This document shows, one piece after another, positions 1 to 64,000 of a DNA stretch of 64,000 bases (its first letter is position 1; each line of letters starts with the position of its first letter). Under the pieces are notes generated by a model. It saw nothing but the letters and a program-made list of their open reading frames with translations, searched no databases and was not told the DNA's origin. A program made the translations under genes and the position numbers. Source of the DNA: a virus; IMG/VR virus record IMGVR_UViG_3300025381_000007; one strand, 5' to 3'.

Positions 1-148
1 CGCTGGACCAAGACTCTACTGCTGGATTATTATCGCAAAAAGTCATAAAAGTTAACTCCCACCCACTACGATAATAAGGTTGTTTGGTACCTACATACTT
101 GTCGGGATTTTTTGGTGTGTAAAAACTTTGGGCAAATTTTAAGCTCAT
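1..148 (-). CDS. gp4: Head completion nuclease, T4 gp4-like (runs off the left window edge)
   Basis: Not in the ORF track. Manual translation from ATG at 148 (ATGA overlap with the upstream stop) gives MSLKFAQSFYTPKNPDKYVGTKQPYYRSGWELTFMTFCDNNPAVESWSS, matching the gp4/TnsA-like N-terminal motif P.NP.KY.G....YRS.WE..FM..CD.NP.V..W.S. Confidence 0.85.
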   Translation of the reverse strand, partial: MSLKFAQSFYTPKNPDKYVGTKQPYYRSGWELTFMTFCDNNPAVESWSS

Positions 149-525
149 GCTAATATATTACGCTGTACTGGATCAAAAGGAGCTACGGTATTTCCAACTC
201 CTAGATAACTGGATTTAAATCTGTTGTAGTTTAAAATAGCTGTAGCAACAGAACTCAATGATGCTGCATCCTGTGCCCGTAACGAATCGATCACGCTCAT
301 AGGGTTAAGATTATCCTGCTGACATTGTGTCATAATAATCGATGTTATGGACTTAGCTGTACTAATATCAAATCCTTTGTTTTCAAAGAAACCAGTCATA
401 GCATTGAATACATTTGCATCTAGCTGTACAGGCATCGAATATAAGTTATTAAATGTATACGATGCGTTATCAACACTGTTATTATTAGGTGGAGGATTGT
501 TGGGTAGATTGCTAAAATTATTCAT
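145..525 (-). CDS. Hypothetical protein (126 aa), probably virion-related
   Basis: ORF tightly packed between the tube-like gene and the gp4-like gene; no recognisable motif. Confidence 0.7.
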   Translation of the reverse strand: MNNFSNLPNNPPPNNNSVDNASYTFNNLYSMPVQLDANVFNAMTGFFENKGFDISTAKSITSIIMTQCQQDNLNPMSVIDSLRAQDAASLSSVATAILNYNRFKSSYLGVGNTVAPFDPVQRNILA

Positions 526-527
526 GG

Positions 528-1667
528 TTATTGCCCTCCGGGAGTAAACTTATTAGTTGACAATGTACCTTGTTGAGGAATAACACCTCCACCTACTACA
601 TTGGCAGGGTTAGCAGTTATTGCACCAATAGCTCCTCCGATCAATGTTTGTTTTACATTGAATCCATAAACATTCCAAGCCTGCCTTGGATTTTTAGCAA
701 ATGTCTTAATCAGATTAATATCACTAATAATCTGTCCTATTGTTAAACCGTTCTTTGCCTGCTGACTGACTATAGGTCCTGATTGGCCACTTAGTCCTCC
801 GCGAGTTCCTCCTGTGGGCATTGGTTGATTTACATTTTGTGCATTATCTGTTTTATAATATGAAAAAGTCGGTGGAATAGCAGTCTGTGGGGAACTTGCA
901 GGCAATGGAGAAACAGTTTTATCATATACCGCTTCGTCTTCAAATAATGTTACAAAATCGTCACCGCTGGCCGGAGCTGCTAATCTACCAGAAGAATATA
1001 CTACATCTTCATAGACCACTGACATTTTATTTTTTAAAATCTTAGTACCTTCCTGAGATAAGGAGTCATGATCCCAGTTAGTTATCATTGGATTTATTAT
1101 TTTTATTTTAGTGTATCTTCCACCTGACAATAAAAATATTTCAATACTATCTAAAAAATATTGTTGAGATGCTTGATTAGCACCGGGCTGTGCTGGGTTA
1201 TATCCATAAGGATAATCAAGTGTTCCGTATTTGGTATCTCCATACGCTGCCTTTATGTTAGGAGAATTAGGGTCACTATATCTACTATCTTGATAAAAAT
1301 ACTTGTAGTAGTTAAGCCAAAAACTGTTTACCTCATCACTAACATCGTCATGGAATGTAAAACTCATAGGCTCATATGCTATTTTAGTTTGTACATTGGT
1401 TTTTCTATTATACTGATTTAATGTATCAGTTGTTATTTTAAACTTAGGAAGTTGTACTTCCTGTACCAATAATGCTAGATATTTTCTAGCCCATTCACTG
1501 GCTAGGTATTGTTGGGCATCTATGATTTTTTGATTTATAGTAAAATGAACACAGTACATGTGTCCAAATTTAGGAATATGTTGATATCTTGCGCCGCCGC
1601 CTAGATATAATCTAGTTGCGTGTTTATATGTTGTAAGACTGGGGGGTTGATCAAAAAAGTCGGCCAT
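528..1667 (-). CDS. Tail tube-like protein (gp19/gp54-type tube initiator) with low-complexity C-terminal extension
   Basis: LVQEVQLPKFKITTDTLNQYNRK...YEPMSFTFHDD and MITNWDHDSLS...MSVVYEDVVY follow the T4 gp19-family tube pattern; lies directly downstream of the true tube gene. Confidence 0.7.
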   Translation of the reverse strand: MADFFDQPPSLTTYKHATRLYLGGGARYQHIPKFGHMYCVHFTINQKIIDAQQYLASEWARKYLALLVQEVQLPKFKITTDTLNQYNRKTNVQTKIAYEPMSFTFHDDVSDEVNSFWLNYYKYFYQDSRYSDPNSPNIKAAYGDTKYGTLDYPYGYNPAQPGANQASQQYFLDSIEIFLLSGGRYTKIKIINPMITNWDHDSLSQEGTKILKNKMSVVYEDVVYSSGRLAAPASGDDFVTLFEDEAVYDKTVSPLPASSPQTAIPPTFSYYKTDNAQNVNQPMPTGGTRGGLSGQSGPIVSQQAKNGLTIGQIISDINLIKTFAKNPRQAWNVYGFNVKQTLIGGAIGAITANPANVVGGGVIPQQGTLSTNKFTPGGQ

Positions 1668-1672
1668 AACAA

Positions 1673-1678
1673 TATTTA
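1673..1678 (-). promoter_or_regulatory. Putative late promoter core TAAATA
   Basis: Minus-strand ACTAAATA ends 5 nt before the ATG at 1667; resembles the T4 gp55-dependent TATAAATA. Confidence 0.6.
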
Positions 1679-1684
1679 GTTCGT

Positions 1685-1712
1685 AAAAAAGCCTGGGTTT
1701 AATGCCAGGCTT
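1685..1712 (-). terminator. Rho-independent terminator after the tail tube gene
   Basis: AAGCCTGG-N8-CCAGGCTT stem followed by a U6 tract on the minus strand. Confidence 0.75.
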
Positions 1713-1731
1713 AGTTTGAGTTTACATTATA

Positions 1732-2361
1732 TTAAACCGCTGATTGGAATAATGGTCGTTCTCTCAACGATGGGTCAACTAGTGTTGCACCGGCGGCATC
1801 TGTTTGATATGCGTTATCGAAACAAATAGTCATTTCAATTTCCATCGGATCGCTCTTGCTGTAGTCATTACCACTATATTGTACACCTTGTAACCAGCAT
1901 CCCTGAACTTGGAACGCTTCTAGTGTTTGTGGAGTAAACTGACCATTTCCACCGTCTAGGATTTCGATGGTCATATAGAACTTGTAATCTTGTCCACTAA
2001 ACGCACTAGATTGATTAAAGAAATCAAACTGTTGTTGTAGTTGTTGACCAACTAGCTTAGTTACGTTATTATTGATATCGTCACGAACTTTTAGTTTGAT
2101 GTTGCTAAACTTATATTTTCCAGCAAGTTTAACTGTGCTGTTATATACATCTAGTTTAACTTCATCAAATTGCGGATTTGGACGATCAACCATCATAACC
2201 TGTTTGGTTAGTTCTGTAGAAAATCCAGGAGTTGCACCAAAGTTTGTTAGAGTAACGCGAAAGCGATACGCTAGTTTTGGCATCAGTAACCCTTGGTTAG
2301 AGTTGCTTTGGCCTCCTGCGGCCAAAGGTACTGTGAAATTACTTAAACTTGCTGTTGGCAT
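1732..2361 (-). CDS. gp19: Tail tube protein (T4 gp19-like)
   Basis: 209 aa directly downstream of the sheath; PKLAYRFRV...VDRPNP.FDEVKLDVYNSTVKLAGKYKFSNIKLKVRDD...GCWLQGVQYS..DYS.SDPMEIEMTICFDNA is a typical tube signature. Confidence 0.85.
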   Translation of the reverse strand: MPTASLSNFTVPLAAGGQSNSNQGLLMPKLAYRFRVTLTNFGATPGFSTELTKQVMMVDRPNPQFDEVKLDVYNSTVKLAGKYKFSNIKLKVRDDINNNVTKLVGQQLQQQFDFFNQSSAFSGQDYKFYMTIEILDGGNGQFTPQTLEAFQVQGCWLQGVQYSGNDYSKSDPMEIEMTICFDNAYQTDAAGATLVDPSLRERPLFQSAV

Positions 2362-2382
2362 TTTATGCTCCTTATCCTTTTA

Positions 2383-5300
2383 TTATTGTCCGGTTGAACT
2401 ATTGTTTGATCCTGTTGCTTTACTGCTGTAGTTACCAGATGCAATAGCACCAGTGTTCAACAATCTCAAAGGAATGTAAATGAACTCAACAGATTTAACT
2501 GGCTCAATAGCAACGTCAACCCATAGTTCATTACGATCAATTCTTGTACTTGTATTATTTGTAGTATCACATACAACTACAAAGTCGTATAATGCACGTT
2601 GAGCTACAAGTTCTAACAACAAGTTTTCAATACTTGTTTTGATTTCACTACGTGTTTGAGCATCATTAGGCTCAAACAAGAATGGTTTAGCCAATACACC
2701 TAAACGACGACGTAAGTAAGCAACTAATCTAGCAACATTGATACGATTCAATGCTGTGCTTTGTGGATCGCGTGTATACTGTCCCATAGCTGTTAAACCA
2801 GCACCTGGTAGTGTAGCAATAGGATTAACTTGTACACCTGCTAACACATTACGTAGACTTTCGTAGATGCTTGTAGGAATAAACTCACCAGTTACAGAGT
2901 CAACATAGCCGACGCTGCTTGCATTTGTAATGCCACCACGGTTTGTACCAGCTGGAGCAAACCAAGGATAAGCAACATTGTCATTGTTGATGATTGTGTG
3001 AAGCATCATGTGGCTTGGTGGAACAATAATGTTGTTACCAAGATTGTCAGTTGTACGACCGCTTGGATAGTAAACTGCTAGGTAGTTGTCATATTCTACA
3101 AGGCCAGCATCGCCATCGCTTGTGGCTAGGGCAGCATTTTTACCCCAGTTAGACAATGTAGTAGCTTCGCTAGATAAACGGAATGGTGTATCGCCAACAA
3201 CTAGTGCTAGTTGACCAATATCGCTGTTTAAACTAACCATAGCTGATATCAACTCTGTATAGCCAGGAGTTGCAATCAAGTTATAGGCCAATGTATCTGT
3301 ATCTCGTACACCTGTGCTAGTTGTTACTAATGCTTCTAGAGCTTTGACAACAACAGCACGTTGAGCTAAACGACCAAATGTTCCACGACCTTTATCATCG
3401 TTTGCACTGGCTGTTACCCAACGGTCTAATGAGTAGCTTGCTTGACTTTCATTGCCATTATTAGCATTTACACCGTTAGGATTAATGTAGTTTGCTACAT
3501 ATTTCTTAACGTTGTTGCCACTACGACGAGTATTCCATAAACGTGTTCCACGTGGATATGATAGTGCGGATACACAATCAGGATCAGCATAGTTGCTGAT
3601 TAGCAAATCAGTAATACTAGTAATGTAGTTAGGAGCATCCATGCCGTTGTCTGACCAACGAGCATCAGCAAATACCCAACCATTTGGACTGTGATGATCT
3701 GTAGTATCTTGTAATACCCAGCCATTAGCACCAGTACCAGCAGCGGTATTATAAACATAGATATTATGTCCATAGCCGTCACCAGCAGATGTATCGACCC
3801 AAATATCACCGTTTACTAGTGCGCTAACACCGTTACTTTGTGTTGTTGGAGCACTTGCACTTAGCAATGGACCTGTGGCATTTGTATTTGGGAAAGCGTT
3901 TTTGTAACCAATCCAAGCACTACCGTTGTTATATAAAATGTCAACGTCGCCTTGGTAGCTATTAAACCACAATGTACCATCTGCAGGAGTTTCACCAGGA
4001 GCAGTAGGTTGTGAGCTATATGTCATTGGATACCAGTTGCTGACTGCCAATGTAAATGGTGTGTCGCCTGTTGGTGCATTATACAAGTTAGCAACAGTAC
4101 CAACATTTGCAGATTTAATGCCAAGCAATGATAATGGTGTGCCAGTACCGTCTTGTAATTCAATTTCTCCACCAAGGGCGTGATTGATTGTCAAGTTATT
4201 AGTACCTGCATTCCAAGTAGCATAAACATTAACCAAGTTTGTGTTGGTATTGATTGCAGATGCAACTTGTTGTCCTAGTGGAACACTTCCGCTACCAATA
4301 ACATTAACGGTTACATTACTATGCCAGGTACCAGTTGTAGTTGTTTCACGGAGTGTAAATGTTGTGTTGCCAGAGTTTGTAGTTCCGCTTGATACAGATA
4401 ATGTAGTAACACCAGTATTAGCACGAATAAACAATTCAAAGTTAGCATTGTTAACATTATTAACATCTGAATCAATGAATATTGTATTTGCTGCAATATT
4501 TAAGCCGCCACCAACGCTGTCTAATGCTTGAATAGCACCTTGTCTGCTTGCGTAGATAGGAGCATTAACACTGGTCCAAGCATCTGTACTAGCATTAAAA
4601 TATTTCACATCCCAGTTAGCACCATTGCTTACTGGAGTTGTACAGATCCAAACGCTGCCTGTAGCAGTGCTTGCATCAAAGTTAGGATAGTTATAGTTAG
4701 GACTGATTTGTAAAGATTTACCACTGTCGAAACCGTTTTGTACTTTTACCCAAGCGCCAGCAGTTGCAGATTTATAATATAACTGAGGAAGGCTAGGACT
4801 AGAGTTACTGGTATTGCTAGGAATAACCATAGCAAAATCACCAAGTGAGCCATAAGACTGTAATGGGAATCCACCTGAGAATTCAGCGGTGTTTGTATCG
4901 TCAATGATATCTGGGGTAACTAGTGTGAAACCACCTGCACCATAGTTAGAAGCAGTATTCCAAACATTGATGCCAAACTTGCTGTCAGCAGTATCTACCC
5001 AAATAGAACCAGCCATTGGGGTTCCTGTAGGTTGTGTGTTTGAACCTGCGATTTGACCTAGGTCGATATCAGCACGAACAACATAGGCTTGGCTTGTTGC
5101 ACCAAGAACGCTGTATGCTGCTTGTAGACCGTATTCGTTGATTTCACTGGCGTTAACTGGGGTACCAGCAACTGTTTGGAAATAAGGTGTACCGAATGTA
5201 TCCACTAAATCGCGTTGGCTAGTGATAACCCAGACAGTGCCTGCGTTTGATTTGGTAGTACCTTGTGCAATGCCTGTGCCGCTAGCGTTAGATTTATTTT

Positions 5301-5409
5301 CTGCTGTTGCTACGAAAATCAACGGAACAGTGCCAGGAGCAGCCGGAGCATAAAAACTCTGGTCTATAACTGATACGCTTACGCCTGGTGATTGTAATGA
5401 TTGTGCCAT
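2383..5409 (-). CDS. gp18: Contractile tail sheath protein (T4 gp18-like) with large inserted domains
   Basis: N-terminal LQSPGVSVSVIDQSFY; C-terminal WFAPAGTNRG, NRINVARL, FLFEPND..TR and IEPVKSVEFIYIPL are conserved sheath motifs. Confidence 0.95.
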   Translation of the reverse strand: MAQSLQSPGVSVSVIDQSFYAPAAPGTVPLIFVATAENKSNASGTGIAQGTTKSNAGTVWVITSQRDLVDTFGTPYFQTVAGTPVNASEINEYGLQAAYSVLGATSQAYVVRADIDLGQIAGSNTQPTGTPMAGSIWVDTADSKFGINVWNTASNYGAGGFTLVTPDIIDDTNTAEFSGGFPLQSYGSLGDFAMVIPSNTSNSSPSLPQLYYKSATAGAWVKVQNGFDSGKSLQISPNYNYPNFDASTATGSVWICTTPVSNGANWDVKYFNASTDAWTSVNAPIYASRQGAIQALDSVGGGLNIAANTIFIDSDVNNVNNANFELFIRANTGVTTLSVSSGTTNSGNTTFTLRETTTTGTWHSNVTVNVIGSGSVPLGQQVASAINTNTNLVNVYATWNAGTNNLTINHALGGEIELQDGTGTPLSLLGIKSANVGTVANLYNAPTGDTPFTLAVSNWYPMTYSSQPTAPGETPADGTLWFNSYQGDVDILYNNGSAWIGYKNAFPNTNATGPLLSASAPTTQSNGVSALVNGDIWVDTSAGDGYGHNIYVYNTAAGTGANGWVLQDTTDHHSPNGWVFADARWSDNGMDAPNYITSITDLLISNYADPDCVSALSYPRGTRLWNTRRSGNNVKKYVANYINPNGVNANNGNESQASYSLDRWVTASANDDKGRGTFGRLAQRAVVVKALEALVTTSTGVRDTDTLAYNLIATPGYTELISAMVSLNSDIGQLALVVGDTPFRLSSEATTLSNWGKNAALATSDGDAGLVEYDNYLAVYYPSGRTTDNLGNNIIVPPSHMMLHTIINNDNVAYPWFAPAGTNRGGITNASSVGYVDSVTGEFIPTSIYESLRNVLAGVQVNPIATLPGAGLTAMGQYTRDPQSTALNRINVARLVAYLRRRLGVLAKPFLFEPNDAQTRSEIKTSIENLLLELVAQRALYDFVVVCDTTNNTSTRIDRNELWVDVAIEPVKSVEFIYIPLRLLNTGAIASGNYSSKATGSNNSSTGQ

Positions 5410-5441
5410 CTTAAAAAACTCCTTAGTGGATTACTTTGTTT

Positions 5442-5478
5442 TATTTAGCACCAAATAGAAAAATTTAAGGGTTAAATA
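5442..5478. promoter_or_regulatory. Divergent pair of putative late promoters (TAAATA on minus at 5442-5447, on plus at 5473-5478)
   Basis: GCTAAATA upstream of the sheath gene and GTTAAATA upstream of the HNH/Zn gene. Confidence 0.55.
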
Positions 5479-5510
5479 CCATGTGAAAAGGGCACCAAAA
5501 AGGGCGGGTT

Positions 5511-5846
5511 ATGCGTAAACTTTGTAAAGAATGTGGTCAAAGACCAGTGGCAATCAACTACTATAAAGAAGGAAAGCCATTCTACAGGTCTAAATGCGAC
5601 CATTGTGCCAAGGGTAGGAAAAAAGAAAAGCCGCTGTGGGCCTTGGCTGGATATAAGAAAAAATCAGTTTGCGAAAAGTGTAACTACACTTCTAAACACA
5701 GCGAACAGTTTAATGTATTTTATGTAGACGGAAATCTACACAATAATAGATTTACTAATCTAAAAACAGTATGCGCTAACTGCCAGCGCATACTTCACAA
5801 AGAAGGAGTTAGGTGGCGGCAGGGAGATCTGCGACCTGATTATTAA
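5511..5846 (+). CDS. Zn-finger/HNH-fold protein, probably catalytically degenerate
   Basis: Four CxxC pairs (CKEC, CDHC, CEKC, CANC) and an HNH-like segment FYVDGNLHNNRFTNLKTVCANCQRILH. Confidence 0.75.
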   Translation: MRKLCKECGQRPVAINYYKEGKPFYRSKCDHCAKGRKKEKPLWALAGYKKKSVCEKCNYTSKHSEQFNVFYVDGNLHNNRFTNLKTVCANCQRILHKEGVRWRQGDLRPDY

Positions 5847-6471
5847 TAATAGACTCTATCTGTTTGTACAAGTCATCAATAGATCCGTCATTACTCACAG
5901 TAAAATCTGTTTTGTAGCCAACCCAAGCAGTTTCACTATCGTGGATCTTTAGTTTTTCCATTTTTGCCACACTCAATGCCCACGATGTATTCGCAACAGG
6001 GCCTCGGTTTACACTGGCAGCGGCTTCAAACCAAGCAGGATCATCGCCTCGTTTGATACGAACAACAATGCCACCTGCATCATGAATGGCTTTGATTTCG
6101 TTGGGGAAACGCACATCACTGATAACAATGTTGTCAGCAGTTTTACGCATCTTGTTCTCTACACTAGCGATCCAAATATCATCATGGAACCCGTTGCGGC
6201 AAACTTCGGTTCCCCAATATTGTAAAACCCAGCGAGGTGTTAATTCAGGCATGTCGAGTCGTTTAGCCCACCAAGGATCCACTTGTTCTCGCCATTCACG
6301 GGCTTCTTTTGTGCGGCCTTCTAATAGTGTTCTATCCCAGCCAAATACTGCGGCTACAGCATCTTTAAGTGTGTTGGCAAAACTGTCTCTTCTAAAACCA
6401 TGCGAATTAACTAAAAAGTCTGCGGCAGTATCTTTGCCAGAACCAATCAAACCCACGAAGCCAATAATCAT
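5809..6471 (-). CDS. Deoxynucleoside monophosphate kinase (T4 gp1-like)
   Basis: P-loop GLIGSGKDT, SFANTLKD, TPRWVLQYWGTE and VISDVRFPNE are characteristic dNMP kinase motifs. Confidence 0.92.
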   Translation of the reverse strand: MIIGFVGLIGSGKDTAADFLVNSHGFRRDSFANTLKDAVAAVFGWDRTLLEGRTKEAREWREQVDPWWAKRLDMPELTPRWVLQYWGTEVCRNGFHDDIWIASVENKMRKTADNIVISDVRFPNEIKAIHDAGGIVVRIKRGDDPAWFEAAASVNRGPVANTSWALSVAKMEKLKIHDSETAWVGYKTDFTVSNDGSIDDLYKQIESIINNQVADLPAAT

Positions 6472-6494
6472 ACAATATCTCCAACGATATTATA

Positions 6495-6523
6495 AGTTTA
6501 TAACAACTTTATTACAAGGTCAA
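6495..6523 (-). promoter_or_regulatory. Sigma70-type promoter for the dNMP kinase
   Basis: TTGACC-N17-TAAACT on the minus strand. Confidence 0.7.
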
Positions 6524-6532
6524 GAATTATTT

Positions 6533-7291
6533 TTAGCCAGTTACCCAAGTTAATGGAGTAGAACCTTCTTTGTAGTTGATTAGGTCTTGTTCTAACTGAT
6601 CCATTTCAGCTTTGCCCTCGGCCTTAAGTTGCGATCCGTTTAATCCACTGCTACCCTGTGGTCCTGCAATGGCTGGGAATTTTTCACGAGCTTGACCTAA
6701 CATTACTTTGGCATTAGCTAGGGAGTAGTCTTTTAACCACTGTCCTGCATACATGTCAGCAAACAAGTTAAAATCTGGACGATAGTTGTACATCCAAACT
6801 AAAACTTGTTCAGGGGCAAAAGGTCGTTGTGAAACCGTTAAAGTATGATTAGTTTGATTGTAACTGAAGTTAATATCGCTACCAAACATTTTACCCACTT
6901 GTTTTTGATACGATGCAAAAGAATAGTATGTAGCTAACCCGCCCATGTTAGTGCTGGCCAGCAAATAGGTATTAGAATATGCTAGGTTGAACGGTTCAAA
7001 CAAACTTCCACCGTCTCCACCACCAGTGCGTGATCCAATACTACGTCTAAAAAGTTGACGAATACTGATAACTTCTTTAGGCATCACATATTCGTTGGTA
7101 TCGACTACTAGATCCAAGAATCCAAAACTTTCTTCAACAGCGTTACTACTACGCTGGCGATATTTGGCCAAGGCACGATCGATGGCTTGATTATAATGGA
7201 TAGGATCTAATTCCACATCGACCATTGATCCTCCAAGAAAGGCATATATATAGTCAACTACGTCTTGGCGGCTTTTTTCAGTTTCGTTCAT
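6533..7291 (-). CDS. gp13: Neck protein (T4 gp13-like head-tail adaptor); start reassigned to ATG 7291
   Basis: LGGSMVDVELDP.HYNQAIDRAL..Y and WLKDYSLA.AK.MLGQAREKF..IAGPQG...LNG..LK.EG are gp13-like. The ORF-track start (7369) overlaps the divergent gp14-like gene; ATG 7291 lies 5 nt after a TAAATA motif. Confidence 0.85.
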   Translation of the reverse strand: MNETEKSRQDVVDYIYAFLGGSMVDVELDPIHYNQAIDRALAKYRQRSSNAVEESFGFLDLVVDTNEYVMPKEVISIRQLFRRSIGSRTGGGDGGSLFEPFNLAYSNTYLLASTNMGGLATYYSFASYQKQVGKMFGSDINFSYNQTNHTLTVSQRPFAPEQVLVWMYNYRPDFNLFADMYAGQWLKDYSLANAKVMLGQAREKFPAIAGPQGSSGLNGSQLKAEGKAEMDQLEQDLINYKEGSTPLTWVTG

Positions 7292-7296
7292 AATAA

Positions 7297-7311
7297 TATT
7301 TAGCATAAATA
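7297..7311. promoter_or_regulatory. Back-to-back late promoters TATTTA-GCA-TAAATA
   Basis: The 25-bp divergent spacer contains TAAATA on each strand, each ending 5 nt before an ATG. Confidence 0.7.
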
Positions 7312-7316
7312 GGTAT

Positions 7317-8528
7317 ATGCCAAGATTGTCACTATACCGTCCGGAAAAGGGCAATGATTTCAAGTTCATAGACCGTGTTGTAAATGAACGCTTTCAAGTG
7401 GGCGGAACTGATGTTCTTATTCACAAGTACCTAGGACCAACAAGTCCTAACGCTACTGACGGGGTTACTCCAACTACACCCGATAACAGTACAAATCCTA
7501 CTCCGGAGTTAGGCATACAAGATGTATTATTCATGGAAAACCGTGATAGAAACTATGAACCAGATGTCTATGTTATTCGCGGTATCTATACCATGCAGGA
7601 TTTAGATTTTAATTTAAGTCAGTTTGGTATGTTTTTGACCAATGATACAGTTATGATGCATTTTCATTTGCGTGGTCATGTAGATGCATTGGGGCGTAAG
7701 ATTATGCCAGGGGATGTTATAGAACTTCCTCATCTAAAAGATGAATATGCTATAGACAATAACTTTGTAGCATTAAAAAGATTTTATGTAGTGCAGGATG
7801 TTAGTCGTCCTACCAACGGATTCAGTGTCACATGGTACCCTCACCTAGTTCGTGCCAAATGTGTACCGTTGGTCGATAGTCAAGAATTTAATCAAATACT
7901 TGGACAAGATAGTGGTAATGGTGATGGTAGTACATTACGAGACATTATGAGTACATACAATCAAAGTATACAAATCAATGATCAAATTGTCGAACAAGCC
8001 ATGGCAGATTCTCCAGTTGCAGGTTATGATACTTCGGCGTTTTATATTATCCCTACTAGAGAGTCGGGACTTGTTGATTATGCAGATACCAGTGATACAT
8101 TAGATGATGCCAGCATTGATCAACAAGTATTAGATGCCAGCATGGTATTACATACTCCTAGAAAAAATCTATATGTTGGATATTTGACAGGCAATGGTAT
8201 GCCTCCTAATGGAGCACCATTCAGCCAAGGTGTTATATTCCCTTACAAGCCAGCACAGGGTGCGTTCTTTTTGAGAACAGATTATCAACCCAACGCTCTT
8301 TATAGATACGACGGAACAAACTGGATATTGTTTGAAAAAAATGTTCAAATGACCATGAACGAGTTTGGACAGCAAGATACAACCTCTGGCAGATTTGCTG
8401 GTGCAGCAACTAGACAAACTCAGAAAACTGGATTTATTAACAATACCAATACGGCTACTATTAACGGATCAGTTGTTCAAGAACGCCAGGCATTGAGCAA
8501 GGCACTAAAACCAAAAGCGGATAATTAA
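7317..8528 (+). CDS. gp14: Neck/head closure protein (T4 gp14-like) with C-terminal extension
   Basis: DVLFMENRDRNY...DFNLSQFGMFLTND...GRKIMPGDVIELPHL...TWYPHLVRAKC resembles gp14-type closure proteins; lies between gp13-like and gp15-like genes. Confidence 0.7.
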   Translation: MPRLSLYRPEKGNDFKFIDRVVNERFQVGGTDVLIHKYLGPTSPNATDGVTPTTPDNSTNPTPELGIQDVLFMENRDRNYEPDVYVIRGIYTMQDLDFNLSQFGMFLTNDTVMMHFHLRGHVDALGRKIMPGDVIELPHLKDEYAIDNNFVALKRFYVVQDVSRPTNGFSVTWYPHLVRAKCVPLVDSQEFNQILGQDSGNGDGSTLRDIMSTYNQSIQINDQIVEQAMADSPVAGYDTSAFYIIPTRESGLVDYADTSDTLDDASIDQQVLDASMVLHTPRKNLYVGYLTGNGMPPNGAPFSQGVIFPYKPAQGAFFLRTDYQPNALYRYDGTNWILFEKNVQMTMNEFGQQDTTSGRFAGAATRQTQKTGFINNTNTATINGSVVQERQALSKALKPKADN

Positions 8529-8530
8529 AA

Positions 8531-8590
8531 ATGTATATCTATAAGTTTATACAGAAAAGGCGAGTAATCGCAAATCAGGAGGGTAAGTAG
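8531..8590 (+). CDS. Possible 19-aa micro-ORF MYIYKFIQKRRVIANQEGK
   Basis: ATG 2 nt after the gp14-like stop; its TAG overlaps the GTG (TAGTG) of the gp15-like gene. Expression is not established. Confidence 0.25.
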   Translation: MYIYKFIQKRRVIANQEGK

Positions 8591-9992
8591 TGGATTTTTT
8601 TATGATGGGCAGATAAGACGATATCTTACACAGTTCATGCGGGCATTTAGTAACTTTGCCTATCAGGACGGCACAGGTACCTTGCATCAGGTTCCCGTTA
8701 TCTATGGTGATCCTAATCGCCAAGCAGCACAGATGTTGAAGAAAAACTCCGAAAATACAATACCTTCGGCACCTTTCATTGCCTGCTATATCAAGGGTTT
8801 AGAATACGATCAAACAAGACTACAAGATCCTACATTTGTTAGCAAGTTACAAATACGAGATAGGGCGGTAGATCCTGTTACGGGCCAGCTATTAAATACA
8901 CAAGGCAGTGGATACACAGTCGAACGCATTATGCCCTGTCCCTACAAACTAACACTGGCAGCAGATATATGGGCAACAAACACCGAACAAAAACTGCAAA
9001 TCCTTGAACAGATTACTGTATTGTTTAATCCTAGTCTTGAAATACAAACCACAGATAACTATGTTGATTGGACTAGTTTAACTGTTTTACAACTACAGCA
9101 ATCAGTTTGGTCTAACAGACAAATACCTCAGGGTACAAATCAAGATATCGATATTGCCAACTTGACTTTTGTCACTCCTATATGGATCACTCCTCCTGCC
9201 AAGGTTAAAAAACTAGGTATCATTACCAAGATTATCAGTAACATATTTGCCGATGCCCCGGGCACTATTGCAGATAACTACAACAATCTAGATGCTGTAT
9301 ACCCTACACTGGGCAATCAAGTAGGCACAGTAGTTACCACACCGGGTAACTTTGAACTTTTGGTATTAGATGGCGTTGCAACATTGTTAGTTAATGAAGA
9401 ATCTATAGCAGCATCAGGTGGTAATGTGGGTCGTGGTGCTAGTTGGTATTCTTTACTCGACTTGTATCCTGGGCAGTTTACCGCTAATCTAAGTCAAATA
9501 AGACTAACAACACCTGCTGGCAATCAAATCGTGGCCTATATAAGTCTGAATCCCAACGACGATACACAAATGATACTGTCTTATGACATGGATACTAAGC
9601 CTAGCAATACCACTATTACCACCGCAGTAGATAGTAGAGGTACAATAGATGCTATCATTAATCCAGAAACTTATGTACCGACGTATCCTGCACGAGGTGT
9701 TCGTTATTTGATATTAGAAGGAATCAACGAAGTTCCTGAGTTTGGTACCATGGGCTATACAGGGCCTAAGGCTTGGAAAAATGCCGATCACAGTGATTTC
9801 CAAGCCGCTGCTAACGATATTATTCAATGGGACGGAAGCCGTTGGAATGTTATTTTCAATAGTCAAACTACCACAGCCGTTTATTATATAACTAATTCAT
9901 ATACAGGAATACAGTACATATGGGAGAACGGAGAATGGAGCAAGAGTTTCGAAGGAATTTACAGACCTCAGGACTGGAGCCTAGTGCTGTAA
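8590..9992 (+). CDS. gp15: Tail terminator/sheath stabiliser (T4 gp15-like); GTG start at 8590 needs a -1 shift at T7 (8595-8601); first in-frame ATG at 8637
   Basis: VPVIYGDP, PSAPFIACYIKGLEYDQTRLQDP, ERIMPCPYKL and QILEQITVLFNPSLEIQ are gp15-like. The upstream in-frame FFYDGQIRRYLTQFMRAFSNF matches the T4 gp15 N-terminus as I recall it (YFYNSSFRRY...FSNI). Confidence 0.8.
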
Positions 9993-10417
9993 ATCAAATC
10001 GTATGTAGTGGCGGTTTGTTTTTAGCCAAAGATACTCGACGATTTTTATTCCTACTACGCACACAAGGCAAGACTGCTGGCACTTGGGGATTAGTGGGCG
10101 GTAAGAAAGAACCCACAGATGCTACACCCTACGAAGCATTGAATAGAGAAATTCAAGAAGAAATAGGAAAGTCTCCTACAATCAAAAAGACTATTCCTTT
10201 AGAACTGTTTACCAGTAATGATCAAAACTTTCAATACAACACCTATGTGTTGATTGTAGATCGAGAGTTTATTCCTACCTTAAACGAAGAACATTCAGGA
10301 TACGCTTGGTGTAGTTTTGATAACTGGCCAAAGCCACTACACCAAGGTGTTAAAAATAGTTTCAGTAATCGAGCAGTTCGTGCCAAGTTAGAACTGCTGC
10401 TAGATTTACTGGATTAG
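9920..10417 (+). CDS. Nudix hydrolase (true start uncertain)
   Basis: Nudix box GGKKEPTDATPYEALNREIQEEIG (one-residue insertion) and C-terminal LNEEHSGYAW. Confidence 0.9.
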   Translation: MGERRMEQEFRRNLQTSGLEPSAVNQIVCSGGLFLAKDTRRFLFLLRTQGKTAGTWGLVGGKKEPTDATPYEALNREIQEEIGKSPTIKKTIPLELFTSNDQNFQYNTYVLIVDREFIPTLNEEHSGYAWCSFDNWPKPLHQGVKNSFSNRAVRAKLELLLDLLD

Positions 10418-11059
10418 TTCAGGACCAAATGCCCATGTGCCTAAGTGGCGCATTTCCATACTGAGTTGTGTATCTACTTTAACAGTATATCCTGCCTGTG
10501 CCATTTTTTGGCAAAAGATCATGTCCTCACCTAGGTGATCATTGCTTTCAGGCGTCCAACCAAACTCAAACCAAGGTTGAGCAATCTTGGAAAGAATAGC
10601 AGTTTTGACTAACATACATCCCATACCAATACCCTCGACAGACGCTAGTTCATCTTGAGGTTCAAATGGTAAGGGATTTTGCCAATCGCCGATAGTTTCA
10701 TAGGCAACACCTTTAGCGGGCAGTTGTCTACGGATATAGTTAGCGGCTACAACTGGTTCATTATGTGCCATTAATCTCAAGGCGGTGGTAGCAGGAAATA
10801 CCATGTCGCTGTCTAACCATAACATATATTCAGCGCCAACTTTTTGTGCTTCAAGTCCTAGTCGTTCACGCTGTGTTAATAGTACTGTACTGGCATCCAT
10901 GATAACATGAGTATCAATACCACTAGAAGTATTAAGTTTGACAAGCTCTGTTAAAGACTTAGCAAAGGCTGCATGAAGCATGTCACGGCATGGAACCAAT
11001 ACAGCCAACTTGCCTTTCTTCAGGCTCCATTTGCTAGATTCGAAAATGCTTTTTTTCAT
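10406..11059 (-). CDS. GT-A fold (GT2-like) glycosyltransferase
   Basis: N-terminal LAVLVPCRD, DXD motif in LWLDSDMVFP, IGMGCMLVKT, GEDMIFC and C-terminal HLG follow the GT-A pattern. Confidence 0.8.
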   Translation of the reverse strand: MKKSIFESSKWSLKKGKLAVLVPCRDMLHAAFAKSLTELVKLNTSSGIDTHVIMDASTVLLTQRERLGLEAQKVGAEYMLWLDSDMVFPATTALRLMAHNEPVVAANYIRRQLPAKGVAYETIGDWQNPLPFEPQDELASVEGIGMGCMLVKTAILSKIAQPWFEFGWTPESNDHLGEDMIFCQKMAQAGYTVKVDTQLSMEMRHLGTWAFGPELIQ

Positions 11060-11520
11060 GCGCCTGCAACATCATTACTCAATGTTTCGCCTTGGATTAC
11101 CAACTCGTGAATACTGTTGATAATGTCCTGGGTTCGTTTAGATGCTAGAATGAAGTCGCTGGGACTTAACTTGCACATGATGTTCATGGTTTCAAATGAA
11201 ACTCGATCCTTGGTAAGAACTTCTAAAGCACTTTGACGGGCAATATTTTCAATGAACATTTGTTGAGCCATGTCATCGCTGTTACTCAACAGTTCTTCAC
11301 ACTCTTTTTGATCCAAATCATTGGCCAAATCTTCTAGGATTTTTAACTCCGCAGAGTCCGCATCGCTGATGCGTAGCAGTTGAATGCGTGATAAGAATGC
11401 CTTTAGCGTTTCTGGGTTTGATGTTCTATCACTGTATGTGATATTATCCAACTCCCATCGACTAGGACCTGTGGCTAAATCTAATAGTTTAGCAATGTTT
11501 AGTTTTGTTTTCTTTGTCAT
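11056..11520 (-). CDS. Hypothetical helical protein (154 aa from ATG 11520)
   Basis: ATGA-coupled to the glycosyltransferase. The ORF-track GTG at 11541 lies at or upstream of the predicted transcription start, so ATG 11520 is preferred. Confidence 0.7.
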   Translation of the reverse strand: MTKKTKLNIAKLLDLATGPSRWELDNITYSDRTSNPETLKAFLSRIQLLRISDADSAELKILEDLANDLDQKECEELLSNSDDMAQQMFIENIARQSALEVLTKDRVSFETMNIMCKLSPSDFILASKRTQDIINSIHELVIQGETLSNDVAGA

Positions 11521-11544
11521 AGTGAACCTGCCTTTATACACTAT

Positions 11545-11573
11545 ATGCTAACATAGTGTTAAGATCGTGTCAA
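11545..11573 (-). promoter_or_regulatory. Sigma70-type promoter for the hypothetical + glycosyltransferase operon
   Basis: TTGACA-N17-TAGCAT with an extended TG on the minus strand. Confidence 0.7.
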
Positions 11574-11580
11574 CACTTTT

Positions 11581-11796
11581 TTAGATATTTCCGTAATATG
11601 TATACGGAGTAGTTTTACCACCAAAGGTAGCAGAGAATGAAATTTGAGTACCAGTTGCTTTGCCGCCGTAGCTATTACCTAATGTACCACTAAGTTTGAT
11701 ATTATCGCCGGCCAAGGTAGATGTAGTAGCATTTGAATACGCTACATATACACCTCCCATTGTTATCGCTGATCCGGTTGCTGGTAAAATTGACAC
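11581..11796 (-). CDS. Small fibre-associated protein (71 aa)
   Basis: GTG start; LPATGSAITMG...ISFSATFGGKT resembles the small proteins commonly encoded after S74-chaperone tail fibres; a TAAATA motif lies at 11812-11817. Confidence 0.6.
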   Translation of the reverse strand: MSILPATGSAITMGGVYVAYSNATTSTLAGDNIKLSGTLGNSYGGKATGTQISFSATFGGKTTPYTYYGNI

Positions 11797-11810
11797 AGTC
11801 TACTCCCGGT

Positions 11811-14800
11811 TTATTTATTAACCAAAGAGTTCACCAACGCCTTAAGTTGAGCGATTTGTTCTTGTTGTTCTTTAATGGCTTCTACTAGCAATGGTACGAC
11901 CTTTTCATATTGGACTGTTTTATAATTTTCTCCGGATTTGCTCAAACCATTCTCATCTGTATCAAATGGGGCAAGTTTAACCGCTTCTGGCAATACCGCT
12001 TCAACTTCGTCGGCAAATAATCCAACTATGTTTGAGTTTTTATCTTGTCCAAAAGTTACTGCTAAATCGTTTGGATTATAAAGTATACCATTTAACTTTA
12101 ACACCTTACCTAATGCATTGTCAATAATTTTGATATTTTCCTTTAATCTACGATCTGAGAAAAATGCTGTAACTTCGCCTGTTACATTTAATGCACTAGC
12201 ACTGGTCAAACTCATTCCTGTAGTCATAGTTACAGCACTACCGACTGCTACAGTTTGACTTGCACCTACATACCAGTTGTGTGTATTACCGGAAATAGTA
12301 TAAGCGCCGCGGCTATTTGCCGCACTTGCAGCACTAAAGAAAGCACCTGCTGCTGCTGTACTTGGATAAACAGCATAACCCATTACAGGCCCACCACTGC
12401 TATATTCAGTTCCCCAGTTAGATATAGAACCACCACTTCCGTAATAGCCTTGTAAAATAATGCTTCCGTTGGTACTACTTCCAGATCCTGCTACAATACT
12501 ACCGTTAACATTTAATCTGTTGGTAAAGCCAGTGTTCAACTGTGCTGATATGTTGTTTACATACAATGTACCACTAGCATCTACTAATAATCTTAAAGTA
12601 CCACCACTGTAAAAACCGTGTTCTCCCGCCGCAGTTTGACCTGCATTGTGCTTGAACATACTGTCGCCGCCGGCTACAGCAGCTTGTTTTTCAATGGTAT
12701 AGTAGTTTGCTGCGTTGGCATTTAACTGTATCTTTAAACCTGTAGTATCTGTAAACGATAGTGGAGCACCTGGTGTACCAGTTCCAATCATTACATTACC
12801 GCTGGCAACATGTAATGTTGAGTTAGGAGTTGTTGTTCCAATACCCACTGAACCGCTAATAGGATTCAATAAAATGTTATTACCTTGGTTGTTTATTTGT
12901 AAAGGTTTACTATTCCAAGTTTGAACGTATGTATAACTAGAATCGCTACCTACAGTAAAATCACTAGCATTTGCATTACCTATGCTGAATACGTAAGTGG
13001 CATTATTAGATACTGTGGCATTTGTACCACCAAGCACAGCTAATCTTGTAGCATAACTTGATGCATTTGTTAAACCAATGCCTACAACACCATTTTGATC
13101 AATACGAACTTTTTCTGTTGCAGCAGCATCTTGACTTGAAGTATAAAGCACCAAACCCATTTGTCTACCATAGACAGACGGACTAGCATCAAGATCGATA
13201 CCGTAAATACCAGCTGTACTTATACCACCAGATGACGAATAATCGACTGTGCGATTATTAAATGTAATACCTGTTCGAGCACCAGTTGCAACGTTAGCAC
13301 CATTCGACAATGCCTGCAATAAAATATGATTAAGTTGAGTACTGGTTGTTAATGTAGGGAAACGAATATCAAGTTGTGCATTTGAAGCTGTTGTTACACC
13401 AATACCGACAAAACCAGTACTGGCATTGAAGGTAAACGGTACACTAGTTGCTACTGTAGGAGTTTGATTAGATCCAGCAGCAGCAACACCTACTATATAT
13501 TCAATTGCATTAGTGTTAGCAGTAGCATTGATCAATGTGCTTGGACCAGTAGTTCCTTGTGCGCCAGTTGATCCAGTAGTACCTTGAGCACCTGTAGTTC
13601 CCTGTGTTCCTGTGGTACCTTGTGATCCAGTAGTACCTGTAGTACCTTGTGATCCAGTAGTACCTGTAGTACCCTGTGTTCCTGTAGTTCCCTGTGTTCC
13701 TGTAGTTCCCTGTGAGCCTGTAGTACCTTGCGACCCTGTTGGTCCAGTAGTTGGCGGTTGGAACTGCAATGTGTTGGAAGTACCACTCATTGCCAGTGTC
13801 CAAGTTGCTGTTGTAGCATTGACGCTTGGGAATGTTAACGATACTGGATGGTTTAGAGTTATACCGCTTGCTAATGTTAATGTTGCTTGACTTGCAGGTT
13901 GGGTGATTGCTACATTATTAAAACTTGTTGCCGTGGTAATACCATTAATGTACGCACCACCGTTGACACTGAATTTTTCACCCACTTGTCCGGATGTATA
14001 ACCAACTCCAACAAATGCGTTGGTGGTATCAGCATAGAAAGTACTGGTTGACCCTCTGCTCAACTGTATGCTAGAGTGAAAACCGGTTTGATTGACAACT
14101 CTAAATCTTGCCCAGCCAGATGCTAGTGTATTAGCGCGACCTACATCAAGTAATATTTGACTGTCGCCGTTTGACACGCTGGCCAACAAGCCTGCTTCTG
14201 CATAACTGTAACCAGTACTGTTGTTTGGACCAACAACTACCTGTGTTCCAAAGAATTGTAATGTGCCGCCGTCGCTGTTTGTGGTCTGACGAATCTGTGC
14301 GTTTGGTGCTAGACCAATACTGCCGTTAACCTGTAACAGTCCGTTTGCTTGTGCTGTGGACAGTCCAACTAAGATGTTACCACTGGCGTCAATACGCAGT
14401 TTTTCAGGGCCGCCGGCGCCTTGGTTGAATGTAAAAGCAGCACCTGAACTCCAAGCAATAGATGCTGTTGTGGTACTGCGAAGATACATTCCTGTAGCAC
14501 TAGATGGAGTATTAGTATCGCCGACAACTAACGCTGTGGCACTCGCACCAGTGTGACTGACAACAAGTGTACCAAAAGTACCAGGTGAAGCTGTGTTAAT
14601 ACCAACACTACTGCCAGTATAAACAAATGTGCTTGTGCCGCTGAGTAAACCGCCAGTGCCAGCGTAAACAATTTGGTTAGCAGATAAATTTGTAGCATAG
14701 TGATTAGCAGCCTTAATACCAGATCCAGCGCTTCCGCCTACTACCCAGTTAGCAATACCATCATACGACAAACTAATGTAAGCAGTACTTGATGTAGCAC

Positions 14801-15365
14801 CAATATAAAGTCCACTGTTTGTGGCCAATACAGCAGTAGTAGACCCTGTGCTCAATACCAATGCGTTATCGCCGCTACTGATAACATTCTTATTAACAAT
14901 GAACTGCGTGCCGTCAACATACAAATCGCCAGCGATGTAAGTAGTACCACCAATATTCAACTGACCAGTTGCTGGATTTACATAAAAACTACTAGTGGTA
15001 TATTCTGTTTGAGCGCCGACGGCATTACTAGATGCTAGTACTGGATAGTAACTGGCGTTGGCTGTGGCTTGACTTAGACTTACTTGAGCACTAGAGCCAC
15101 TGATACTGCCGGCAGTTAAAGTACCACTAACAACCAAGTTGGTAGCAGTTAGTGTACCATTAACATAAGCCCCGCCGTTAACACTGAATTTAGAACCACT
15201 GTAAGCACTGGTAACATTAACGTCTAACGCACCGGTGCTGTCTAATCTAAAATATTCTGTACCGTTAGCACTGAAAGTTATTGGCAGTGCGATAACGTTA
15301 AACGTACCGGTTGTTATGGCTCCTGCGGAGTTTTCTATAAACGTTAAATTACTAGCAATAGACAT
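11811..15365 (-). CDS. Tail fibre with collagen-like segment and C-terminal intramolecular chaperone (peptidase S74) domain
   Basis: [10 protein letters not shown]...[15 protein letters not shown]...[25 protein letters not shown] is an S74 signature; Gly-X-Y repeat; VGIGT-type fibre repeats. Confidence 0.88.
13539..13745 (-). repeat. Collagen-like repeat of 23 Gly-X-Y triplets ([12 protein letters not shown])
   Basis: Direct translation: [69 protein letters not shown]. Confidence 0.95.
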
Positions 15366-15387
15366 CAGTGAATCCTAAATAGTAGTG

Positions 15388-15393
15388 TATTTA
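15388..15393 (-). promoter_or_regulatory. Putative late promoter core TAAATA
   Basis: TAATAAATAC 22 nt upstream of the S74 fibre gene. Confidence 0.55.
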
Positions 15394-15402
15394 TTAGAAT
15401 AC

Positions 15403-18400
15403 TTAGGCTTGCGGCTCACCCCAACGTAGCGTTAAGTTGGCATAAATTGGATTACCAGAAGTCAAATATACGTTAATGAACAAGCAATCTGGTCCGTTTG
15501 GATAACAATTTCTTGCACCGATAGGTGTATTAGTTAACTCTTTCAACAAACTCAGATCAAGTACGTCTCGCTCCTGTGGGCTACTAACGAATGAGAAAAT
15601 AGTTTCTCCAGGTTGTGCAAACCCATTACGAGTAAATGCAATATTAGTACTACTAGCGATACTTTGTAGTGTATAGTTACTGATTGTAACTTGATTAGTT
15701 TGTGGATTAATATATGTAACCACAGTGCCGCCAGTGATAGTAGCACCGTTATCTGTATTTTTACCACCAGCACTACTCAAATATACAGCATCACCCGGAT
15801 TGATACCCACTGTGCTATTCAATGTTATAATGTTGCTGTTAACAGGAGTAGTTCCGCTAGTTTGAAACACATTGGTTGCGGTATTATCGAATACAATACT
15901 TTGTCCTTGTGCCACTTGTGAAAAACTTGGTTGACCAGTTTGAAGGCCAGTGTTACCTAAACTTTGCCAGTTAATATTAGCAAAGTTGCTAGGGTAATTC
16001 TGCGGATTTAAAATACCAGCAACGACCATGGCACAGTTAGTATTTGTAGAGCCGCCCGCTGTCACTTCCAACGCTTGCAATCTCATCTGCGCACGATTAA
16101 TAAGATCTCGCACCCCTAAGTCGCCTGGAATAGCGTTACTGACACTGGGCGCTAGTCTAATGGCAAATGTAGTAACTGGCACAGTACTAACTTGGATGTT
16201 TGGAATAACATAGTTAAAAATATAGCCGCGGTCATCGTCAAATCCGCCGTCAGCTAGATATGCTGAACCCCAATGACTTAACTGCGGACTTGCAGTTTGA
16301 CCAACTAAAATAACACCATTACCTGCACTGTGAACGGTAGCAGTACTACCAGTAAACTGGCGATTCTGACCAGCGGTAAACTGATTTAGTGTGTATGCAC
16401 GAGTCAACCCGTTTAATGTATTGGTTGCTGTGGTTATACTGGTATAGTTAATGATTTCTTGGTCAACCATAACATTACCTGCGTTAGGGAAAAAGGTAGT
16501 ATCGCCGATAACCATACTAGTATCACTGGCTAACATAGCATTAGTTAATGTACTGTGGGCACCTTCGTTTAATACTTGATAACGCACAGGCATATTACCA
16601 GTACGTTGATAAGCTTCTGTATTAACGTTACTGTTTTTCATACGATGTACAATAATATAGTTGCCATCTGGACCACGAAGCATCCAATCAATAAAACCAG
16701 CACCATACCATGTCCATTGCAGGCCAATCATCTGCATCTTATTCACTTGCAAATTATATCCGCTGGGATTATAGATACCATTACTACCATCGCAACGATC
16801 CATATTCCATTGATTTTGTGGTATTATTTTATCTAATATTTTAACAATCTTGGCACCACTGGTACTTGTGGATCCACGGAATGGCGGATTAACAATAATT
16901 TGTGTATCACTTTGTACACCTGTAACTACGTGTGTCATACCTTTAAGTACAATACGATCACCTGCTAAAAGCTGTTGAGTATAACGACTATTACCGCCTG
17001 TAATCACGTGACTACCTACTGTGGCAGTTACTAATCCGATCAAATTAGCAGTACTAGTTCTCTGACCAATAGCCATTTGAATACCATCATATTGCCAAAA
17101 TACACCGTTTTGATCGTCAAATGTACCAGCGCGAACTGTGGCTCCATACCAGTTTTGAATACTTAAAGTACCTGGCGCACCAATACTTGGATTGGTACTA
17201 CCTAGTGTATTTGTTGCCAAAAACGACAATGAACGTTCGTCTACGATTGCAGTAACAGTATAAGTTCCGTTATATCCAGATGTAAGAATATTACTTAATA
17301 CAACAACTGCACCTATTTGAGCACCGTGGTCATTATCATCTAATACCACAGTAACAGTACTTCCTGGTGCAGTACCTGTAGCACTAATACTTCTAACATT
17401 ATAGTTAGGAGCAAACAAGGCGCCTGTGTTATAGTTAATGGCTTTACCAGATTGGTAACGTAGATATTTCTTACTTTGACGAATAGCATCCATTCCTGGT
17501 GCAGGACCGCCTGTACCTAACTGAACACCGCCGTCAAATGGTCTATGATAATAATAACTATCAGTTCTTGGATAAATGTAACCAGTAATGGTACCAGTGA
17601 TATTACCTACGTTACGAGCAGGATAGGTAAATGTGGTTGCACTGGGAACACTACTGATGTAAAATGGTCCTTGAGCAAGTTTGTTTAAGTTAGTTCCGTT
17701 ATCACTAGTGACTAGAGTAATAATAGGATCTCCTGGCATAAAACCGTGAGGATCGGTAGAAGTAACTGTGATTGTGGCAGTAGTGGATGCGCCGCCGCCT
17801 GCAAACGAAAATGTCACATTGGTTAAACTTGATCCAGTATAGAAACCACCTTTACGTATAACTGTGGATTGTTGACTAATCACTGTACCACTACTTGCAC
17901 CAACTTGACCTTTGGCATAATAACTAAATTGAGTCGAACTTGTTACACTATCAACAATAAATGAACCACCTGCACGATCATAACTAGCCACTGTTTGCAA
18001 CAATGCATTAACTGTGATAGCGCTACCTGTAGTTAATCCATGAGGATAGTTTGTGTTAACTGTGATATAACTTTGAACACCTGCTTGTCCACCGCTGGCA
18101 TAACTAGCATCTGATGTGACACTGGCAATACTTAAATCAGTACCTGGTACTTCATAGATACCGGGATATCCGCGTAGTTGACTCAATGACTGCCATTTAG
18201 TAGGTTGTTGTCCGTATTCAAAGTCAGCATCGATCATACTTTGTGGTTGACTTACACGAGTACGTTCCCAACCATCAGTACCCATAGCCCACGGACGGGT
18301 AATAATTGCACCTTGTTGATTTTCTGTATAAATCTGCAATACATCACTACTACTCATACCAGTAGTGCTATAGGCTAATGTAATAGTTGTTACACCATCA

Positions 18401-18621
18401 CTACGCATTGCTTCTGTAGGAAATGCTGTAGTATTACCTCGGCTAAAACTAGTGGTTGTACCAGTATATCCGTTAGAGGCAAAATTATAAATTACGGTAT
18501 TGCGAGTAACATTTGTAATAACCAGTAACTGATCTAATCTTACATTACCGGGAATTTGAATAGTGCCTGCCCCAGCTCCGCCTGGTGTAAAAATATATTG
18601 TCTTACTAGCTGTTTTGCCAT
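15403..18621 (-). CDS. Large virion structural protein (1072 aa), beta-rich multi-domain
   Basis: Repeated TVxT.xPHG.xxG domains and a beta-sandwich-like core; lies within the fibre cluster. Precise function not identifiable. Confidence 0.7.
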   Translation of the reverse strand: MAKQLVRQYIFTPGGAGAGTIQIPGNVRLDQLLVITNVTRNTVIYNFASNGYTGTTTSFSRGNTTAFPTEAMRSDGVTTITLAYSTTGMSSSDVLQIYTENQQGAIITRPWAMGTDGWERTRVSQPQSMIDADFEYGQQPTKWQSLSQLRGYPGIYEVPGTDLSIASVTSDASYASGGQAGVQSYITVNTNYPHGLTTGSAITVNALLQTVASYDRAGGSFIVDSVTSSTQFSYYAKGQVGASSGTVISQQSTVIRKGGFYTGSSLTNVTFSFAGGGASTTATITVTSTDPHGFMPGDPIITLVTSDNGTNLNKLAQGPFYISSVPSATTFTYPARNVGNITGTITGYIYPRTDSYYYHRPFDGGVQLGTGGPAPGMDAIRQSKKYLRYQSGKAINYNTGALFAPNYNVRSISATGTAPGSTVTVVLDDNDHGAQIGAVVVLSNILTSGYNGTYTVTAIVDERSLSFLATNTLGSTNPSIGAPGTLSIQNWYGATVRAGTFDDQNGVFWQYDGIQMAIGQRTSTANLIGLVTATVGSHVITGGNSRYTQQLLAGDRIVLKGMTHVVTGVQSDTQIIVNPPFRGSTSTSGAKIVKILDKIIPQNQWNMDRCDGSNGIYNPSGYNLQVNKMQMIGLQWTWYGAGFIDWMLRGPDGNYIIVHRMKNSNVNTEAYQRTGNMPVRYQVLNEGAHSTLTNAMLASDTSMVIGDTTFFPNAGNVMVDQEIINYTSITTATNTLNGLTRAYTLNQFTAGQNRQFTGSTATVHSAGNGVILVGQTASPQLSHWGSAYLADGGFDDDRGYIFNYVIPNIQVSTVPVTTFAIRLAPSVSNAIPGDLGVRDLINRAQMRLQALEVTAGGSTNTNCAMVVAGILNPQNYPSNFANINWQSLGNTGLQTGQPSFSQVAQGQSIVFDNTATNVFQTSGTTPVNSNIITLNSTVGINPGDAVYLSSAGGKNTDNGATITGGTVVTYINPQTNQVTISNYTLQSIASSTNIAFTRNGFAQPGETIFSFVSSPQERDVLDLSLLKELTNTPIGARNCYPNGPDCLFINVYLTSGNPIYANLTLRWGEPQA

Positions 18622-18636
18622 TTTTATTTTTTCCTT

Positions 18637-21600
18637 TTATATTCCCATTGCCACAGCCATTGCTGTAGCAAATGCTGTAATATCTTGTCCATTTTGTTGT
18701 AAACTGCCTGCTACATTCAAGTTACCCTGAATTGTACCACCACTACTACTTATCGCATTGGCAATGCTTACAGAATTAAAGCTGATTACCCCAATCACTG
18801 TGCCATTGCTTGGTATACTACTGAATACAATGCTTGTACCATTGTTGGCAGTATAGGTAGTTGGATACTGTAGTACACCGTTTTGGTAAACTTGTACTGT
18901 TGCTGTATTGTAGTTTGTGGCAAATGTTGTAGTTGTACCATTACTTGTATACTGGTTAAAGATGTAGGCTTGTTGTCCGCTTGGGTTAAATGACTGCTGA
19001 CTAATAACTTGAACAACATCACCAGCATTTCTAGGTGTAGCCAATACAACTGTACTGCCATTGCTGGCTGTAAAGTCACCTGCTACAGAACTCAAACTAA
19101 TACCGTTAACAAATACCTGTATTTGTCCAACTACATAACCGCCACTGATAGCAAATGTTGTGGTATTTGCCGCTGCGGTAAATGTTTGTATGCTGTTTGG
19201 TAATAGTTGTGTGCCACCTGCATAAACACTACCAGCATACAATGCTCCACCGACTCCGACACCACCTGCTACAGTTAGTGCGCCAGTAGTAGTTGAAACA
19301 GAAGCAGTAGTTGCAGACAACACCACAGGCACGCTAAATGTTGCGGTATTGTCGTCCATTACCAACGAATACACCCAGTTTACAGTACTAGTATTGGCAG
19401 GTGCTGTTCTAAATTCATGGCGGCCGTTGCCAAGATGTTGAATGTATAATAAACTCTTTTGTAGGTTAGTGTCTTGGGCCCATGGACCACCATAAACCGC
19501 ATTAGTGGAAAGATTTAAACCATTGCCATCTGACCCAACTCTAGCTGTCGAAGTAGTTGTAGCGTTTACAAATCTTAGTTTTTCCCATATAGCAGAGTTA
19601 ATAACATTAGCGGCTGTTGTAGTTGCAGTACTACCAACAGTAATCGATCCGGTGCTCGGATTGATACTGAAAGTACTGGTTGTGTATTCTGGTAAAGCCT
19701 GTGCTGTTGCAGTGTTTACACTGACAAAGACTGGATAATATGTAGCATTAGTTGCAGTAGCTTGTACCGTCACTCCAGATGCATTACCAGTACCTGTGCT
19801 GACCGCATAACCGTTAACATAGAAGTTTGTAGCAGTTACAACACCATTAAAGTAGCCGCTGCCGTTTACTGCAAGTTTTTCACCAGCAATTGAAGTTGTT
19901 GATGCATATCCAATACCAGTATAACCCAAGAAGGAGTTTGCTGCCAATGCGTCTGCCTGACTAATACCCCAACGGTTAGTGATGCTACCATATGTACTGA
20001 CTGTTGGTGCCCCAAGATACATGCCCCAACTGTTAACTACTGTTACAGTGCTAGCAGACCCGATAGTACCGCCACCACTGCTATAAAAAGCATAACTGTT
20101 GGTGATAACCGACGAAGTGTTGGAAGTCAAGTTGGCAGCAACACCAGTAGCATTTCCGCCAGCCAAAAATTGGTATAGAGCACCAGCACTGCCTTGATTG
20201 ACGATGGCCTGACTATACATACCAACGATAGCACTGGTATATGCTGAAGATGATGTGAGGGATTGATTGCCAGATTGACTGTATATGCCATAGATCGCAT
20301 TAGCAGGTCCTACATCATTTATATTATCTCTAAGTGATTGGTTGATAATACCATACCATGAAACATTTGATGTTGCAGTACTTGAAAGTATTACCGGCTG
20401 ATTCCAGAAACTATAGATAGTTGAATTTCCATTGACATTAAACTGTGGAGCATTCAACAATCCTGCTGTGACTTGCCCAGCAGCAGTGGTATAAGGTGTA
20501 GAATTTTGTAATAGATTAAAAATTTGGCTGGTAGTAGTAATCGCCCCAGTGATATTAACATAAGGTAATGTACTCGGGCCACCATTACTGACAAACTGAC
20601 TAGAAGTTGTAATACCACCAACAAATAATCCGCCACCAATACCCACACCGCCAGCAACTGTTAAAGCACCGGTATTAGTTGATGTCGAAGCAGCAACGCC
20701 ATTAATAGCTGTGGAAGTATTAACTGTTATTGCAGTTCCATTCCACGACATAACAGCTGAACTTGTTGTTCTTGTATTCAAGAATGTAATGTTTGGACTG
20801 CCTACAACAGTATCATCACCTTGTACAATCAAGTTACCGTTACTACCTGCAACTCTTTGTAGCGTTAAACTGTATGCTGTATTTGATGTTGTTGACCCAG
20901 TACCAACATTAGAACCTGCACTGCCAGCAAAATATCCAGAACCAGTGAATGTTACAGCCCCATTACCTGGATTGATTGTAAAACTACTTGTTGTATATTC
21001 AGCTTGACCAGCCGTTGTCGATGTGTTTAATGTATTGACAAAAGTTGGATAATAAAGGGCATTGTTAGTGGTTGCTAATGTAACTACTGTAGATGCAGTG
21101 CTAACAATAGTACTCAATGTACCAATAAATGTACCGTAGAATGTTGTAGCTGTAACAACACCAGTGACATTTATGTTTGCCCCGGACAAGTTGTTTAGTT
21201 TTAAGTTAGCATACGCACCCTGCCAAGCAAAGCCGCTGGTACCAACTGTGGCTACACCTAATCTTAATGTAGTATCAGCAGCATTAGTGTCAGGACCAAA
21301 TGCCCACCAGTTACCACTTGCCCAGTTACCGGTGTATTGTGGGACACCTGCTGCGGTTGAATACTTGCCATTAGCAAATGCATAGGGGTTATTGGCTGAT
21401 CCTAACTGGCTAGCTGCACTACCTATCTGTAAAACACTGCCGCCAGTTACGGCTGCTATTGGACTAGTGATACCACCTAATAAGAAGTTGCCGTTGGTGT
21501 CAATCGCAGCACCTAATGTTGTGCTGTTGATGTTAAAGTTTAATGCACCTGAGCTACCAAATGTTGTAGCAGTTACAACGCCACCTACAAATAGTCCGCC

Positions 21601-24600
21601 ACCAATACCAACACCCCCAGTTACTTGTAAAGCACCGCTTGTGGCTGAGTTTGATGATTGTGTTGATAGAATTCTTACATTACCCACGCCGTTGGTTAAA
21701 ATAACACTACCTGTAGATTGGTTATTAATTCTTACATCAGTATTTGATGTAGTCGAAGCGTTATTAATCCATAGGTTGCCATCACTGATTGAATGAATAT
21801 GGAAATTGCCATCATCAAATATTTGTCCATGTGTGCCAATATATACGCCACCAGGATTTCCACTTGCAACTTGTAATGATCCGCCGACGTTTATAGCACC
21901 AGTGGCCGCGTTGATGTAAAAACTGCTGGTTGTGTATTCACTCTGATAACCAGCAGTGGCGTTATTTGAACTAACAAATACTGGATAGTAACTTGCATTA
22001 CCAGTTTGTGCTACTGTCAATACATTATTAGCGTTTGTAGCAGTACCGGCACTTAACCCACTGACTGCTGTCCAAGTTGCTGTTGTTGCACCTGCGGTCA
22101 ACACATAACCTGCGTTACCTAATGGAATAAATGCGGTTGTACCGGCTGCTGATTGAATTGGAATACTACCAGTAGCACCACTAGCAATGTTTGTAGCAGT
22201 AGTAGCAGTGCCTGTTAAGTTACCAGTAACATTACCAGTAACATTAGCAATCACAGTGGTAGCAGTTACAATACCGTTAACATATACACCACCATTAACG
22301 CTGAATATTTCACCTTTTTGTGTACTAGTATAAGAACCAACACTGCTATAACTTGTAGCAAAATGGTTAGCAGATTTAAGACCAGTTGCAGCAGTTCCAC
22401 CTACTACCCAGTTAGCTACACCATCAAAGTAAAACGATGCATACGCAGTACTTGAACTAGCGCCTATATAAAGACCACTGTTGATTGCTAATAGTGCAGT
22501 TGTACTGCCGGTGCTCAATATAATGGCACTGTCACCGCTACTAATAACATTTTTGTTGACAACAAACTGTGTACCATCAACATACAAATCGCCAGCAATG
22601 TAAGCAGTACCGCCTACATTTAATCCACCGCCAATACCAACCCCACCACTGACTACTAAAGCACCTGAGCTGGTACTGTTGGTAGCTGAAGTTGAATAAA
22701 CTGTTAGGTTACCGCTGGTATCTAACTGCATTCTAGTAACACCAGGAGTAAACCAACGGAACGCACCGCTATAGTTGTCTATTTCCCAGTTTTGTGCAGT
22801 ATTGCCATTAAAGAAACCGGCTCTGGGACTTGGTGTTCCCGAACCTGATATACCAATAAACACACCTGGTTGAGTTGTGCTTTCGTTAAATGCACCAGCA
22901 AACTGTCCGTAACCAGCAGTGATAATGTTGCCGCCTAGACCAATACCACCCGATACAACCAATGCACCAGTTGTAGTTGTTGTAGATAATGCTGTAGAAG
23001 TTATTAATGTTGGTACAGAAATAGTGCTACTTGTTGTATTCAACACCATTAATGAAGTAAATCCGCTAGTGGCTCGGAATATAAACTGTCCGCCTTGGGC
23101 AGCATTGACAGACGAATCAAAGTACATGATACTGCTAACAGTGGACAAATCACGAATTGCCATGTTAGCAGGACCAGAACTAGCTTGCATACCTAAAGCA
23201 ATGTTGTTATAAGCACCATTGCCTGCTAGGAATGCTGTACCACCAGTACCGTTGACTGCACCTGTTACAGTGCCGCCAATACTGATATTACCGGTAGCCG
23301 CATTAATACTAAAACTACTTGTTGTATATTCGCTTTGATAAGCAGCAGTGGCATTGTTGGCACTGACAAATGTTGGATAATAAGTTGTATTAGCAGGCTG
23401 TGCGGCTGTTAGAATGTTATTGGCATTTGTAGCAGTACCGGCACTTAAACCGCTAACTGCGGTCCATGTAGCAGTAGTTGCACCTGCTGTTAACACATAA
23501 CCTGCATTACCTAACGGAATGTATGCAGTTGTACCAGCAGCCGATTGGATTGGAATACTGCCAGTAGCACCGCCAGAAATATTATTTGCCGTTACAGCCA
23601 ATGCCATTAATGTTGCTGTATTCAATGTCAATGTGACATTGGTACTTCCATTGAACGAACTACCTAGAATACCTGTACCTGTTGACAGTGTACCTATCGT
23701 TGAATAAGCAGTAGCAGCATTAGTAGCAGTAGATGCAGTTACAGCATTAGCGACTAGAGTTGCTGTGTTAAATGCTAGGGCATAGGTAGCAGTTGTGGCC
23801 CAAGTAGAAGTAAATGCAGTTACCGCATTGGCAACCAATGTTGCTGTGTTAAAACTTTGTGCAAATGTAGCAGTAGTTGCCAAACCAACCATAATGGTTG
23901 CTGTGTTTGAAGCATAAACATTACCATAGAAGTTTGTAGCAGTTACCGTTCCACCAACAAATACACCACCAGCAATGCCAACACCACCTGCTACTTGTAA
24001 AGCACCAGTGTTAGTTGAACTAGCAGCGGTAGTTCCATTAATAATATGATTTGTACTAGTTAATGATCCAGTAACAGTTAATCCACCGTTAATACTAACA
24101 ATGCCTGTGCTTGGGTTAATACTAAAACTACTAGTTGTATATTCGCTTTGATAAGCAGCAGTGGCATTGTTTGTGCTAACTAAAGTTGGATAATAGTCGG
24201 CGTTGGCTGTTTGTGCCGCTGTTAAAATGTTATTAGCATTGGTTGCAGTACCAGCAGTTAAACTACCCAATGCTTGCCATGTAGCAGTGGTTGAACCAGC
24301 AGTTAATACATATCCACTAGAACCTAATGGGATATATGCAGTTGTACCAGCCGCTGACTGAATTGGAATGCTACCTTGAGCACCACCAGTAATATTGTTT
24401 GCGTTTGTAGCTGTTACGGCATTGACAGCATTGGCAACTAAAGTTGCTGTATTAAATGCCTGTGCGTAAGTAGCAGTTGTAGCCCATGTAGCAGTAAATG
24501 CAGTCACAGCATTAGCAACTAGTGTTGCTGTATTAAATGCTAGAGCATAGGTAGCAGTTGTAGCCCAAGTAGCGGTATAAGCATTAACAGCGTTGGCAAC

Positions 24601-26145
24601 TAAAGTTGCTGTGTTAAAACTTTGTGCGTAGGTAGCAGTTACAGCCAATGCCATTAATGTTGCTGTATTCAATGTCAATGTGACATTGGTACTTCCATTA
24701 AATGAACTACCTAAAATACCTGTACCAGTCGAAAGCGTACCTATGGTTGAATAGGCAGTAGCAGCGTTAGTAGCAGTAGATGCAGTTACAGCATTGGCAA
24801 CTAGTGTTGCTGTATTGAAACTCTGTGCGTAGGTAGCTGTTGTAGCCAAACCAACCATAATGGTTGCAGTGTTAGTTGCAAAAACATTACCGTAGAAGTT
24901 TGTAGCAGTTACATTACCACCAATATAAGCATTACCAGAAATACCAACGCCACCATACACTACCATTGTACCAGTAGCAGTAGATGTAGCTGGTGTATTT
25001 GGTGTATTCATTACCACAGCGATTGCTGCATTGGTTACTGTAGAAGTTGTTCCATTGGCCAGTACAAATCGCATCTGTGTACCGCTGGTCAATGTACCAA
25101 ATACCAAGTCACCTAAACCTGCTGTGGCATTTTGACCAACCATTAAATAACCGTCGTTTGGTCCTATTGTTGTTCCTAAACTATATAACTGTGTGCCATC
25201 AAAGGTACTGCTGGCAATACCCATGTCAATGTAAGCAGAACTCAACGAAACGTTATCTGCAGATGCAACAATATCAGTTGATGCTTTTGCACCTGGGTTA
25301 ATGTTTTGTACATTAACTTCCATGTAGTTGTTTAGGTTACCGGATGCTTGGAACATGGTTTGAGCAAATGGGGTAAAGTTTGTTATACCCGCGTACAATG
25401 CTCCACTGCCTGTCGCATCACCGTAGAATGTACCACTATTAGCAACCAGCGTATTCAACAAAACATTGGTTCCTGTAATAATACCTGTAACATATAAGTT
25501 ACCAGTTAAGTAACCGTCCCCGTTAATATTAAAACCGTTGTTACCACCGATGCCACCAGCAACATATAAGGCATTGGAACTATAAGAACTTGTACTACTT
25601 TGAGTGCTGGTTACGATTAATGTTGCTACTTGATTAGTAAAACTTGGGCCGCTTGTTCCATTGCTAACCAACAATGTTCCAGCAGTACCTGGTCCGGTGA
25701 AGGCAGTTGAACCAACAGCAGATTGATAAGGTACTTGACCAGCGGTACCGCCTGCTAGATTAGTAGCAGTTGTAGCACTGCCTGCACTTAAACCACTGAT
25801 AGCAGTCCAAGTGGCTGTATTTGACCCAGCAGTTAGCACATATCCGTTAGTGCCTAGAGGAATAAATGCAGTTGTGCCAGCAGCACTTTGAATAGGGATG
25901 CTACCAGTAGCACCACTAGCAATGTTTGTAGCAGTAGTAGCAGTACCGGTTAAGTTACCAACATGCAGGGTAGCAGTAACAGTGCCACCGACAAATAGTC
26001 CTCCTGCAATACCTGCTCCGCCCGCAACTTGTAAGGCGCCTGAATTAGTACTAGTTGTTGCTAATGTAGATAATATTGTAGCCGTATTTTCGACCACAAT
26101 ACCTTTTCTGACTCTGAAGTCAGCGGTTTGTGCTGTTATTGCCAT
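18637..26145 (-). CDS. Very long Thr/Ala/Gly-rich tail fibre-like protein (2502 aa) with internal repeats
   Basis: Continuous ORF; repeated STxTGALxVAGGVGIGG, GSIPIQSAAGTTAxIPLG, ATTATYAxxFNTATLVANAV and YYPTFVS...EYTTSSFSINP modules. Confidence 0.8.
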   Translation of the reverse strand: MAITAQTADFRVRKGIVVENTATILSTLATTSTNSGALQVAGGAGIAGGLFVGGTVTATLHVGNLTGTATTATNIASGATGSIPIQSAAGTTAFIPLGTNGYVLTAGSNTATWTAISGLSAGSATTATNLAGGTAGQVPYQSAVGSTAFTGPGTAGTLLVSNGTSGPSFTNQVATLIVTSTQSSTSSYSSNALYVAGGIGGNNGFNINGDGYLTGNLYVTGIITGTNVLLNTLVANSGTFYGDATGSGALYAGITNFTPFAQTMFQASGNLNNYMEVNVQNINPGAKASTDIVASADNVSLSSAYIDMGIASSTFDGTQLYSLGTTIGPNDGYLMVGQNATAGLGDLVFGTLTSGTQMRFVLANGTTSTVTNAAIAVVMNTPNTPATSTATGTMVVYGGVGISGNAYIGGNVTATNFYGNVFATNTATIMVGLATTATYAQSFNTATLVANAVTASTATNAATAYSTIGTLSTGTGILGSSFNGSTNVTLTLNTATLMALAVTATYAQSFNTATLVANAVNAYTATWATTATYALAFNTATLVANAVTAFTATWATTATYAQAFNTATLVANAVNAVTATNANNITGGAQGSIPIQSAAGTTAYIPLGSSGYVLTAGSTTATWQALGSLTAGTATNANNILTAAQTANADYYPTLVSTNNATAAYQSEYTTSSFSINPSTGIVSINGGLTVTGSLTSTNHIINGTTAASSTNTGALQVAGGVGIAGGVFVGGTVTATNFYGNVYASNTATIMVGLATTATFAQSFNTATLVANAVTAFTSTWATTATYALAFNTATLVANAVTASTATNAATAYSTIGTLSTGTGILGSSFNGSTNVTLTLNTATLMALAVTANNISGGATGSIPIQSAAGTTAYIPLGNAGYVLTAGATTATWTAVSGLSAGTATNANNILTAAQPANTTYYPTFVSANNATAAYQSEYTTSSFSINAATGNISIGGTVTGAVNGTGGTAFLAGNGAYNNIALGMQASSGPANMAIRDLSTVSSIMYFDSSVNAAQGGQFIFRATSGFTSLMVLNTTSSTISVPTLITSTALSTTTTTGALVVSGGIGLGGNIITAGYGQFAGAFNESTTQPGVFIGISGSGTPSPRAGFFNGNTAQNWEIDNYSGAFRWFTPGVTRMQLDTSGNLTVYSTSATNSTSSGALVVSGGVGIGGGLNVGGTAYIAGDLYVDGTQFVVNKNVISSGDSAIILSTGSTTALLAINSGLYIGASSSTAYASFYFDGVANWVVGGTAATGLKSANHFATSYSSVGSYTSTQKGEIFSVNGGVYVNGIVTATTVIANVTGNVTGNLTGTATTATNIASGATGSIPIQSAAGTTAFIPLGNAGYVLTAGATTATWTAVSGLSAGTATNANNVLTVAQTGNASYYPVFVSSNNATAGYQSEYTTSSFYINAATGAINVGGSLQVASGNPGGVYIGTHGQIFDDGNFHIHSISDGNLWINNASTTSNTDVRINNQSTGSVILTNGVGNVRILSTQSSNSATSGALQVTGGVGIGGGLFVGGVVTATTFGSSGALNFNINSTTLGAAIDTNGNFLLGGITSPIAAVTGGSVLQIGSAASQLGSANNPYAFANGKYSTAAGVPQYTGNWASGNWWAFGPDTNAADTTLRLGVATVGTSGFAWQGAYANLKLNNLSGANINVTGVVTATTFYGTFIGTLSTIVSTASTVVTLATTNNALYYPTFVNTLNTSTTAGQAEYTTSSFTINPGNGAVTFTGSGYFAGSAGSNVGTGSTTSNTAYSLTLQRVAGSNGNLIVQGDDTVVGSPNITFLNTRTTSSAVMSWNGTAITVNTSTAINGVAASTSTNTGALTVAGGVGIGGGLFVGGITTSSQFVSNGGPSTLPYVNITGAITTTSQIFNLLQNSTPYTTAAGQVTAGLLNAPQFNVNGNSTIYSFWNQPVILSSTATSNVSWYGIINQSLRDNINDVGPANAIYGIYSQSGNQSLTSSSAYTSAIVGMYSQAIVNQGSAGALYQFLAGGNATGVAANLTSNTSSVITNSYAFYSSGGGTIGSASTVTVVNSWGMYLGAPTVSTYGSITNRWGISQADALAANSFLGYTGIGYASTTSIAGEKLAVNGSGYFNGVVTATNFYVNGYAVSTGTGNASGVTVQATATNATYYPVFVSVNTATAQALPEYTTSTFSINPSTGSITVGSTATTTAANVINSAIWEKLRFVNATTTSTARVGSDGNGLNLSTNAVYGGPWAQDTNLQKSLLYIQHLGNGRHEFRTAPANTSTVNWVYSLVMDDNTATFSVPVVLSATTASVSTTTGALTVAGGVGVGGALYAGSVYAGGTQLLPNSIQTFTAAANTTTFAISGGYVVGQIQVFVNGISLSSVAGDFTASNGSTVVLATPRNAGDVVQVISQQSFNPSGQQAYIFNQYTSNGTTTTFATNYNTATVQVYQNGVLQYPTTYTANNGTSIVFSSIPSNGTVIGVISFNSVSIANAISSSGGTIQGNLNVAGSLQQNGQDITAFATAMAVAMGI
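23594..24804. repeat. Direct repeat pair of ~164 nt (23594-23757 and 24641-24804) inside the 2502-aa gene
   Basis: Both copies encode the same peptide (ANAVTASTATNAATAYSTIGTLSTGTGILGSSFNGSTNVTLTLNTATLMALAV); the first ~59 nt are identical and the rest differs at synonymous positions. Confidence 0.9.
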
Positions 26146-26189
26146 TTATTCGCTTCCCTTTCCACGTGTAACGGCGGTTACTGATATGT

Positions 26190-26197
26190 TATTTATA
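26190..26197 (-). promoter_or_regulatory. Late promoter TATAAATA (exact T4 consensus)
   Basis: Upstream of the 2502-aa gene; a second TAAATA lies at 26227-26232. Confidence 0.65.
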
Positions 26198-26229
26198 TGT
26201 TTTGGAAATTAAGGGTTAGGTACTGCTAT

Positions 26230-26545
26230 TTAGGCCGTAGTTGATGTAGTAAAACTGATTATACCTGTGCCAGAAGTAAACACATAAATGTAGTTTCCAG
26301 ATGTATTTGTAAATGAATAGTTTAGTGTTCCTGGTATAGACATAACAGCATATGTATTGGGATAACTTACTATAACCACACCTGATCCGCCATTGCCGCC
26401 GTTAGTAGCTCCCTGGCTTTGATTCTCGCCGCCGCCAGCAACTACTAAAATCTGTACTGTATTAGTAGTTAAAAAATATGTAGTTACAGGTATATGTGAT
26501 TAATGTCACTGCTCCATTAAACGATAACCCGCCACTAATATTCAT
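26230..26545 (-). pseudogene. Frameshifted, shortened glycine-rich-domain gene
   Basis: ATG 26545 gives MNISGGLSFNGAVTLITYTCNYIFFNY*; the +1 frame continues LTTNTVQILVVAGGGENQSQGATNGGNGGSGVVIVSYPNTY...GNYIYVFTSGTGIISFTTSTTA*. The span is 316 nt (3n+1). Confidence 0.7.
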
Positions 26546-26547
26546 TA

Positions 26548-29500
26548 TTAAATCGCAATCGCAGTACGCTGTAGTTTAATAACCATTGAACTTGGGCTAG
26601 TTGGTGTAAACTTCAATACGACATTTGTACCAGAATAAGCTGCATCAAATGTTCCTAGTTCACCGTTATTAGTCATAACCGCATATTCTGTCATGTAAAC
26701 ATTAGTGCCACCATCTTGGAACAACATGATTTTCTCAACATGGATATTTGGCAAATCGGTGATTTGAACTGTGTACTCTGCACTTCTGTAACTGCTTGTA
26801 CTAAATGTATCCAAATATTGAGTTACGCCAGATTGTCCGCTTGATATTGTTGCGCTTACATAACTAGATTCTAAGTAAGCATTACCAGCAAATGCAGATA
26901 CAGTTGTACCAACAGTACCAGTATTACCACCGTAAACTACACCGCCAACGACGACATTACCACCGACTCCAACACCACCGGTAACTTGTAGTGCGCCTGT
27001 TGTAGGACTTGTACTATTTGTAGTAGAAGTCATGTAAACAGTATTAGTAAATGTACTAATACCATTGACTGTTAGGTTACTGGTAATAGTTGCTGTTGTA
27101 GCAGTAAAGTTACCAGCACTAGCATTACCTAAATTGATTGGGCTATTTAATGTTAATGTGCCGTCAATAGTTGTAGGACCGTGTACTGTTAAACTTGTAG
27201 CAGTCACTACAGTAGCAGTAACACCTTGTAGGAAAGATTCACCATTGACCGTTAAGTTGCTGACAATAGTTGCTGTTGTAGCAGTAAAGTTTGTAGCAGT
27301 AGTTGAACCTAGTGTTGTTTGACCTGTAACAGATAAAGTAGTTGCTGTAACAAGTCCGGCTGTAACACCTTGTAAAATACTTTCTCCGCCAACTGTTAAG
27401 TTATTAACAACTGTTGCGGTGGTAGCGGTAAAGTTTGTAGCAGTTGCAGAACCAAGTATTGTTTGTCCAGTAACTGTTAAGTTACCATTTACTGTTTCAT
27501 TGCCATTTACTGTTACACTTGTTGCTGTAAATGCAGTAGCAGTAACCCCTGCTAATGTACTTTGACCAACAACATTTAATGTGGTATTAATAACAGCGGA
27601 AGTAGCTGTTAATATTGTAGCAGTAACACCTGCTAATGTACTTTGACCACTAACATTTAATGTAGTAGATGTTAAGTTAGTGGCAGTTACTGCACCACCA
27701 ACAAACAATCCGCCACTAATACCAACACCACCAGCTACTGTTAATGCGCCTGTATTGGTACTAGATACACTGGTATTTGCAGCATAGAAACTAGCAACAA
27801 TGTTGCTGGCCAATGTGCCGCCAGTATGGATATAAACATATTTGTTAGCAGCATCTGTACCTAGTGTTAAGTTACCGCCATCAACATACAAGTAACCGTC
27901 ATTGGCACCGCTAATGGTCCAAGTAGCAGTGGAGAATCCACTGTTATTGATACCCATGTCAATGTAGTTAGACGAGTCAGTACCGTTATTTGCAGTTGCA
28001 ATAAAATCACTACTTGCTTGATTACCAGTACTGGTGTTTTGAATCTGTATTTGTGTATAGCCATTGACATTATTTGTCAATACCATTAATGGATTAGCTA
28101 GGCCAATAGTACTTTGTGTAGGTCCGCCGTAGAATACGCCGCCTACATACATATTTTGAGCAACACCAACACCACCAGCTACTTGTAAAGCGCCAGTATT
28201 AGTTGAGCTTGCACCAGCTGTTCCAATAACACTGATGTTTGTAGCGGTCAAGGTCTGACCAATAATCGCACTATTAGTTACATTTAGAGCTGTATTAGTG
28301 CCGGTTATTGCTACGTTAACAAATGTACCAGTAGTACCACTGATTGTATCTAAACCAACACCTTTTAAGAAAATGCTGCCGTTAACATTAACGTTACCAC
28401 CAACCCACAAGTCTTGGCTAATACCGGCACCACCAGTTACCATCAAGGAACCACTTGCGCCAGTTGCCGCAGTAGCATTGTTGCCGCCACCTATAGCAAT
28501 GTTAGTTGTAGTGAATAAACCTTGTGTACCACCATATCCGGTTGGATTGAATTCTAAACTGGTACTAAATGCGGTTTGACCTGGTGCAGATTGGTATGGA
28601 ATCTCATAAGCCAACCCTGCTTGAATATTTGTAGCAGTAGTTGCATTACCTGCTGTCAATCCAGAAATAGATGTCCAGGTCGGTATGCCACCAGCCATTT
28701 CCAAAATAGTGCCATTGGTGCCAGTTGCAATAAATCCAGTTTGACTTGCACCTGTTTGATATACTAGCTGGCCGACTGCACCCCCGTAGATATTACCAGG
28801 AGCACCTGCTTGTCCTAAAATAGCATTAATGTTTGTTGCGGTAATGGCGCCGGCAGCATATACACCACCTGCAACACCTAGACCACCTGCAACTTGTAAA
28901 GCACCTGTATTAGTTGAACTTACACTTGCAGTAGAGTTAACTTTAACACCACCACTAGATACCCAGTTTGCAACTCCATCATAAGTTAAACTAATATAAG
29001 CAGTTGACGAACTTTGACCAATATATAAACCAGCACCGTTGGCTAATATGGCACTTGTGCTACCTGTACTTAAAACAAGAGCATTATCGCCTGAGCTAAT
29101 GGTATTTTTGTTAACAACAAACTGTGTACCATCAACATACAAATCACCAGCAACATAGGCTGTGCCGCCAACATATAATGCACCACTAATGCCAGCGCCG
29201 CCAGTAACTTGTAAAGCACCAGAACCATTGGCAGCACCAGTTGCCGCACTATTAGAGTTAGCAATCAAATTGCCAGATACTGTAGCAGCACCAGATACTG
29301 TTAATGTTGTAGCTGTTACAGATGTAGCAGTAACACCTTGTAATGTACTTTGACCTGTAACAACAAGGCTTGTTGCTGTCACTAAACCAGCGGTAACACC
29401 TTGTAAAATACTTTCGCCAGTTGCATAAAAAGTTGTAACAGTAGTGATTGCAGCATTTAATGCACCTAGTGTACTTTGACCTGTTACATTTAATGTGCTT

Positions 29501-29829
29501 TGTAGTGTTGCCGGACCAGTAACTGTTAAGTTAGTTGTAGTAAAGTTTGTAGCAGTAGCACTAACAAATGTAGATAATCCTGTTACATTTAAAGTATTAG
29601 TAAAGTTAACAGCATTGGTAGCAGTTAATGTACCATATACAGTCGTAGCGCCGTAAAATGTGGAAGTAGTACCGACTATTAAGTTTTTATTGATTGCGGC
29701 GCCGCCAGCAACTTGAAACGTGCCAGCTTGCGATCCTTGCGTGTACGTAGCAGTAGTAACTGGGGAGGTACCTTCTACGGATAACCCTGCTCGGGTGATA
29801 AAATCTTTAGTTAGTGATGTTAGTGCCAT
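26548..29829 (-). CDS. Thr-rich fibre-like virion protein (1093 aa)
   Basis: Repeated TATNFTATTAT and GxSTLxGVTAT units; C-terminal DTFSTSSYRSAEYTVQI...EKIMLFQDG..VYMTEYA...LGTFDA domain typical of phage structural proteins. Confidence 0.75.
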   Translation of the reverse strand: MALTSLTKDFITRAGLSVEGTSPVTTATYTQGSQAGTFQVAGGAAINKNLIVGTTSTFYGATTVYGTLTATNAVNFTNTLNVTGLSTFVSATATNFTTTNLTVTGPATLQSTLNVTGQSTLGALNAAITTVTTFYATGESILQGVTAGLVTATSLVVTGQSTLQGVTATSVTATTLTVSGAATVSGNLIANSNSAATGAANGSGALQVTGGAGISGALYVGGTAYVAGDLYVDGTQFVVNKNTISSGDNALVLSTGSTSAILANGAGLYIGQSSSTAYISLTYDGVANWVSSGGVKVNSTASVSSTNTGALQVAGGLGVAGGVYAAGAITATNINAILGQAGAPGNIYGGAVGQLVYQTGASQTGFIATGTNGTILEMAGGIPTWTSISGLTAGNATTATNIQAGLAYEIPYQSAPGQTAFSTSLEFNPTGYGGTQGLFTTTNIAIGGGNNATAATGASGSLMVTGGAGISQDLWVGGNVNVNGSIFLKGVGLDTISGTTGTFVNVAITGTNTALNVTNSAIIGQTLTATNISVIGTAGASSTNTGALQVAGGVGVAQNMYVGGVFYGGPTQSTIGLANPLMVLTNNVNGYTQIQIQNTSTGNQASSDFIATANNGTDSSNYIDMGINNSGFSTATWTISGANDGYLYVDGGNLTLGTDAANKYVYIHTGGTLASNIVASFYAANTSVSSTNTGALTVAGGVGISGGLFVGGAVTATNLTSTTLNVSGQSTLAGVTATILTATSAVINTTLNVVGQSTLAGVTATAFTATSVTVNGNETVNGNLTVTGQTILGSATATNFTATTATVVNNLTVGGESILQGVTAGLVTATTLSVTGQTTLGSTTATNFTATTATIVSNLTVNGESFLQGVTATVVTATSLTVHGPTTIDGTLTLNSPINLGNASAGNFTATTATITSNLTVNGISTFTNTVYMTSTTNSTSPTTGALQVTGGVGVGGNVVVGGVVYGGNTGTVGTTVSAFAGNAYLESSYVSATISSGQSGVTQYLDTFSTSSYRSAEYTVQITDLPNIHVEKIMLFQDGGTNVYMTEYAVMTNNGELGTFDAAYSGTNVVLKFTPTSPSSMVIKLQRTAIAI

Positions 29830-29848
29830 ATTAGTGTATTACCCTTCG

Positions 29849-31066
29849 TTAGAACGCTACCGTTGTCCTTATCAATTTTATTGTCATTGTTGTTCCTGAT
29901 ATGTAAGGTGTAAAATACAATCTTACATTATTATCAAGTTCAACATCTGCTGAAAACTCGCCTAATACTGTGGGTCCCACTCTGCTATACTCTGTAGAAT
30001 ACACATTCTGCAAGTTATCAACCAATAACAAAATCTCAACTGCTTCAAATAATGCCCCGTAACCTGCTCCTGATTCTATTTGAACTACATATTTTGCAGT
30101 TCTATAGTAGGTTACTGGATACACATCTATCACAGTTGTCGCTGTTGTATTTATTACAGTCTGCGCAGAAGTGATATCTGCGGCTAAAAGTTGTATGGCA
30201 CCGCCTATAGTGATGTTGCCGCCTACCCCAATACCGTTTTTAACTACTAGTGCTCCGGTAGTAGTGCTTGTAGAGTCTGTGGCATTGGTTAAAGTTATTA
30301 CTTGATCTGATATAGCACCGCGTGTTGTTACAGATTCTAATGTACTAATATCGCTAAAATACAAAGTATTAGAAGTAGCAGTAATTAAAATATCAGGCCC
30401 AGATTGTACAACATTGAAAAAACTAGCGGTTGTGAGTACTTGATGGGCTTGCAAATAAAGGTTCCCGCCTACCCATAAATCTCGGCCAATGCCAACACCG
30501 CCTTGTACAACTAATGCTCCTGTTGTAGTAGACGTTGCATTTGTATTATTAGCAATATTTTCAGTACCAGTTAATGTTAAGTTTCCAGTGAGGTTAGTGG
30601 TTCCACCAACAGTTAAGTTACCTCGAATACCAACCCCTCCAGCTACAGTTAGTGCGCCTGTAGTAGTCGAGGTCGATGCTGTTATATTTGTAAGACAAAT
30701 AGTTTGATCAGTTGTATTTCCACGAAGTGTTACTGATTCTAATGTGCTAGTATTCCATATAGTTGCGGTAAATCCCACTGTGGCAATAGCAGTATCAGTG
30801 CCAGCTAACAATGTCATAACACCTTGTGAACTGGTGTTAGATTGTGTAATATATTGATAGATAGTAGCACTGGTAATAACCACTGCGCCGCCTACGGTAG
30901 CTGTATTACCGGTTACCACAAAATTGTAGGTAGTAACTGTAGACACATTTTGTGGTGCTACCGTTTGTATTGACCAAACTGAACCGTTCCAAATGTATGT
31001 TTGGCCGCTGGCTGTGGTATATTTTTGTCCGATTGTTGGGTTACTTGGAAATCCTAATGTTGCCAT
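29849..31066 (-). CDS. Fibre-like virion protein (405 aa)
   Basis: N-terminal FPSNPTIGQKYT..GQTYIWNGSVW; STTTGALxVxGGVGI repeats; C-terminal domain paralogous to that of the 1093-aa protein (YRTAKYVVQI...EILLL...YSTEYS). Confidence 0.75.
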   Translation of the reverse strand: MATLGFPSNPTIGQKYTTASGQTYIWNGSVWSIQTVAPQNVSTVTTYNFVVTGNTATVGGAVVITSATIYQYITQSNTSSQGVMTLLAGTDTAIATVGFTATIWNTSTLESVTLRGNTTDQTICLTNITASTSTTTGALTVAGGVGIRGNLTVGGTTNLTGNLTLTGTENIANNTNATSTTTGALVVQGGVGIGRDLWVGGNLYLQAHQVLTTASFFNVVQSGPDILITATSNTLYFSDISTLESVTTRGAISDQVITLTNATDSTSTTTGALVVKNGIGVGGNITIGGAIQLLAADITSAQTVINTTATTVIDVYPVTYYRTAKYVVQIESGAGYGALFEAVEILLLVDNLQNVYSTEYSRVGPTVLGEFSADVELDNNVRLYFTPYISGTTMTIKLIRTTVAF

Positions 31067-31078
31067 ATTTTTTACTCT

Positions 31079-32779
31079 TTATAGTTGTGCTATTTGTACC
31101 CAGAAGTAGTTTGTACCGTCAAGGATATATTGATATTCTGCCAATGTATCCGAGTTAATCCAAAAATCTCCTATGTTAGGTAATAGCGGAACTGTTGTAC
31201 TTACCGTTACTTGTGGACTATATAGTTTATAGTTTTCTTGTGGATTACCGTCTGCACTATAGATACTACCTTGTACACCCACACCTCCGGCAACAGTGAC
31301 TGCTCCAGATGTTTGATTTGTAGAAGGTGTAGTATCTGTTACACTAATATTAGTAGCAGTGGTTGACAACAGATTGGCATTCTTTGGAGTAGATGCTCCA
31401 ATGACTATATTATCAATGTGGCCAGTAACAGAAGGATTAACAACTACAGTGCCAATAGGACTTAACGTTACTGTTCCTGTACCTGTAGCATTTAAATTAG
31501 CGCCTACAAATAAACTGCCGCTTAGTCCGGCGCCGCCGTAGACATTAAATGCACCAGTTGTAGTTGAAGTAGAATCATCTCCTAGTCCAACACCTACATC
31601 TGCATTTAATTCTAAATACCCCGAACCGTTGTAATAAAATACCGAACCTATATTGATTTGATTATCTAATCCGTCTACTAAGTTTGAACCTGCTATGGAA
31701 ATATTGTTATTACCCTTGGTCATATTATAGGCCACTGTTGGTCCTATAAAGACATTGTAACTACCTGTTGTAAACCCAGATGCAGCGCCATGTCCAACAA
31801 ATATATTTTGATCTCCGTCATATATACTATTGCCTGCATTAGTTCCAAGAGCAATATTATCAATATTAGAAATAACACGGAATACTGTTCCGCTGTTTAC
31901 ATATGTTGAACCCTGTGTACTAACAGGAGTTCCGGTGCAGTTAACATCTCCTTGTGAAAATAAAGAAAATGTATCTGTAGTCAAAGATTTAGCACGGAAA
32001 TAGTTTCCGTTAAGTGTACCATTAACCGTTCCAACTGTTCCGTAGATTGCTATTTCTGTACCTGTACTCAGCCCGTGATTGGGGACTGTAACAACAGTTG
32101 TAGATCCTACGGCCAATGAAGTAATGTTTCCAATAAGAACTTGAGGAATAGTACCAGCTGTGTATAAACTGCTATCACCAATCGCTATAGTATTTGTTAA
32201 GTAAGTACCGGTACTTAGTGCATAGCGCCCAATAGCAATAGAGTTTACAGCACCGCTTGCGCCACCAGTATATAATTCTTGTAATGCACCCCATCCGATA
32301 GAAATACTATTTTCACCATCTGCTTTACCGTCAGTAAAATTTACTTTACTAAAAGGATCTCCGGTGATAACAATGTTATTTTGATTAGGATTTCTTCCTT
32401 GTCCTACACGCAGACCATTTATATAGATATCTTCACCTGTGTGTAATCCATTAGCAATACCGACGCCACCGTGAACAACTAAAGCACCTGTACTGGTTCC
32501 AGTATTAACAACATTACCTGTAATGTATACAATACCTGTTGTTCCAGTACCTAGTAATGTAACATTACCATCAGGTAGTAGACTATAAACTTTTCCGTTT
32601 GTAAATTCTAAGTTACCTAAACTTGATACAAATGTAACTTGCGAACCAGAGTTAGCAACAAGTGTATAACCTGTGCTAGTGGTAGGTGTAGGCCCCAGTT
32701 GATACTGTACATTGGTTAAGTTAGCATACCCTAATGGTCCGCTACTGTTTAATCTTGATCCACTTAGTAATCCCGGCAT
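31079..32779 (-). CDS. Fibre-like virion protein (566 aa)
   Basis: NSIAIG/NIALG/NIFVG trimeric beta-roll-like repeats; C-terminal GDFWINSDTLAEYQYI..GTNYFWVQ. Confidence 0.7.
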   Translation of the reverse strand: MPGLLSGSRLNSSGPLGYANLTNVQYQLGPTPTTSTGYTLVANSGSQVTFVSSLGNLEFTNGKVYSLLPDGNVTLLGTGTTGIVYITGNVVNTGTSTGALVVHGGVGIANGLHTGEDIYINGLRVGQGRNPNQNNIVITGDPFSKVNFTDGKADGENSISIGWGALQELYTGGASGAVNSIAIGRYALSTGTYLTNTIAIGDSSLYTAGTIPQVLIGNITSLAVGSTTVVTVPNHGLSTGTEIAIYGTVGTVNGTLNGNYFRAKSLTTDTFSLFSQGDVNCTGTPVSTQGSTYVNSGTVFRVISNIDNIALGTNAGNSIYDGDQNIFVGHGAASGFTTGSYNVFIGPTVAYNMTKGNNNISIAGSNLVDGLDNQINIGSVFYYNGSGYLELNADVGVGLGDDSTSTTTGAFNVYGGAGLSGSLFVGANLNATGTGTVTLSPIGTVVVNPSVTGHIDNIVIGASTPKNANLLSTTATNISVTDTTPSTNQTSGAVTVAGGVGVQGSIYSADGNPQENYKLYSPQVTVSTTVPLLPNIGDFWINSDTLAEYQYILDGTNYFWVQIAQL

Positions 32780-32791
32780 TTTTATATCCTA

Positions 32792-33175
32792 TTATGAGTT
32801 AGCAGTTTCAAGTACACTTAAAACTAACTGTAATGTTCCTGGTGTGTCTGCATATGCATAAACTTTATCTAGTTGTTCAAGAATTAGTTTGCCGCTTAAT
32901 GGACTACCAGCATCGTTTGGAGGGATTCCGTAGTTTACTACCAAAGGACTGATGGTATTTCCAGGTTGACCACCATTGCCCTGTGCATCTGCTAGTACAG
33001 GTCGGTTTCTGTAATGAGCAAAACTTACAGAATGAGTTTGTGTGGTTAGGTTTGCAACCTGGGCCATCAGAATGATCGATGTAATACCAATAGGTGCTGT
33101 ATAAACCGATGTCCAGTTTGTAGAAGTCAACACCGCTGTTTTTGTTTTAAATGTGTTTAATGGTAGTTGTGCCAT
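32792..33175 (-). CDS. Small virion structural protein (127 aa)
   Basis: Compact beta-rich ORF (VYTAPIG.TSIIL.AQVAN...GKLILEQLDKV) within the structural operon. Confidence 0.7.
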   Translation of the reverse strand: MAQLPLNTFKTKTAVLTSTNWTSVYTAPIGITSIILMAQVANLTTQTHSVSFAHYRNRPVLADAQGNGGQPGNTISPLVVNYGIPPNDAGSPLSGKLILEQLDKVYAYADTPGTLQLVLSVLETANS

Positions 33176-33187
33176 TTTATCTTATCC

Positions 33188-36100
33188 TTATAATGCTTCG
33201 ATTGCTAGAATGAACGGTGTCATATTAGCAAATAATGATTGTACAAATGTTCTACCACTAATAACACCAGTGGCCTGACTAATAACCAAACTAGGACCGA
33301 TACGGAAATCGCCGTTTTGGTCAGTCGAAGTAAAGAATACTTTACCACCGCCTAGTTGAACTGTTTCTCGTGCCTGTATAGGGTCTGCTTGTCCTACTTG
33401 AGGCAATGCTCCGTAGTTAGTTCCAGCACCAACGTATTCAAATACATATCCAGAAGCAGATATGTAACTGCGTTGATAGAAGTTAACAGTTGCACCGTCC
33501 GGGAATAGTGTAGGATCTGTTACTGCCTGTTCCATTTCTACAATGTGATATGTGCCTGGACGACTCCAGTAACTCAAACCAGCATAGACCATATTGTAGT
33601 TGCCGCCTGTTTCTAAATCATATATTAACTGTTGTAGGATTAATGCAACATCTCGTACACATTTTTGTGCTTGTCCGTGACTCATTGTTGCACCGTTGTA
33701 TACACTAGCATAGAAATGGTTAACATATGCAACAACTTCAGCGGTCATGAAGCTCAAGTTGGCATTGATTAAATCAATAGCACTACCTGCTCCATTTGGT
33801 ATTGTTCCTGTTTTTGTAATCAAACTGCTTGGGACAACACTCAATGCAGCATTTAAGTTAGTTGCAGTAACAATAGTTTCCAAATAACCAAAACGCAAAT
33901 CAATAAATGGCTGAGATGCGCTACCACCTGAAAAACTACTATTAGTTACCTGCGTTACAGTATTTTGATATGTAGGACTATAAACTGTATTGTTAATAAC
34001 ATAATCGGTTAATGTGTTTAGATAACGAATAGCAGCAGCATGTGCATCTATTTGGCTAACTGTGGGACCATTAAACAATGGATTTGTATTAGCCGACAAG
34101 ATATTTGTTCCTGTAACATACGGTTGATTAGCAACATTACTAGTCAACACATCATAGTAAGCATTTCCTGAGAAATAAATCGTAAAGTAACTACTATTGT
34201 CAGGGAAACTTGCACCACTAGTCAATGCTTGACTTAGAGTAATACTGTTATAGTTAATGTCTACAACAGTTGTACCGGTAGCACAATAAAGAACACCATA
34301 GTTTGTATTCACTACGGGAGGAGGATTTTGAGTTAAGAATCCAGGGGCTCCTGTATTTTGAATAGCAAGTACCGTACCAGTACTGCTAATATAATTTCCA
34401 AATTCATCATGTTTATATGGGAATTTATCATAAGGGAAACCAAACTGGTCAATAACATAGACATTGTTTCCAATATGTACATCAGTAGTATCAACACCAG
34501 ACAATGAAATTGTACCAGTTATTAAAGTACTGGTTGTAGGTTGTGCATTTAAGAACCCTTGGATAACAACACCATTAGCAGCTAGTTCCGGACTGTTATA
34601 TGCACTGCTATATGAAGACGGTGGAACAACTTCCATAACCAAACTAATGTGTGGTCGATTGTCTATATCTGGAACAAAGACTTCAATATTACCTTTACTA
34701 TCTGGGAAATACCCTTCTGGATAATATTGGTCTAAAGAGTTGGCACCGTATACTTCTTGTGGACTAAATGGATATGCTCTATTGATAGGATTATAAACGG
34801 TACCACTGAATGCACGACTACCGTAACCCTTAGCAACCAAGCAAAGGTCACCAAAGTTAGCATTACTATTAACAATACTAGCAATACCACCGTTGTCAAC
34901 TTGAACACCTACGCTGGCAAAAATTGTAAACACAGAAACTAACTGTGCATAGCCATTGTTAGTAACTTTAACACCAACGCCGCCTTGAGTTAACTGTGTA
35001 AACGCATCATAAACAAAAGACTGGATAGGACTGCGATCACTAACTACTGAGCCATCAACTAAACTTCCGCCCATAGCACCTATCGAATCAACTTTACGAC
35101 TATCCCATGTGCTTGTGCTACCTGTTTGTGTTAAAGAAAGTGCATCAACTTCTGAGTTTTGTAATGGGAATACACGAGTATTGCCAAAATATAATGTAGC
35201 ATTATTTCCTGCTCCGATGGTAGCAGTACTTAGACCAAGAATGTAGGTTCCAGTAGCCACAGGTGTTATCGATGTTATAGTAGGTGAGCTCTTTACATCT
35301 AAACCATTAGTTCCTGTTAATGCAAATATACCTCCCCCTGCATAGACTGGTGGAGCAAAATCTGGACCTTGATTAATAATAGTACTAATAATGCCAAAGT
35401 TTCTAGCAATAGCCTGTTGTGGCATATAGTTACCACCATATTGGAAGAATGGATTGATAACTTGTTTAGCCACAGTACCAGTTATTACAGCAACAGGTTG
35501 ATTATTGGCAATTTGTTGTGCAATAGAACTAATGTAACTGATTGCTTGAGTAGTTGTTGTAAGCTCGTTAGCAATATAGTTATAGCCTTGATTCCAATAA
35601 CTTAATCCTGCTTCGACACTGCGTTGATTTCCGCCTAATAATACATCTTGGCTAACAGCATCAACCATTAAACCAATGTCACGATAGCAATATCCTTGAT
35701 CGTAGGCAAATGGGGTAATGCTGGCTGTTTTTGCAAGATAGGCAAGGACTTCTGCTATGATAAAACTACGGTTAGCATGTAATAGTGCCCATGCATTTTG
35801 TGCGTTAGCATCATATGATGGTGTCAAACTCTGCGGAGTTTTAGGTCCAGCAGCACTTGGTCCGTTAACAATAATTTTTGTGATCTCGGCAATCTTTTGT
35901 TTTAACTGTTGTGCTTCTATTACAGTTGCCGGAGTATAGCCCACAACAACTTGTGGGACTACTGATTGATAAGGATTAGCAATGGTATTACCGGTTACAA
36001 TATTTTGTACAATGTTTCCAATAAAGTTATAAGCTGAAATTGTTTCAGGAACTTCTGCCGGAAGCTGTGTATTGTTGTTGTAACCCCAATAGTATACACC

Positions 36101-39100
36101 GGATTTAATACTTTGAATATTTCCGCCATGTAATAAGTCAAAGGATACAGCATCAATCATATAGCCAACATCTCTAAAACATGTTGCAGTTGTATAAGAT
36201 AATGTCGGATAGTTGATATACAAGTAACTCATCACACTATTTTGGAATGATGTTCGATGTGCTTGTATTGCATTATAGGCAGCAACATAGGTTGCAGTTG
36301 TGGTAGCAGTTGTTCCAAACTTAACTTGATCAGTAATACCGACTACACCATTAGAAATAATGTTTGTTATAGTACTAAACAATCCAGTAACTAATGTACC
36401 AATAGCAGGGCTACCAAATGTAGTAGCAGTATTAGCTACCAAAGAACTCAAGAAGTTAGTAGCAGAAACAATGGCAGAAACTTCTGATCCTACATTGCCT
36501 GTGTAACTACCTTGGCTCCAATATTGTAAACCAGCAAATGTACTATCGCTTAGGCTTGCATACAACATGTCCATACCAATAGCATCGACAATCAATCCAG
36601 TGTCTCTACTGCATGTTGCTGTATTGAATACAAATGTCGAAGTAGAGTTATATGTGTAATCGATCCATGCTAGAGTTTCAGCAACTAAGAACGAACGGTT
36701 TGCTTCGATGATATTATAGGCATTTACAAAATCCTGAGAAGGATTTACAGTTAAACTAACTGGAGTAAACTCGTAGCCCGTAGGTCCATTGGTAATAATG
36801 TTTGTCAGAGTACTGACAATAGTAGTTACGGTATTGGCCACAGTAACATCAGCAAGTGGCAAACTTGTTACAGGCAGTACCTTAGTTTGATAAGGATTAT
36901 ATCCCGAAGGATTAGTAATCAATGTTCCGATTACAGAACCCAAGAAACTAAATGCTTGAGAAGTTGCAAATGTTTCTTGAGGGATAACTGTAGATCCATT
37001 TTGTGAATAATAGCTCAATCCACTTTGTATTGCTTGACGATTTCCGCCGTATAACAAGTCAAACGATATTGAGTTAATAATGTAGCCAATATCTCGAACA
37101 CATGTAGATGTATTAAAACTTGTTGATGGATAATTCAATCCAGCAGGACTTTCAATATAAGCAAGAACTTCGGCCTGCATATATGGAATATTAGCTTGTA
37201 GCAATGCATAGGTATTTTGTACACTACTTAATGTACTAGCTGTACCGCCATTAGAAACAATTAAATCTGTCCAACCTGAAACATTACCTCTTAGAATACT
37301 TAGAATGGTTGCAAACTCAGTATTAACAGTTGCAACTTCTGCGGCAGTACCTGGCTGAATGTTAGTGATTTGAGTAGCATTACTATAACGAGTAATACCC
37401 AATAACAAATCATCAGTAGCAGTTGTGTTTGTAATGACTTTGTTTGCTATAGTTTGTAGATATGCTATTGCCGCAGTGGTTGTGGTAATTTCATTAGGGA
37501 TATTACCTGTATAACTACCTTGATTGTAATATTGTAAACCGGCAAAAGTTGTTTGACTATATTTTGCTGTTGGGAATAATAAATCTGTAGCAATGCTATC
37601 AACTATCAATCCGGCATCGCGTTGGCACTTAACCTTGTTATAAGGCAAATAACTAGGACCAGTAGGTTGTACTAGATTCCAGTTAATGTAGTTGAGTGTA
37701 TTCTCTTGAATAAACTTTCTGTTGGCCTGTAACAATATTTCAGCACTTACATAGGCTGCATCTGGACCAGTACTTGTATAACTTGCAGGAGCAGCCTGAG
37801 GACCTTGTACAATAATATCTGTTACAATATTAAACAATGAACTAATAGCTGTACCAGCAACACCACCGTCTACTAAAACGGTATTGATAACCTGCGGAAC
37901 ATTTGGAATGTTAACTACAGGAGGAAGAACTGTACAAGTGTTATTAACGATAACATCTTGAATCAAATCATTTAAGTAGTTGATTGCAGCCACACATTGT
38001 GGAATAGAGTTAGCAATGTAACTAACTGGGCCGTTCCAATATGCATTTCCAGATTCTACTGCTTTCTGATTACCACCATAGGCAGCATCATAGGCAATAT
38101 TTTCAACTAAAATACCTGCGTCTCTATACGATAACTGTATTGTAGAAGTATCGTAGCTAACTGTTTGCATAGTTGCAGCAATAAATGCAATAACTTCTGC
38201 TTGAATAAACGCACGATTTGCATGTAATAAAGTCCAAGCATTAACTGCGTTAGTATCGTTGGTTAGTGTTAAGTTTTGTGGAGTCTTAGGACCAGAAGCC
38301 ACAGGACCATTAACAATAATATCTGTGATAACATTGATATTATTTTGTAGAATGTTAGCTTCAGCGATAGTTCCTGGTGTTCCAGATATTACCTGTGTAC
38401 TATTACTATATTTTTTAGGAACAGATTGACCTGTTACAATGTAAGGAATGATACTTTGAATGAATGTATATGCCGCGGTTACTTGTGTTATTTCGCTAGG
38501 CACTTGTGTGGATGTTGTATAACCGTAATAGTAAACACCCGATTTCAAACTTTGTAGATTTCCGCCATGCAACATGTCAAAGCAAACAGAGTCAATAATG
38601 TAACCAACATCTCTATAGCAAGTTGCTGTTGTAAAGTTTGAAGCAGAGTAGTTTAATCCAGAAGGAGAAACAACATAGTTGTAGACTTCTTGTTGTAAAG
38701 TAGTTCTAGCTGACTGAACAGCATTATAAGCAGCATTAATAAACACATTAGATGTAGACAAACTTTCTGGAACAACTTGATTTGTTATGTCAGTTGGAGT
38801 GCCAGCACCTAATATAGTGGTAATAGTATTAAACAATCCGTTTGTAATCGATGTAGCAGTTGTTCCGCCAATACTAAAGTTAGTAATAGTATTTGCAACT
38901 AATGATTTTAAGTAGTTAATAGCCGCAGTAGTTGTTGTTAACTCTCTTGCTATTTGTCCTGTATAGCCGCCTTGACTCCAGTATTGTAGGCCAGCAAATG
39001 TACTATCGCTAGTGCTGTTGTACAACATGTCCATGCTGATTGCATCAACTATTAGTCCTACATCTCTACTACAAGTAGCAGAGTTATATGAGAATGTACC

Positions 39101-40963
39101 ATTAGCAAAGGTGTTAACAAGATAAGATGCAACTTGTGCTTGTAAGAAAGGTTTATTAGCCAACATCAATGTACGAGCATTGAAAAATCCTGGATTTTGT
39201 TGACCAACTGTGGCATTCATACCAATGGCTAGATTTTCAGCAGCGGTATAAACCCATACTGCGCCTGTATCTGTAGCAGTATATGCATCGTACAATCTAG
39301 GATTAGATTTTGAACTCAGCAAGTTAGCGGTGGCCACTGTACCTGTAAAGTTAAGTGTAGATTGTAAACTTCCTGTATATTGTGTAGCAGCTGATCCAGC
39401 AGGGCCTGCATTAATAAAACCATTGATTGGCATATTTTCAATATAAACAGTGATGCTAGTTGTGTTAGCGGCCCATGTACCTGTACCCACGGCAACAGGA
39501 ACTTGTACAGTTTGGTCAGGAGTAAACAATGTACCGTCAACTAACCATGGTCCAGAAAGATTAGTACAGTTCTGAATATACGGCGAATGGAATAAATCGA
39601 TTTGTTTTCCTGGAGGGAACGCTGTACAATATGCACCTCGGTTTGTTCCGTTTATATAACCAGTACCTGGTAACAATCCGCTACGCCCATTTAAGAACTG
39701 CATGAATGCTAGATAGCAACCAGAGTTCATGTGGAACAAGTCTTGTGTCTTGTTGATAGGTTCGATACCTGTAGTACGAATATCTGAACCCATAACGCTA
39801 GTATATGGTTTCAGTTGAATAGGGTTATCTTCTAAATAATGCCCCGGAGCAACACGAATTTGTGTGCCTGGTTGATAATAAGGACTTTTAACAGCACCAC
39901 TAACTGTACGGCAAGCACGGCTTGGATCCATAGCACGACCGTCATTAGTGTCGTCACCGTCCATGGTTACATACAATACATTAGTAACAACCGGTGCAGT
40001 ACCAACAGGGTTATTACCGCGAACACGGATGTCACCAAATACATCCATAACGCCGCCACCGACGACATTACCGTTTTGATTCTTAGGAAGATTAATGCCG
40101 TTATTAGGACTTACAGAAATATTACCTGAGTTATTTCCTAAAAATTTTGTATAGATATTTTCTAAGTATGCTGTTGCCCAAGCAGTTCCAGTATCACCAA
40201 TAGAACTAGGTGCTACAGTTGCAGTAGAACCAGGCAATACATTGCCGCCGATATAAATGTCTTGACCAATACCAACACCACCGGTGACTGTAAATGCACC
40301 AGTAATAGTGCTTACTGAGTTAATAGTAGCAGCAATATGAGCTTGATCTGTTGTTAATAAACCAGCAGCAGGGTTATAAGTTAAACCAAGGCTTGAAGGA
40401 TAAATGCTGGCATTGTCGCCGTATAGTTGGGCTCCAGGTACAGTTAATCCTGTGGCGTCTGTAAAGGTAGGATAATAAATTTGATTATTATCAACAGGTT
40501 TAACAGTGATAAAAGAACTAGTAGAAGCTGTATTAGCATAGGCAACACGACCGTAAATATAGCCGCCGACTGCTAAATCTTGTTCGATGCCGACGCCGCC
40601 TTCAAAATATGCCTGAGCTTGTTGGCGTTCTCCAGTACTGCTATATAATGTAGGAACTCCGTTTAAATCAAGAGTCCCAGTTACTGCACCTACCGATAAT
40701 CCATACCCGTCAATTTTTTTATTATTTACAGGGTTAATACCATTTGCATAAGGGGCGCCGCCTGGATTATCAATTGCATTACCTGGGTTATTATCGTTAC
40801 TTTGAATGTAAGCATTACTTGCTTGCAAAGTTGGAGTTAAATTATTACTTACTAAAAAGTTTCCAGTTGCCTGAACATAAGAGGTTTCTAATGTGATAGC
40901 GGTAGAAGTAATAGCGTTATTACTACTTGGAGCCACCATTCTTGAACCGATTATTTTTGCCAT
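33188..40963 (-). CDS. Giant virion structural protein (2591 aa): beta-helix-like region plus nine CxRD helical repeats
   Basis: VLYVTMDGDDTNDG...RTV..A and PYIQNCT motifs; repeated C.RD.G.I.D.I..D..YGGN; C-terminal FTSTDQNGDFRIG. Confidence 0.8.
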   Translation of the reverse strand: MAKIIGSRMVAPSSNNAITSTAITLETSYVQATGNFLVSNNLTPTLQASNAYIQSNDNNPGNAIDNPGGAPYANGINPVNNKKIDGYGLSVGAVTGTLDLNGVPTLYSSTGERQQAQAYFEGGVGIEQDLAVGGYIYGRVAYANTASTSSFITVKPVDNNQIYYPTFTDATGLTVPGAQLYGDNASIYPSSLGLTYNPAAGLLTTDQAHIAATINSVSTITGAFTVTGGVGIGQDIYIGGNVLPGSTATVAPSSIGDTGTAWATAYLENIYTKFLGNNSGNISVSPNNGINLPKNQNGNVVGGGVMDVFGDIRVRGNNPVGTAPVVTNVLYVTMDGDDTNDGRAMDPSRACRTVSGAVKSPYYQPGTQIRVAPGHYLEDNPIQLKPYTSVMGSDIRTTGIEPINKTQDLFHMNSGCYLAFMQFLNGRSGLLPGTGYINGTNRGAYCTAFPPGKQIDLFHSPYIQNCTNLSGPWLVDGTLFTPDQTVQVPVAVGTGTWAANTTSITVYIENMPINGFINAGPAGSAATQYTGSLQSTLNFTGTVATANLLSSKSNPRLYDAYTATDTGAVWVYTAAENLAIGMNATVGQQNPGFFNARTLMLANKPFLQAQVASYLVNTFANGTFSYNSATCSRDVGLIVDAISMDMLYNSTSDSTFAGLQYWSQGGYTGQIARELTTTTAAINYLKSLVANTITNFSIGGTTATSITNGLFNTITTILGAGTPTDITNQVVPESLSTSNVFINAAYNAVQSARTTLQQEVYNYVVSPSGLNYSASNFTTATCYRDVGYIIDSVCFDMLHGGNLQSLKSGVYYYGYTTSTQVPSEITQVTAAYTFIQSIIPYIVTGQSVPKKYSNSTQVISGTPGTIAEANILQNNINVITDIIVNGPVASGPKTPQNLTLTNDTNAVNAWTLLHANRAFIQAEVIAFIAATMQTVSYDTSTIQLSYRDAGILVENIAYDAAYGGNQKAVESGNAYWNGPVSYIANSIPQCVAAINYLNDLIQDVIVNNTCTVLPPVVNIPNVPQVINTVLVDGGVAGTAISSLFNIVTDIIVQGPQAAPASYTSTGPDAAYVSAEILLQANRKFIQENTLNYINWNLVQPTGPSYLPYNKVKCQRDAGLIVDSIATDLLFPTAKYSQTTFAGLQYYNQGSYTGNIPNEITTTTAAIAYLQTIANKVITNTTATDDLLLGITRYSNATQITNIQPGTAAEVATVNTEFATILSILRGNVSGWTDLIVSNGGTASTLSSVQNTYALLQANIPYMQAEVLAYIESPAGLNYPSTSFNTSTCVRDIGYIINSISFDLLYGGNRQAIQSGLSYYSQNGSTVIPQETFATSQAFSFLGSVIGTLITNPSGYNPYQTKVLPVTSLPLADVTVANTVTTIVSTLTNIITNGPTGYEFTPVSLTVNPSQDFVNAYNIIEANRSFLVAETLAWIDYTYNSTSTFVFNTATCSRDTGLIVDAIGMDMLYASLSDSTFAGLQYWSQGSYTGNVGSEVSAIVSATNFLSSLVANTATTFGSPAIGTLVTGLFSTITNIISNGVVGITDQVKFGTTATTTATYVAAYNAIQAHRTSFQNSVMSYLYINYPTLSYTTATCFRDVGYMIDAVSFDLLHGGNIQSIKSGVYYWGYNNNTQLPAEVPETISAYNFIGNIVQNIVTGNTIANPYQSVVPQVVVGYTPATVIEAQQLKQKIAEITKIIVNGPSAAGPKTPQSLTPSYDANAQNAWALLHANRSFIIAEVLAYLAKTASITPFAYDQGYCYRDIGLMVDAVSQDVLLGGNQRSVEAGLSYWNQGYNYIANELTTTTQAISYISSIAQQIANNQPVAVITGTVAKQVINPFFQYGGNYMPQQAIARNFGIISTIINQGPDFAPPVYAGGGIFALTGTNGLDVKSSPTITSITPVATGTYILGLSTATIGAGNNATLYFGNTRVFPLQNSEVDALSLTQTGSTSTWDSRKVDSIGAMGGSLVDGSVVSDRSPIQSFVYDAFTQLTQGGVGVKVTNNGYAQLVSVFTIFASVGVQVDNGGIASIVNSNANFGDLCLVAKGYGSRAFSGTVYNPINRAYPFSPQEVYGANSLDQYYPEGYFPDSKGNIEVFVPDIDNRPHISLVMEVVPPSSYSSAYNSPELAANGVVIQGFLNAQPTTSTLITGTISLSGVDTTDVHIGNNVYVIDQFGFPYDKFPYKHDEFGNYISSTGTVLAIQNTGAPGFLTQNPPPVVNTNYGVLYCATGTTVVDINYNSITLSQALTSGASFPDNSSYFTIYFSGNAYYDVLTSNVANQPYVTGTNILSANTNPLFNGPTVSQIDAHAAAIRYLNTLTDYVINNTVYSPTYQNTVTQVTNSSFSGGSASQPFIDLRFGYLETIVTATNLNAALSVVPSSLITKTGTIPNGAGSAIDLINANLSFMTAEVVAYVNHFYASVYNGATMSHGQAQKCVRDVALILQQLIYDLETGGNYNMVYAGLSYWSRPGTYHIVEMEQAVTDPTLFPDGATVNFYQRSYISASGYVFEYVGAGTNYGALPQVGQADPIQARETVQLGGGKVFFTSTDQNGDFRIGPSLVISQATGVISGRTFVQSLFANMTPFILAIEAL

Positions 40964-40980
40964 TTCTTATTCCTTTAGAG

Positions 40981-40986
40981 TATTTA
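40981..40986 (-). promoter_or_regulatory. Putative late promoter core TAAATA
   Basis: 17 nt upstream of the 2591-aa gene, followed by an AAGGA ribosome-binding site. Confidence 0.55.
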
Positions 40987-40991
40987 TTACA

Positions 40992-41528
40992 TTAGCTGAT
41001 TTGAAGTGAAACAGCGTAGAGCACTGGAAATGTTTTATGAGGCCATGCAGGATGGCTTTTATATCTTAATGTTATACCGAAACTTGGATCTTGTATCATA
41101 TCAGAAGTTAGGTTGGTAACTTTCCATTTGGTAAGATCTCCCGAGTAAGTAGTTATTGGATATAACAAACTTTCATTTTGACTCACTGTTGTAATAAACG
41201 CTGGTTGTGCTTGATTTTCCCCGATTAACTCACCTTGATAGCAAAGTTGAATTGTATCATCTGCTATCCTACCACCACGATTCATTTCTACTGTAAGACT
41301 TATATCCGATATAGTGTCAGGAATAGAATCAAAATTAAATCCTGTCAACTGTACATACCAAGTATTATAAATTAAATCATATTTAGGACTTCTTGCTATA
41401 TGCAATAAAGGTTTTACTGTAGATATACTTGTTTTTCCTCTTGTAGTTAACAATGGAAGATTATTATCCCAAGCAATATCAACTTCTGAGTTGTCTGCAT
41501 ATTGTGTTACTACGGTTGGAGTGGTCAT
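40992..41528 (-). CDS. Hypothetical protein (178 aa from ATG 41528)
   Basis: The ORF-track start (41567) falls in a terminator tail; ATG 41528 follows a TAAATA motif (41533-41538) by 4 nt. Confidence 0.65.
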   Translation of the reverse strand: MTTPTVVTQYADNSEVDIAWDNNLPLLTTRGKTSISTVKPLLHIARSPKYDLIYNTWYVQLTGFNFDSIPDTISDISLTVEMNRGGRIADDTIQLCYQGELIGENQAQPAFITTVSQNESLLYPITTYSGDLTKWKVTNLTSDMIQDPSFGITLRYKSHPAWPHKTFPVLYAVSLQIS

Positions 41529-41565
41529 CCTGTATTTACCTGATTTGAATCTATGCGTAGTAAAC

Positions 41566-41592
41566 AAAAAAGGACTCCGAAGAGTCCTTTTT
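41566..41592 (-). terminator. Rho-independent terminator with C(UUCG)G loop
   Basis: Minus strand AAAAAGGACTC-TTCG-GAGTCCTTTTTT. Confidence 0.9.
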
Positions 41593-41608
41593 ATAAACTA
41601 ATAAAATA

Positions 41609-42538
41609 TTAGTAAGTTTGGATACCAACGCAAGCGCCGGCTTGAGTAGATACTGTACCACTAGCATTACCCCAACCTGCAACCCAACGCACTTCTGTTC
41701 CATTTGCAAATACAAAAGAACCATTTACAGTTTGACGAATAACACGAGCTTTACGGCTTGTTAACTTTGTAACAACATAAGTGCTACCATTAGCATCTTT
41801 AGCAATAATGTTCATTTGACCTGCAACTAAAGAAGCTGCTGCCGCTGTAGAAGTTGTTAACTTGCAGATAGCACGACCTTGATCGTTTTCAACTAGATAA
41901 CGATGGCTACCTTCTTGTTTTAGAATTGCCGCAGTTGTAGCTGATCCTCCTGGAATAAATGCTGTACAAGCAATATTACCTGTGTCATCTTCTTGAGCTG
42001 TTAGGCTAGCGGTAATAACTGCACCAGAACCGTTATCGCTAAATGTTAAGTTAGAAGAATTATTCCAAGTACCGTTGTTGTTTACTGTACTAGTAATGAT
42101 GTTACCGTTAATAGCAGTAACATAACCGTTAATACCAGTTATTGCACCAGAAATTAACATACCAATGCTGATACCAGCTGTGGTTGATACAGTGAATGTG
42201 TTAGTAGCAGTTACACCAGAGTTAACTGTACTTGTGACTGTTGCTGGTTTAACAATAGTAATAGTAGCTGTACTGTAACCGGCGCCGACATTAGTAGCAT
42301 TAATGCCTGTAATGCCACCTGCTGGGCTACCTGTTGGACTATTAATAGTCAATGCAAATGTTGCTTGTACTCCATCAGCAAGGCCTTCAGTCGGTGCTGA
42401 AACAGATACAGTAGTACCTTGTGAATAGTGTGTACCGTTCGAAGTAAGTGCTACAGCAACACCTTTATATTTTACTGCTACGCTGGCATCGGCAGCGCCT
42501 TGTTTTACAAAATATCTCTTTTTAATTGGACGTCCCAT
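41609..42538 (-). CDS. Putative capsid-associated structural protein (309 aa)
   Basis: Immediately downstream of the major capsid gene, with its own late promoter; beta-rich, Thr-rich; basic MGRPIKKRYF N-terminus. Confidence 0.65.
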   Translation of the reverse strand: MGRPIKKRYFVKQGAADASVAVKYKGVAVALTSNGTHYSQGTTVSVSAPTEGLADGVQATFALTINSPTGSPAGGITGINATNVGAGYSTATITIVKPATVTSTVNSGVTATNTFTVSTTAGISIGMLISGAITGINGYVTAINGNIITSTVNNNGTWNNSSNLTFSDNGSGAVITASLTAQEDDTGNIACTAFIPGGSATTAAILKQEGSHRYLVENDQGRAICKLTTSTAAAASLVAGQMNIIAKDANGSTYVVTKLTSRKARVIRQTVNGSFVFANGTEVRWVAGWGNASGTVSTQAGACVGIQTY

Positions 42539-42566
42539 TTTGTTTCTCCTTTATGTTTATATGACA

Positions 42567-42620
42567 GTTCTATTGCCTACGCGGTTGGGGTTCCGCATAA
42601 ACTCTCCGTTAAGAGCGAAC
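42567..42620 (-). promoter_or_regulatory. Structured 5' leader between a TAAATA motif (42625-42630) and the 309-aa gene
   Basis: Minus strand GTTC [GCTCT-TAACGG-AGAGT][TTATGCGG-AACCCCAA-CCGCGTAG] GCAATA GAAC forms two hairpins closed by an outer helix. Confidence 0.5.
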
Positions 42621-42632
42621 AGTATATTTAAT

Positions 42633-42657
42633 AAAAAACGCCCCGAAGGGCGTTTTT
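42633..42657 (-). terminator. Rho-independent terminator after the major capsid gene
   Basis: Minus strand AAAAACGCCC-TTCG-GGGCGTTTTTT. Confidence 0.92.
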
Positions 42658-42682
42658 AGTGAGGTTAAAAACCAATAAAATA

Positions 42683-43861
42683 TTATTGGAAGCTAACTGT
42701 AGAGCTGTTGATAGCAACTTTGCTCAAGTAGTCAGCAGCATTGCCTAAGCTAGATGCTGTGTTGTTCAACTCGACATAGCCGTAGCGTGTCAAGAAGCCA
42801 ACTACTGGTTCGAATGTTGCTGGATCTAGAACAACACCAGAGCTCATTAGAGGAATATAAGGGCAATAGAACGCAGCAGCATCTGCTTCGCTAGAACCTT
42901 TATAACCAATCATAACTTGGTTGCTGTCAGCGCCTGTGTCGCTCAAGTAAGCGTCAACATAAATCTTCATAGCGCCATTCAATGTACCAACAAACTTGGT
43001 GTTTGTAGGAGCTTCGAAAGTGCCTTCTGTTGTACGAGCAAAAGCGCTTGTAGTAGCAGATTGAAGAATTGTCAATGCTTGGTTAGAAACAACAGCCCAG
43101 TTACCTGCGCCGCGACGTGTACGTTGGGCGATCAAGTTGCTTGCGCGGTTGATCATAATAGCTAGAGCAGCGTGTTCGTCACCAACGAAAGTTGCTGTAC
43201 CGCTAACCAAAGATTGGTCATATGTATAGTCAACTGTAGCCAAGCCACGTAGGCTAGCTAGGATTTCTTGGTCGATTTCAGCTGTGATTTCTTGTGCTAG
43301 AGCAGCCATGATTTCTGCTTCGATGTCAATACCTTGTTGGGCTTGTGCATCTTGAGCAGCTTCAAAAGTCCAGCGAGCGCTTAGTTTACGAGACTTAGCT
43401 TCAACTGGAGCTTTCAAGATTTGAATGCTCATGCGGTTACCTGGTGTACCTTCAAGTGCGCTTGTTGCGGCTGCACCTGGATAGGTAGCATTGTTGTTAC
43501 CAGAATAGGCTTGAGCGATTTTGAATGGGCTCAATGCTTCTTCACCAGCTACAACTTCGTTAGAGCTATCAGCATAACGAACACGTAGTGTGTGGATTTG
43601 ACCAACTGGACCAGTCATTGGTTGAACGCCGATGATTTCGTTGGCAATAACTGTAGGCATAACACGACGGATAACAGGTAGAATAACACGGTTAAGTGTT
43701 GCTACGTTACCAGCACTAGTTGCACCAGCAGTTGCGCTTTCAGCCAAATACTTACGGGTGTTTTCTAAGCAAACTTGCATAGAAGAACGACGAGTACCTG
43801 ATAGGCCTTCAAGCAGAGCTTCTTTGGTCTCTGACCATCTTTCATTTAATAGTTGTGACAT
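42683..43861 (-). CDS. gp23: Major capsid protein (T4 gp23-like)
   Basis: LPVIRRVMPTVIANEIIGVQPMTGPVGQIHTLRVRY, VEAKSRKLSARWTFEAAQD, EITAEIDQEI, FYCPYIPL and TRYG are gp23-family motifs. Confidence 0.97.
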   Translation of the reverse strand: MSQLLNERWSETKEALLEGLSGTRRSSMQVCLENTRKYLAESATAGATSAGNVATLNRVILPVIRRVMPTVIANEIIGVQPMTGPVGQIHTLRVRYADSSNEVVAGEEALSPFKIAQAYSGNNNATYPGAAATSALEGTPGNRMSIQILKAPVEAKSRKLSARWTFEAAQDAQAQQGIDIEAEIMAALAQEITAEIDQEILASLRGLATVDYTYDQSLVSGTATFVGDEHAALAIMINRASNLIAQRTRRGAGNWAVVSNQALTILQSATTSAFARTTEGTFEAPTNTKFVGTLNGAMKIYVDAYLSDTGADSNQVMIGYKGSSEADAAAFYCPYIPLMSSGVVLDPATFEPVVGFLTRYGYVELNNTASSLGNAADYLSKVAINSSTVSFQ

Positions 43862-43886
43862 TTTATTTGTCTCCTTGAATTATAAA

Positions 43887-44984
43887 TTATTTGGATAGAC
43901 CCGCTAACTTGCGGATGTCCAAAATGTTATCTAAGCCTACCTCGGCTTTCATTTCACGATTTCCAGTAACAGGTGTAGCACTTTCACTTAAAACTGCTTT
44001 CTTAGGAGCGGCTTTACGTGTCTGTCCTTCCATTACTGCTGGTAGGTATTTGTCAAAAGATTCATTTAGTTTTTGTGTTGGAACGGATTCCAACAATTCT
44101 TTCATGATCTCTCTCTTATCGGCACCCAACGGGGCCAACAACTCGCCTAAAGCAGCTTTGCGTTCCATCAAATCTTTTGTAACGCGAAGATCGCGTTGTA
44201 CGGATTCGACCAAACTTGCTTTTTCTGCAACGGCTTGTTTTGCTTCAGCTAGTTCTTGTTCTTTCTTCTTGATGATCGTTAACAATTTACTTGTTTCAGA
44301 TTTCTCATTTAGAAAGGAACCAGCAAACTCTTGTGCAAATGCTTCATAGATCTTACGACCAAAGTCATTGTTACGAGCACTGTCAATATCTTCTTTCAAT
44401 TGTTTGATTTCAGATGTTAACTTTGTAGTAACAGTGGCTTCAACAACCTTACTAGCTTGTTGAATGAAACGTTGCTTGATTTCTCCAAACTTGCTTTTTG
44501 CTTCACGAACTAGCTTAACTTTAGTTTCAGCTAGATCTCGCTTGTCAGCAGCAAACTCGTTGATTTCTTTAGCTAGAGCGTGAACTACGAATTGCTCTAA
44601 CTTGTTGAAATTCTCAGAAACTTTTTTACGGTCTCCTTGGAACTCAACCAATTCTTTTCCTAGTTGATTGATGATAAAACTTTCTAACTTTTTAGCATCT
44701 TCAGCAATACGTTGTTTGTATTGTGCTTTTGCTTCAGCTAGGGCCTTTTTATCTTCATGCAATTCGGACATCTCAGCGGTTAGGCGATCACTTAACATCT
44801 TGTCGATTGCTTCTACCATAACTTGTTTGTCATGTGTATACTTTTGTGCAAACTCTTCACGAAGTTCAGCAGTCACTTGGTCGCGTGTTTCTTGTAGTTT
44901 AGTCGCAAGAGCAGTTTCGACAACTTGTTGTGTCTCTACTGTCATTACACCTGACTCTACTAATTGTTTGAATGCGTCCAACAT
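43887..44984 (-). CDS. gp22: Prohead core scaffolding protein (T4 gp22-like)
   Basis: 365-aa coiled-coil protein between the protease and major capsid genes. Confidence 0.8.
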   Translation of the reverse strand: MLDAFKQLVESGVMTVETQQVVETALATKLQETRDQVTAELREEFAQKYTHDKQVMVEAIDKMLSDRLTAEMSELHEDKKALAEAKAQYKQRIAEDAKKLESFIINQLGKELVEFQGDRKKVSENFNKLEQFVVHALAKEINEFAADKRDLAETKVKLVREAKSKFGEIKQRFIQQASKVVEATVTTKLTSEIKQLKEDIDSARNNDFGRKIYEAFAQEFAGSFLNEKSETSKLLTIIKKKEQELAEAKQAVAEKASLVESVQRDLRVTKDLMERKAALGELLAPLGADKREIMKELLESVPTQKLNESFDKYLPAVMEGQTRKAAPKKAVLSESATPVTGNREMKAEVGLDNILDIRKLAGLSK

Positions 44985-45000
44985 TTATTTCTCCTCGGGC

Positions 45001-45633
45001 TTATTTTAGACCTTTAATAATATTCAAGAGACTCTCTTGAAGATATTTCTGGGCCTTTGGATCTTCTTTTACTTCTTGTGCAACACGGAACGCTCTATTC
45101 CCGCCACGAGCATTCATTATATGCTCGTAAACTGGAGTAGGATACGCACCTGGAGCACTGGGTTGAGCAACTACATCTACGGTGATAATTTCGAAGTCGG
45201 ATACATGGCCGTTCATGTCGTTGACATTGCCACTACCACGAGAACTCACGCCAAGTTTTACACCTGCTTCGAGCATCGTACGAACTAGTTGTCCCATTGG
45301 CGTAGGTAAAATTTTCATCTTACCATAGCCATTTGGACCTTCCATCCACATCTGAGTAATCATATGGGATACACGGTCTAAATTTACTTTTAAGTCATCA
45401 GGATGGTCAACTTCACCTAACACACTATAACCGTTTTTAATTTGGTCGTTTAATGCGTTAACTGCACGTTCAATTTCATCTACTGGGTAGACACGTTGAT
45501 TTGCATTACGGATACCACCTTGGATAGCAATGCCTTTTAGGTAAAGACTTTTGCCATCCTTGTCGTCAGACTCCATAACAATAGAAGCCTGATCGAAACT
45601 TAGGTGTTCACGTAGATAAGAATATTTGCTCAT
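45001..45633 (-). CDS. gp21: Prohead core protease (T4 gp21-like)
   Basis: NANQRVYP, LGEVDHP, VSH, LGVSSRGSG and DVVAQPSAPGAY are gp21 motifs. Confidence 0.95.
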   Translation of the reverse strand: MSKYSYLREHLSFDQASIVMESDDKDGKSLYLKGIAIQGGIRNANQRVYPVDEIERAVNALNDQIKNGYSVLGEVDHPDDLKVNLDRVSHMITQMWMEGPNGYGKMKILPTPMGQLVRTMLEAGVKLGVSSRGSGNVNDMNGHVSDFEIITVDVVAQPSAPGAYPTPVYEHIMNARGGNRAFRVAQEVKEDPKAQKYLQESLLNIIKGLK

Positions 45634-45646
45634 CCTGTTTCTCTAA

Positions 45647-46663
45647 TTAAGCGTTGCGGTTAGGGGCGCCGTTGATAGGGCTCTTAACTTGGCCAACACT
45701 AGTTTGACCTGCTTTGTCACCTGTTCCAGAACCAACTGGTCCGGCTGCTTTGTTGTTACCTGGGTAACCGGCACCTTGTTTGCTTAGTGTTTTAACGCCA
45801 GACTTAACGCCATCAACGTTGTGCATACCCTTAGCAAACTTTTCACCCTTTTCTGGGTTGATACCTTTGTGTACTTTAGCAGGACTTGTGCCAGTATTGC
45901 TTTCGCCTTCTGTGTAATCTTGTGCTAGATTAGCAGCGGTTGCACCACTTTCTGGTTTACCTTTACCAGAACTTACTGCACTTTTGCCTTCGACTGGAGC
46001 ACTTTGTTTTTCACCAGTGCCAGCACCTAGGTATTGACCTTGAGATTTTTGTGTGTTTCCACTGTAATCGTGGCCAACTTTCTCAACATACTCACGTGTC
46101 ATACGACGACCTTCCATGAAGCCCATTCCTTCGTCTTCATCTTCTTCGTCGCCAAATTCTTCTTCACCTTCTTCGTCACCCATTTCGGCTTCTTCTTCAC
46201 CTTGGGCTTGTTCTAGTTCAGCAAAAGCGGCTTCAAGTTCAGCAATAGCGTTCTTGATGTCCATGATTGCGGAATCTTCTTGACCTTCATGACCGTGTTC
46301 GTCGTCAGCTGGAGCATCAAAGTTGTCGCCATCAGTGGAGATTTCACCACCAAAGTCGTCTGTTTCGTCACCAGTTTCGTCACTGTCCATCATGTAAGAA
46401 TCTTCTAATTCTTCATCACCTTCGTCCATTTCTTCTTCTTTGGACTCGTCCATTTCTTCTTCATCGTCCGCAGCACCTTCTTCTACAGATTCATCTGCTT
46501 CTTCGTCGGCTGCTTCGTCCATTTCTTCATCTTCTTCTTCAGCGATAAGGTTTTCATAGATATCGCGTGACTTCTCGACAACGATTTCGTGGAATAGAGC
46601 GTTAGCACCTTCCATGTCTTCGTTTACAAGTAAGTCTAGTAATTGTTCAAATTTTGTAGACAT
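45647..46663 (-). CDS. Highly acidic prohead core-like protein (338 aa)
   Basis: D/E-rich N-terminal half and G/K-rich C-terminal half; occupies the position of T4 genes 67/68 upstream of the protease. Confidence 0.7.
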   Translation of the reverse strand: MSTKFEQLLDLLVNEDMEGANALFHEIVVEKSRDIYENLIAEEEDEEMDEAADEEADESVEEGAADDEEEMDESKEEEMDEGDEELEDSYMMDSDETGDETDDFGGEISTDGDNFDAPADDEHGHEGQEDSAIMDIKNAIAELEAAFAELEQAQGEEEAEMGDEEGEEEFGDEEDEDEGMGFMEGRRMTREYVEKVGHDYSGNTQKSQGQYLGAGTGEKQSAPVEGKSAVSSGKGKPESGATAANLAQDYTEGESNTGTSPAKVHKGINPEKGEKFAKGMHNVDGVKSGVKTLSKQGAGYPGNNKAAGPVGSGTGDKAGQTSVGQVKSPINGAPNRNA

Positions 46664-46697
46664 GTTATTAATTTCTCCTATTAGGGTAGCGGCAAGG

Positions 46698-46729
46698 CTG
46701 TAGCAATATTTACACTACAGTAATATTAC
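46698..46729 (-). promoter_or_regulatory. Late promoter TAAATA (46707-46712) within an inverted repeat, next to a GTAATATTAC palindrome
   Basis: CTGTAG(46698-46703)...CTACAG(46715-46720) flank the motif; a second TAAATA lies at 46813-46818. Confidence 0.55.
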
Positions 46730-46847
46730 GTGCTGGAAATAGGCTGAAAACGAATCGTTTTGGCCTTAAAGTGACAGAGTTAGACTCTTTTTTGACTATT
46801 TTTTGTTAAAAATATTTAGTTTCTGTATCTAAGAGTTATATAGAGCG

Positions 46848-47096
46848 TTAAGTAGTACCAGCTTCTGGTGGAGGAGCGGCATACATTTTACGCACTAAAC
46901 CCATTTCTTCTCTATGTTCGCGAGTGTGTGCTTCGCTGGCTTTTCTAATGTCATTGATCATTTTTAAAGTCAAACGAGTCTTACGATAGTCGGTTCTTTT
47001 AAGGATGTTGTCAGTGTCGTTTTGGCTGACATAACGATCATCCTCTTTAGGACCGGCTTGGTCGCGATCAAAATAAATGAATTCTCTTAAAAACAT
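46848..47096 (-). CDS. Hypothetical protein (82 aa) in the head module
   Basis: Lies between the portal and the acidic protein; exact TATAAATA at 47102-47109 ends 5 nt before its ATG. Confidence 0.7.
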   Translation of the reverse strand: MFLREFIYFDRDQAGPKEDDRYVSQNDTDNILKRTDYRKTRLTLKMINDIRKASEAHTREHREEMGLVRKMYAAPPPEAGTT

Positions 47097-47104
47097 AGTG
47101 TTAT

Positions 47105-48847
47105 TTATACAGCAGGAGCTGCTTCCCCGGCTCCGCTACCTGCGGTTGGAACAGGAGCGCCGCCTTCTGCTGGTTCTTCTCCCATGGCTTCTGGGCTAGG
47201 TTCTGGAGCAGATAATGAACTAATATCCCCGCCAATACCGTTTGCAGTAATACCTGCACTACGCATTTCGCTACTAGCACTCAAGAATTGATCTTCATCA
47301 ACATTTTCTTCTTTCCATAAGGTAGCATTTTGTGCAACTTCTTCTTTGGTTAGTCCCAAGAAACGTTCTAGAGCAAATCGTTTACTAATGAAAGGAATAG
47401 CAACCATGGCGTTAAATGTATTAACACGGGCAGTATCCATTTCAGCTTGACGATAGGAGGCAAAGTTTTGTGGAGGATTAAATTTAATGTCAAAAATATT
47501 GCTATCTACATTGATACCTTGGGTATGTAAGTATACCTTAAACTCTGTATCAAATGGCTCATTCATCAATGATTGTAGTCGCTCGCAATACTTGTTAAAT
47601 CTTAGTTCTTGAATATAGGCTGTCCCAACTCGTCCATCATTAAAGCTGCTACCTCCGTCATCGCTACTAGTTGGTAAGTAAGAACTTGGAATACGCAAAG
47701 CGCGAAATAGTTTATTAGTAAAGTACTTAAGGTCATCAATTTCTCCTAAGTTTTGACCGCCTTGTAAGATTTCAACCTTACTACCACGACCTTCAGCAGT
47801 TGTTGGGAAGAAGTAATCTTCATTAATGCTTAAAGGATTATAACTTGCATCAATTACACTTTGGCCACCACCACCTGCACTAGGAATACGGCGTTGGTTA
47901 ATTTCATTTTTAACACGTTCAACGAATGCCATGGCCAAGTGACTAGGCATATTACCTACGTCAATGTGGAACACACGACGTTCCGGAGCACGTTGTATAC
48001 GATAGATTAAGATAGCATCTTCTAGTAGTTCTTTTTGTTTGAACACTTTAAAGATACTTTCCATTAAACTATTACCAAATGGGAAGTTGTTGTCTAACCC
48101 TTCACTCATGCTAATATGGATTACATGACGAGCATCAATAGCATATTGATTTTGATTTTCACTAAAACGACTGCTATTGGCAGTTGTAGGGAATGATCCA
48201 GTCATGCCCCTTGCCCCGCCTGCAGCGCCGCCGCCGCTTCCATAACTACCACCAAACTGGCTTCCGCCACCATTTTGATTGCTAGGTTGAATAGCAGTTG
48301 TACTTAGAGCTTCGAAGTTTGGATTAAAATCACGAATGTGATATTGTTCAGGCTTCTTGCCTTCGCTTTCATTTACAATAATCTTGTCTACTTTAGCTGG
48401 ATCAACATACATCCATGCCTGTGTTTCTGGGTCACGAACAAAGAAACTATCACCAAATTTAAATGCATTTCGTACGATTTTAAACATACGAACAGGAAAC
48501 TTGTTTAACTTACACCACTGTTGTAGGTACTTTTTAATGATTTTAATTTCAGTCGTAGTAGCTTGTTCTTTGAATTTGATTTGAAAAGGAGTACCGTTTT
48601 CTTCGTTTAGCTGTGTACAAAACTCTGCTAAAATATCAAACGCTGCGTTGACTTCACTGTCGGAATCCATTGTATCATACTGTCCATAACGCTCTAAACG
48701 GTTGGGGTGACCAGCATAAACGTCAGGAAGATAGCTAGAATAGTTTGAACGACTAGGGTTACCGCCCGAGTTTATACTCGTGCTACCACTAATGGTGCTC
48801 AGTTTACCCGATAGATTAACGGGTGTAAAGTACTTTTTCCATGACAA
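47105..48847 (-). CDS. gp20: Portal protein (T4 gp20-like)
   Basis: TTG start with GGAG; KQKELLEDAILIYRIQRAPERRVFHIDVGNMP, EDYFFP..EGRGSKVEILQGGQNLGEIDDLKYF and ELRFNKYCERLQ are gp20 motifs. Confidence 0.96.
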   Translation of the reverse strand: MSWKKYFTPVNLSGKLSTISGSTSINSGGNPSRSNYSSYLPDVYAGHPNRLERYGQYDTMDSDSEVNAAFDILAEFCTQLNEENGTPFQIKFKEQATTTEIKIIKKYLQQWCKLNKFPVRMFKIVRNAFKFGDSFFVRDPETQAWMYVDPAKVDKIIVNESEGKKPEQYHIRDFNPNFEALSTTAIQPSNQNGGGSQFGGSYGSGGGAAGGARGMTGSFPTTANSSRFSENQNQYAIDARHVIHISMSEGLDNNFPFGNSLMESIFKVFKQKELLEDAILIYRIQRAPERRVFHIDVGNMPSHLAMAFVERVKNEINQRRIPSAGGGGQSVIDASYNPLSINEDYFFPTTAEGRGSKVEILQGGQNLGEIDDLKYFTNKLFRALRIPSSYLPTSSDDGGSSFNDGRVGTAYIQELRFNKYCERLQSLMNEPFDTEFKVYLHTQGINVDSNIFDIKFNPPQNFASYRQAEMDTARVNTFNAMVAIPFISKRFALERFLGLTKEEVAQNATLWKEENVDEDQFLSASSEMRSAGITANGIGGDISSLSAPEPSPEAMGEEPAEGGAPVPTAGSGAGEAAPAV

Positions 48848-48870
48848 GATGTATTCTCCGGCTTATGGCT

Positions 48871-48876
48871 TATTTA
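48871..48876 (-). promoter_or_regulatory. Putative late promoter core TAAATA for the portal
   Basis: GGTAAATA 23 nt upstream of the TTG start. Confidence 0.55.
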
Positions 48877-48886
48877 CCTTTATACA

Positions 48887-51187
48887 TTAGGGGTTTTGTT
48901 TTCTTATTGAATAGAAAGTAAACCCGCCAACATTATCATAAATGTCTTGTGTATAATCCAAACCTTCTTCATGAATGTTTTTAGTATCTTGTAGTGTGCT
49001 ATGAATAGCCTTCAGTGTGCTATTTTGTTGAGACATAACTTCGCGCATTTGAGCTTGATCCGAAACTTCTTTAGTAGTATCATCTTTTTTCTTTTCTTCT
49101 TCTGTAGGTATCAATCCGCCAGCAAGTTCTCCTAGCTTGCCGCCAGCAAAACCGCCTACGCCAGCACCACCTGCCGCTAGCAATGCAAGAGATAAGCCGC
49201 CGGTTTCTGGAGCCAATCCCAATGCCAATCCATATAAAAGAGTCCCTAGTACACTTGCTCCTATTAGACCACCTGTGGCTTTTCCATATTCTTGATTTGC
49301 AGTCTGCTGATTTATTTCGCCTTTATTTTTACGTTCAGTTGTATCCGATACTTGGAACAATGCACCAATGCCTGCTAATACAGTAGTTACTTTAGATAGA
49401 TAGGGTAGAATATATTTTCCAAAAAATCCAGTTACCGCAGGTCCGTATTTTTCTAATGATTTTTCAATAATGCCTCCACCTCCCCCGCCTAAGGCGGCGC
49501 CTCCTACTGGAATAACATACATGGGATTAGTTATAGTACCAAGAGTTCCGAACCCTAATATACCTTTACCACCCCTAGCTAAAAGTATATCTCCCACTGT
49601 TTCTTTGAATAATAATGTGGCTTTTTGTGCTGCTATGTATCCGGTTAGACCAACTATAGCTAAACCTAACACAGATAATAATCCAGGAATCTTTGATAAT
49701 CCGGTTATAACCAAAGAAAATGCAGCAGCCATATGTGTAACGATAGAAGTTACAATCTTAACAGCAGGAATCATTGCATCTAATATTACAGATCCTAAGT
49801 TTTTAAAAGATTGAGATAGACTTGCAAGATCAGCTGCTTGACTTTGTTCTCTTGTTCGTTGATTTGCAGTAACCTGATCTACAAGATTTGTCCATGCTTC
49901 TCTAGTGCTTAACTCTTTGTTTATTTGGATAGTGTTTGCTCTAGCAGAAACATTAGCAGCTTGTTGAAGCTGACCACCTTTTAACAAAGCAACCTGGAAT
50001 GGCAAGGATGCGTTTTCAAAATCTTGTGCTGCTGCGTACTGCATACTAGCGCCGGCTTTAGTTTGATCGCTAACAGTCTTTGTAGTATCATGAACATTTG
50101 ATACCAAATTTGTTAGCTCGTTAGTAGCACCCGGTAATGCACCTGCAAACTGCCCATGGGCCGAATCTAATACAGTACCGAATAATGATAAAGACTGAAA
50201 GTTTTCCGCCATTACTTTGCCGCCACGGGCATTTGCTTCTGCTAGACCAATAACTGCTTTATCAACGGCCTGTTGCCCTTCTGTTAAACGAAGTCTAGCA
50301 AGATAGTTTTCCCACGCAGAATTTAAAGATAGTTTTTTAAGTTCAGCTTCCTGTTCTTTTCTATTTTTTCCGGTGATTTCAGCAAGTCCATCTAGTTCCT
50401 CTAGATATAGCCCAGTGCCTTGAGTTATACCCGTAATGTTGTTTAACTCAGATTGAGTTCGACCGCCAGTCATTTGAATATAATCTAAAGCACCTTGATT
50501 TAAATCTTCAAAAGTATAACCCAAGGCCAATAAATTTCTACCTGTATCACCAGATACAAATTCTTTACTAAATGTACTAAAAGACCTTGCTCCATCACTA
50601 ACAGTATCTCCCATTAAGGCTAGAGTACTGCTATTTTTGTTAATTAAATCTGTAAATTCCTGTAGTGTTAGATAAGAGTTAGCCGCAGCCATACGCATGT
50701 CGGTAAGACTTCCGCTAAAACTAACACCAGCATTAGTAATGCTTTGATAAGACTTAAAGTTATCTTCTTGAAATTTAAGTATAGTAGCAAATGCCAGTGA
50801 GACTTGTCCTATACCATAAGGTAGTTGGGACATGGCATTGAACACATCACTAAATGACCCTGCACCCGAAGTTATCGTTGAAGTAACCGATGCCAAGTTA
50901 GTAAAACTAGTGTTTACCGCTTTAGTAACTAAATCTAACTTGCTTACTGTATTTGCAGCTTCGCCGGCATTTTGAGCAGTTCCTTTTAAACTTGCATTTG
51001 CTCGAGCAATAGCATCGTCGTTAAATCCTGCCCGTGTTGCCCATCGATTTATAGAATCTAAAGTTTGTTTATTACCAGCCAGACTACTTAACAATAGTTG
51101 TTTAAGTGTAGCCTCAGTAGCTGCATTATTCAGCACTACATCTTCTACACCATCCGGTCCTGTAATCGTTCCTGTTACGTCTGCCAT
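48887..51187 (-). CDS. Tape-measure-like protein (766 aa)
   Basis: Long Ala/Gln-rich helical protein with hydrophobic and glycine-zipper segments in its C-terminal third; divergent from the gp26/gp51-like pair. Confidence 0.6.
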   Translation of the reverse strand: MADVTGTITGPDGVEDVVLNNAATEATLKQLLLSSLAGNKQTLDSINRWATRAGFNDDAIARANASLKGTAQNAGEAANTVSKLDLVTKAVNTSFTNLASVTSTITSGAGSFSDVFNAMSQLPYGIGQVSLAFATILKFQEDNFKSYQSITNAGVSFSGSLTDMRMAAANSYLTLQEFTDLINKNSSTLALMGDTVSDGARSFSTFSKEFVSGDTGRNLLALGYTFEDLNQGALDYIQMTGGRTQSELNNITGITQGTGLYLEELDGLAEITGKNRKEQEAELKKLSLNSAWENYLARLRLTEGQQAVDKAVIGLAEANARGGKVMAENFQSLSLFGTVLDSAHGQFAGALPGATNELTNLVSNVHDTTKTVSDQTKAGASMQYAAAQDFENASLPFQVALLKGGQLQQAANVSARANTIQINKELSTREAWTNLVDQVTANQRTREQSQAADLASLSQSFKNLGSVILDAMIPAVKIVTSIVTHMAAAFSLVITGLSKIPGLLSVLGLAIVGLTGYIAAQKATLLFKETVGDILLARGGKGILGFGTLGTITNPMYVIPVGGAALGGGGGGIIEKSLEKYGPAVTGFFGKYILPYLSKVTTVLAGIGALFQVSDTTERKNKGEINQQTANQEYGKATGGLIGASVLGTLLYGLALGLAPETGGLSLALLAAGGAGVGGFAGGKLGELAGGLIPTEEEKKKDDTTKEVSDQAQMREVMSQQNSTLKAIHSTLQDTKNIHEEGLDYTQDIYDNVGGFTFYSIRKQNP

Positions 51188-51211
51188 TGTTTTTCCAGAG
51201 TTTTCTGCGTA

Positions 51212-51257
51212 TATAAATACTTAAAAGAAGATAACCGTTTTATCTTAAAGTTATTTA
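51212..51257. promoter_or_regulatory. Late promoters in the divergent spacer: TATAAATA (+, 51212-51219) and TAAATA (-, 51252-51257)
   Basis: Each motif lies upstream of the gene on its own strand, so the two transcripts would have overlapping 5' ends. Confidence 0.6.
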
Positions 51258-51270
51258 TTCGGAGAAAACC

Positions 51271-52146
51271 GTGCCTGAAAACACCACATTTAATATTCCT
51301 GAGAATCCTTTGACCATGTTCATGCGTCAACCAAAAGTCTACATCAGACTACCTAGCAACGGAGAATATTGGCCACAAGGCAGTTTAGATCTACCCGATA
51401 ACAGGCAAATCGCAGTTTATTCCATGACTGCTAAAGATGAAATCTTATTGAACATCCCCGATGCCTTAATGAATGGACAAGCAGTAGTAGACGTCATTCA
51501 AAACTGTATTCCCGCAGTTAAAAATGCATGGGCAGCACCTAGTCTAGATATCGATGCCATGTTGATTGCAATACGTATTGCTACCTATGGAGAAATGATG
51601 AAAACTCCTATTAAGTTTAATGATGATTTGGAAATGGATTATCAAATAGATTTAAGAACGGTGTTAGATTCATTGATGAACAATGTTTCCTGGACTACAG
51701 CGGTGCCCATTAATGACTCAATGACTGTGTTTGTTAAACCCTTGACCTATAAACAAATAACAAAAAGTTCAATTCAAGTGTTTGAAACACAAAAAATTAT
51801 TCAGTTGGCCAACAATGATTCAGTCAGCGAGGACGATAAAGTAAAACTCTTTAAACAAAGTTTTAACAAACTCACTGATTCTACAGTAGACTCTATTGTT
51901 GATAGCATTTCTCATATAGACACAATTCAAGGTAGTGTTAGTAACCCTCAATTTATTAAAGAGTTTATTAATAATGCCGATAAAGATGTTTTCAATAAGA
52001 TTCAAAAACATCTAGAAGACATGAAAGACCAAAATTCTATCAAACCCATGAAGGTACCGGTAACTCCTGAAATGCAGGAACGCGGAGTCACGGGGGATAC
52101 CGTCGATATTCCTTTGGTATTTGATTCCTCGACTTTTTTCGCGTAA
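51271..52146 (+). CDS. Baseplate hub assembly/chaperone protein (T4 gp26-like)
   Basis: GTG start; VYSMTAKDEILL..PDALMNGQAV..VIQNCIP and DIDAMLIAIRIATYGE are gp26-like. Confidence 0.75.
   Translation: MPENTTFNIPENPLTMFMRQPKVYIRLPSNGEYWPQGSLDLPDNRQIAVYSMTAKDEILLNIPDALMNGQAVVDVIQNCIPAVKNAWAAPSLDIDAMLIAIRIATYGEMMKTPIKFNDDLEMDYQIDLRTVLDSLMNNVSWTTAVPINDSMTVFVKPLTYKQITKSSIQVFETQKIIQLANNDSVSEDDKVKLFKQSFNKLTDSTVDSIVDSISHIDTIQGSVSNPQFIKEFINNADKDVFNKIQKHLEDMKDQNSIKPMKVPVTPEMQERGVTGDTVDIPLVFDSSTFFA
52134..52140 (+). other. Candidate -1 ribosomal frameshift heptamer T-TTT-TTC
   Basis: ACT TTT TTC GCG TAA ends the gp26-like frame; the -1 frame is open from 52125 to 52370 and includes the 72-aa ORF. Confidence 0.6.
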
Positions 52147-52151
52147 GGCTT

Positions 52152-52370
52152 TTGTATCTTGATATTCCTGAAGTCGAAAAACTCCTTAACGACCTAGACG
52201 GAAATACAAAAGCCATTAAAGAAGAACTGTTAAGAATATGTTGGTTTATGAGGGGAGGGGTAGGATATAATGAAAGTTATATGCTTTCTCCCGAAGACAG
52301 AGAGATTATCACTAAGATTATCGAAAAGAACTTAGAAACAACTAAAGAAAGCGGATTACCTTTCTTCTAA
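52152..52370 (+). CDS. T4 gp51-like small protein, possibly expressed only as the C-terminus of a frameshift fusion
   Basis: LLRICWFMRGGVGYNESYMLSPEDREII..IIEKNLE resembles gp51/gpT-like chaperone C-termini; the only start is a TTG 3 nt from TAAGG. Confidence 0.65.
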   Translation: MYLDIPEVEKLLNDLDGNTKAIKEELLRICWFMRGGVGYNESYMLSPEDREIITKIIEKNLETTKESGLPFF

Positions 52371-52850
52371 TACTAGAAATGAGCTAAAGCTCATTTGTTA
52401 TTTCGCTCACGCTCATAACTGATTGTATTTCTTTTAATCACGACGTGTTAAATTTCATGTAGATTGTTTCAGTCAGACGGAACCGTTTTGCAAGGTTCCG
52501 TCTCTTTGTCTTCATGTGAGTCATCACAGCCGAGACATTGGAAGTAGGTTTTAATTATTCACCGTATGCTAATGGGCTCTGACCTTTCCCAACCTACGTC
52601 GACATCGCAGAATTATCTGCTACCTTAAACTTCGTTCCTAGTGTTTAAGTTTTTATAGCCGGTGATTTCGTATGCTAACATTCATACTATAACAATGCGT
52701 CGGGCGTATGGTTCTACCCTCTGACTCACTTCCGATTTTTCAGGATACTGGAATTCCTCCAGGGGAGTGCATCATTATGTTACGTGTCCGGTTATTCCCC
52801 GGTTTTTCCACAGCGGTATTACAAACTGGCCCGCTAACCTTAGGTGCTAG
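52371..52850 (-). ncRNA. Candidate large structured non-coding RNA (family unassigned)
   Basis: ORF-free ~470-nt gap with many hairpins, including a 10-bp stem (52475-52503), GTAGGTT/AACCTAC (52544-52597), CTTAAAC/GTTTAAG (52624-52649), GCAGA/TCTGC, CTGGA/TCCAG, CCGG/CCGG and AAATGAGC/GCTCATTT. Confidence 0.55.
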
Positions 52851-53121
52851 ATGATATATAACCTTTTGGAATCCAACAAACAAACATACTTTTTCCTTTT
52901 TTATTTTTGCAGGTATTACATACTACCTTACCTGCATGTGGTCCAGTCGGTTCGTTGATAATTTCCCAATTATGGGATTCGTGGATTCCTAGATGTTGCC
53001 TTAGTTTATTTCTTTGATCATGCCATGCTTTGTCAAATCCAGTTTTTGGATTAGTCCAGTATGTATCATTTAAAAATGCTGTATCACTTTTATTGGTTTT
53101 ACTGTAATCAAACTTTGTCAT
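52840..53121 (-). CDS. Hypothetical Zn-ribbon-like protein (93 aa)
   Basis: HxxxH...GPHAGKVVCNTC...FVCWI pattern of His/Cys residues. Confidence 0.65.
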   Translation of the reverse strand: MTKFDYSKTNKSDTAFLNDTYWTNPKTGFDKAWHDQRNKLRQHLGIHESHNWEIINEPTGPHAGKVVCNTCKNKKGKSMFVCWIPKGYISSST

Positions 53122-53125
53122 GATC

Positions 53126-53548
53126 TTATTTTTTTAATATATGTGAGCCATGTACACGGACCGAGATTTGTCCATTATAGTAGTCTGTAGATTCAAGTAC
53201 TTTGCGGTCGAATTGTTCACGGGCCTCAATGTAACTACATTCTGCTTTACTACGACAGTAGTATAATATCTCTCTGCTGAAATTTTCTTTGCCTAAATTA
53301 GCAACGTCTGCACTGAGTTCGTTGCTGGAGCCATAATATTCTTGCCAGTCGCTGTCTATTTTACTGCGAATTTTCTTTTTCTTTTTTGTGCCATTTTTTA
53401 GTTTAACAGTTTTATAAGTTGTTTTACTAAACTTTGCTAACTTCTTGCCTATATATTTTCTACCAGTGATTAAATTTGTAATCAAGTAGACAAACCCGAC
53501 ACAGTCATCGGGCAGGTCTTCCACGTTTTCTCCCTGGTACTTCCACAT
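53126..53548 (-). CDS. Stand-alone GIY-YIG nuclease-family protein (140 aa)
   Basis: GFVYLITNLITGRKYIGKK, WQEYYGSS, FSREIL, conserved Glu in YIEAREQ, and YYNGQI. Confidence 0.8.
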   Translation of the reverse strand: MWKYQGENVEDLPDDCVGFVYLITNLITGRKYIGKKLAKFSKTTYKTVKLKNGTKKKKKIRSKIDSDWQEYYGSSNELSADVANLGKENFSREILYYCRSKAECSYIEAREQFDRKVLESTDYYNGQISVRVHGSHILKK

Positions 53549-53786
53549 CTTTATTTTTCTTCACTGGTCCTGGTTTTTTTGGATGCAGTTTCCAATGTTC
53601 ATGATCTGCTTCTAAACTGGCTTGCCATAACTCATGAGATAAATGTCTCATACGTTTATATAATCTACGCATGTTCATTACCTCTTCGTCTCTAACTCTT
53701 GCGAACTTCAGAAACGTTGCATTATAGTTATGTATATCGATAACCATTGACATATATTCTGAATACAGCTCAAGATACCGAGCCAT
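53505..53786 (-). CDS. Hypothetical protein with basic C-terminal tail (start at 53786 or 53825)
   Basis: Helical ORF ending PGRKRGRPAR; ATG 53786 avoids overlap with gp46; its 3' end overlaps the GIY-YIG start by 44 nt. Confidence 0.55.
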   Translation of the reverse strand: MARYLELYSEYMSMVIDIHNYNATFLKFARVRDEEVMNMRRLYKRMRHLSHELWQASLEADHEHWKLHPKKPGPVKKNKDVEVPGRKRGRPAR

Positions 53787-53793
53787 AGCTGGT

Positions 53794-55566
53794 TCATTCG
53801 CCTGCGGAGTAACTGGTGTAACCATTTTCTTTTACCACTCGGAGCACGTTATTTACACGACCGACTAATTCATCCTTATGAGATATAAGGAAAATGTTCT
53901 TATTTCGTTCACGTGCCATTTTCTTCAATACTGCTAAAGCACTTTCAACCCCAGCACTATCCATACCTGCATCTACTAGTTCGTCAATAAACAATAAATT
54001 CAAACTTTGATACAATCCTTCCCAAACATCTCTAAAAGCAAAACTCATGGAAAGTATCAGTCGATTACGTTCGCCTCGACTTAAATTGTCAAAGTCTAAG
54101 TCTTGACCTAGCTGTGTAATCTCAACACTCAAATCGTTTTGAAATATCACACGGTGCGGCAATCCTAATGTATCAATATAGTTACCTAATCGTTTGTTCA
54201 AATAACTTAAATTTTGATCAATAATACGTTTACGAATAAAACTATCTTTGTTGGTTAACAGTTTTAAAAGATATTCTTGGTGATCTTTTAAACTAGTTAG
54301 TTCGTTAATCACATCCCATGTGATTTCCTGTAAAGCACTTTTCTTCAGTTCTTCAACTTGTTCAGCATAGGGATTGTTTTCATTTGCCCGTTCAGTTAGG
54401 CGTTTTTCTAAACTATCTAAGTTGTTTTTATGACCTAATGCTTCTGCTTCTGTGTCGTAAAACGTAATAGGACGCTTAGGTTGATCACCGATAGATTCCA
54501 GTTCATTTAAAACTGGAATAAGTTCGTTGCCAATCTTAACACCATATTCTAAAGATTCGTTGTAATGTTTCTGTGCTAATGCGTTCATTTCTTCATGTTT
54601 GTGATCATGAAGATCCTGTTCGCAAGCAGGGCATGTTTTATTTTGTAACTTTTCTAATTCTCGTTGATACTTGTCAGAAGCCTTTTCTGCTTGAATCAGT
54701 GCAGATTCTAATGTGGCCTTTTGTTTTTGTAGACTTGTAATCTTAGAGTTGTTATCTTCCCATACTTTCAACTGAGCATGTAAATCTAATTCTTGGTTGA
54801 TATTAACAGTTGCTAGAGTCTCGATACTTTTAATCAACGAGTTTAAGTCTTGTTCTTTTTTATTTTCCCAAGCATTGCTACGAGTGATCAAACTGTCAAT
54901 GCTTTTTTGAATATTTTCGTTAGCACGTTTAGTTGCTTCGATTTTAGCAGTCTCCTCAACAATTGCATCTTTAGTTTCTTTAACTGATGCCTTTAGTGAC
55001 TCTGCTTTTTCACTAAGCAACGTAATGCCGAGCAGTTGTTCGATAACTTCTCGTTGATCCGCAGCCCTCATTGATAAAAAAGGTTCTGTATAAGTGTTCA
55101 ATGCCAAAATGTGTTTAAACATGGTGTGTGACATTTCTAACATTTGTTCGATGGCTTTTTGTGTTTCTCGACTATCTCCCTGAGCATCGTCATCTGTTTC
55201 GTCAGTTTTTAACTGATCGTTATTAACAAACAACCTAAGCACATTTGGTTTACGCCCACGCTCAATACGATATGTATTTCCGCCTTTATCAAACTCTACA
55301 GTGACTAACATATTTTTACCGTTAATCTTATTGATCAAGTTTTCTTTCTTGATGTTTGTAAGAGCTTGACCATAGAGTGCGTAACTCAAAGCATTGATAA
55401 TGGTAGTTTTACCTGTACCGTTACGTGAGCCTGTATCATCTCCTCCTAAGTCAAGGTTAGCACCTAGCACTAGAGTTAAATGTCCTTGTTCGAAATCTAC
55501 GGCTTGGGTATTTTGACCCACACTCATGAAGTTCTTTACAGTTAGGTTTTTAATGTGAAAGCTCAT
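53794..55566 (-). CDS. gp46: Recombination endonuclease ATPase subunit (T4 gp46/Rad50/SbcC-like)
   Basis: Walker A NGTGKTT, zinc-hook CPAC, signature LSRGE, Walker B LFIDE and ISH switch. Confidence 0.96.
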   Translation of the reverse strand: MSFHIKNLTVKNFMSVGQNTQAVDFEQGHLTLVLGANLDLGGDDTGSRNGTGKTTIINALSYALYGQALTNIKKENLINKINGKNMLVTVEFDKGGNTYRIERGRKPNVLRLFVNNDQLKTDETDDDAQGDSRETQKAIEQMLEMSHTMFKHILALNTYTEPFLSMRAADQREVIEQLLGITLLSEKAESLKASVKETKDAIVEETAKIEATKRANENIQKSIDSLITRSNAWENKKEQDLNSLIKSIETLATVNINQELDLHAQLKVWEDNNSKITSLQKQKATLESALIQAEKASDKYQRELEKLQNKTCPACEQDLHDHKHEEMNALAQKHYNESLEYGVKIGNELIPVLNELESIGDQPKRPITFYDTEAEALGHKNNLDSLEKRLTERANENNPYAEQVEELKKSALQEITWDVINELTSLKDHQEYLLKLLTNKDSFIRKRIIDQNLSYLNKRLGNYIDTLGLPHRVIFQNDLSVEITQLGQDLDFDNLSRGERNRLILSMSFAFRDVWEGLYQSLNLLFIDELVDAGMDSAGVESALAVLKKMARERNKNIFLISHKDELVGRVNNVLRVVKENGYTSYSAGE

Positions 55567-56576
55567 AGTTCGTTATAAATCTTCAATAAAATGCTTTTAT
55601 CCATTTGACCGTTTTCTAAATTAATCAATCCATCTGTAACAATCTGGTCAACACTTTCAAACATAGTTTCAGTGTTTTCATCAATCATTCCGTTAGAGTT
55701 ACTTTTATCCTGAATCAAACTAAGTTCTCGGATATCGTAAAGGTTACTAAACTCATCTTTAATATAGTTTGCTTCTTCAAAACTAATAGGGATATCTAAG
55801 TTTACTTTTAAATGCATCTTAGATTTCATGATTGTGTCTTTCTTATCAATCATCTCACTAAGTTTGAGTACTCGATACTTAGGACAGTTATCCCAGTTAA
55901 TAAATTTAGGCTCGCCGCCCCATTCCATGATCATCATGCCACGTTCATCGTCCCAGTTATCTGCAAAGTTATGGGGAAAGGCATTACCAATGTACCAAAC
56001 CTTGCCTTTATTCTGTCGTTTATGGAAGTGTCCCGAAAAAATATAATCAGGACCGTCAAAGTCGTCAACTTTTAATTCACCGTGGTCGGGCATTTGTACC
56101 ATAGCATTCATATAAAACAACGGCAGTTCAAAGTGTCCAAACACATATCGGCTTTTCAACTTTTTCATTTCCTTCCACTCATCCCCGACAAGCCACGGGA
56201 CTAGGGTGACATCATCAAGAGTTGTTATACCCTCTACGACGGTAACTCCTGGAATATGGCGACCAAAGGCCGATGAATGAATATCACGCTTGTCTTTGTA
56301 AAACAAATCGTGGTTGCCGGGAAACCAAAAAAACTGCTCAAAGGCAGCACCTAGTTTTTCTAAACAGCGTAGACTACTATCTAATGTGAATAGGTTTAGG
56401 CTGTTTCGGTTGTGACTCCAATCGCCAAGGAAAATGCAAGTTTCACACCCTTGCTCCTTGGCGGTTGAAATAAACCAATCTACGAATTCTTCGCAATCTT
56501 GTAAATGTGTTGATGAATTGGACTTTAGACCATAGTGGATGTCGGTGAAACATGCCACTTTTTTAAATAGACCCAT
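55563..56576 (-). CDS. gp47: Recombination endonuclease nuclease subunit (T4 gp47/Mre11/SbcD-like)
   Basis: Metallophosphoesterase motifs DIHYG, GDW, GNHD, GHFE and GHFH; ATGA-coupled to gp46. Confidence 0.95.
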   Translation of the reverse strand: MGLFKKVACFTDIHYGLKSNSSTHLQDCEEFVDWFISTAKEQGCETCIFLGDWSHNRNSLNLFTLDSSLRCLEKLGAAFEQFFWFPGNHDLFYKDKRDIHSSAFGRHIPGVTVVEGITTLDDVTLVPWLVGDEWKEMKKLKSRYVFGHFELPLFYMNAMVQMPDHGELKVDDFDGPDYIFSGHFHKRQNKGKVWYIGNAFPHNFADNWDDERGMMIMEWGGEPKFINWDNCPKYRVLKLSEMIDKKDTIMKSKMHLKVNLDIPISFEEANYIKDEFSNLYDIRELSLIQDKSNSNGMIDENTETMFESVDQIVTDGLINLENGQMDKSILLKIYNEL

Positions 56577-56597
56577 TATTATAGTTCTCCTATAAAA

Positions 56598-56626
56598 AGT
56601 ATAGCGTGTACAATACTAAAGGTCAA
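56598..56626 (-). promoter_or_regulatory. Sigma70-type promoter for the gp47-gp46 operon
   Basis: TTGACC-N17-TATACT followed by an AGGAG ribosome-binding site. Confidence 0.8.
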
Positions 56627-57546
56627 GTAATAATGTCTTCGTTTTCTAGCTCTTCTTCGTCCGAGATATCTTCGCTCTTAGGCATACGCATATTTTTATA
56701 TAGTTCTGCTTGGCGAGCAATTTCTTCGGCATACTCTTGGCTGTTTTGTCTTGTTAGACTTGGAGTCAATCCTGCTTCTTCCAACAAGTCATCGCGAATA
56801 TTTTGACTCTTCTTTTCAATATTTAGAATACGAGTGAATGAATTTGTTACTGCGGCAGTATAGTAGGCAAATGGATTCTCGGATTTTGATTCATCAAACT
56901 GTAGTCCAATCTGACTTAGTTGAAGAATAGCCTGTCCTTTCATTTCATCGACATAAGTATACCCACGCCAGTTGCTACGTTGGGCATAGCGTTCGCTGAG
57001 TTTGATAAACATTTTGCCAAGATTTTCAGTAATGCGTCCGTGTTCTTTATTAAACTTACCAGTTTCGATAGGACCTTTCCAATGGCTTTTACCTACACAC
57101 ATTAGTTCGCCTTCGTCGTTAAACTTCCAATGTTGGAAAGGAGGAAAGTTTACTTTTTCATGACTGTCTGCACGATTTTTAACAGTCTTCTTGCGTCCCG
57201 GGGCAAGCGGGATATGATCGAATGTCATTATTCTGATTACAATATCTGTTTTTGCGATAGTTTTATAATCAGGAGTACATTCTGCTAGTTTGATTTTCTT
57301 ATCGCCATCTGCTCTTGCTTGAGCAAATGCTTGTAAACCTAGTCTTTTAGCACGAGCACGTTTGGCATCTGCTATAGTTCTAATGTTTACCTTGTCGAGA
57401 CTTGTTAAAATGATATCGTGTTGTTGATATTCAGGTTGCAAAAAACTTGAAAATGAACATTTACTACGATGAATTTCTGCTAATAAGTCTCTGTTGTTTA
57501 AGTATTTTACCTTTCTGCCGGTCGGCGCGATAGTTGTTGTTGTCAT
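56623..57546 (-). CDS. gp55: Late-transcription sigma factor (T4 gp55-like) with an internal insertion
   Basis: YLNNRDLL; LGKMFIKLSERYAQRSNWRGYTYVDEM and FDESKSENPFAYYTAAVTNSF.RILNIEKK are gp55-family motifs. Confidence 0.85.
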   Translation of the reverse strand: MTTTTIAPTGRKVKYLNNRDLLAEIHRSKCSFSSFLQPEYQQHDIILTSLDKVNIRTIADAKRARAKRLGLQAFAQARADGDKKIKLAECTPDYKTIAKTDIVIRIMTFDHIPLAPGRKKTVKNRADSHEKVNFPPFQHWKFNDEGELMCVGKSHWKGPIETGKFNKEHGRITENLGKMFIKLSERYAQRSNWRGYTYVDEMKGQAILQLSQIGLQFDESKSENPFAYYTAAVTNSFTRILNIEKKSQNIRDDLLEEAGLTPSLTRQNSQEYAEEIARQAELYKNMRMPKSEDISDEEELENEDIIT

Positions 57547-57572
57547 ATTGTTATTATTTTCCTAACTTTTTT

Positions 57573-57600
57573 AGTTTAGCACGGAAATTGCTAGTGTCAA
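57573..57600 (-). promoter_or_regulatory. Sigma70-type promoter for the gp55-like gene
   Basis: TTGACA-N16-TAAACT with an extended TG. Confidence 0.7.
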
Positions 57601-57625
57601 CCGAATCTTTAAAATATTAGCACTT

Positions 57626-57641
57626 TATTTAAGGTTAAATA
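57626..57641. promoter_or_regulatory. Back-to-back late promoters TATTTA-AGGT-TAAATA
   Basis: The plus motif precedes the baseplate operon; the minus motif points at the gp55-like gene. Confidence 0.6.
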
Positions 57642-57662
57642 GTATATCAAGGAATAATATTT

Positions 57663-58496
57663 ATGCCCCTTTCCGGAAACTATCAATTTGTATCTAATAC
57701 ACCTACAGCAGATGTAGCCAACGCCCCTGTGGTTGGTGCTTCAGACTATAATGCTAATGTATTAGCGGCTATTGCTAAAAATCCTGCAGGTACCGTTACA
57801 GCCAGTGGCGCTGCTCGACCTGCACAAAGTATTCCGGGTGCTGAAGTAGGTGTACAGTTACAAACTCCTTTAGTTACTAATGCTAATAAAAAAACTCAAG
57901 ATATGAGAGTTAGAATTCAAGTACCTACATTATATCAATCAGCAGTATATACGTCTGGCGCTGGCGGCAATTTAAAATCACTGAATAGCATTATTTTTCC
58001 ATACACTCCTCAAATTAGTTTTGAACACAAAGCCGATTATGCTACTGAAAACCCAATTCATAGTAACTATTCAATCAACTTTTATAAAAGCAGTTATGTA
58101 GGTGACATTAGTATTCAAGGTGTTTTCACTGTACAAAATACTACAGATGCTGTAACTTATCTTTCAACTGTGCATTTGTTAAGAGCATTGACTAAAGGTA
58201 GATTTGGTGGTAGTGATAATCTAGCTGGTAGTCCGCCGCCCATTTGTAGATTACATGCCTATGGAACTTTTATGTTAGATAGCGTTCCTATTGCTATTCA
58301 AAGTTTTAAAATAGATTTACCAAATGATGTAGATTATTTTTATTTGAACGATCCTTCATTTCTAGAAGCATCAGTTCCTACCAAATCTACTATAATTCTA
58401 CAATGTAAACCTATGTACAGTAGACAGGAAATGCTTGACAATACAGTATCAGGATGGATAGGTTCTCCTGCTCAACGCCAAAAAGGATTATTATAA
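57663..58496 (+). CDS. Baseplate/tail-tube initiation protein (gp48-like)
   Basis: IIFPYTPQISF, HSNY, ISIQGVFT, FLR-like LLRALTK and GSPPPICRLHAYG..M...PIAIQSFKIDLPNDVDY resemble tube-initiator proteins. Confidence 0.65.
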   Translation: MPLSGNYQFVSNTPTADVANAPVVGASDYNANVLAAIAKNPAGTVTASGAARPAQSIPGAEVGVQLQTPLVTNANKKTQDMRVRIQVPTLYQSAVYTSGAGGNLKSLNSIIFPYTPQISFEHKADYATENPIHSNYSINFYKSSYVGDISIQGVFTVQNTTDAVTYLSTVHLLRALTKGRFGGSDNLAGSPPPICRLHAYGTFMLDSVPIAIQSFKIDLPNDVDYFYLNDPSFLEASVPTKSTIILQCKPMYSRQEMLDNTVSGWIGSPAQRQKGLL

Positions 58497-58795
58497 TGGC
58501 TGTCTATAACTCATTAAGTCCGTATTATACAACAAATCAAGCGTATGGTTATTTGGATGTTATAAACTGGAGACAGATACCTTCAGAAGTAGATGATATT
58601 TTATATACCATTCCTAAAAACTATGAATTTAGACCCGATTTATTGTCTTTTGACTTATACGGTGATGTAGGTTTATGGTGGGTATTTGCTGTAAGAAATC
58701 CTCAAGTTATTCAAGATCCTGTTTTTGATATGATAGCTGGCCTACAGATTTATCTACCTAAACTAAGTTCAATTAAAGTAACTTTAGGAATATAA
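58496..58795 (+). CDS. Baseplate wedge protein (gp53/LysM-like); start reassigned to ATG 58496
   Basis: YEFRPDLLSFDLYGDVGLWWVFAVRN motif; TAATG overlap with the upstream stop. Confidence 0.8.
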   Translation: MAVYNSLSPYYTTNQAYGYLDVINWRQIPSEVDDILYTIPKNYEFRPDLLSFDLYGDVGLWWVFAVRNPQVIQDPVFDMIAGLQIYLPKLSSIKVTLGI

Positions 58796-58796
58796 T

Positions 58797-61700
58797 ATGC
58801 CTAATGCAGATAATCTTTATTCACCGACTGGCTATCCTTGGCAATCAGTAACATATGGAACTCTTTCAGGCAAATCAACTGATAGTTCAGTACAACGTAA
58901 AACTTCTAATGCAGGGTGGCCTCCTACTGTAACAGGTAGCGGTGTTGGTCCTACTAAATCTAATCTAGAGGAATTAAAAGCACAACAACGAGCAACTCCT
59001 GGAGAGAATGTTTTAAACAAATATAGATCTGTATCTTATAACCTTACTTTTGCGGCTTTAAACAAATCGCAAATTAATGACCCCTCGTCATTTAATCCAC
59101 AAAGACCTGGATTTATTATTGCTTCTACAAAAGGTAAGACTCAAATGGGGCCTAGTCCGACATTTAGTAATGTTCCTGCCCCTCCGTCTACATCTGCAAG
59201 TTCTCAAGATACTACTACCTACAAATTTGTTGACGAAATAACGGGACAAGTCCAATCAAATAATGTTGTTGAAAATAATGTTCCTTCTTCTATTCCTAAT
59301 GAAACATCGGGTATAGTAAATCAACAAAATCAAACTCGCCAATCGCAAGTTGATTCTTATAATAAAGTAAGTTCTGGAAAATACGACATGTATATCGACA
59401 ATGTTGATATAGTAACACTATGTTCTTATACAAACGATGTTAAAACAGCATTGGCTACCGAAATACATTTTGAAATTGTAGAACCTTATAGCATTAATGG
59501 ATTCATGGAAGCCATACAAGCTGGCGCTTTATGGGGAGGATTTAATGATTACATTTCTGGATCTTATGCCCTGATCGTGGACTTTTATGGGTATCCAGAT
59601 GACGAGGGTACTCCGGACCCTGTGCTGATTGCAGAAGCAACTCGTGTGTTTACAGTTGGTATCATAAATGCAGAAATTGATATCAATAATAGAGGAACAG
59701 TATATAAAGTAGCCGTACAACCAGTTAGTGCCAAAGCCCTAAAGGTATCGTCGTCTAGTAATACTAGAGGTATGACTATTAAAGGTAAGAGCGTAGAAGA
59801 AATGTTAAAAAACTATGCTACCATACGTAATAATCAAAACATAGATGATGCTCAATCTACTAATATTCCTGTTGCCCAAGTTGATTCTTATTCAATAATT
59901 TTTCCAAGGCTTGATGAAAACGGCAATCCTATGGTAGATAAAAACGGTAACATTATAGGAGAACCTAATGAAATTGCTAAAGCAACTCATAAACATGTAA
60001 ACCCTCCTATGAACGATACTGCAACACCGGGTACAGCATATCAGGTGTCGTCACAACTAAAACAGCCTAGTAGTGCTTCCGGTTCTAATATTGTTTTTGA
60101 CGAACATCAAGCAACCTTTGCATCTGGTGTGGACATTCTAACTGTGATACAATCTGTAGTTATGGATAGTTCTTATATTGGCGATACACTAGAAGCATTT
60201 TATAAAAGCGTTAAAAATAAAACAAGTTTAGGTAGTAACATAGTTGACGAAAACGGCAACATTAAATATTTTAGTGTTATTCCAAAAGTCTATGTAAATC
60301 CTGGAAATAACAACGAAACAAATCAGCCCCCTACAAAATATGTTTACATGGTTGTACCGCGTAAGATATTATATAATTCTGCATTACCCGGAGCTAGTCG
60401 AGATGTAATTTCTCAAAAGGTCATTAATAATCGAGTTAGTCGTGTTTACAACTATATCTATACAGGACAAAATACCGATGTATTAGATTTTAAAATAAAG
60501 TTTGATGCACTATTTTTTGAAGAGTTACCAAAAGCAATGGGAAACTCAACACAGAATCCTTCTGCTACTAGTTCTTCTCCTAATAATTCAGCTAACATAG
60601 AACGTAATCCTCAACCTTCTGCTCAAGCATATAATACTCCGCAGGCAACTGCTCCGCAAAAAGGAACGTATAATCAATCTTCAAATGCCCCCGACGGGCA
60701 GGTAAATGCTAAAGATAGGATAGAGGAACCGTGGGAACAAATTAAAAAAGCCATGTATGGTGTAATAAACAATAGTAAGTCGGGATTAATCAGTGGAGAA
60801 ATAACTATATTAGGTGATCCTTTCTTTTTAACTGATGCTTCAAACGGTAATAGTTCTATGGTTTCGCCGGGAGCGTCGATAAAATCTACAGTCAACCCTT
60901 CAACTAGCGAAGTTAATATTTTAATTAATTTTAGAAATCCTACCGACCTTAATGATGGTACTGGATTTATGCAGTTTGATAATAATGAAGTAGCATTCAG
61001 CGGAATGTATAAAATTATTTCTATTAGGCATGAATTCAAACGAGGAGTTTTTAAACAAACATTAGAAATTGTTAGATCTCCTAGTCAGGCAACAAAAACT
61101 TCTAGTCAAGAAGAAAGTACTCCGGGATCTTCTTGGAATTCTGCTGCCAATCCGAATGATCAAAGTGCAGTTAACTCCGGTCCTATACCAGCACCAGTTA
61201 ACGGCAATCAAATTAATGTAAATGCGGTAACTTCGTTGCCTACCACAACAAACTCTGACCCTGGATCATTAAGCGGAAACTTATCGGGCGCCAGTGGAGC
61301 ACAAAATTCCGTATCTTCTTTATACGGTATTGCTCCTGGAAATAACACTTCGTCGCTGGGCATTAAAGCCAGTGCTGGTGCATTATTTGCTGCTCAATCT
61401 TCTTTAAACGAATCGGCAGCATTGGTTACTTCTGCACAAAAAGTTCTCAACCAAGCAATACCTGGAACATCTTTAGCACAGGTTACTAATGTTGCATCGA
61501 CACTAAACTCGAAATTATCAAGTGTATTAAATCCCAACGCTCTTGCTGTGTCTCCTAGTTTGGCAATAAATCAAGTGGGACAAAATATAAATCAAGTGCT
61601 AAATGGCTCAGTTAATAACATTGCTAATCAGTTCAAAATAAATCCTGTGGGTCTTACTGGGTTAACTGGAGCAATATCGGGGGCATTGTTGGGTAGTTTA

Positions 61701-62147
61701 ATAGGTAGCGGCAAAGGCAAACAAGTAGCAACCGCGTTAGGTGCGTTAGCGGGATTGGCTGCAACTATACCAAAAAATGTTAATCTACAGCAAGCGTCTA
61801 GTCAAGGTTTGAACATCGAAGGAATGACACAACAAGAAATAAAAAATCTACCTCCTATTGTGGCACCTCAGGTTCCTAATCTCACATCCTTTATTCCTAC
61901 TACGACCGCAGTTGGTATCAACAATCCTTTGTCTAACCTTACTTCGGGTCCGTTAGCATCAATACAAAGTGGTCAACTTGGTTCTGGATTATATCAAATA
62001 ACACAGGCTACAAATATATCTACATCCGTTGAAGGAATACAACAACTTACTGGACAAGCAGCCAGTGTGGGTCAGTCTGTAATAAACACAGTTGGTAGTA
62101 AAACTGTAGCCTCATTATCACCACTTGTAAATACTATAAACGGATAA
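58797..62147 (+). CDS. Baseplate hub protein (gp27/contractile-injection hub-like) with low-complexity C-terminus
   Basis: YNYIYTGQNTDVLDFKIKF, GEITILGDPFFL and FSGMYKIISIRHEFKRGVFKQTLEIVR are hub-type motifs; lies between the gp53-like and gp5-like genes. Confidence 0.65.
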   Translation: MPNADNLYSPTGYPWQSVTYGTLSGKSTDSSVQRKTSNAGWPPTVTGSGVGPTKSNLEELKAQQRATPGENVLNKYRSVSYNLTFAALNKSQINDPSSFNPQRPGFIIASTKGKTQMGPSPTFSNVPAPPSTSASSQDTTTYKFVDEITGQVQSNNVVENNVPSSIPNETSGIVNQQNQTRQSQVDSYNKVSSGKYDMYIDNVDIVTLCSYTNDVKTALATEIHFEIVEPYSINGFMEAIQAGALWGGFNDYISGSYALIVDFYGYPDDEGTPDPVLIAEATRVFTVGIINAEIDINNRGTVYKVAVQPVSAKALKVSSSSNTRGMTIKGKSVEEMLKNYATIRNNQNIDDAQSTNIPVAQVDSYSIIFPRLDENGNPMVDKNGNIIGEPNEIAKATHKHVNPPMNDTATPGTAYQVSSQLKQPSSASGSNIVFDEHQATFASGVDILTVIQSVVMDSSYIGDTLEAFYKSVKNKTSLGSNIVDENGNIKYFSVIPKVYVNPGNNNETNQPPTKYVYMVVPRKILYNSALPGASRDVISQKVINNRVSRVYNYIYTGQNTDVLDFKIKFDALFFEELPKAMGNSTQNPSATSSSPNNSANIERNPQPSAQAYNTPQATAPQKGTYNQSSNAPDGQVNAKDRIEEPWEQIKKAMYGVINNSKSGLISGEITILGDPFFLTDASNGNSSMVSPGASIKSTVNPSTSEVNILINFRNPTDLNDGTGFMQFDNNEVAFSGMYKIISIRHEFKRGVFKQTLEIVRSPSQATKTSSQEESTPGSSWNSAANPNDQSAVNSGPIPAPVNGNQINVNAVTSLPTTTNSDPGSLSGNLSGASGAQNSVSSLYGIAPGNNTSSLGIKASAGALFAAQSSLNESAALVTSAQKVLNQAIPGTSLAQVTNVASTLNSKLSSVLNPNALAVSPSLAINQVGQNINQVLNGSVNNIANQFKINPVGLTGLTGAISGALLGSLIGSGKGKQVATALGALAGLAATIPKNVNLQQASSQGLNIEGMTQQEIKNLPPIVAPQVPNLTSFIPTTTAVGINNPLSNLTSGPLASIQSGQLGSGLYQITQATNISTSVEGIQQLTGQAASVGQSVINTVGSKTVASLSPLVNTING

Positions 62148-62153
62148 TAAAAT

Positions 62154-64000
62154 ATGGCATTTGATGAACGAGCAAGAGTCCCTCCCAAAAATTCAGGACC
62201 ATTCATTGCGGTTATTACTAATCATAACGACCCTTTAAAAATGGGTCGATTAGAAGTTGCCCTGATAGACGGTATGCAAAACTCCACTACTGTCAAAGGA
62301 GAAACCTATGTTGCCAAATATTTAAGTCCATTTAGTGGCGCAACTTCTGTTGACTATGAAGGCTCCGATGCTTCCAAGTTCAGCGATGTACAAAAGAGTT
62401 ATGGCTTTTGGATGATACCTCCTGACATCGGTAGTAGAGTTATGGTTATTTTTGCACAGCAAGATCCTAACCAATGTTATTGGATCGGTAGCGTACAAGA
62501 TACATATCAAAACTACATGATTCCTGGTATTGCGGCTTCGTCATCGACTTATATGACATCTGAGCAGCAGCAAAAATATAGTCAGGCTACCTATTTGCCA
62601 GTGGGCGAATACAATAAAAAGACTGAGTTATTAAAAGATCCTAGAATCGATCAAAAACCTAAACCAGTTCATCCATTCGCTGATAGACTTTTACAACAGG
62701 GTTTATTAATGGATCCTGTTCGCGGTCCTACATCTAGTAGTGCTCGCAGAGAAACACCTAGTCAGGTATACGGAATCAGTACACCTGGCCCATTAGATCC
62801 CAAAGGACCTGTTAGAGCCATTAACGGTGATAAGAATGTTGTTGCCCCAGTTAGTCGATTAGGTGGTTCTACATTTGTCATGGACGATGGTGATGTCAAC
62901 GGACAAAATGAACTAGTTAGAATCCGTACAAGAACAGGACATCAAATCTTGTTACACAATACCAATGATTTAATTTATATCGGTAACTCTACAGGAACAA
63001 CATGGCTTGAAATGACCAGTCATGGTAAGATAGATATATTTGCTCAGGATAGCATTAGTATTCATACTGAAGGTGATTTTAACTTTAGAGCAGATAGAGA
63101 TTTTAATTTAGAAGCAGGCCGTAACTTTAAAATCACAACCATGGGATCAAATGCTGGAGATGTTAGTATAACTTCTGGCGGCAACTTAAATGTTACAGGA
63201 ACTAAGTTCTTAATGTCGTCGCCGGGGGATTTTAATCTTTCAGCAGGCGGCAATATGAATTTACATACCGGAGGAACTTATGGATTAAGTTCTAAATCTG
63301 ATATAAACTTATTGTCTGGTAAAAATTCTAATCTAACCGCAACATCGCAGTTTAATATAAAATCTGGTTTTAAAAATGTAGTAGCAATCACTGCTGGTAC
63401 AGATATATCTTTAAATGCTAAAGATTCTGTTACTGTGGGAAATACTACAGATTCCCCTCCAGTGTTGTACACTGACAACTCCAGAACTCCTACTGTTGCC
63501 GATGCTGCTACTGCGCCTACAGTTACAAAACCTATATCGCCGACATTATTCAGTGTGCCGGTCCGAGATGTTTCCAAAGGTTGGCAAAATGGAAACCTAT
63601 ATAATGGCGGCACCTTATTGACAACTATGCAACGTGTCCCTATGCACGAGCCATGGGATCAACATGAAGATGTTAATCGTCTACAGTTTTCGTTGGCATA
63701 TACTGATGCTGGAATAGGTCCCAGTGTTAGAGCTTCTAATGGATCAGTCATTCCTGCAGGACCTAGTGCAAATACCCCTTATCCTGCACAAGCTGGTCCA
63801 GGCATAGATAATGGCGTAGTTCGCGGACAAAAATTCCCATGGAGCACTGATCAACCTTTCTTGGAAGCAGTTAAGAATGTAGCTGAAGGATTTAATTTTG
63901 ACCCATTAGATTTATTAGCAGCAATGTGGAATGAAACTGGCGGAACATATGATCCTGCTATTAAGAATCCATTAGGATCAGCTACAGGATTGATACAATT
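62154..64000 (+). CDS. Baseplate central spike (gp5/VgrG-like) with a lytic transglycosylase-like domain; truncated by the window end
   Basis: Not in the ORF track. Manual translation gives an OB-fold DPLKMGRLEV...SYGFWMIPPDIGSRVMV.F...YWIG, then RIRTRTGHQILL and beta-helix repeats; the window ends in the same frame at LLAAMWNETGGTYDPAIKNPLGSATGLIQ. I did not check every intervening codon. Confidence 0.8.
   Translation, partial: MAFDERARVPPKNSGPFIAVITNHNDPLKMGRLEVALIDGMQNSTTVKGETYVAKYLSPFSGATSVDYEGSDASKFSDVQKSYGFWMIPPDIGSRVMVIFAQQDPNQCYWIGSVQDTYQNYMIPGIAASSSTYMTSEQQQKYSQATYLPVGEYNKKTELLKDPRIDQKPKPVHPFADRLLQQGLLMDPVRGPTSSSARRETPSQVYGISTPGPLDPKGPVRAINGDKNVVAPVSRLGGSTFVMDDGDVNGQNELVRIRTRTGHQILLHNTNDLIYIGNSTGTTWLEMTSHGKIDIFAQDSISIHTEGDFNFRADRDFNLEAGRNFKITTMGSNAGDVSITSGGNLNVTGTKFLMSSPGDFNLSAGGNMNLHTGGTYGLSSKSDINLLSGKNSNLTATSQFNIKSGFKNVVAITAGTDISLNAKDSVTVGNTTDSPPVLYTDNSRTPTVADAATAPTVTKPISPTLFSVPVRDVSKGWQNGNLYNGGTLLTTMQRVPMHEPWDQHEDVNRLQFSLAYTDAGIGPSVRASNGSVIPAGPSANTPYPAQAGPGIDNGVVRGQKFPWSTDQPFLEAVKNVAEGFNFDPLDLLAAMWNETGGTYDPAIKNPLGSATGLIQ

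What the first reader, a model, noticed from the sequence alone, without database searches (positions are those of the whole stretch)
52371..52850. Candidate novel ~480-nt structured ncRNA terminating the gp47-gp46-GIY-YIG operon
This is the largest ORF-free gap in an otherwise tightly packed window, and it is densely paired. On the minus strand, 5' to 3': CTA-GC-ACC-TAA-GGT-TAG (covering the upstream stop codon); TAGCGG/CCGCTG; CCGG-GGAATAA-CCGG; CTGGA-GGAAT-TCCAG; TATAG/CTATA enclosing GTATG/CATAC; CTTAAAC-N12-GTTTAAG; GCAGA-TAAT-TCTGC; GTAGGTT/AACCTAC enclosing GGG/CCC; GTGA-TGAC-TCAC; a 10-bp AGACGGAACC/GGTTCCGTCT stem capped by TT-GCAA-AA; and a final AAATGAGC-TTTA-GCTCATTT. Purine-rich loops and a G-U pair favour the minus strand. 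I could not match it to tRNA, tmRNA, RNase P or group I/II cores. It follows a stand-alone GIY-YIG nuclease and a Zn-ribbon ORF, raising the possibility of a ribonucleoprotein. A structured replication or packaging origin is the alternative.
Basis: partly seen in the sequence, partly recalled or inferred. Interest (0 to 1): 0.8.

Follow-up and report, generated by a model that had tools for sequence, protein, structure and literature searches.

The report
Large pseudoknotted phage RNA, unknown function
The gene-free stretch encodes a real, intricately folded RNA of about 475 bases, from an uncatalogued family common in uncultured freshwater phages; its job is unknown, and it shows the same seven-letter word twice, always changing in step.

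Summary
The finding holds. Window 52371-52850 has no conserved ORF and encodes, on the minus strand, a ~475-nt structured RNA.

- **Family size:** I found 134 homologous loci in IMG/VR, 90 of them distinct.
- **Structure:** there are 17 helices (83 pairs, 97.6% canonical). 50 pairs show compensatory changes. Two helices are long-range and two are pseudoknots.
- **Strand:** 555 G-U against 28 A-C pairs fix the folded strand.
nine of eleven are confirmed. Two are not. All long-range pairings were missed.
- **Databases:** no Rfam family matches, and no GenBank phage holds it.
- **Sister phages:** the same slot, right after the same 140-aa GIY-YIG gene, holds an RNA whose first 141 nt are Rfam Polynucleobacter-1 (RF01718). 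That RNA shares the window RNA's 3' part.
- **Link to the nuclease:** the tie is loose. About 26 loci with room on both sides lack the nuclease, several of them with a late-promoter-like motif upstream. 371 cultured phages have the nuclease; two of them were inspected and lack the RNA.
- **Oddest feature:** a heptamer (ACAUGAA here) occurs twice, 57 nt apart. The two copies are identical in 84 of 90 sequences, across 10 variants. No complementary partner was found nearby.

Function is unknown; an RNP or guide role is neither shown nor excluded. This scan has already noted the same family on other DNA.

The parts
52371..52850 (-). Whole structured RNA, about 475 nt. The 5' limit is set by the first pseudoknot strand and the 3' limit by the terminal hairpin. 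The true ends are not mapped.
   Evidence: nhmmer finds 134 homologous loci. The family profile covers 52857..52369. No conserved ORF.
52845..52850 (-). Pseudoknot 1, 5' strand (CUAGCA). It lies inside the last codons of the 93-aa ORF.
   Evidence: Pairs with 52675-52680: 100% canonical in 90 sequences, with a CUAACA/UGUUAG to CCAACA/UGUUGG switch in 9.
52675..52680 (-). Pseudoknot 1, 3' strand (UGUUAG), in the loop of hairpin GUAUG/CAUAC (52670-52687).
   Evidence: The exact 18-mer of this hairpin has more than 116 hits in IMG/VR.
52812..52835 (-). Hairpin H1 (GCGG / CCGC, 15-nt loop).
   Evidence: 4 of 5 pairs show compensatory changes (GC to CG, AU).
52808..52811 (-). Long-range closing helix H2, 5' strand (GUGG). 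Pairs with 52459-52462 (CUAC).
   Evidence: 98.9% canonical, one-sided changes only. Consistent with pairing but not proven by covariation.
52689..52778 (-). Domain closed by long-range helix H4 (52778..52769 with 52698..52689). It holds H4b (52768..52765/52727..52724), hairpins H5 and H6, and an optional hairpin (52719..52702) that several members lack.
   Evidence: 5 of 9 H4 pairs are compensatory. H5 shows GC/CG/UA/AU at one pair (MIp 1.65).
52624..52649 (-). Hairpin H8 (CUUAAAC / GUUUAAG).
   Evidence: 7 of 7 pairs compensatory.
52581..52600 (-). Pseudoknot 2: GAC (52600..52598) pairs with GUC (52583..52581), which lies in the loop of hairpin UGGG/CCCA (52591..52573).
   Evidence: 3 of 3 pairs compensatory, 99 cells, 98.9% canonical.
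52544..52597 (-). Helix H10 (GUAGG / CCUAC), enclosing H11.
   Evidence: 100% canonical, 3 of 5 pairs compensatory.
52511..52517 (-). Word 1: heptamer ACAUGAA, directly after the small hairpin 52527..52516.
   Evidence: Identical to word 2 in 84 of 90 sequences, with 10 matched variants.
52477..52501 (-). Hairpin H12 (ACGGAACC / GGUUCCGU), the most conserved stem, lying between the two words.
   Evidence: 98.8% canonical, 66 G-U cells and 0 A-C.
52454..52460 (-). Word 2: heptamer ACAUGAA. Its first two bases belong to helix H2.
   Evidence: Parallel covariation G-G to A-A and A-A to U-U.
52397..52419 (-). Tail hairpin GUUAU / AUAAC, capped by GAGC-GUGA-GCGAA (a GNRA tetraloop on tandem G-A).
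   Evidence: The motif is kept in both RNA types. An inner C-G switches to U-A in some members (read by eye).
52377..52396 (.). Terminal hairpin AAAUGAGC-UUUA-GCUCAUUU. It ends the RNA and also scores as the terminator of the convergent plus-strand genes.
   Evidence: Terminator scan hit on the plus strand. The hairpin is kept with compensatory changes at the end of both RNA types.
52840..53121 (-). 93-aa ORF with invariant H-x2-H ... H-x5-C-x2-C. An accessory neighbour, not part of the RNA.
   Evidence: Present in 38 of 134 loci, always between nuclease and RNA, never with the RF01718-type RNA. No Pfam or PHROG family and no PDB fold match.
53126..53548 (-). 140-aa GIY-YIG protein with the catalytic domain only. 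The usual upstream neighbour.
   Evidence: Pfam PF19835, E 6.6e-34. PHROG 447. 75-91% identical in all 80 sister loci.

Best explanation
**Shown.** Window 52371-52850 (minus strand) is the gene of a non-coding RNA of about 475 nt. It folds into at least 17 helices, with two long-range closures and two pseudoknots. It belongs to a large uncatalogued family of RNAs of uncultured freshwater phages.

**Inferred for this window.**
- It is transcribed together with the upstream gp47-gp46-GIY-YIG-93aa genes.
- It ends at the conserved terminal hairpin.
- It then acts as a free, stably folded RNA rather than as a control element of those genes.

**Most likely mode of action (inferred, about 40%).** The fold serves as a scaffold. 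It displays two identical, largely single-stranded heptamers (core AU-R-A-W), each at the 3' side of a helix. The two copies would bind two copies of one outside partner, or one partner in two places. That partner could be a nucleic acid read by base pairing, or a dimeric protein.

**Relation to the sister RNA.** The RNA is a modular relative of the RNA that sister phages carry in the same slot, whose 5' domain is Rfam Polynucleobacter-1. The two share:
- the 3' domain with the twin words;
- a hairpin-loop pseudoknot;
- the GNRA tail hairpin;
- the terminal hairpin.

The rest of the body differs.
For: **Real and non-coding.**
- 134 loci at 80-506 bits.
- 762 of 844 indels are not multiples of 3, and the longest ORFs (median 53 codons) lie mostly antisense with no shared position among the longest.

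**Structure.**
- RNAalifold gives 57 pairs, 35 of them compensatory.
- The top mutual-information pairs are Watson-Crick pairs with 3-5 pair types.
- My 83-pair model is 97.6% canonical, against 86% in shuffles and 33-37% when slid.
- 50 pairs are compensatory, against a shuffle mean of 33 and maximum of 40.
- 795 cells are compensatory, against 218 in shuffles.

**Strand.** G-U 555 against A-C 28.

**Independent module.**
- About 26 loci with room on both sides lack a GIY-YIG gene within 2.5 kb. Two of these sit behind a podophage Gp77-like gene.
- In loci without an upstream GIY-YIG gene, a late-promoter-like TAAATA lies 51-75 nt upstream in at least 11 of 32. It is found in 0 of 55 nuclease-adjacent copies.

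**Twin words.**
- Identical in 84 of 90 sequences, with 10 matched variants.
- The RF01718-type sisters have the same design, with 6 matched variants.
- No internal Watson-Crick partner column exists.

**Shared 3' part.** nhmmer gives E 4.9e-6 and 8e-5 between the two RNA types.

**Relatives in RNA libraries.** Contigs of four metatranscriptome runs cover 52626-52885. This is weak evidence, because DNA carry-over is not excluded.
Against: - No transcript ends, abundance or processing are known. The metatranscriptome data are contigs of relatives only.
- No partner for the words was found. There is no reverse-complement cluster within 3 kb, no enrichment within 400 nt against control words, and the word is not enriched in the window.
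- The words vary little: mostly G/A at position 5 and A/U at position 7. This fits a conserved partner or a structural motif as well as a guide.
- The first two bases of word 2 are paired in helix H2.
- 90 of 134 loci do have the nuclease next door on the same strand, on either side. A functional tie to it cannot be dismissed.
- Shuffle controls ignore relatedness. The slid controls do not.
Confidence: 0.55

Rival explanations
1. RNP or guide for the neighbouring nuclease. The RNA binds the 140-aa GIY-YIG protein, which has no DNA-binding domain of its own. It supplies target choice, with the twin heptamers reading the two half-sites or strands of a DNA target.
For: - 90 of 134 loci have the nuclease adjacent on the same strand: 80 upstream, and 10 downstream in a different genomic setting.
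- The protein is catalytic domain only, with a basic loop.
- Two different RNAs occupy the same slot behind the same gene.
- The words change in step.
Against: - About 26 loci with room on both sides have the RNA but no nuclease within 2.5 kb.
- The nuclease family (PHROG 447) is in 371 cultured phage records. The two inspected, Melnitz and S-SSM7, have no such RNA behind it.
- The longer basic loop does not track the RNA: L210 has the RNA but the short loop.
- The words are only 7 nt, vary little, and no target was found.
- T4 endonuclease II is a stand-alone GIY-YIG enzyme of similar size (my own knowledge).
Confidence: 0.1
2. Neighbours by mobility only. The GIY-YIG gene is a Seg-type homing endonuclease that sits beside the RNA gene because a highly conserved RNA gene is a good cleavage and landing site. 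The RNA works on its own.
For: - The nuclease is found on either side of the RNA in unrelated genomic settings.
- The RNA core is very conserved at the DNA level: an 18-mer has more than 116 exact hits.
- PHROG and Pfam name the protein family as a homing endonuclease / SegE.
- T4 SegB in the tRNA gene cluster is a precedent (my own knowledge).
Against: - The gene is present in all 80 sister loci at 75-91% identity, better kept than gp26. This looks like a fixed core gene, not a selfish one.
- It lacks the C-terminal DNA-binding domain of Seg proteins.
Confidence: 0.2
3. Self-assembling ornate RNA. Like ROOL and GOLLD, the RNA forms a homo-oligomeric RNA-only particle, and the twin words are symmetric contact sites.
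For: - It is large, phage-borne, pseudoknotted and has a GNRA-capped tail hairpin.
- ROOL and GOLLD form RNA-only cages (bioRxiv 10.1101/2024.12.08.627333, listed; abstract only read).
Against: - No Rfam hit to either family.
- No tRNA genes nearby.
- Identical direct words cannot pair with each other unless palindromic, and most variants are not (by inspection).
Confidence: 0.08
4. Cis-acting 3' element or self-processing RNA. It is a 3' UTR that stabilises or ends the upstream operon's transcript. Alternatively it is a ribozyme whose two identical words mark two cleavage or ligation sites that release the 57-nt piece between them.
For: - In this window it directly follows the operon and ends in a hairpin.
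- The 5' pseudoknot strand overlaps the last codons of the 93-aa ORF.
- The twin words flank the best-conserved hairpin.
Against: - The RNA also occurs away from this operon, in several loci behind a late-promoter-like motif.
- 17 helices and 2 pseudoknots are far more than a terminator or stabiliser needs.
- No joint across the words appears in the RNA-library contigs, though cover there was thin.
- No match to any Rfam ribozyme or intron model at E <= 10.
Confidence: 0.06
5. DNA-level element (replication or packaging origin) or a decayed protein gene.
For: - Dense inverted repeats.
- A direct repeat.
- The plus strand folds better by energy.
Against: - G-U 555 against A-C 28 shows selection on one strand's RNA-type pairs.
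- Covarying pseudoknots.
- Indels are not in threes.
- The word is not repeated elsewhere in the window.
Confidence: 0.02

Closest known systems
Polynucleobacter-1 RNA motif (Rfam RF01718; Weinberg et al. 2010, PMC2864571)
   Same: - Same genomic slot. In 24 of 24 sister loci tested, RF01718 lies directly 3' of the orthologous GIY-YIG gene. The paper's supplement describes the same placement: 'downstream of genes of family GOS11034'.
- The RNAs that contain RF01718 share the window RNA's last ~100 nt, the twin in-step words, a hairpin-loop pseudoknot of the UGUUAG/CUAACA kind, and the GNRA tail and terminal hairpins.
   Different: - The window RNA does not match the RF01718 model at all, with no hit at E <= 10.
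- Its first ~370 nt have no detectable sequence likeness to the sister RNA.
- The pseudoknot partner strand lies at the 5' end here, but 3' of the hairpin in the sister RNA.
- RF01718 as catalogued is 141 nt and was not known from phages.
GOLLD and ROOL large ornate RNAs (Rfam RF01998, RF03087)
   Same: Large (400-800 nt), multi-domain, pseudoknotted RNAs of unknown function, often carried by phages.
   Different: - No sequence or structure match.
- No tRNA genes nearby.
- Oligomer formation was not tested.
- The twin in-step words have no counterpart that I know of.
OMEGA guide RNAs beside small nucleases (IscB/HEARO, TnpB)
   Same: A structured RNA gene lying directly beside a small nuclease gene, on either side.
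   Different: - The nuclease here is GIY-YIG, not RuvC/HNH.
- The RNA occurs without it, and two cultured phages that have it lack the RNA.
- There is no long variable guide segment, and no matching target was found.
Free-standing Seg-type GIY-YIG homing endonuclease genes of T4-like phages
   Same: A GIY-YIG gene inserted between conserved genes, beside structured-RNA genes. T4 segB lies in the tRNA cluster (my own knowledge).
   Different: The protein is 140 aa with no DNA-binding domain, and it is fixed in all sister phages.

Membership tests
Rfam RF01718 Polynucleobacter-1 RNA | Covariance-model score at or above 37 bits. | tested here: not met
   No RF01718 hit in window 52100-53100 even at E <= 10. 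Sister loci score 79-123 bits.
Rfam RF01718 Polynucleobacter-1 RNA | Lies downstream of a GOS11034 / PSSM2_218-like gene (PMC2864571 supplement). | tested here: met
   The window RNA follows the GIY-YIG gene, with one 93-aa ORF between them. The same gene precedes RF01718 in sister loci.
Larger RNA class that contains RF01718 (proposed here) | Shared 3' domain: twin in-step heptamers after CUC / UCU, GAC-N-AAUCU, GNRA tail hairpin, terminal hairpin. | tested here: met
   nhmmer E 4.9e-6 over window 52474..52378. Words compared.
GOLLD / ROOL | Match to RF01998 / RF03087. | tested here: not met
   cmscan of the window at gathering threshold, and of 52100-53100 at E <= 10, gives no such hit.
GOLLD / ROOL | Usually near tRNA genes; forms RNA-only multimers. 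| tested here: not met
   The window has 0 tRNA genes. Multimer formation cannot be tested with these tools.
Group I / group II introns and known ribozymes | Match to Rfam intron or ribozyme models; interrupts a gene. | tested here: not met
   No hit at E <= 10. The RNA lies between convergent genes and interrupts nothing.
Nuclease guide RNA (OMEGA-like) | RNA and nuclease genes are always found together. | tested here: not met
   About 26 loci have the RNA without the nuclease. 371 cultured phage records have the nuclease, and the two inspected lack the RNA.
Nuclease guide RNA (OMEGA-like) | A variable guide segment with a matching target. | tested here: inconclusive
   The twin heptamers vary in step, but they are short and show little diversity. 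No complementary site was found nearby. Host genomes were not searched.
Intrinsic terminator | G+C-rich hairpin followed by a U run. | tested here: met
   Hairpin 52377-52396 scores as a terminator on the plus strand. On the minus strand the U run is short (UUUC). The hairpin is kept at the RNA's 3' end in other loci.

The most novel reading that the evidence does not exclude
The RNA is a reader of outside nucleic acid. Its two identical heptamers base-pair with two copies or strands of a target, and so steer the minimal GIY-YIG nuclease next door. That would be the first RNA-directed GIY-YIG system. Alternatively, they capture two copies of a cellular RNA such as a tRNA anticodon loop; the central triplet is AUG or AUA in most members, followed by an invariant A.
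Probability: 0.1. Interest if true: 0.95.

Novelty: new variant of a known kind. Interest (0 to 1): 0.78.

Why it matters
Large RNAs with many covarying helices and pseudoknots are rare. Historically they have turned out to be ribozymes or the cores of RNA-protein machines.

- **Abundance.** This one is common in freshwater phage metagenomes: more than 130 contigs from one capped scan. It is absent from Rfam and from all cultured phages searched.
- **An orphan motif explained.** The 2010 Polynucleobacter-1 motif appears to be the 5' third of a phage RNA of about 430 nt of the same class.
- **A handle for experiments.** The twin words that change in step can be mutated out of step and in step.
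- **A cheap test.** The frequent pairing with a domain-less GIY-YIG nuclease makes an RNA-assisted nuclease worth testing.

Tried and rejected
- **Rfam.** cmscan of the window at gathering threshold and of 52100-53100 at E <= 10 gave no relevant family.
- **tRNA/tmRNA.** None in the window.
- **GenBank phages.** blastn of the region found no match.
- **Cellular genomes.** The 18-mer scan of GTDB species genomes gave two hits, both chance matches of the 18-mer only.
- **Whole-genome search.** No genome is held for this window.
- **Folding energy.** It favoured the wrong strand and was set aside in favour of covariation.
- **Partner for the words.**
  - No Watson-Crick covarying column.
  - No positional cluster of the reverse complement within 3 kb.
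  - No enrichment within 400 nt against control words.
  - No enrichment of the word in the window, so it is not a promoter-type motif.
  - Pairing of the two words with each other is rejected, because most variants are not palindromic.
- **Small ORF from word 1.** A 25-codon ORF runs from the AUG of word 1 in this window. It is rejected because many members have AUA there and carry frame-breaking indels.
- **RNA libraries.** Four metatranscriptome runs hold only contigs of relatives (85-92% alike) over part of the RNA and the neighbouring genes. They show no ends, no strand and no joints. This cannot show transcription or its absence.
- **93-aa ORF.** No Pfam or PHROG family. The AlphaFold model (pLDDT 76) has no PDB match at E <= 0.001.
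- **GIY-YIG protein.** No sequence match to any solved structure. Its longer basic loop does not track the presence of the RNA.
- **Not attempted.**
  - The count of structure pairs, because it needs a long typed structure string. I computed the same measures in Python instead.
  - A covariance model of the full RNA, because of the size limit.

Full report
**Setting.** The window comes from an uncultured T4-like phage. Around the finding the genes are:
- gp47-like (55563-56576, minus strand)
- gp46-like (53794-55566, minus)
- a 106-aa ORF
- a 140-aa GIY-YIG protein (53126-53548, minus; Pfam SegE_GIY-YIG, E 6.6e-34)
- a 93-aa ORF (52840-53121, minus)
- the gap
- a 72-aa ORF (52152-52370, plus) and a gp26-like baseplate gene (51271-52146, plus), which converge on the gap

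The gp46 protein is about 50% identical to those of cultured jumbo phages. DNA runs that hold the stretch are freshwater metagenomes. No whole genome is held for the window.

**The observation.** No ORF of 60 aa or more covers 52371-52839. This is the second largest such gap in the window, not the largest: 62511-63061 is longer. Rfam gives nothing here at gathering score or at E <= 10, there are no tRNA or tmRNA genes, and no GenBank phage matches. Folding energy is unhelpful: z = -2.4 on the minus strand and -4.9 on the plus strand.

**Relatives.**
- Eighty IMG/VR loci fetched through gp26 keep the order gp26 / 72-aa ORF / variable stretch / GIY-YIG / gp46 / gp47. The GIY-YIG protein is 75-91% identical across them, better kept than gp26.
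- Only three of these loci carry a full homologue of the gap (98%, 84% and 84%). Even these four sequences show compensatory changes in several hairpins.
- An exact 18-mer from one hairpin has more than 116 hits in IMG/VR, and a 20-mer has 21.
- With those loci, nhmmer finds 134 homologous stretches at 80-506 bits, with a core at about 52857..52451.
- Ninety distinct sequences were aligned as A2.

**Non-coding.**
- Against the window sequence, 762 of 844 indels in the core are not multiples of three.
- The longest ORF per member has a median of 53 codons. These ORFs lie mostly on the antisense strand, and the longest ones share no position.

**Structure.**
- RNAalifold predicts 57 pairs, 35 with compensatory double changes.
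- A mutual-information scan puts Watson-Crick pairs with 3-5 pair types at the top.
- A search for stacked, covarying column pairs adds helices that RNAalifold cannot draw.
- My model has 17 helices and 83 pairs, 97.6% canonical. Column shuffles give 86% and slid partners 33-37%.
- 50 pairs carry compensatory changes in 795 cells. Shuffles give a mean of 33 pairs (maximum 40) and 218 cells (maximum 255).
- Helix 52778..52769/52698..52689 is long-range and encloses a four-hairpin domain.
- Helix 52811..52808/52462..52459 closes nearly the whole RNA. It shows only one-sided changes, so it is consistent but unproven.
- Pseudoknot 1 pairs CUAGCA at the very 5' end (52850..52845, inside the last codons of the 93-aa ORF) with UGUUAG in the loop of hairpin 52687..52670. 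Nine members switch to CCAACA/UGUUGG.
- Pseudoknot 2 pairs GAC (52600..52598) with GUC (52583..52581) in another hairpin loop. All three pairs covary (GAC/GUC, GUG/CAC, GAU/AUC, AAU/AUU).
- One hairpin (52719..52702) is missing in several members.
- G-U pairs outnumber A-C 555 to 28, so the folded strand is the minus strand and the selection acts on RNA-type pairing.

Nine of eleven are confirmed. ACC/GGT and TATAG/CTATA are not.

**3' end.**
- After the core comes a hairpin capped by GAGC-GNRA-GCGAA (52419..52397).
- Then comes the terminal hairpin 52396..52377.
- On the plus strand that hairpin scores as the terminator of the convergent genes.
- In other loci the same hairpin is followed by a TATAAATA-type late promoter and the next gene.

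**Sister RNA.**
- In all 24 sister loci tested that lack the window-type RNA, the about 140 nt directly after the GIY-YIG stop are Rfam Polynucleobacter-1 (RF01718, 79-123 bits).
- Weinberg et al. 2010 noted that this motif lies downstream of an uncharacterised gene family and had not been seen in any purified phage (PMC2864571 supplement).
- In these loci the conserved, ORF-poor stretch runs on for about 430 nt, to the same kind of terminal hairpin. Further covarying helices lie beyond position 141, including a hairpin-loop pseudoknot UUAGUGU/ACACUAA.
- A profile of this sister RNA matches the window only at 52474..52378 (E 4.9e-6). The reverse search agrees.
- The two RNAs therefore share the 3' domain and several motifs. 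They differ in the 5' two thirds, and the pseudoknot partner sits on the other side of its hairpin.

**Twin words.**
- The heptamer after CUC (52517..52511) and the heptamer after UCU (52460..52454) are both ACAUGAA.
- Across 90 sequences the two copies are identical in 84.
- There are ten matched variants: ACAUGAA, ACAUAAU, ACAUAAA, GCAUAAU, ACAGAAA, GCAUGAA, ACAUCAA, ACGAAAU, ACGUGAA and AUCAGGA.
- The sister RNA has the same design with six matched variants of RRAURAU.
- No column of the alignment covaries with the variable word positions in Watson-Crick fashion.
- The reverse complement shows no positional cluster within 3 kb and no enrichment within 400 nt over control words.
- The word is not enriched in the window.
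- I saw this pattern.
- The cause is open. It could be an outside partner bound twice, a dimeric protein, or a non-canonical contact.

**Link to the nuclease.**
- Of 134 loci, 90 have a GIY-YIG gene within 2.5 kb on the same strand: 80 upstream and 10 just downstream, the latter in a different genomic setting.
- Eighteen further loci are cut off at the 5' side.
- About 26 loci have room on both sides and no such gene. In two of them the upstream gene is a podophage Gp77-like adaptor.
- In loci without an upstream GIY-YIG gene, a TAAATA late-promoter-like motif lies 51-75 nt upstream in at least 11 of 32. It is found in 0 of 55 nuclease-adjacent copies. The leader of these loci holds two to five GGC[A/U] motifs in most cases.
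- The nuclease family (PHROG 447, often mislabelled NAD synthetase) is present in 371 cultured phage records, mostly cyanophages.
- The two cultured phages inspected, Melnitz and S-SSM7, have no room or match for the RNA behind the gene.
- A longer basic loop in the protein does not track the RNA.

The RNA therefore behaves as a module of its own. Its frequent adjacency to the nuclease could reflect shared ancestry, homing next to a conserved RNA gene, or a real partnership.

**The 93-aa ORF.**
- Its family has invariant H-x2-H ... H-x5-C-x2-C.
- It occurs in 38 of 134 loci, always between nuclease and RNA, and never with the sister RNA.
- It has no Pfam or PHROG family and no fold match.

**Expression.** Contigs of four metatranscriptome runs from four studies, 85-92% alike, cover 52626-52885 and parts of the neighbouring genes. 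There are no joints. These are relatives' contigs in RNA libraries. They do not prove transcription and give no ends.

**Verdict.**
- The feature is real: a large, pseudoknotted, non-coding RNA of an uncatalogued phage family.
- It is a modular relative of the RNA that contains the Polynucleobacter-1 motif.
- Its function is unknown.
- My preferred reading is a free-standing scaffold RNA that presents two identical words to an outside partner. An RNA-assisted GIY-YIG nuclease is the most exciting reading not excluded, at about 10%.
- The scan has reported the same family before on other DNA (notes e1-5363935, e1-5407235, e1-5407238).

Noticed in passing
window 62148-63277: A 1.1-kb stretch without any ORF of 70 aa or more, larger than the gap of this finding. 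It lies after a 1116-aa plus-strand gene. No Rfam hit at E <= 1 and no blastn match in GenBank phages.
   Followed up: partly
window 42536-42617 (-): Rfam RF02980 freshwater-2 RNA, 62.3 bits (gathering score 49.9).
   Followed up: no
L002:5935-6377 (-) and 23 other sister loci: Rfam Polynucleobacter-1 (RF01718, 141 nt) is only the 5' third of a phage RNA of about 430 nt. That RNA has further covarying helices, a hairpin-loop pseudoknot, twin in-step heptamers and a terminal hairpin. It always lies directly after the GIY-YIG gene.
   Followed up: partly
L081, L087, L100, L113, L115, L162, L176 and others, 50-110 nt upstream of the RNA: RNA copies without an upstream GIY-YIG gene are preceded by a T4-type late-promoter-like TAAATA and a leader with two to five repeats of RGGCA, spaced about 10-14 nt apart. 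The window's copy has neither.
   Followed up: partly
window 52840-53121 (-): The 93-aa ORF family has invariant H-x2-H ... H-x5-C-x2-C, not a four-Cys zinc ribbon. It is found only with the window-type RNA (38 of 134 loci), and its last codons overlap the RNA's 5' pseudoknot strand.
   Followed up: partly
window 53126-53548 (-): The 140-aa GIY-YIG-only protein belongs to PHROG 447 (cyanophage 'T4-like GC 213'). Many GenBank records label it 'NAD synthetase', which looks like an annotation error.
   Followed up: partly
window 52152-52370 (+): The 72-aa ORF directly after gp26 is kept in all 80 sister loci at 44-79% identity, 5-20 nt after the gp26 stop. Another first-reader note proposes a -1 frameshift fusion here.
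   Followed up: no
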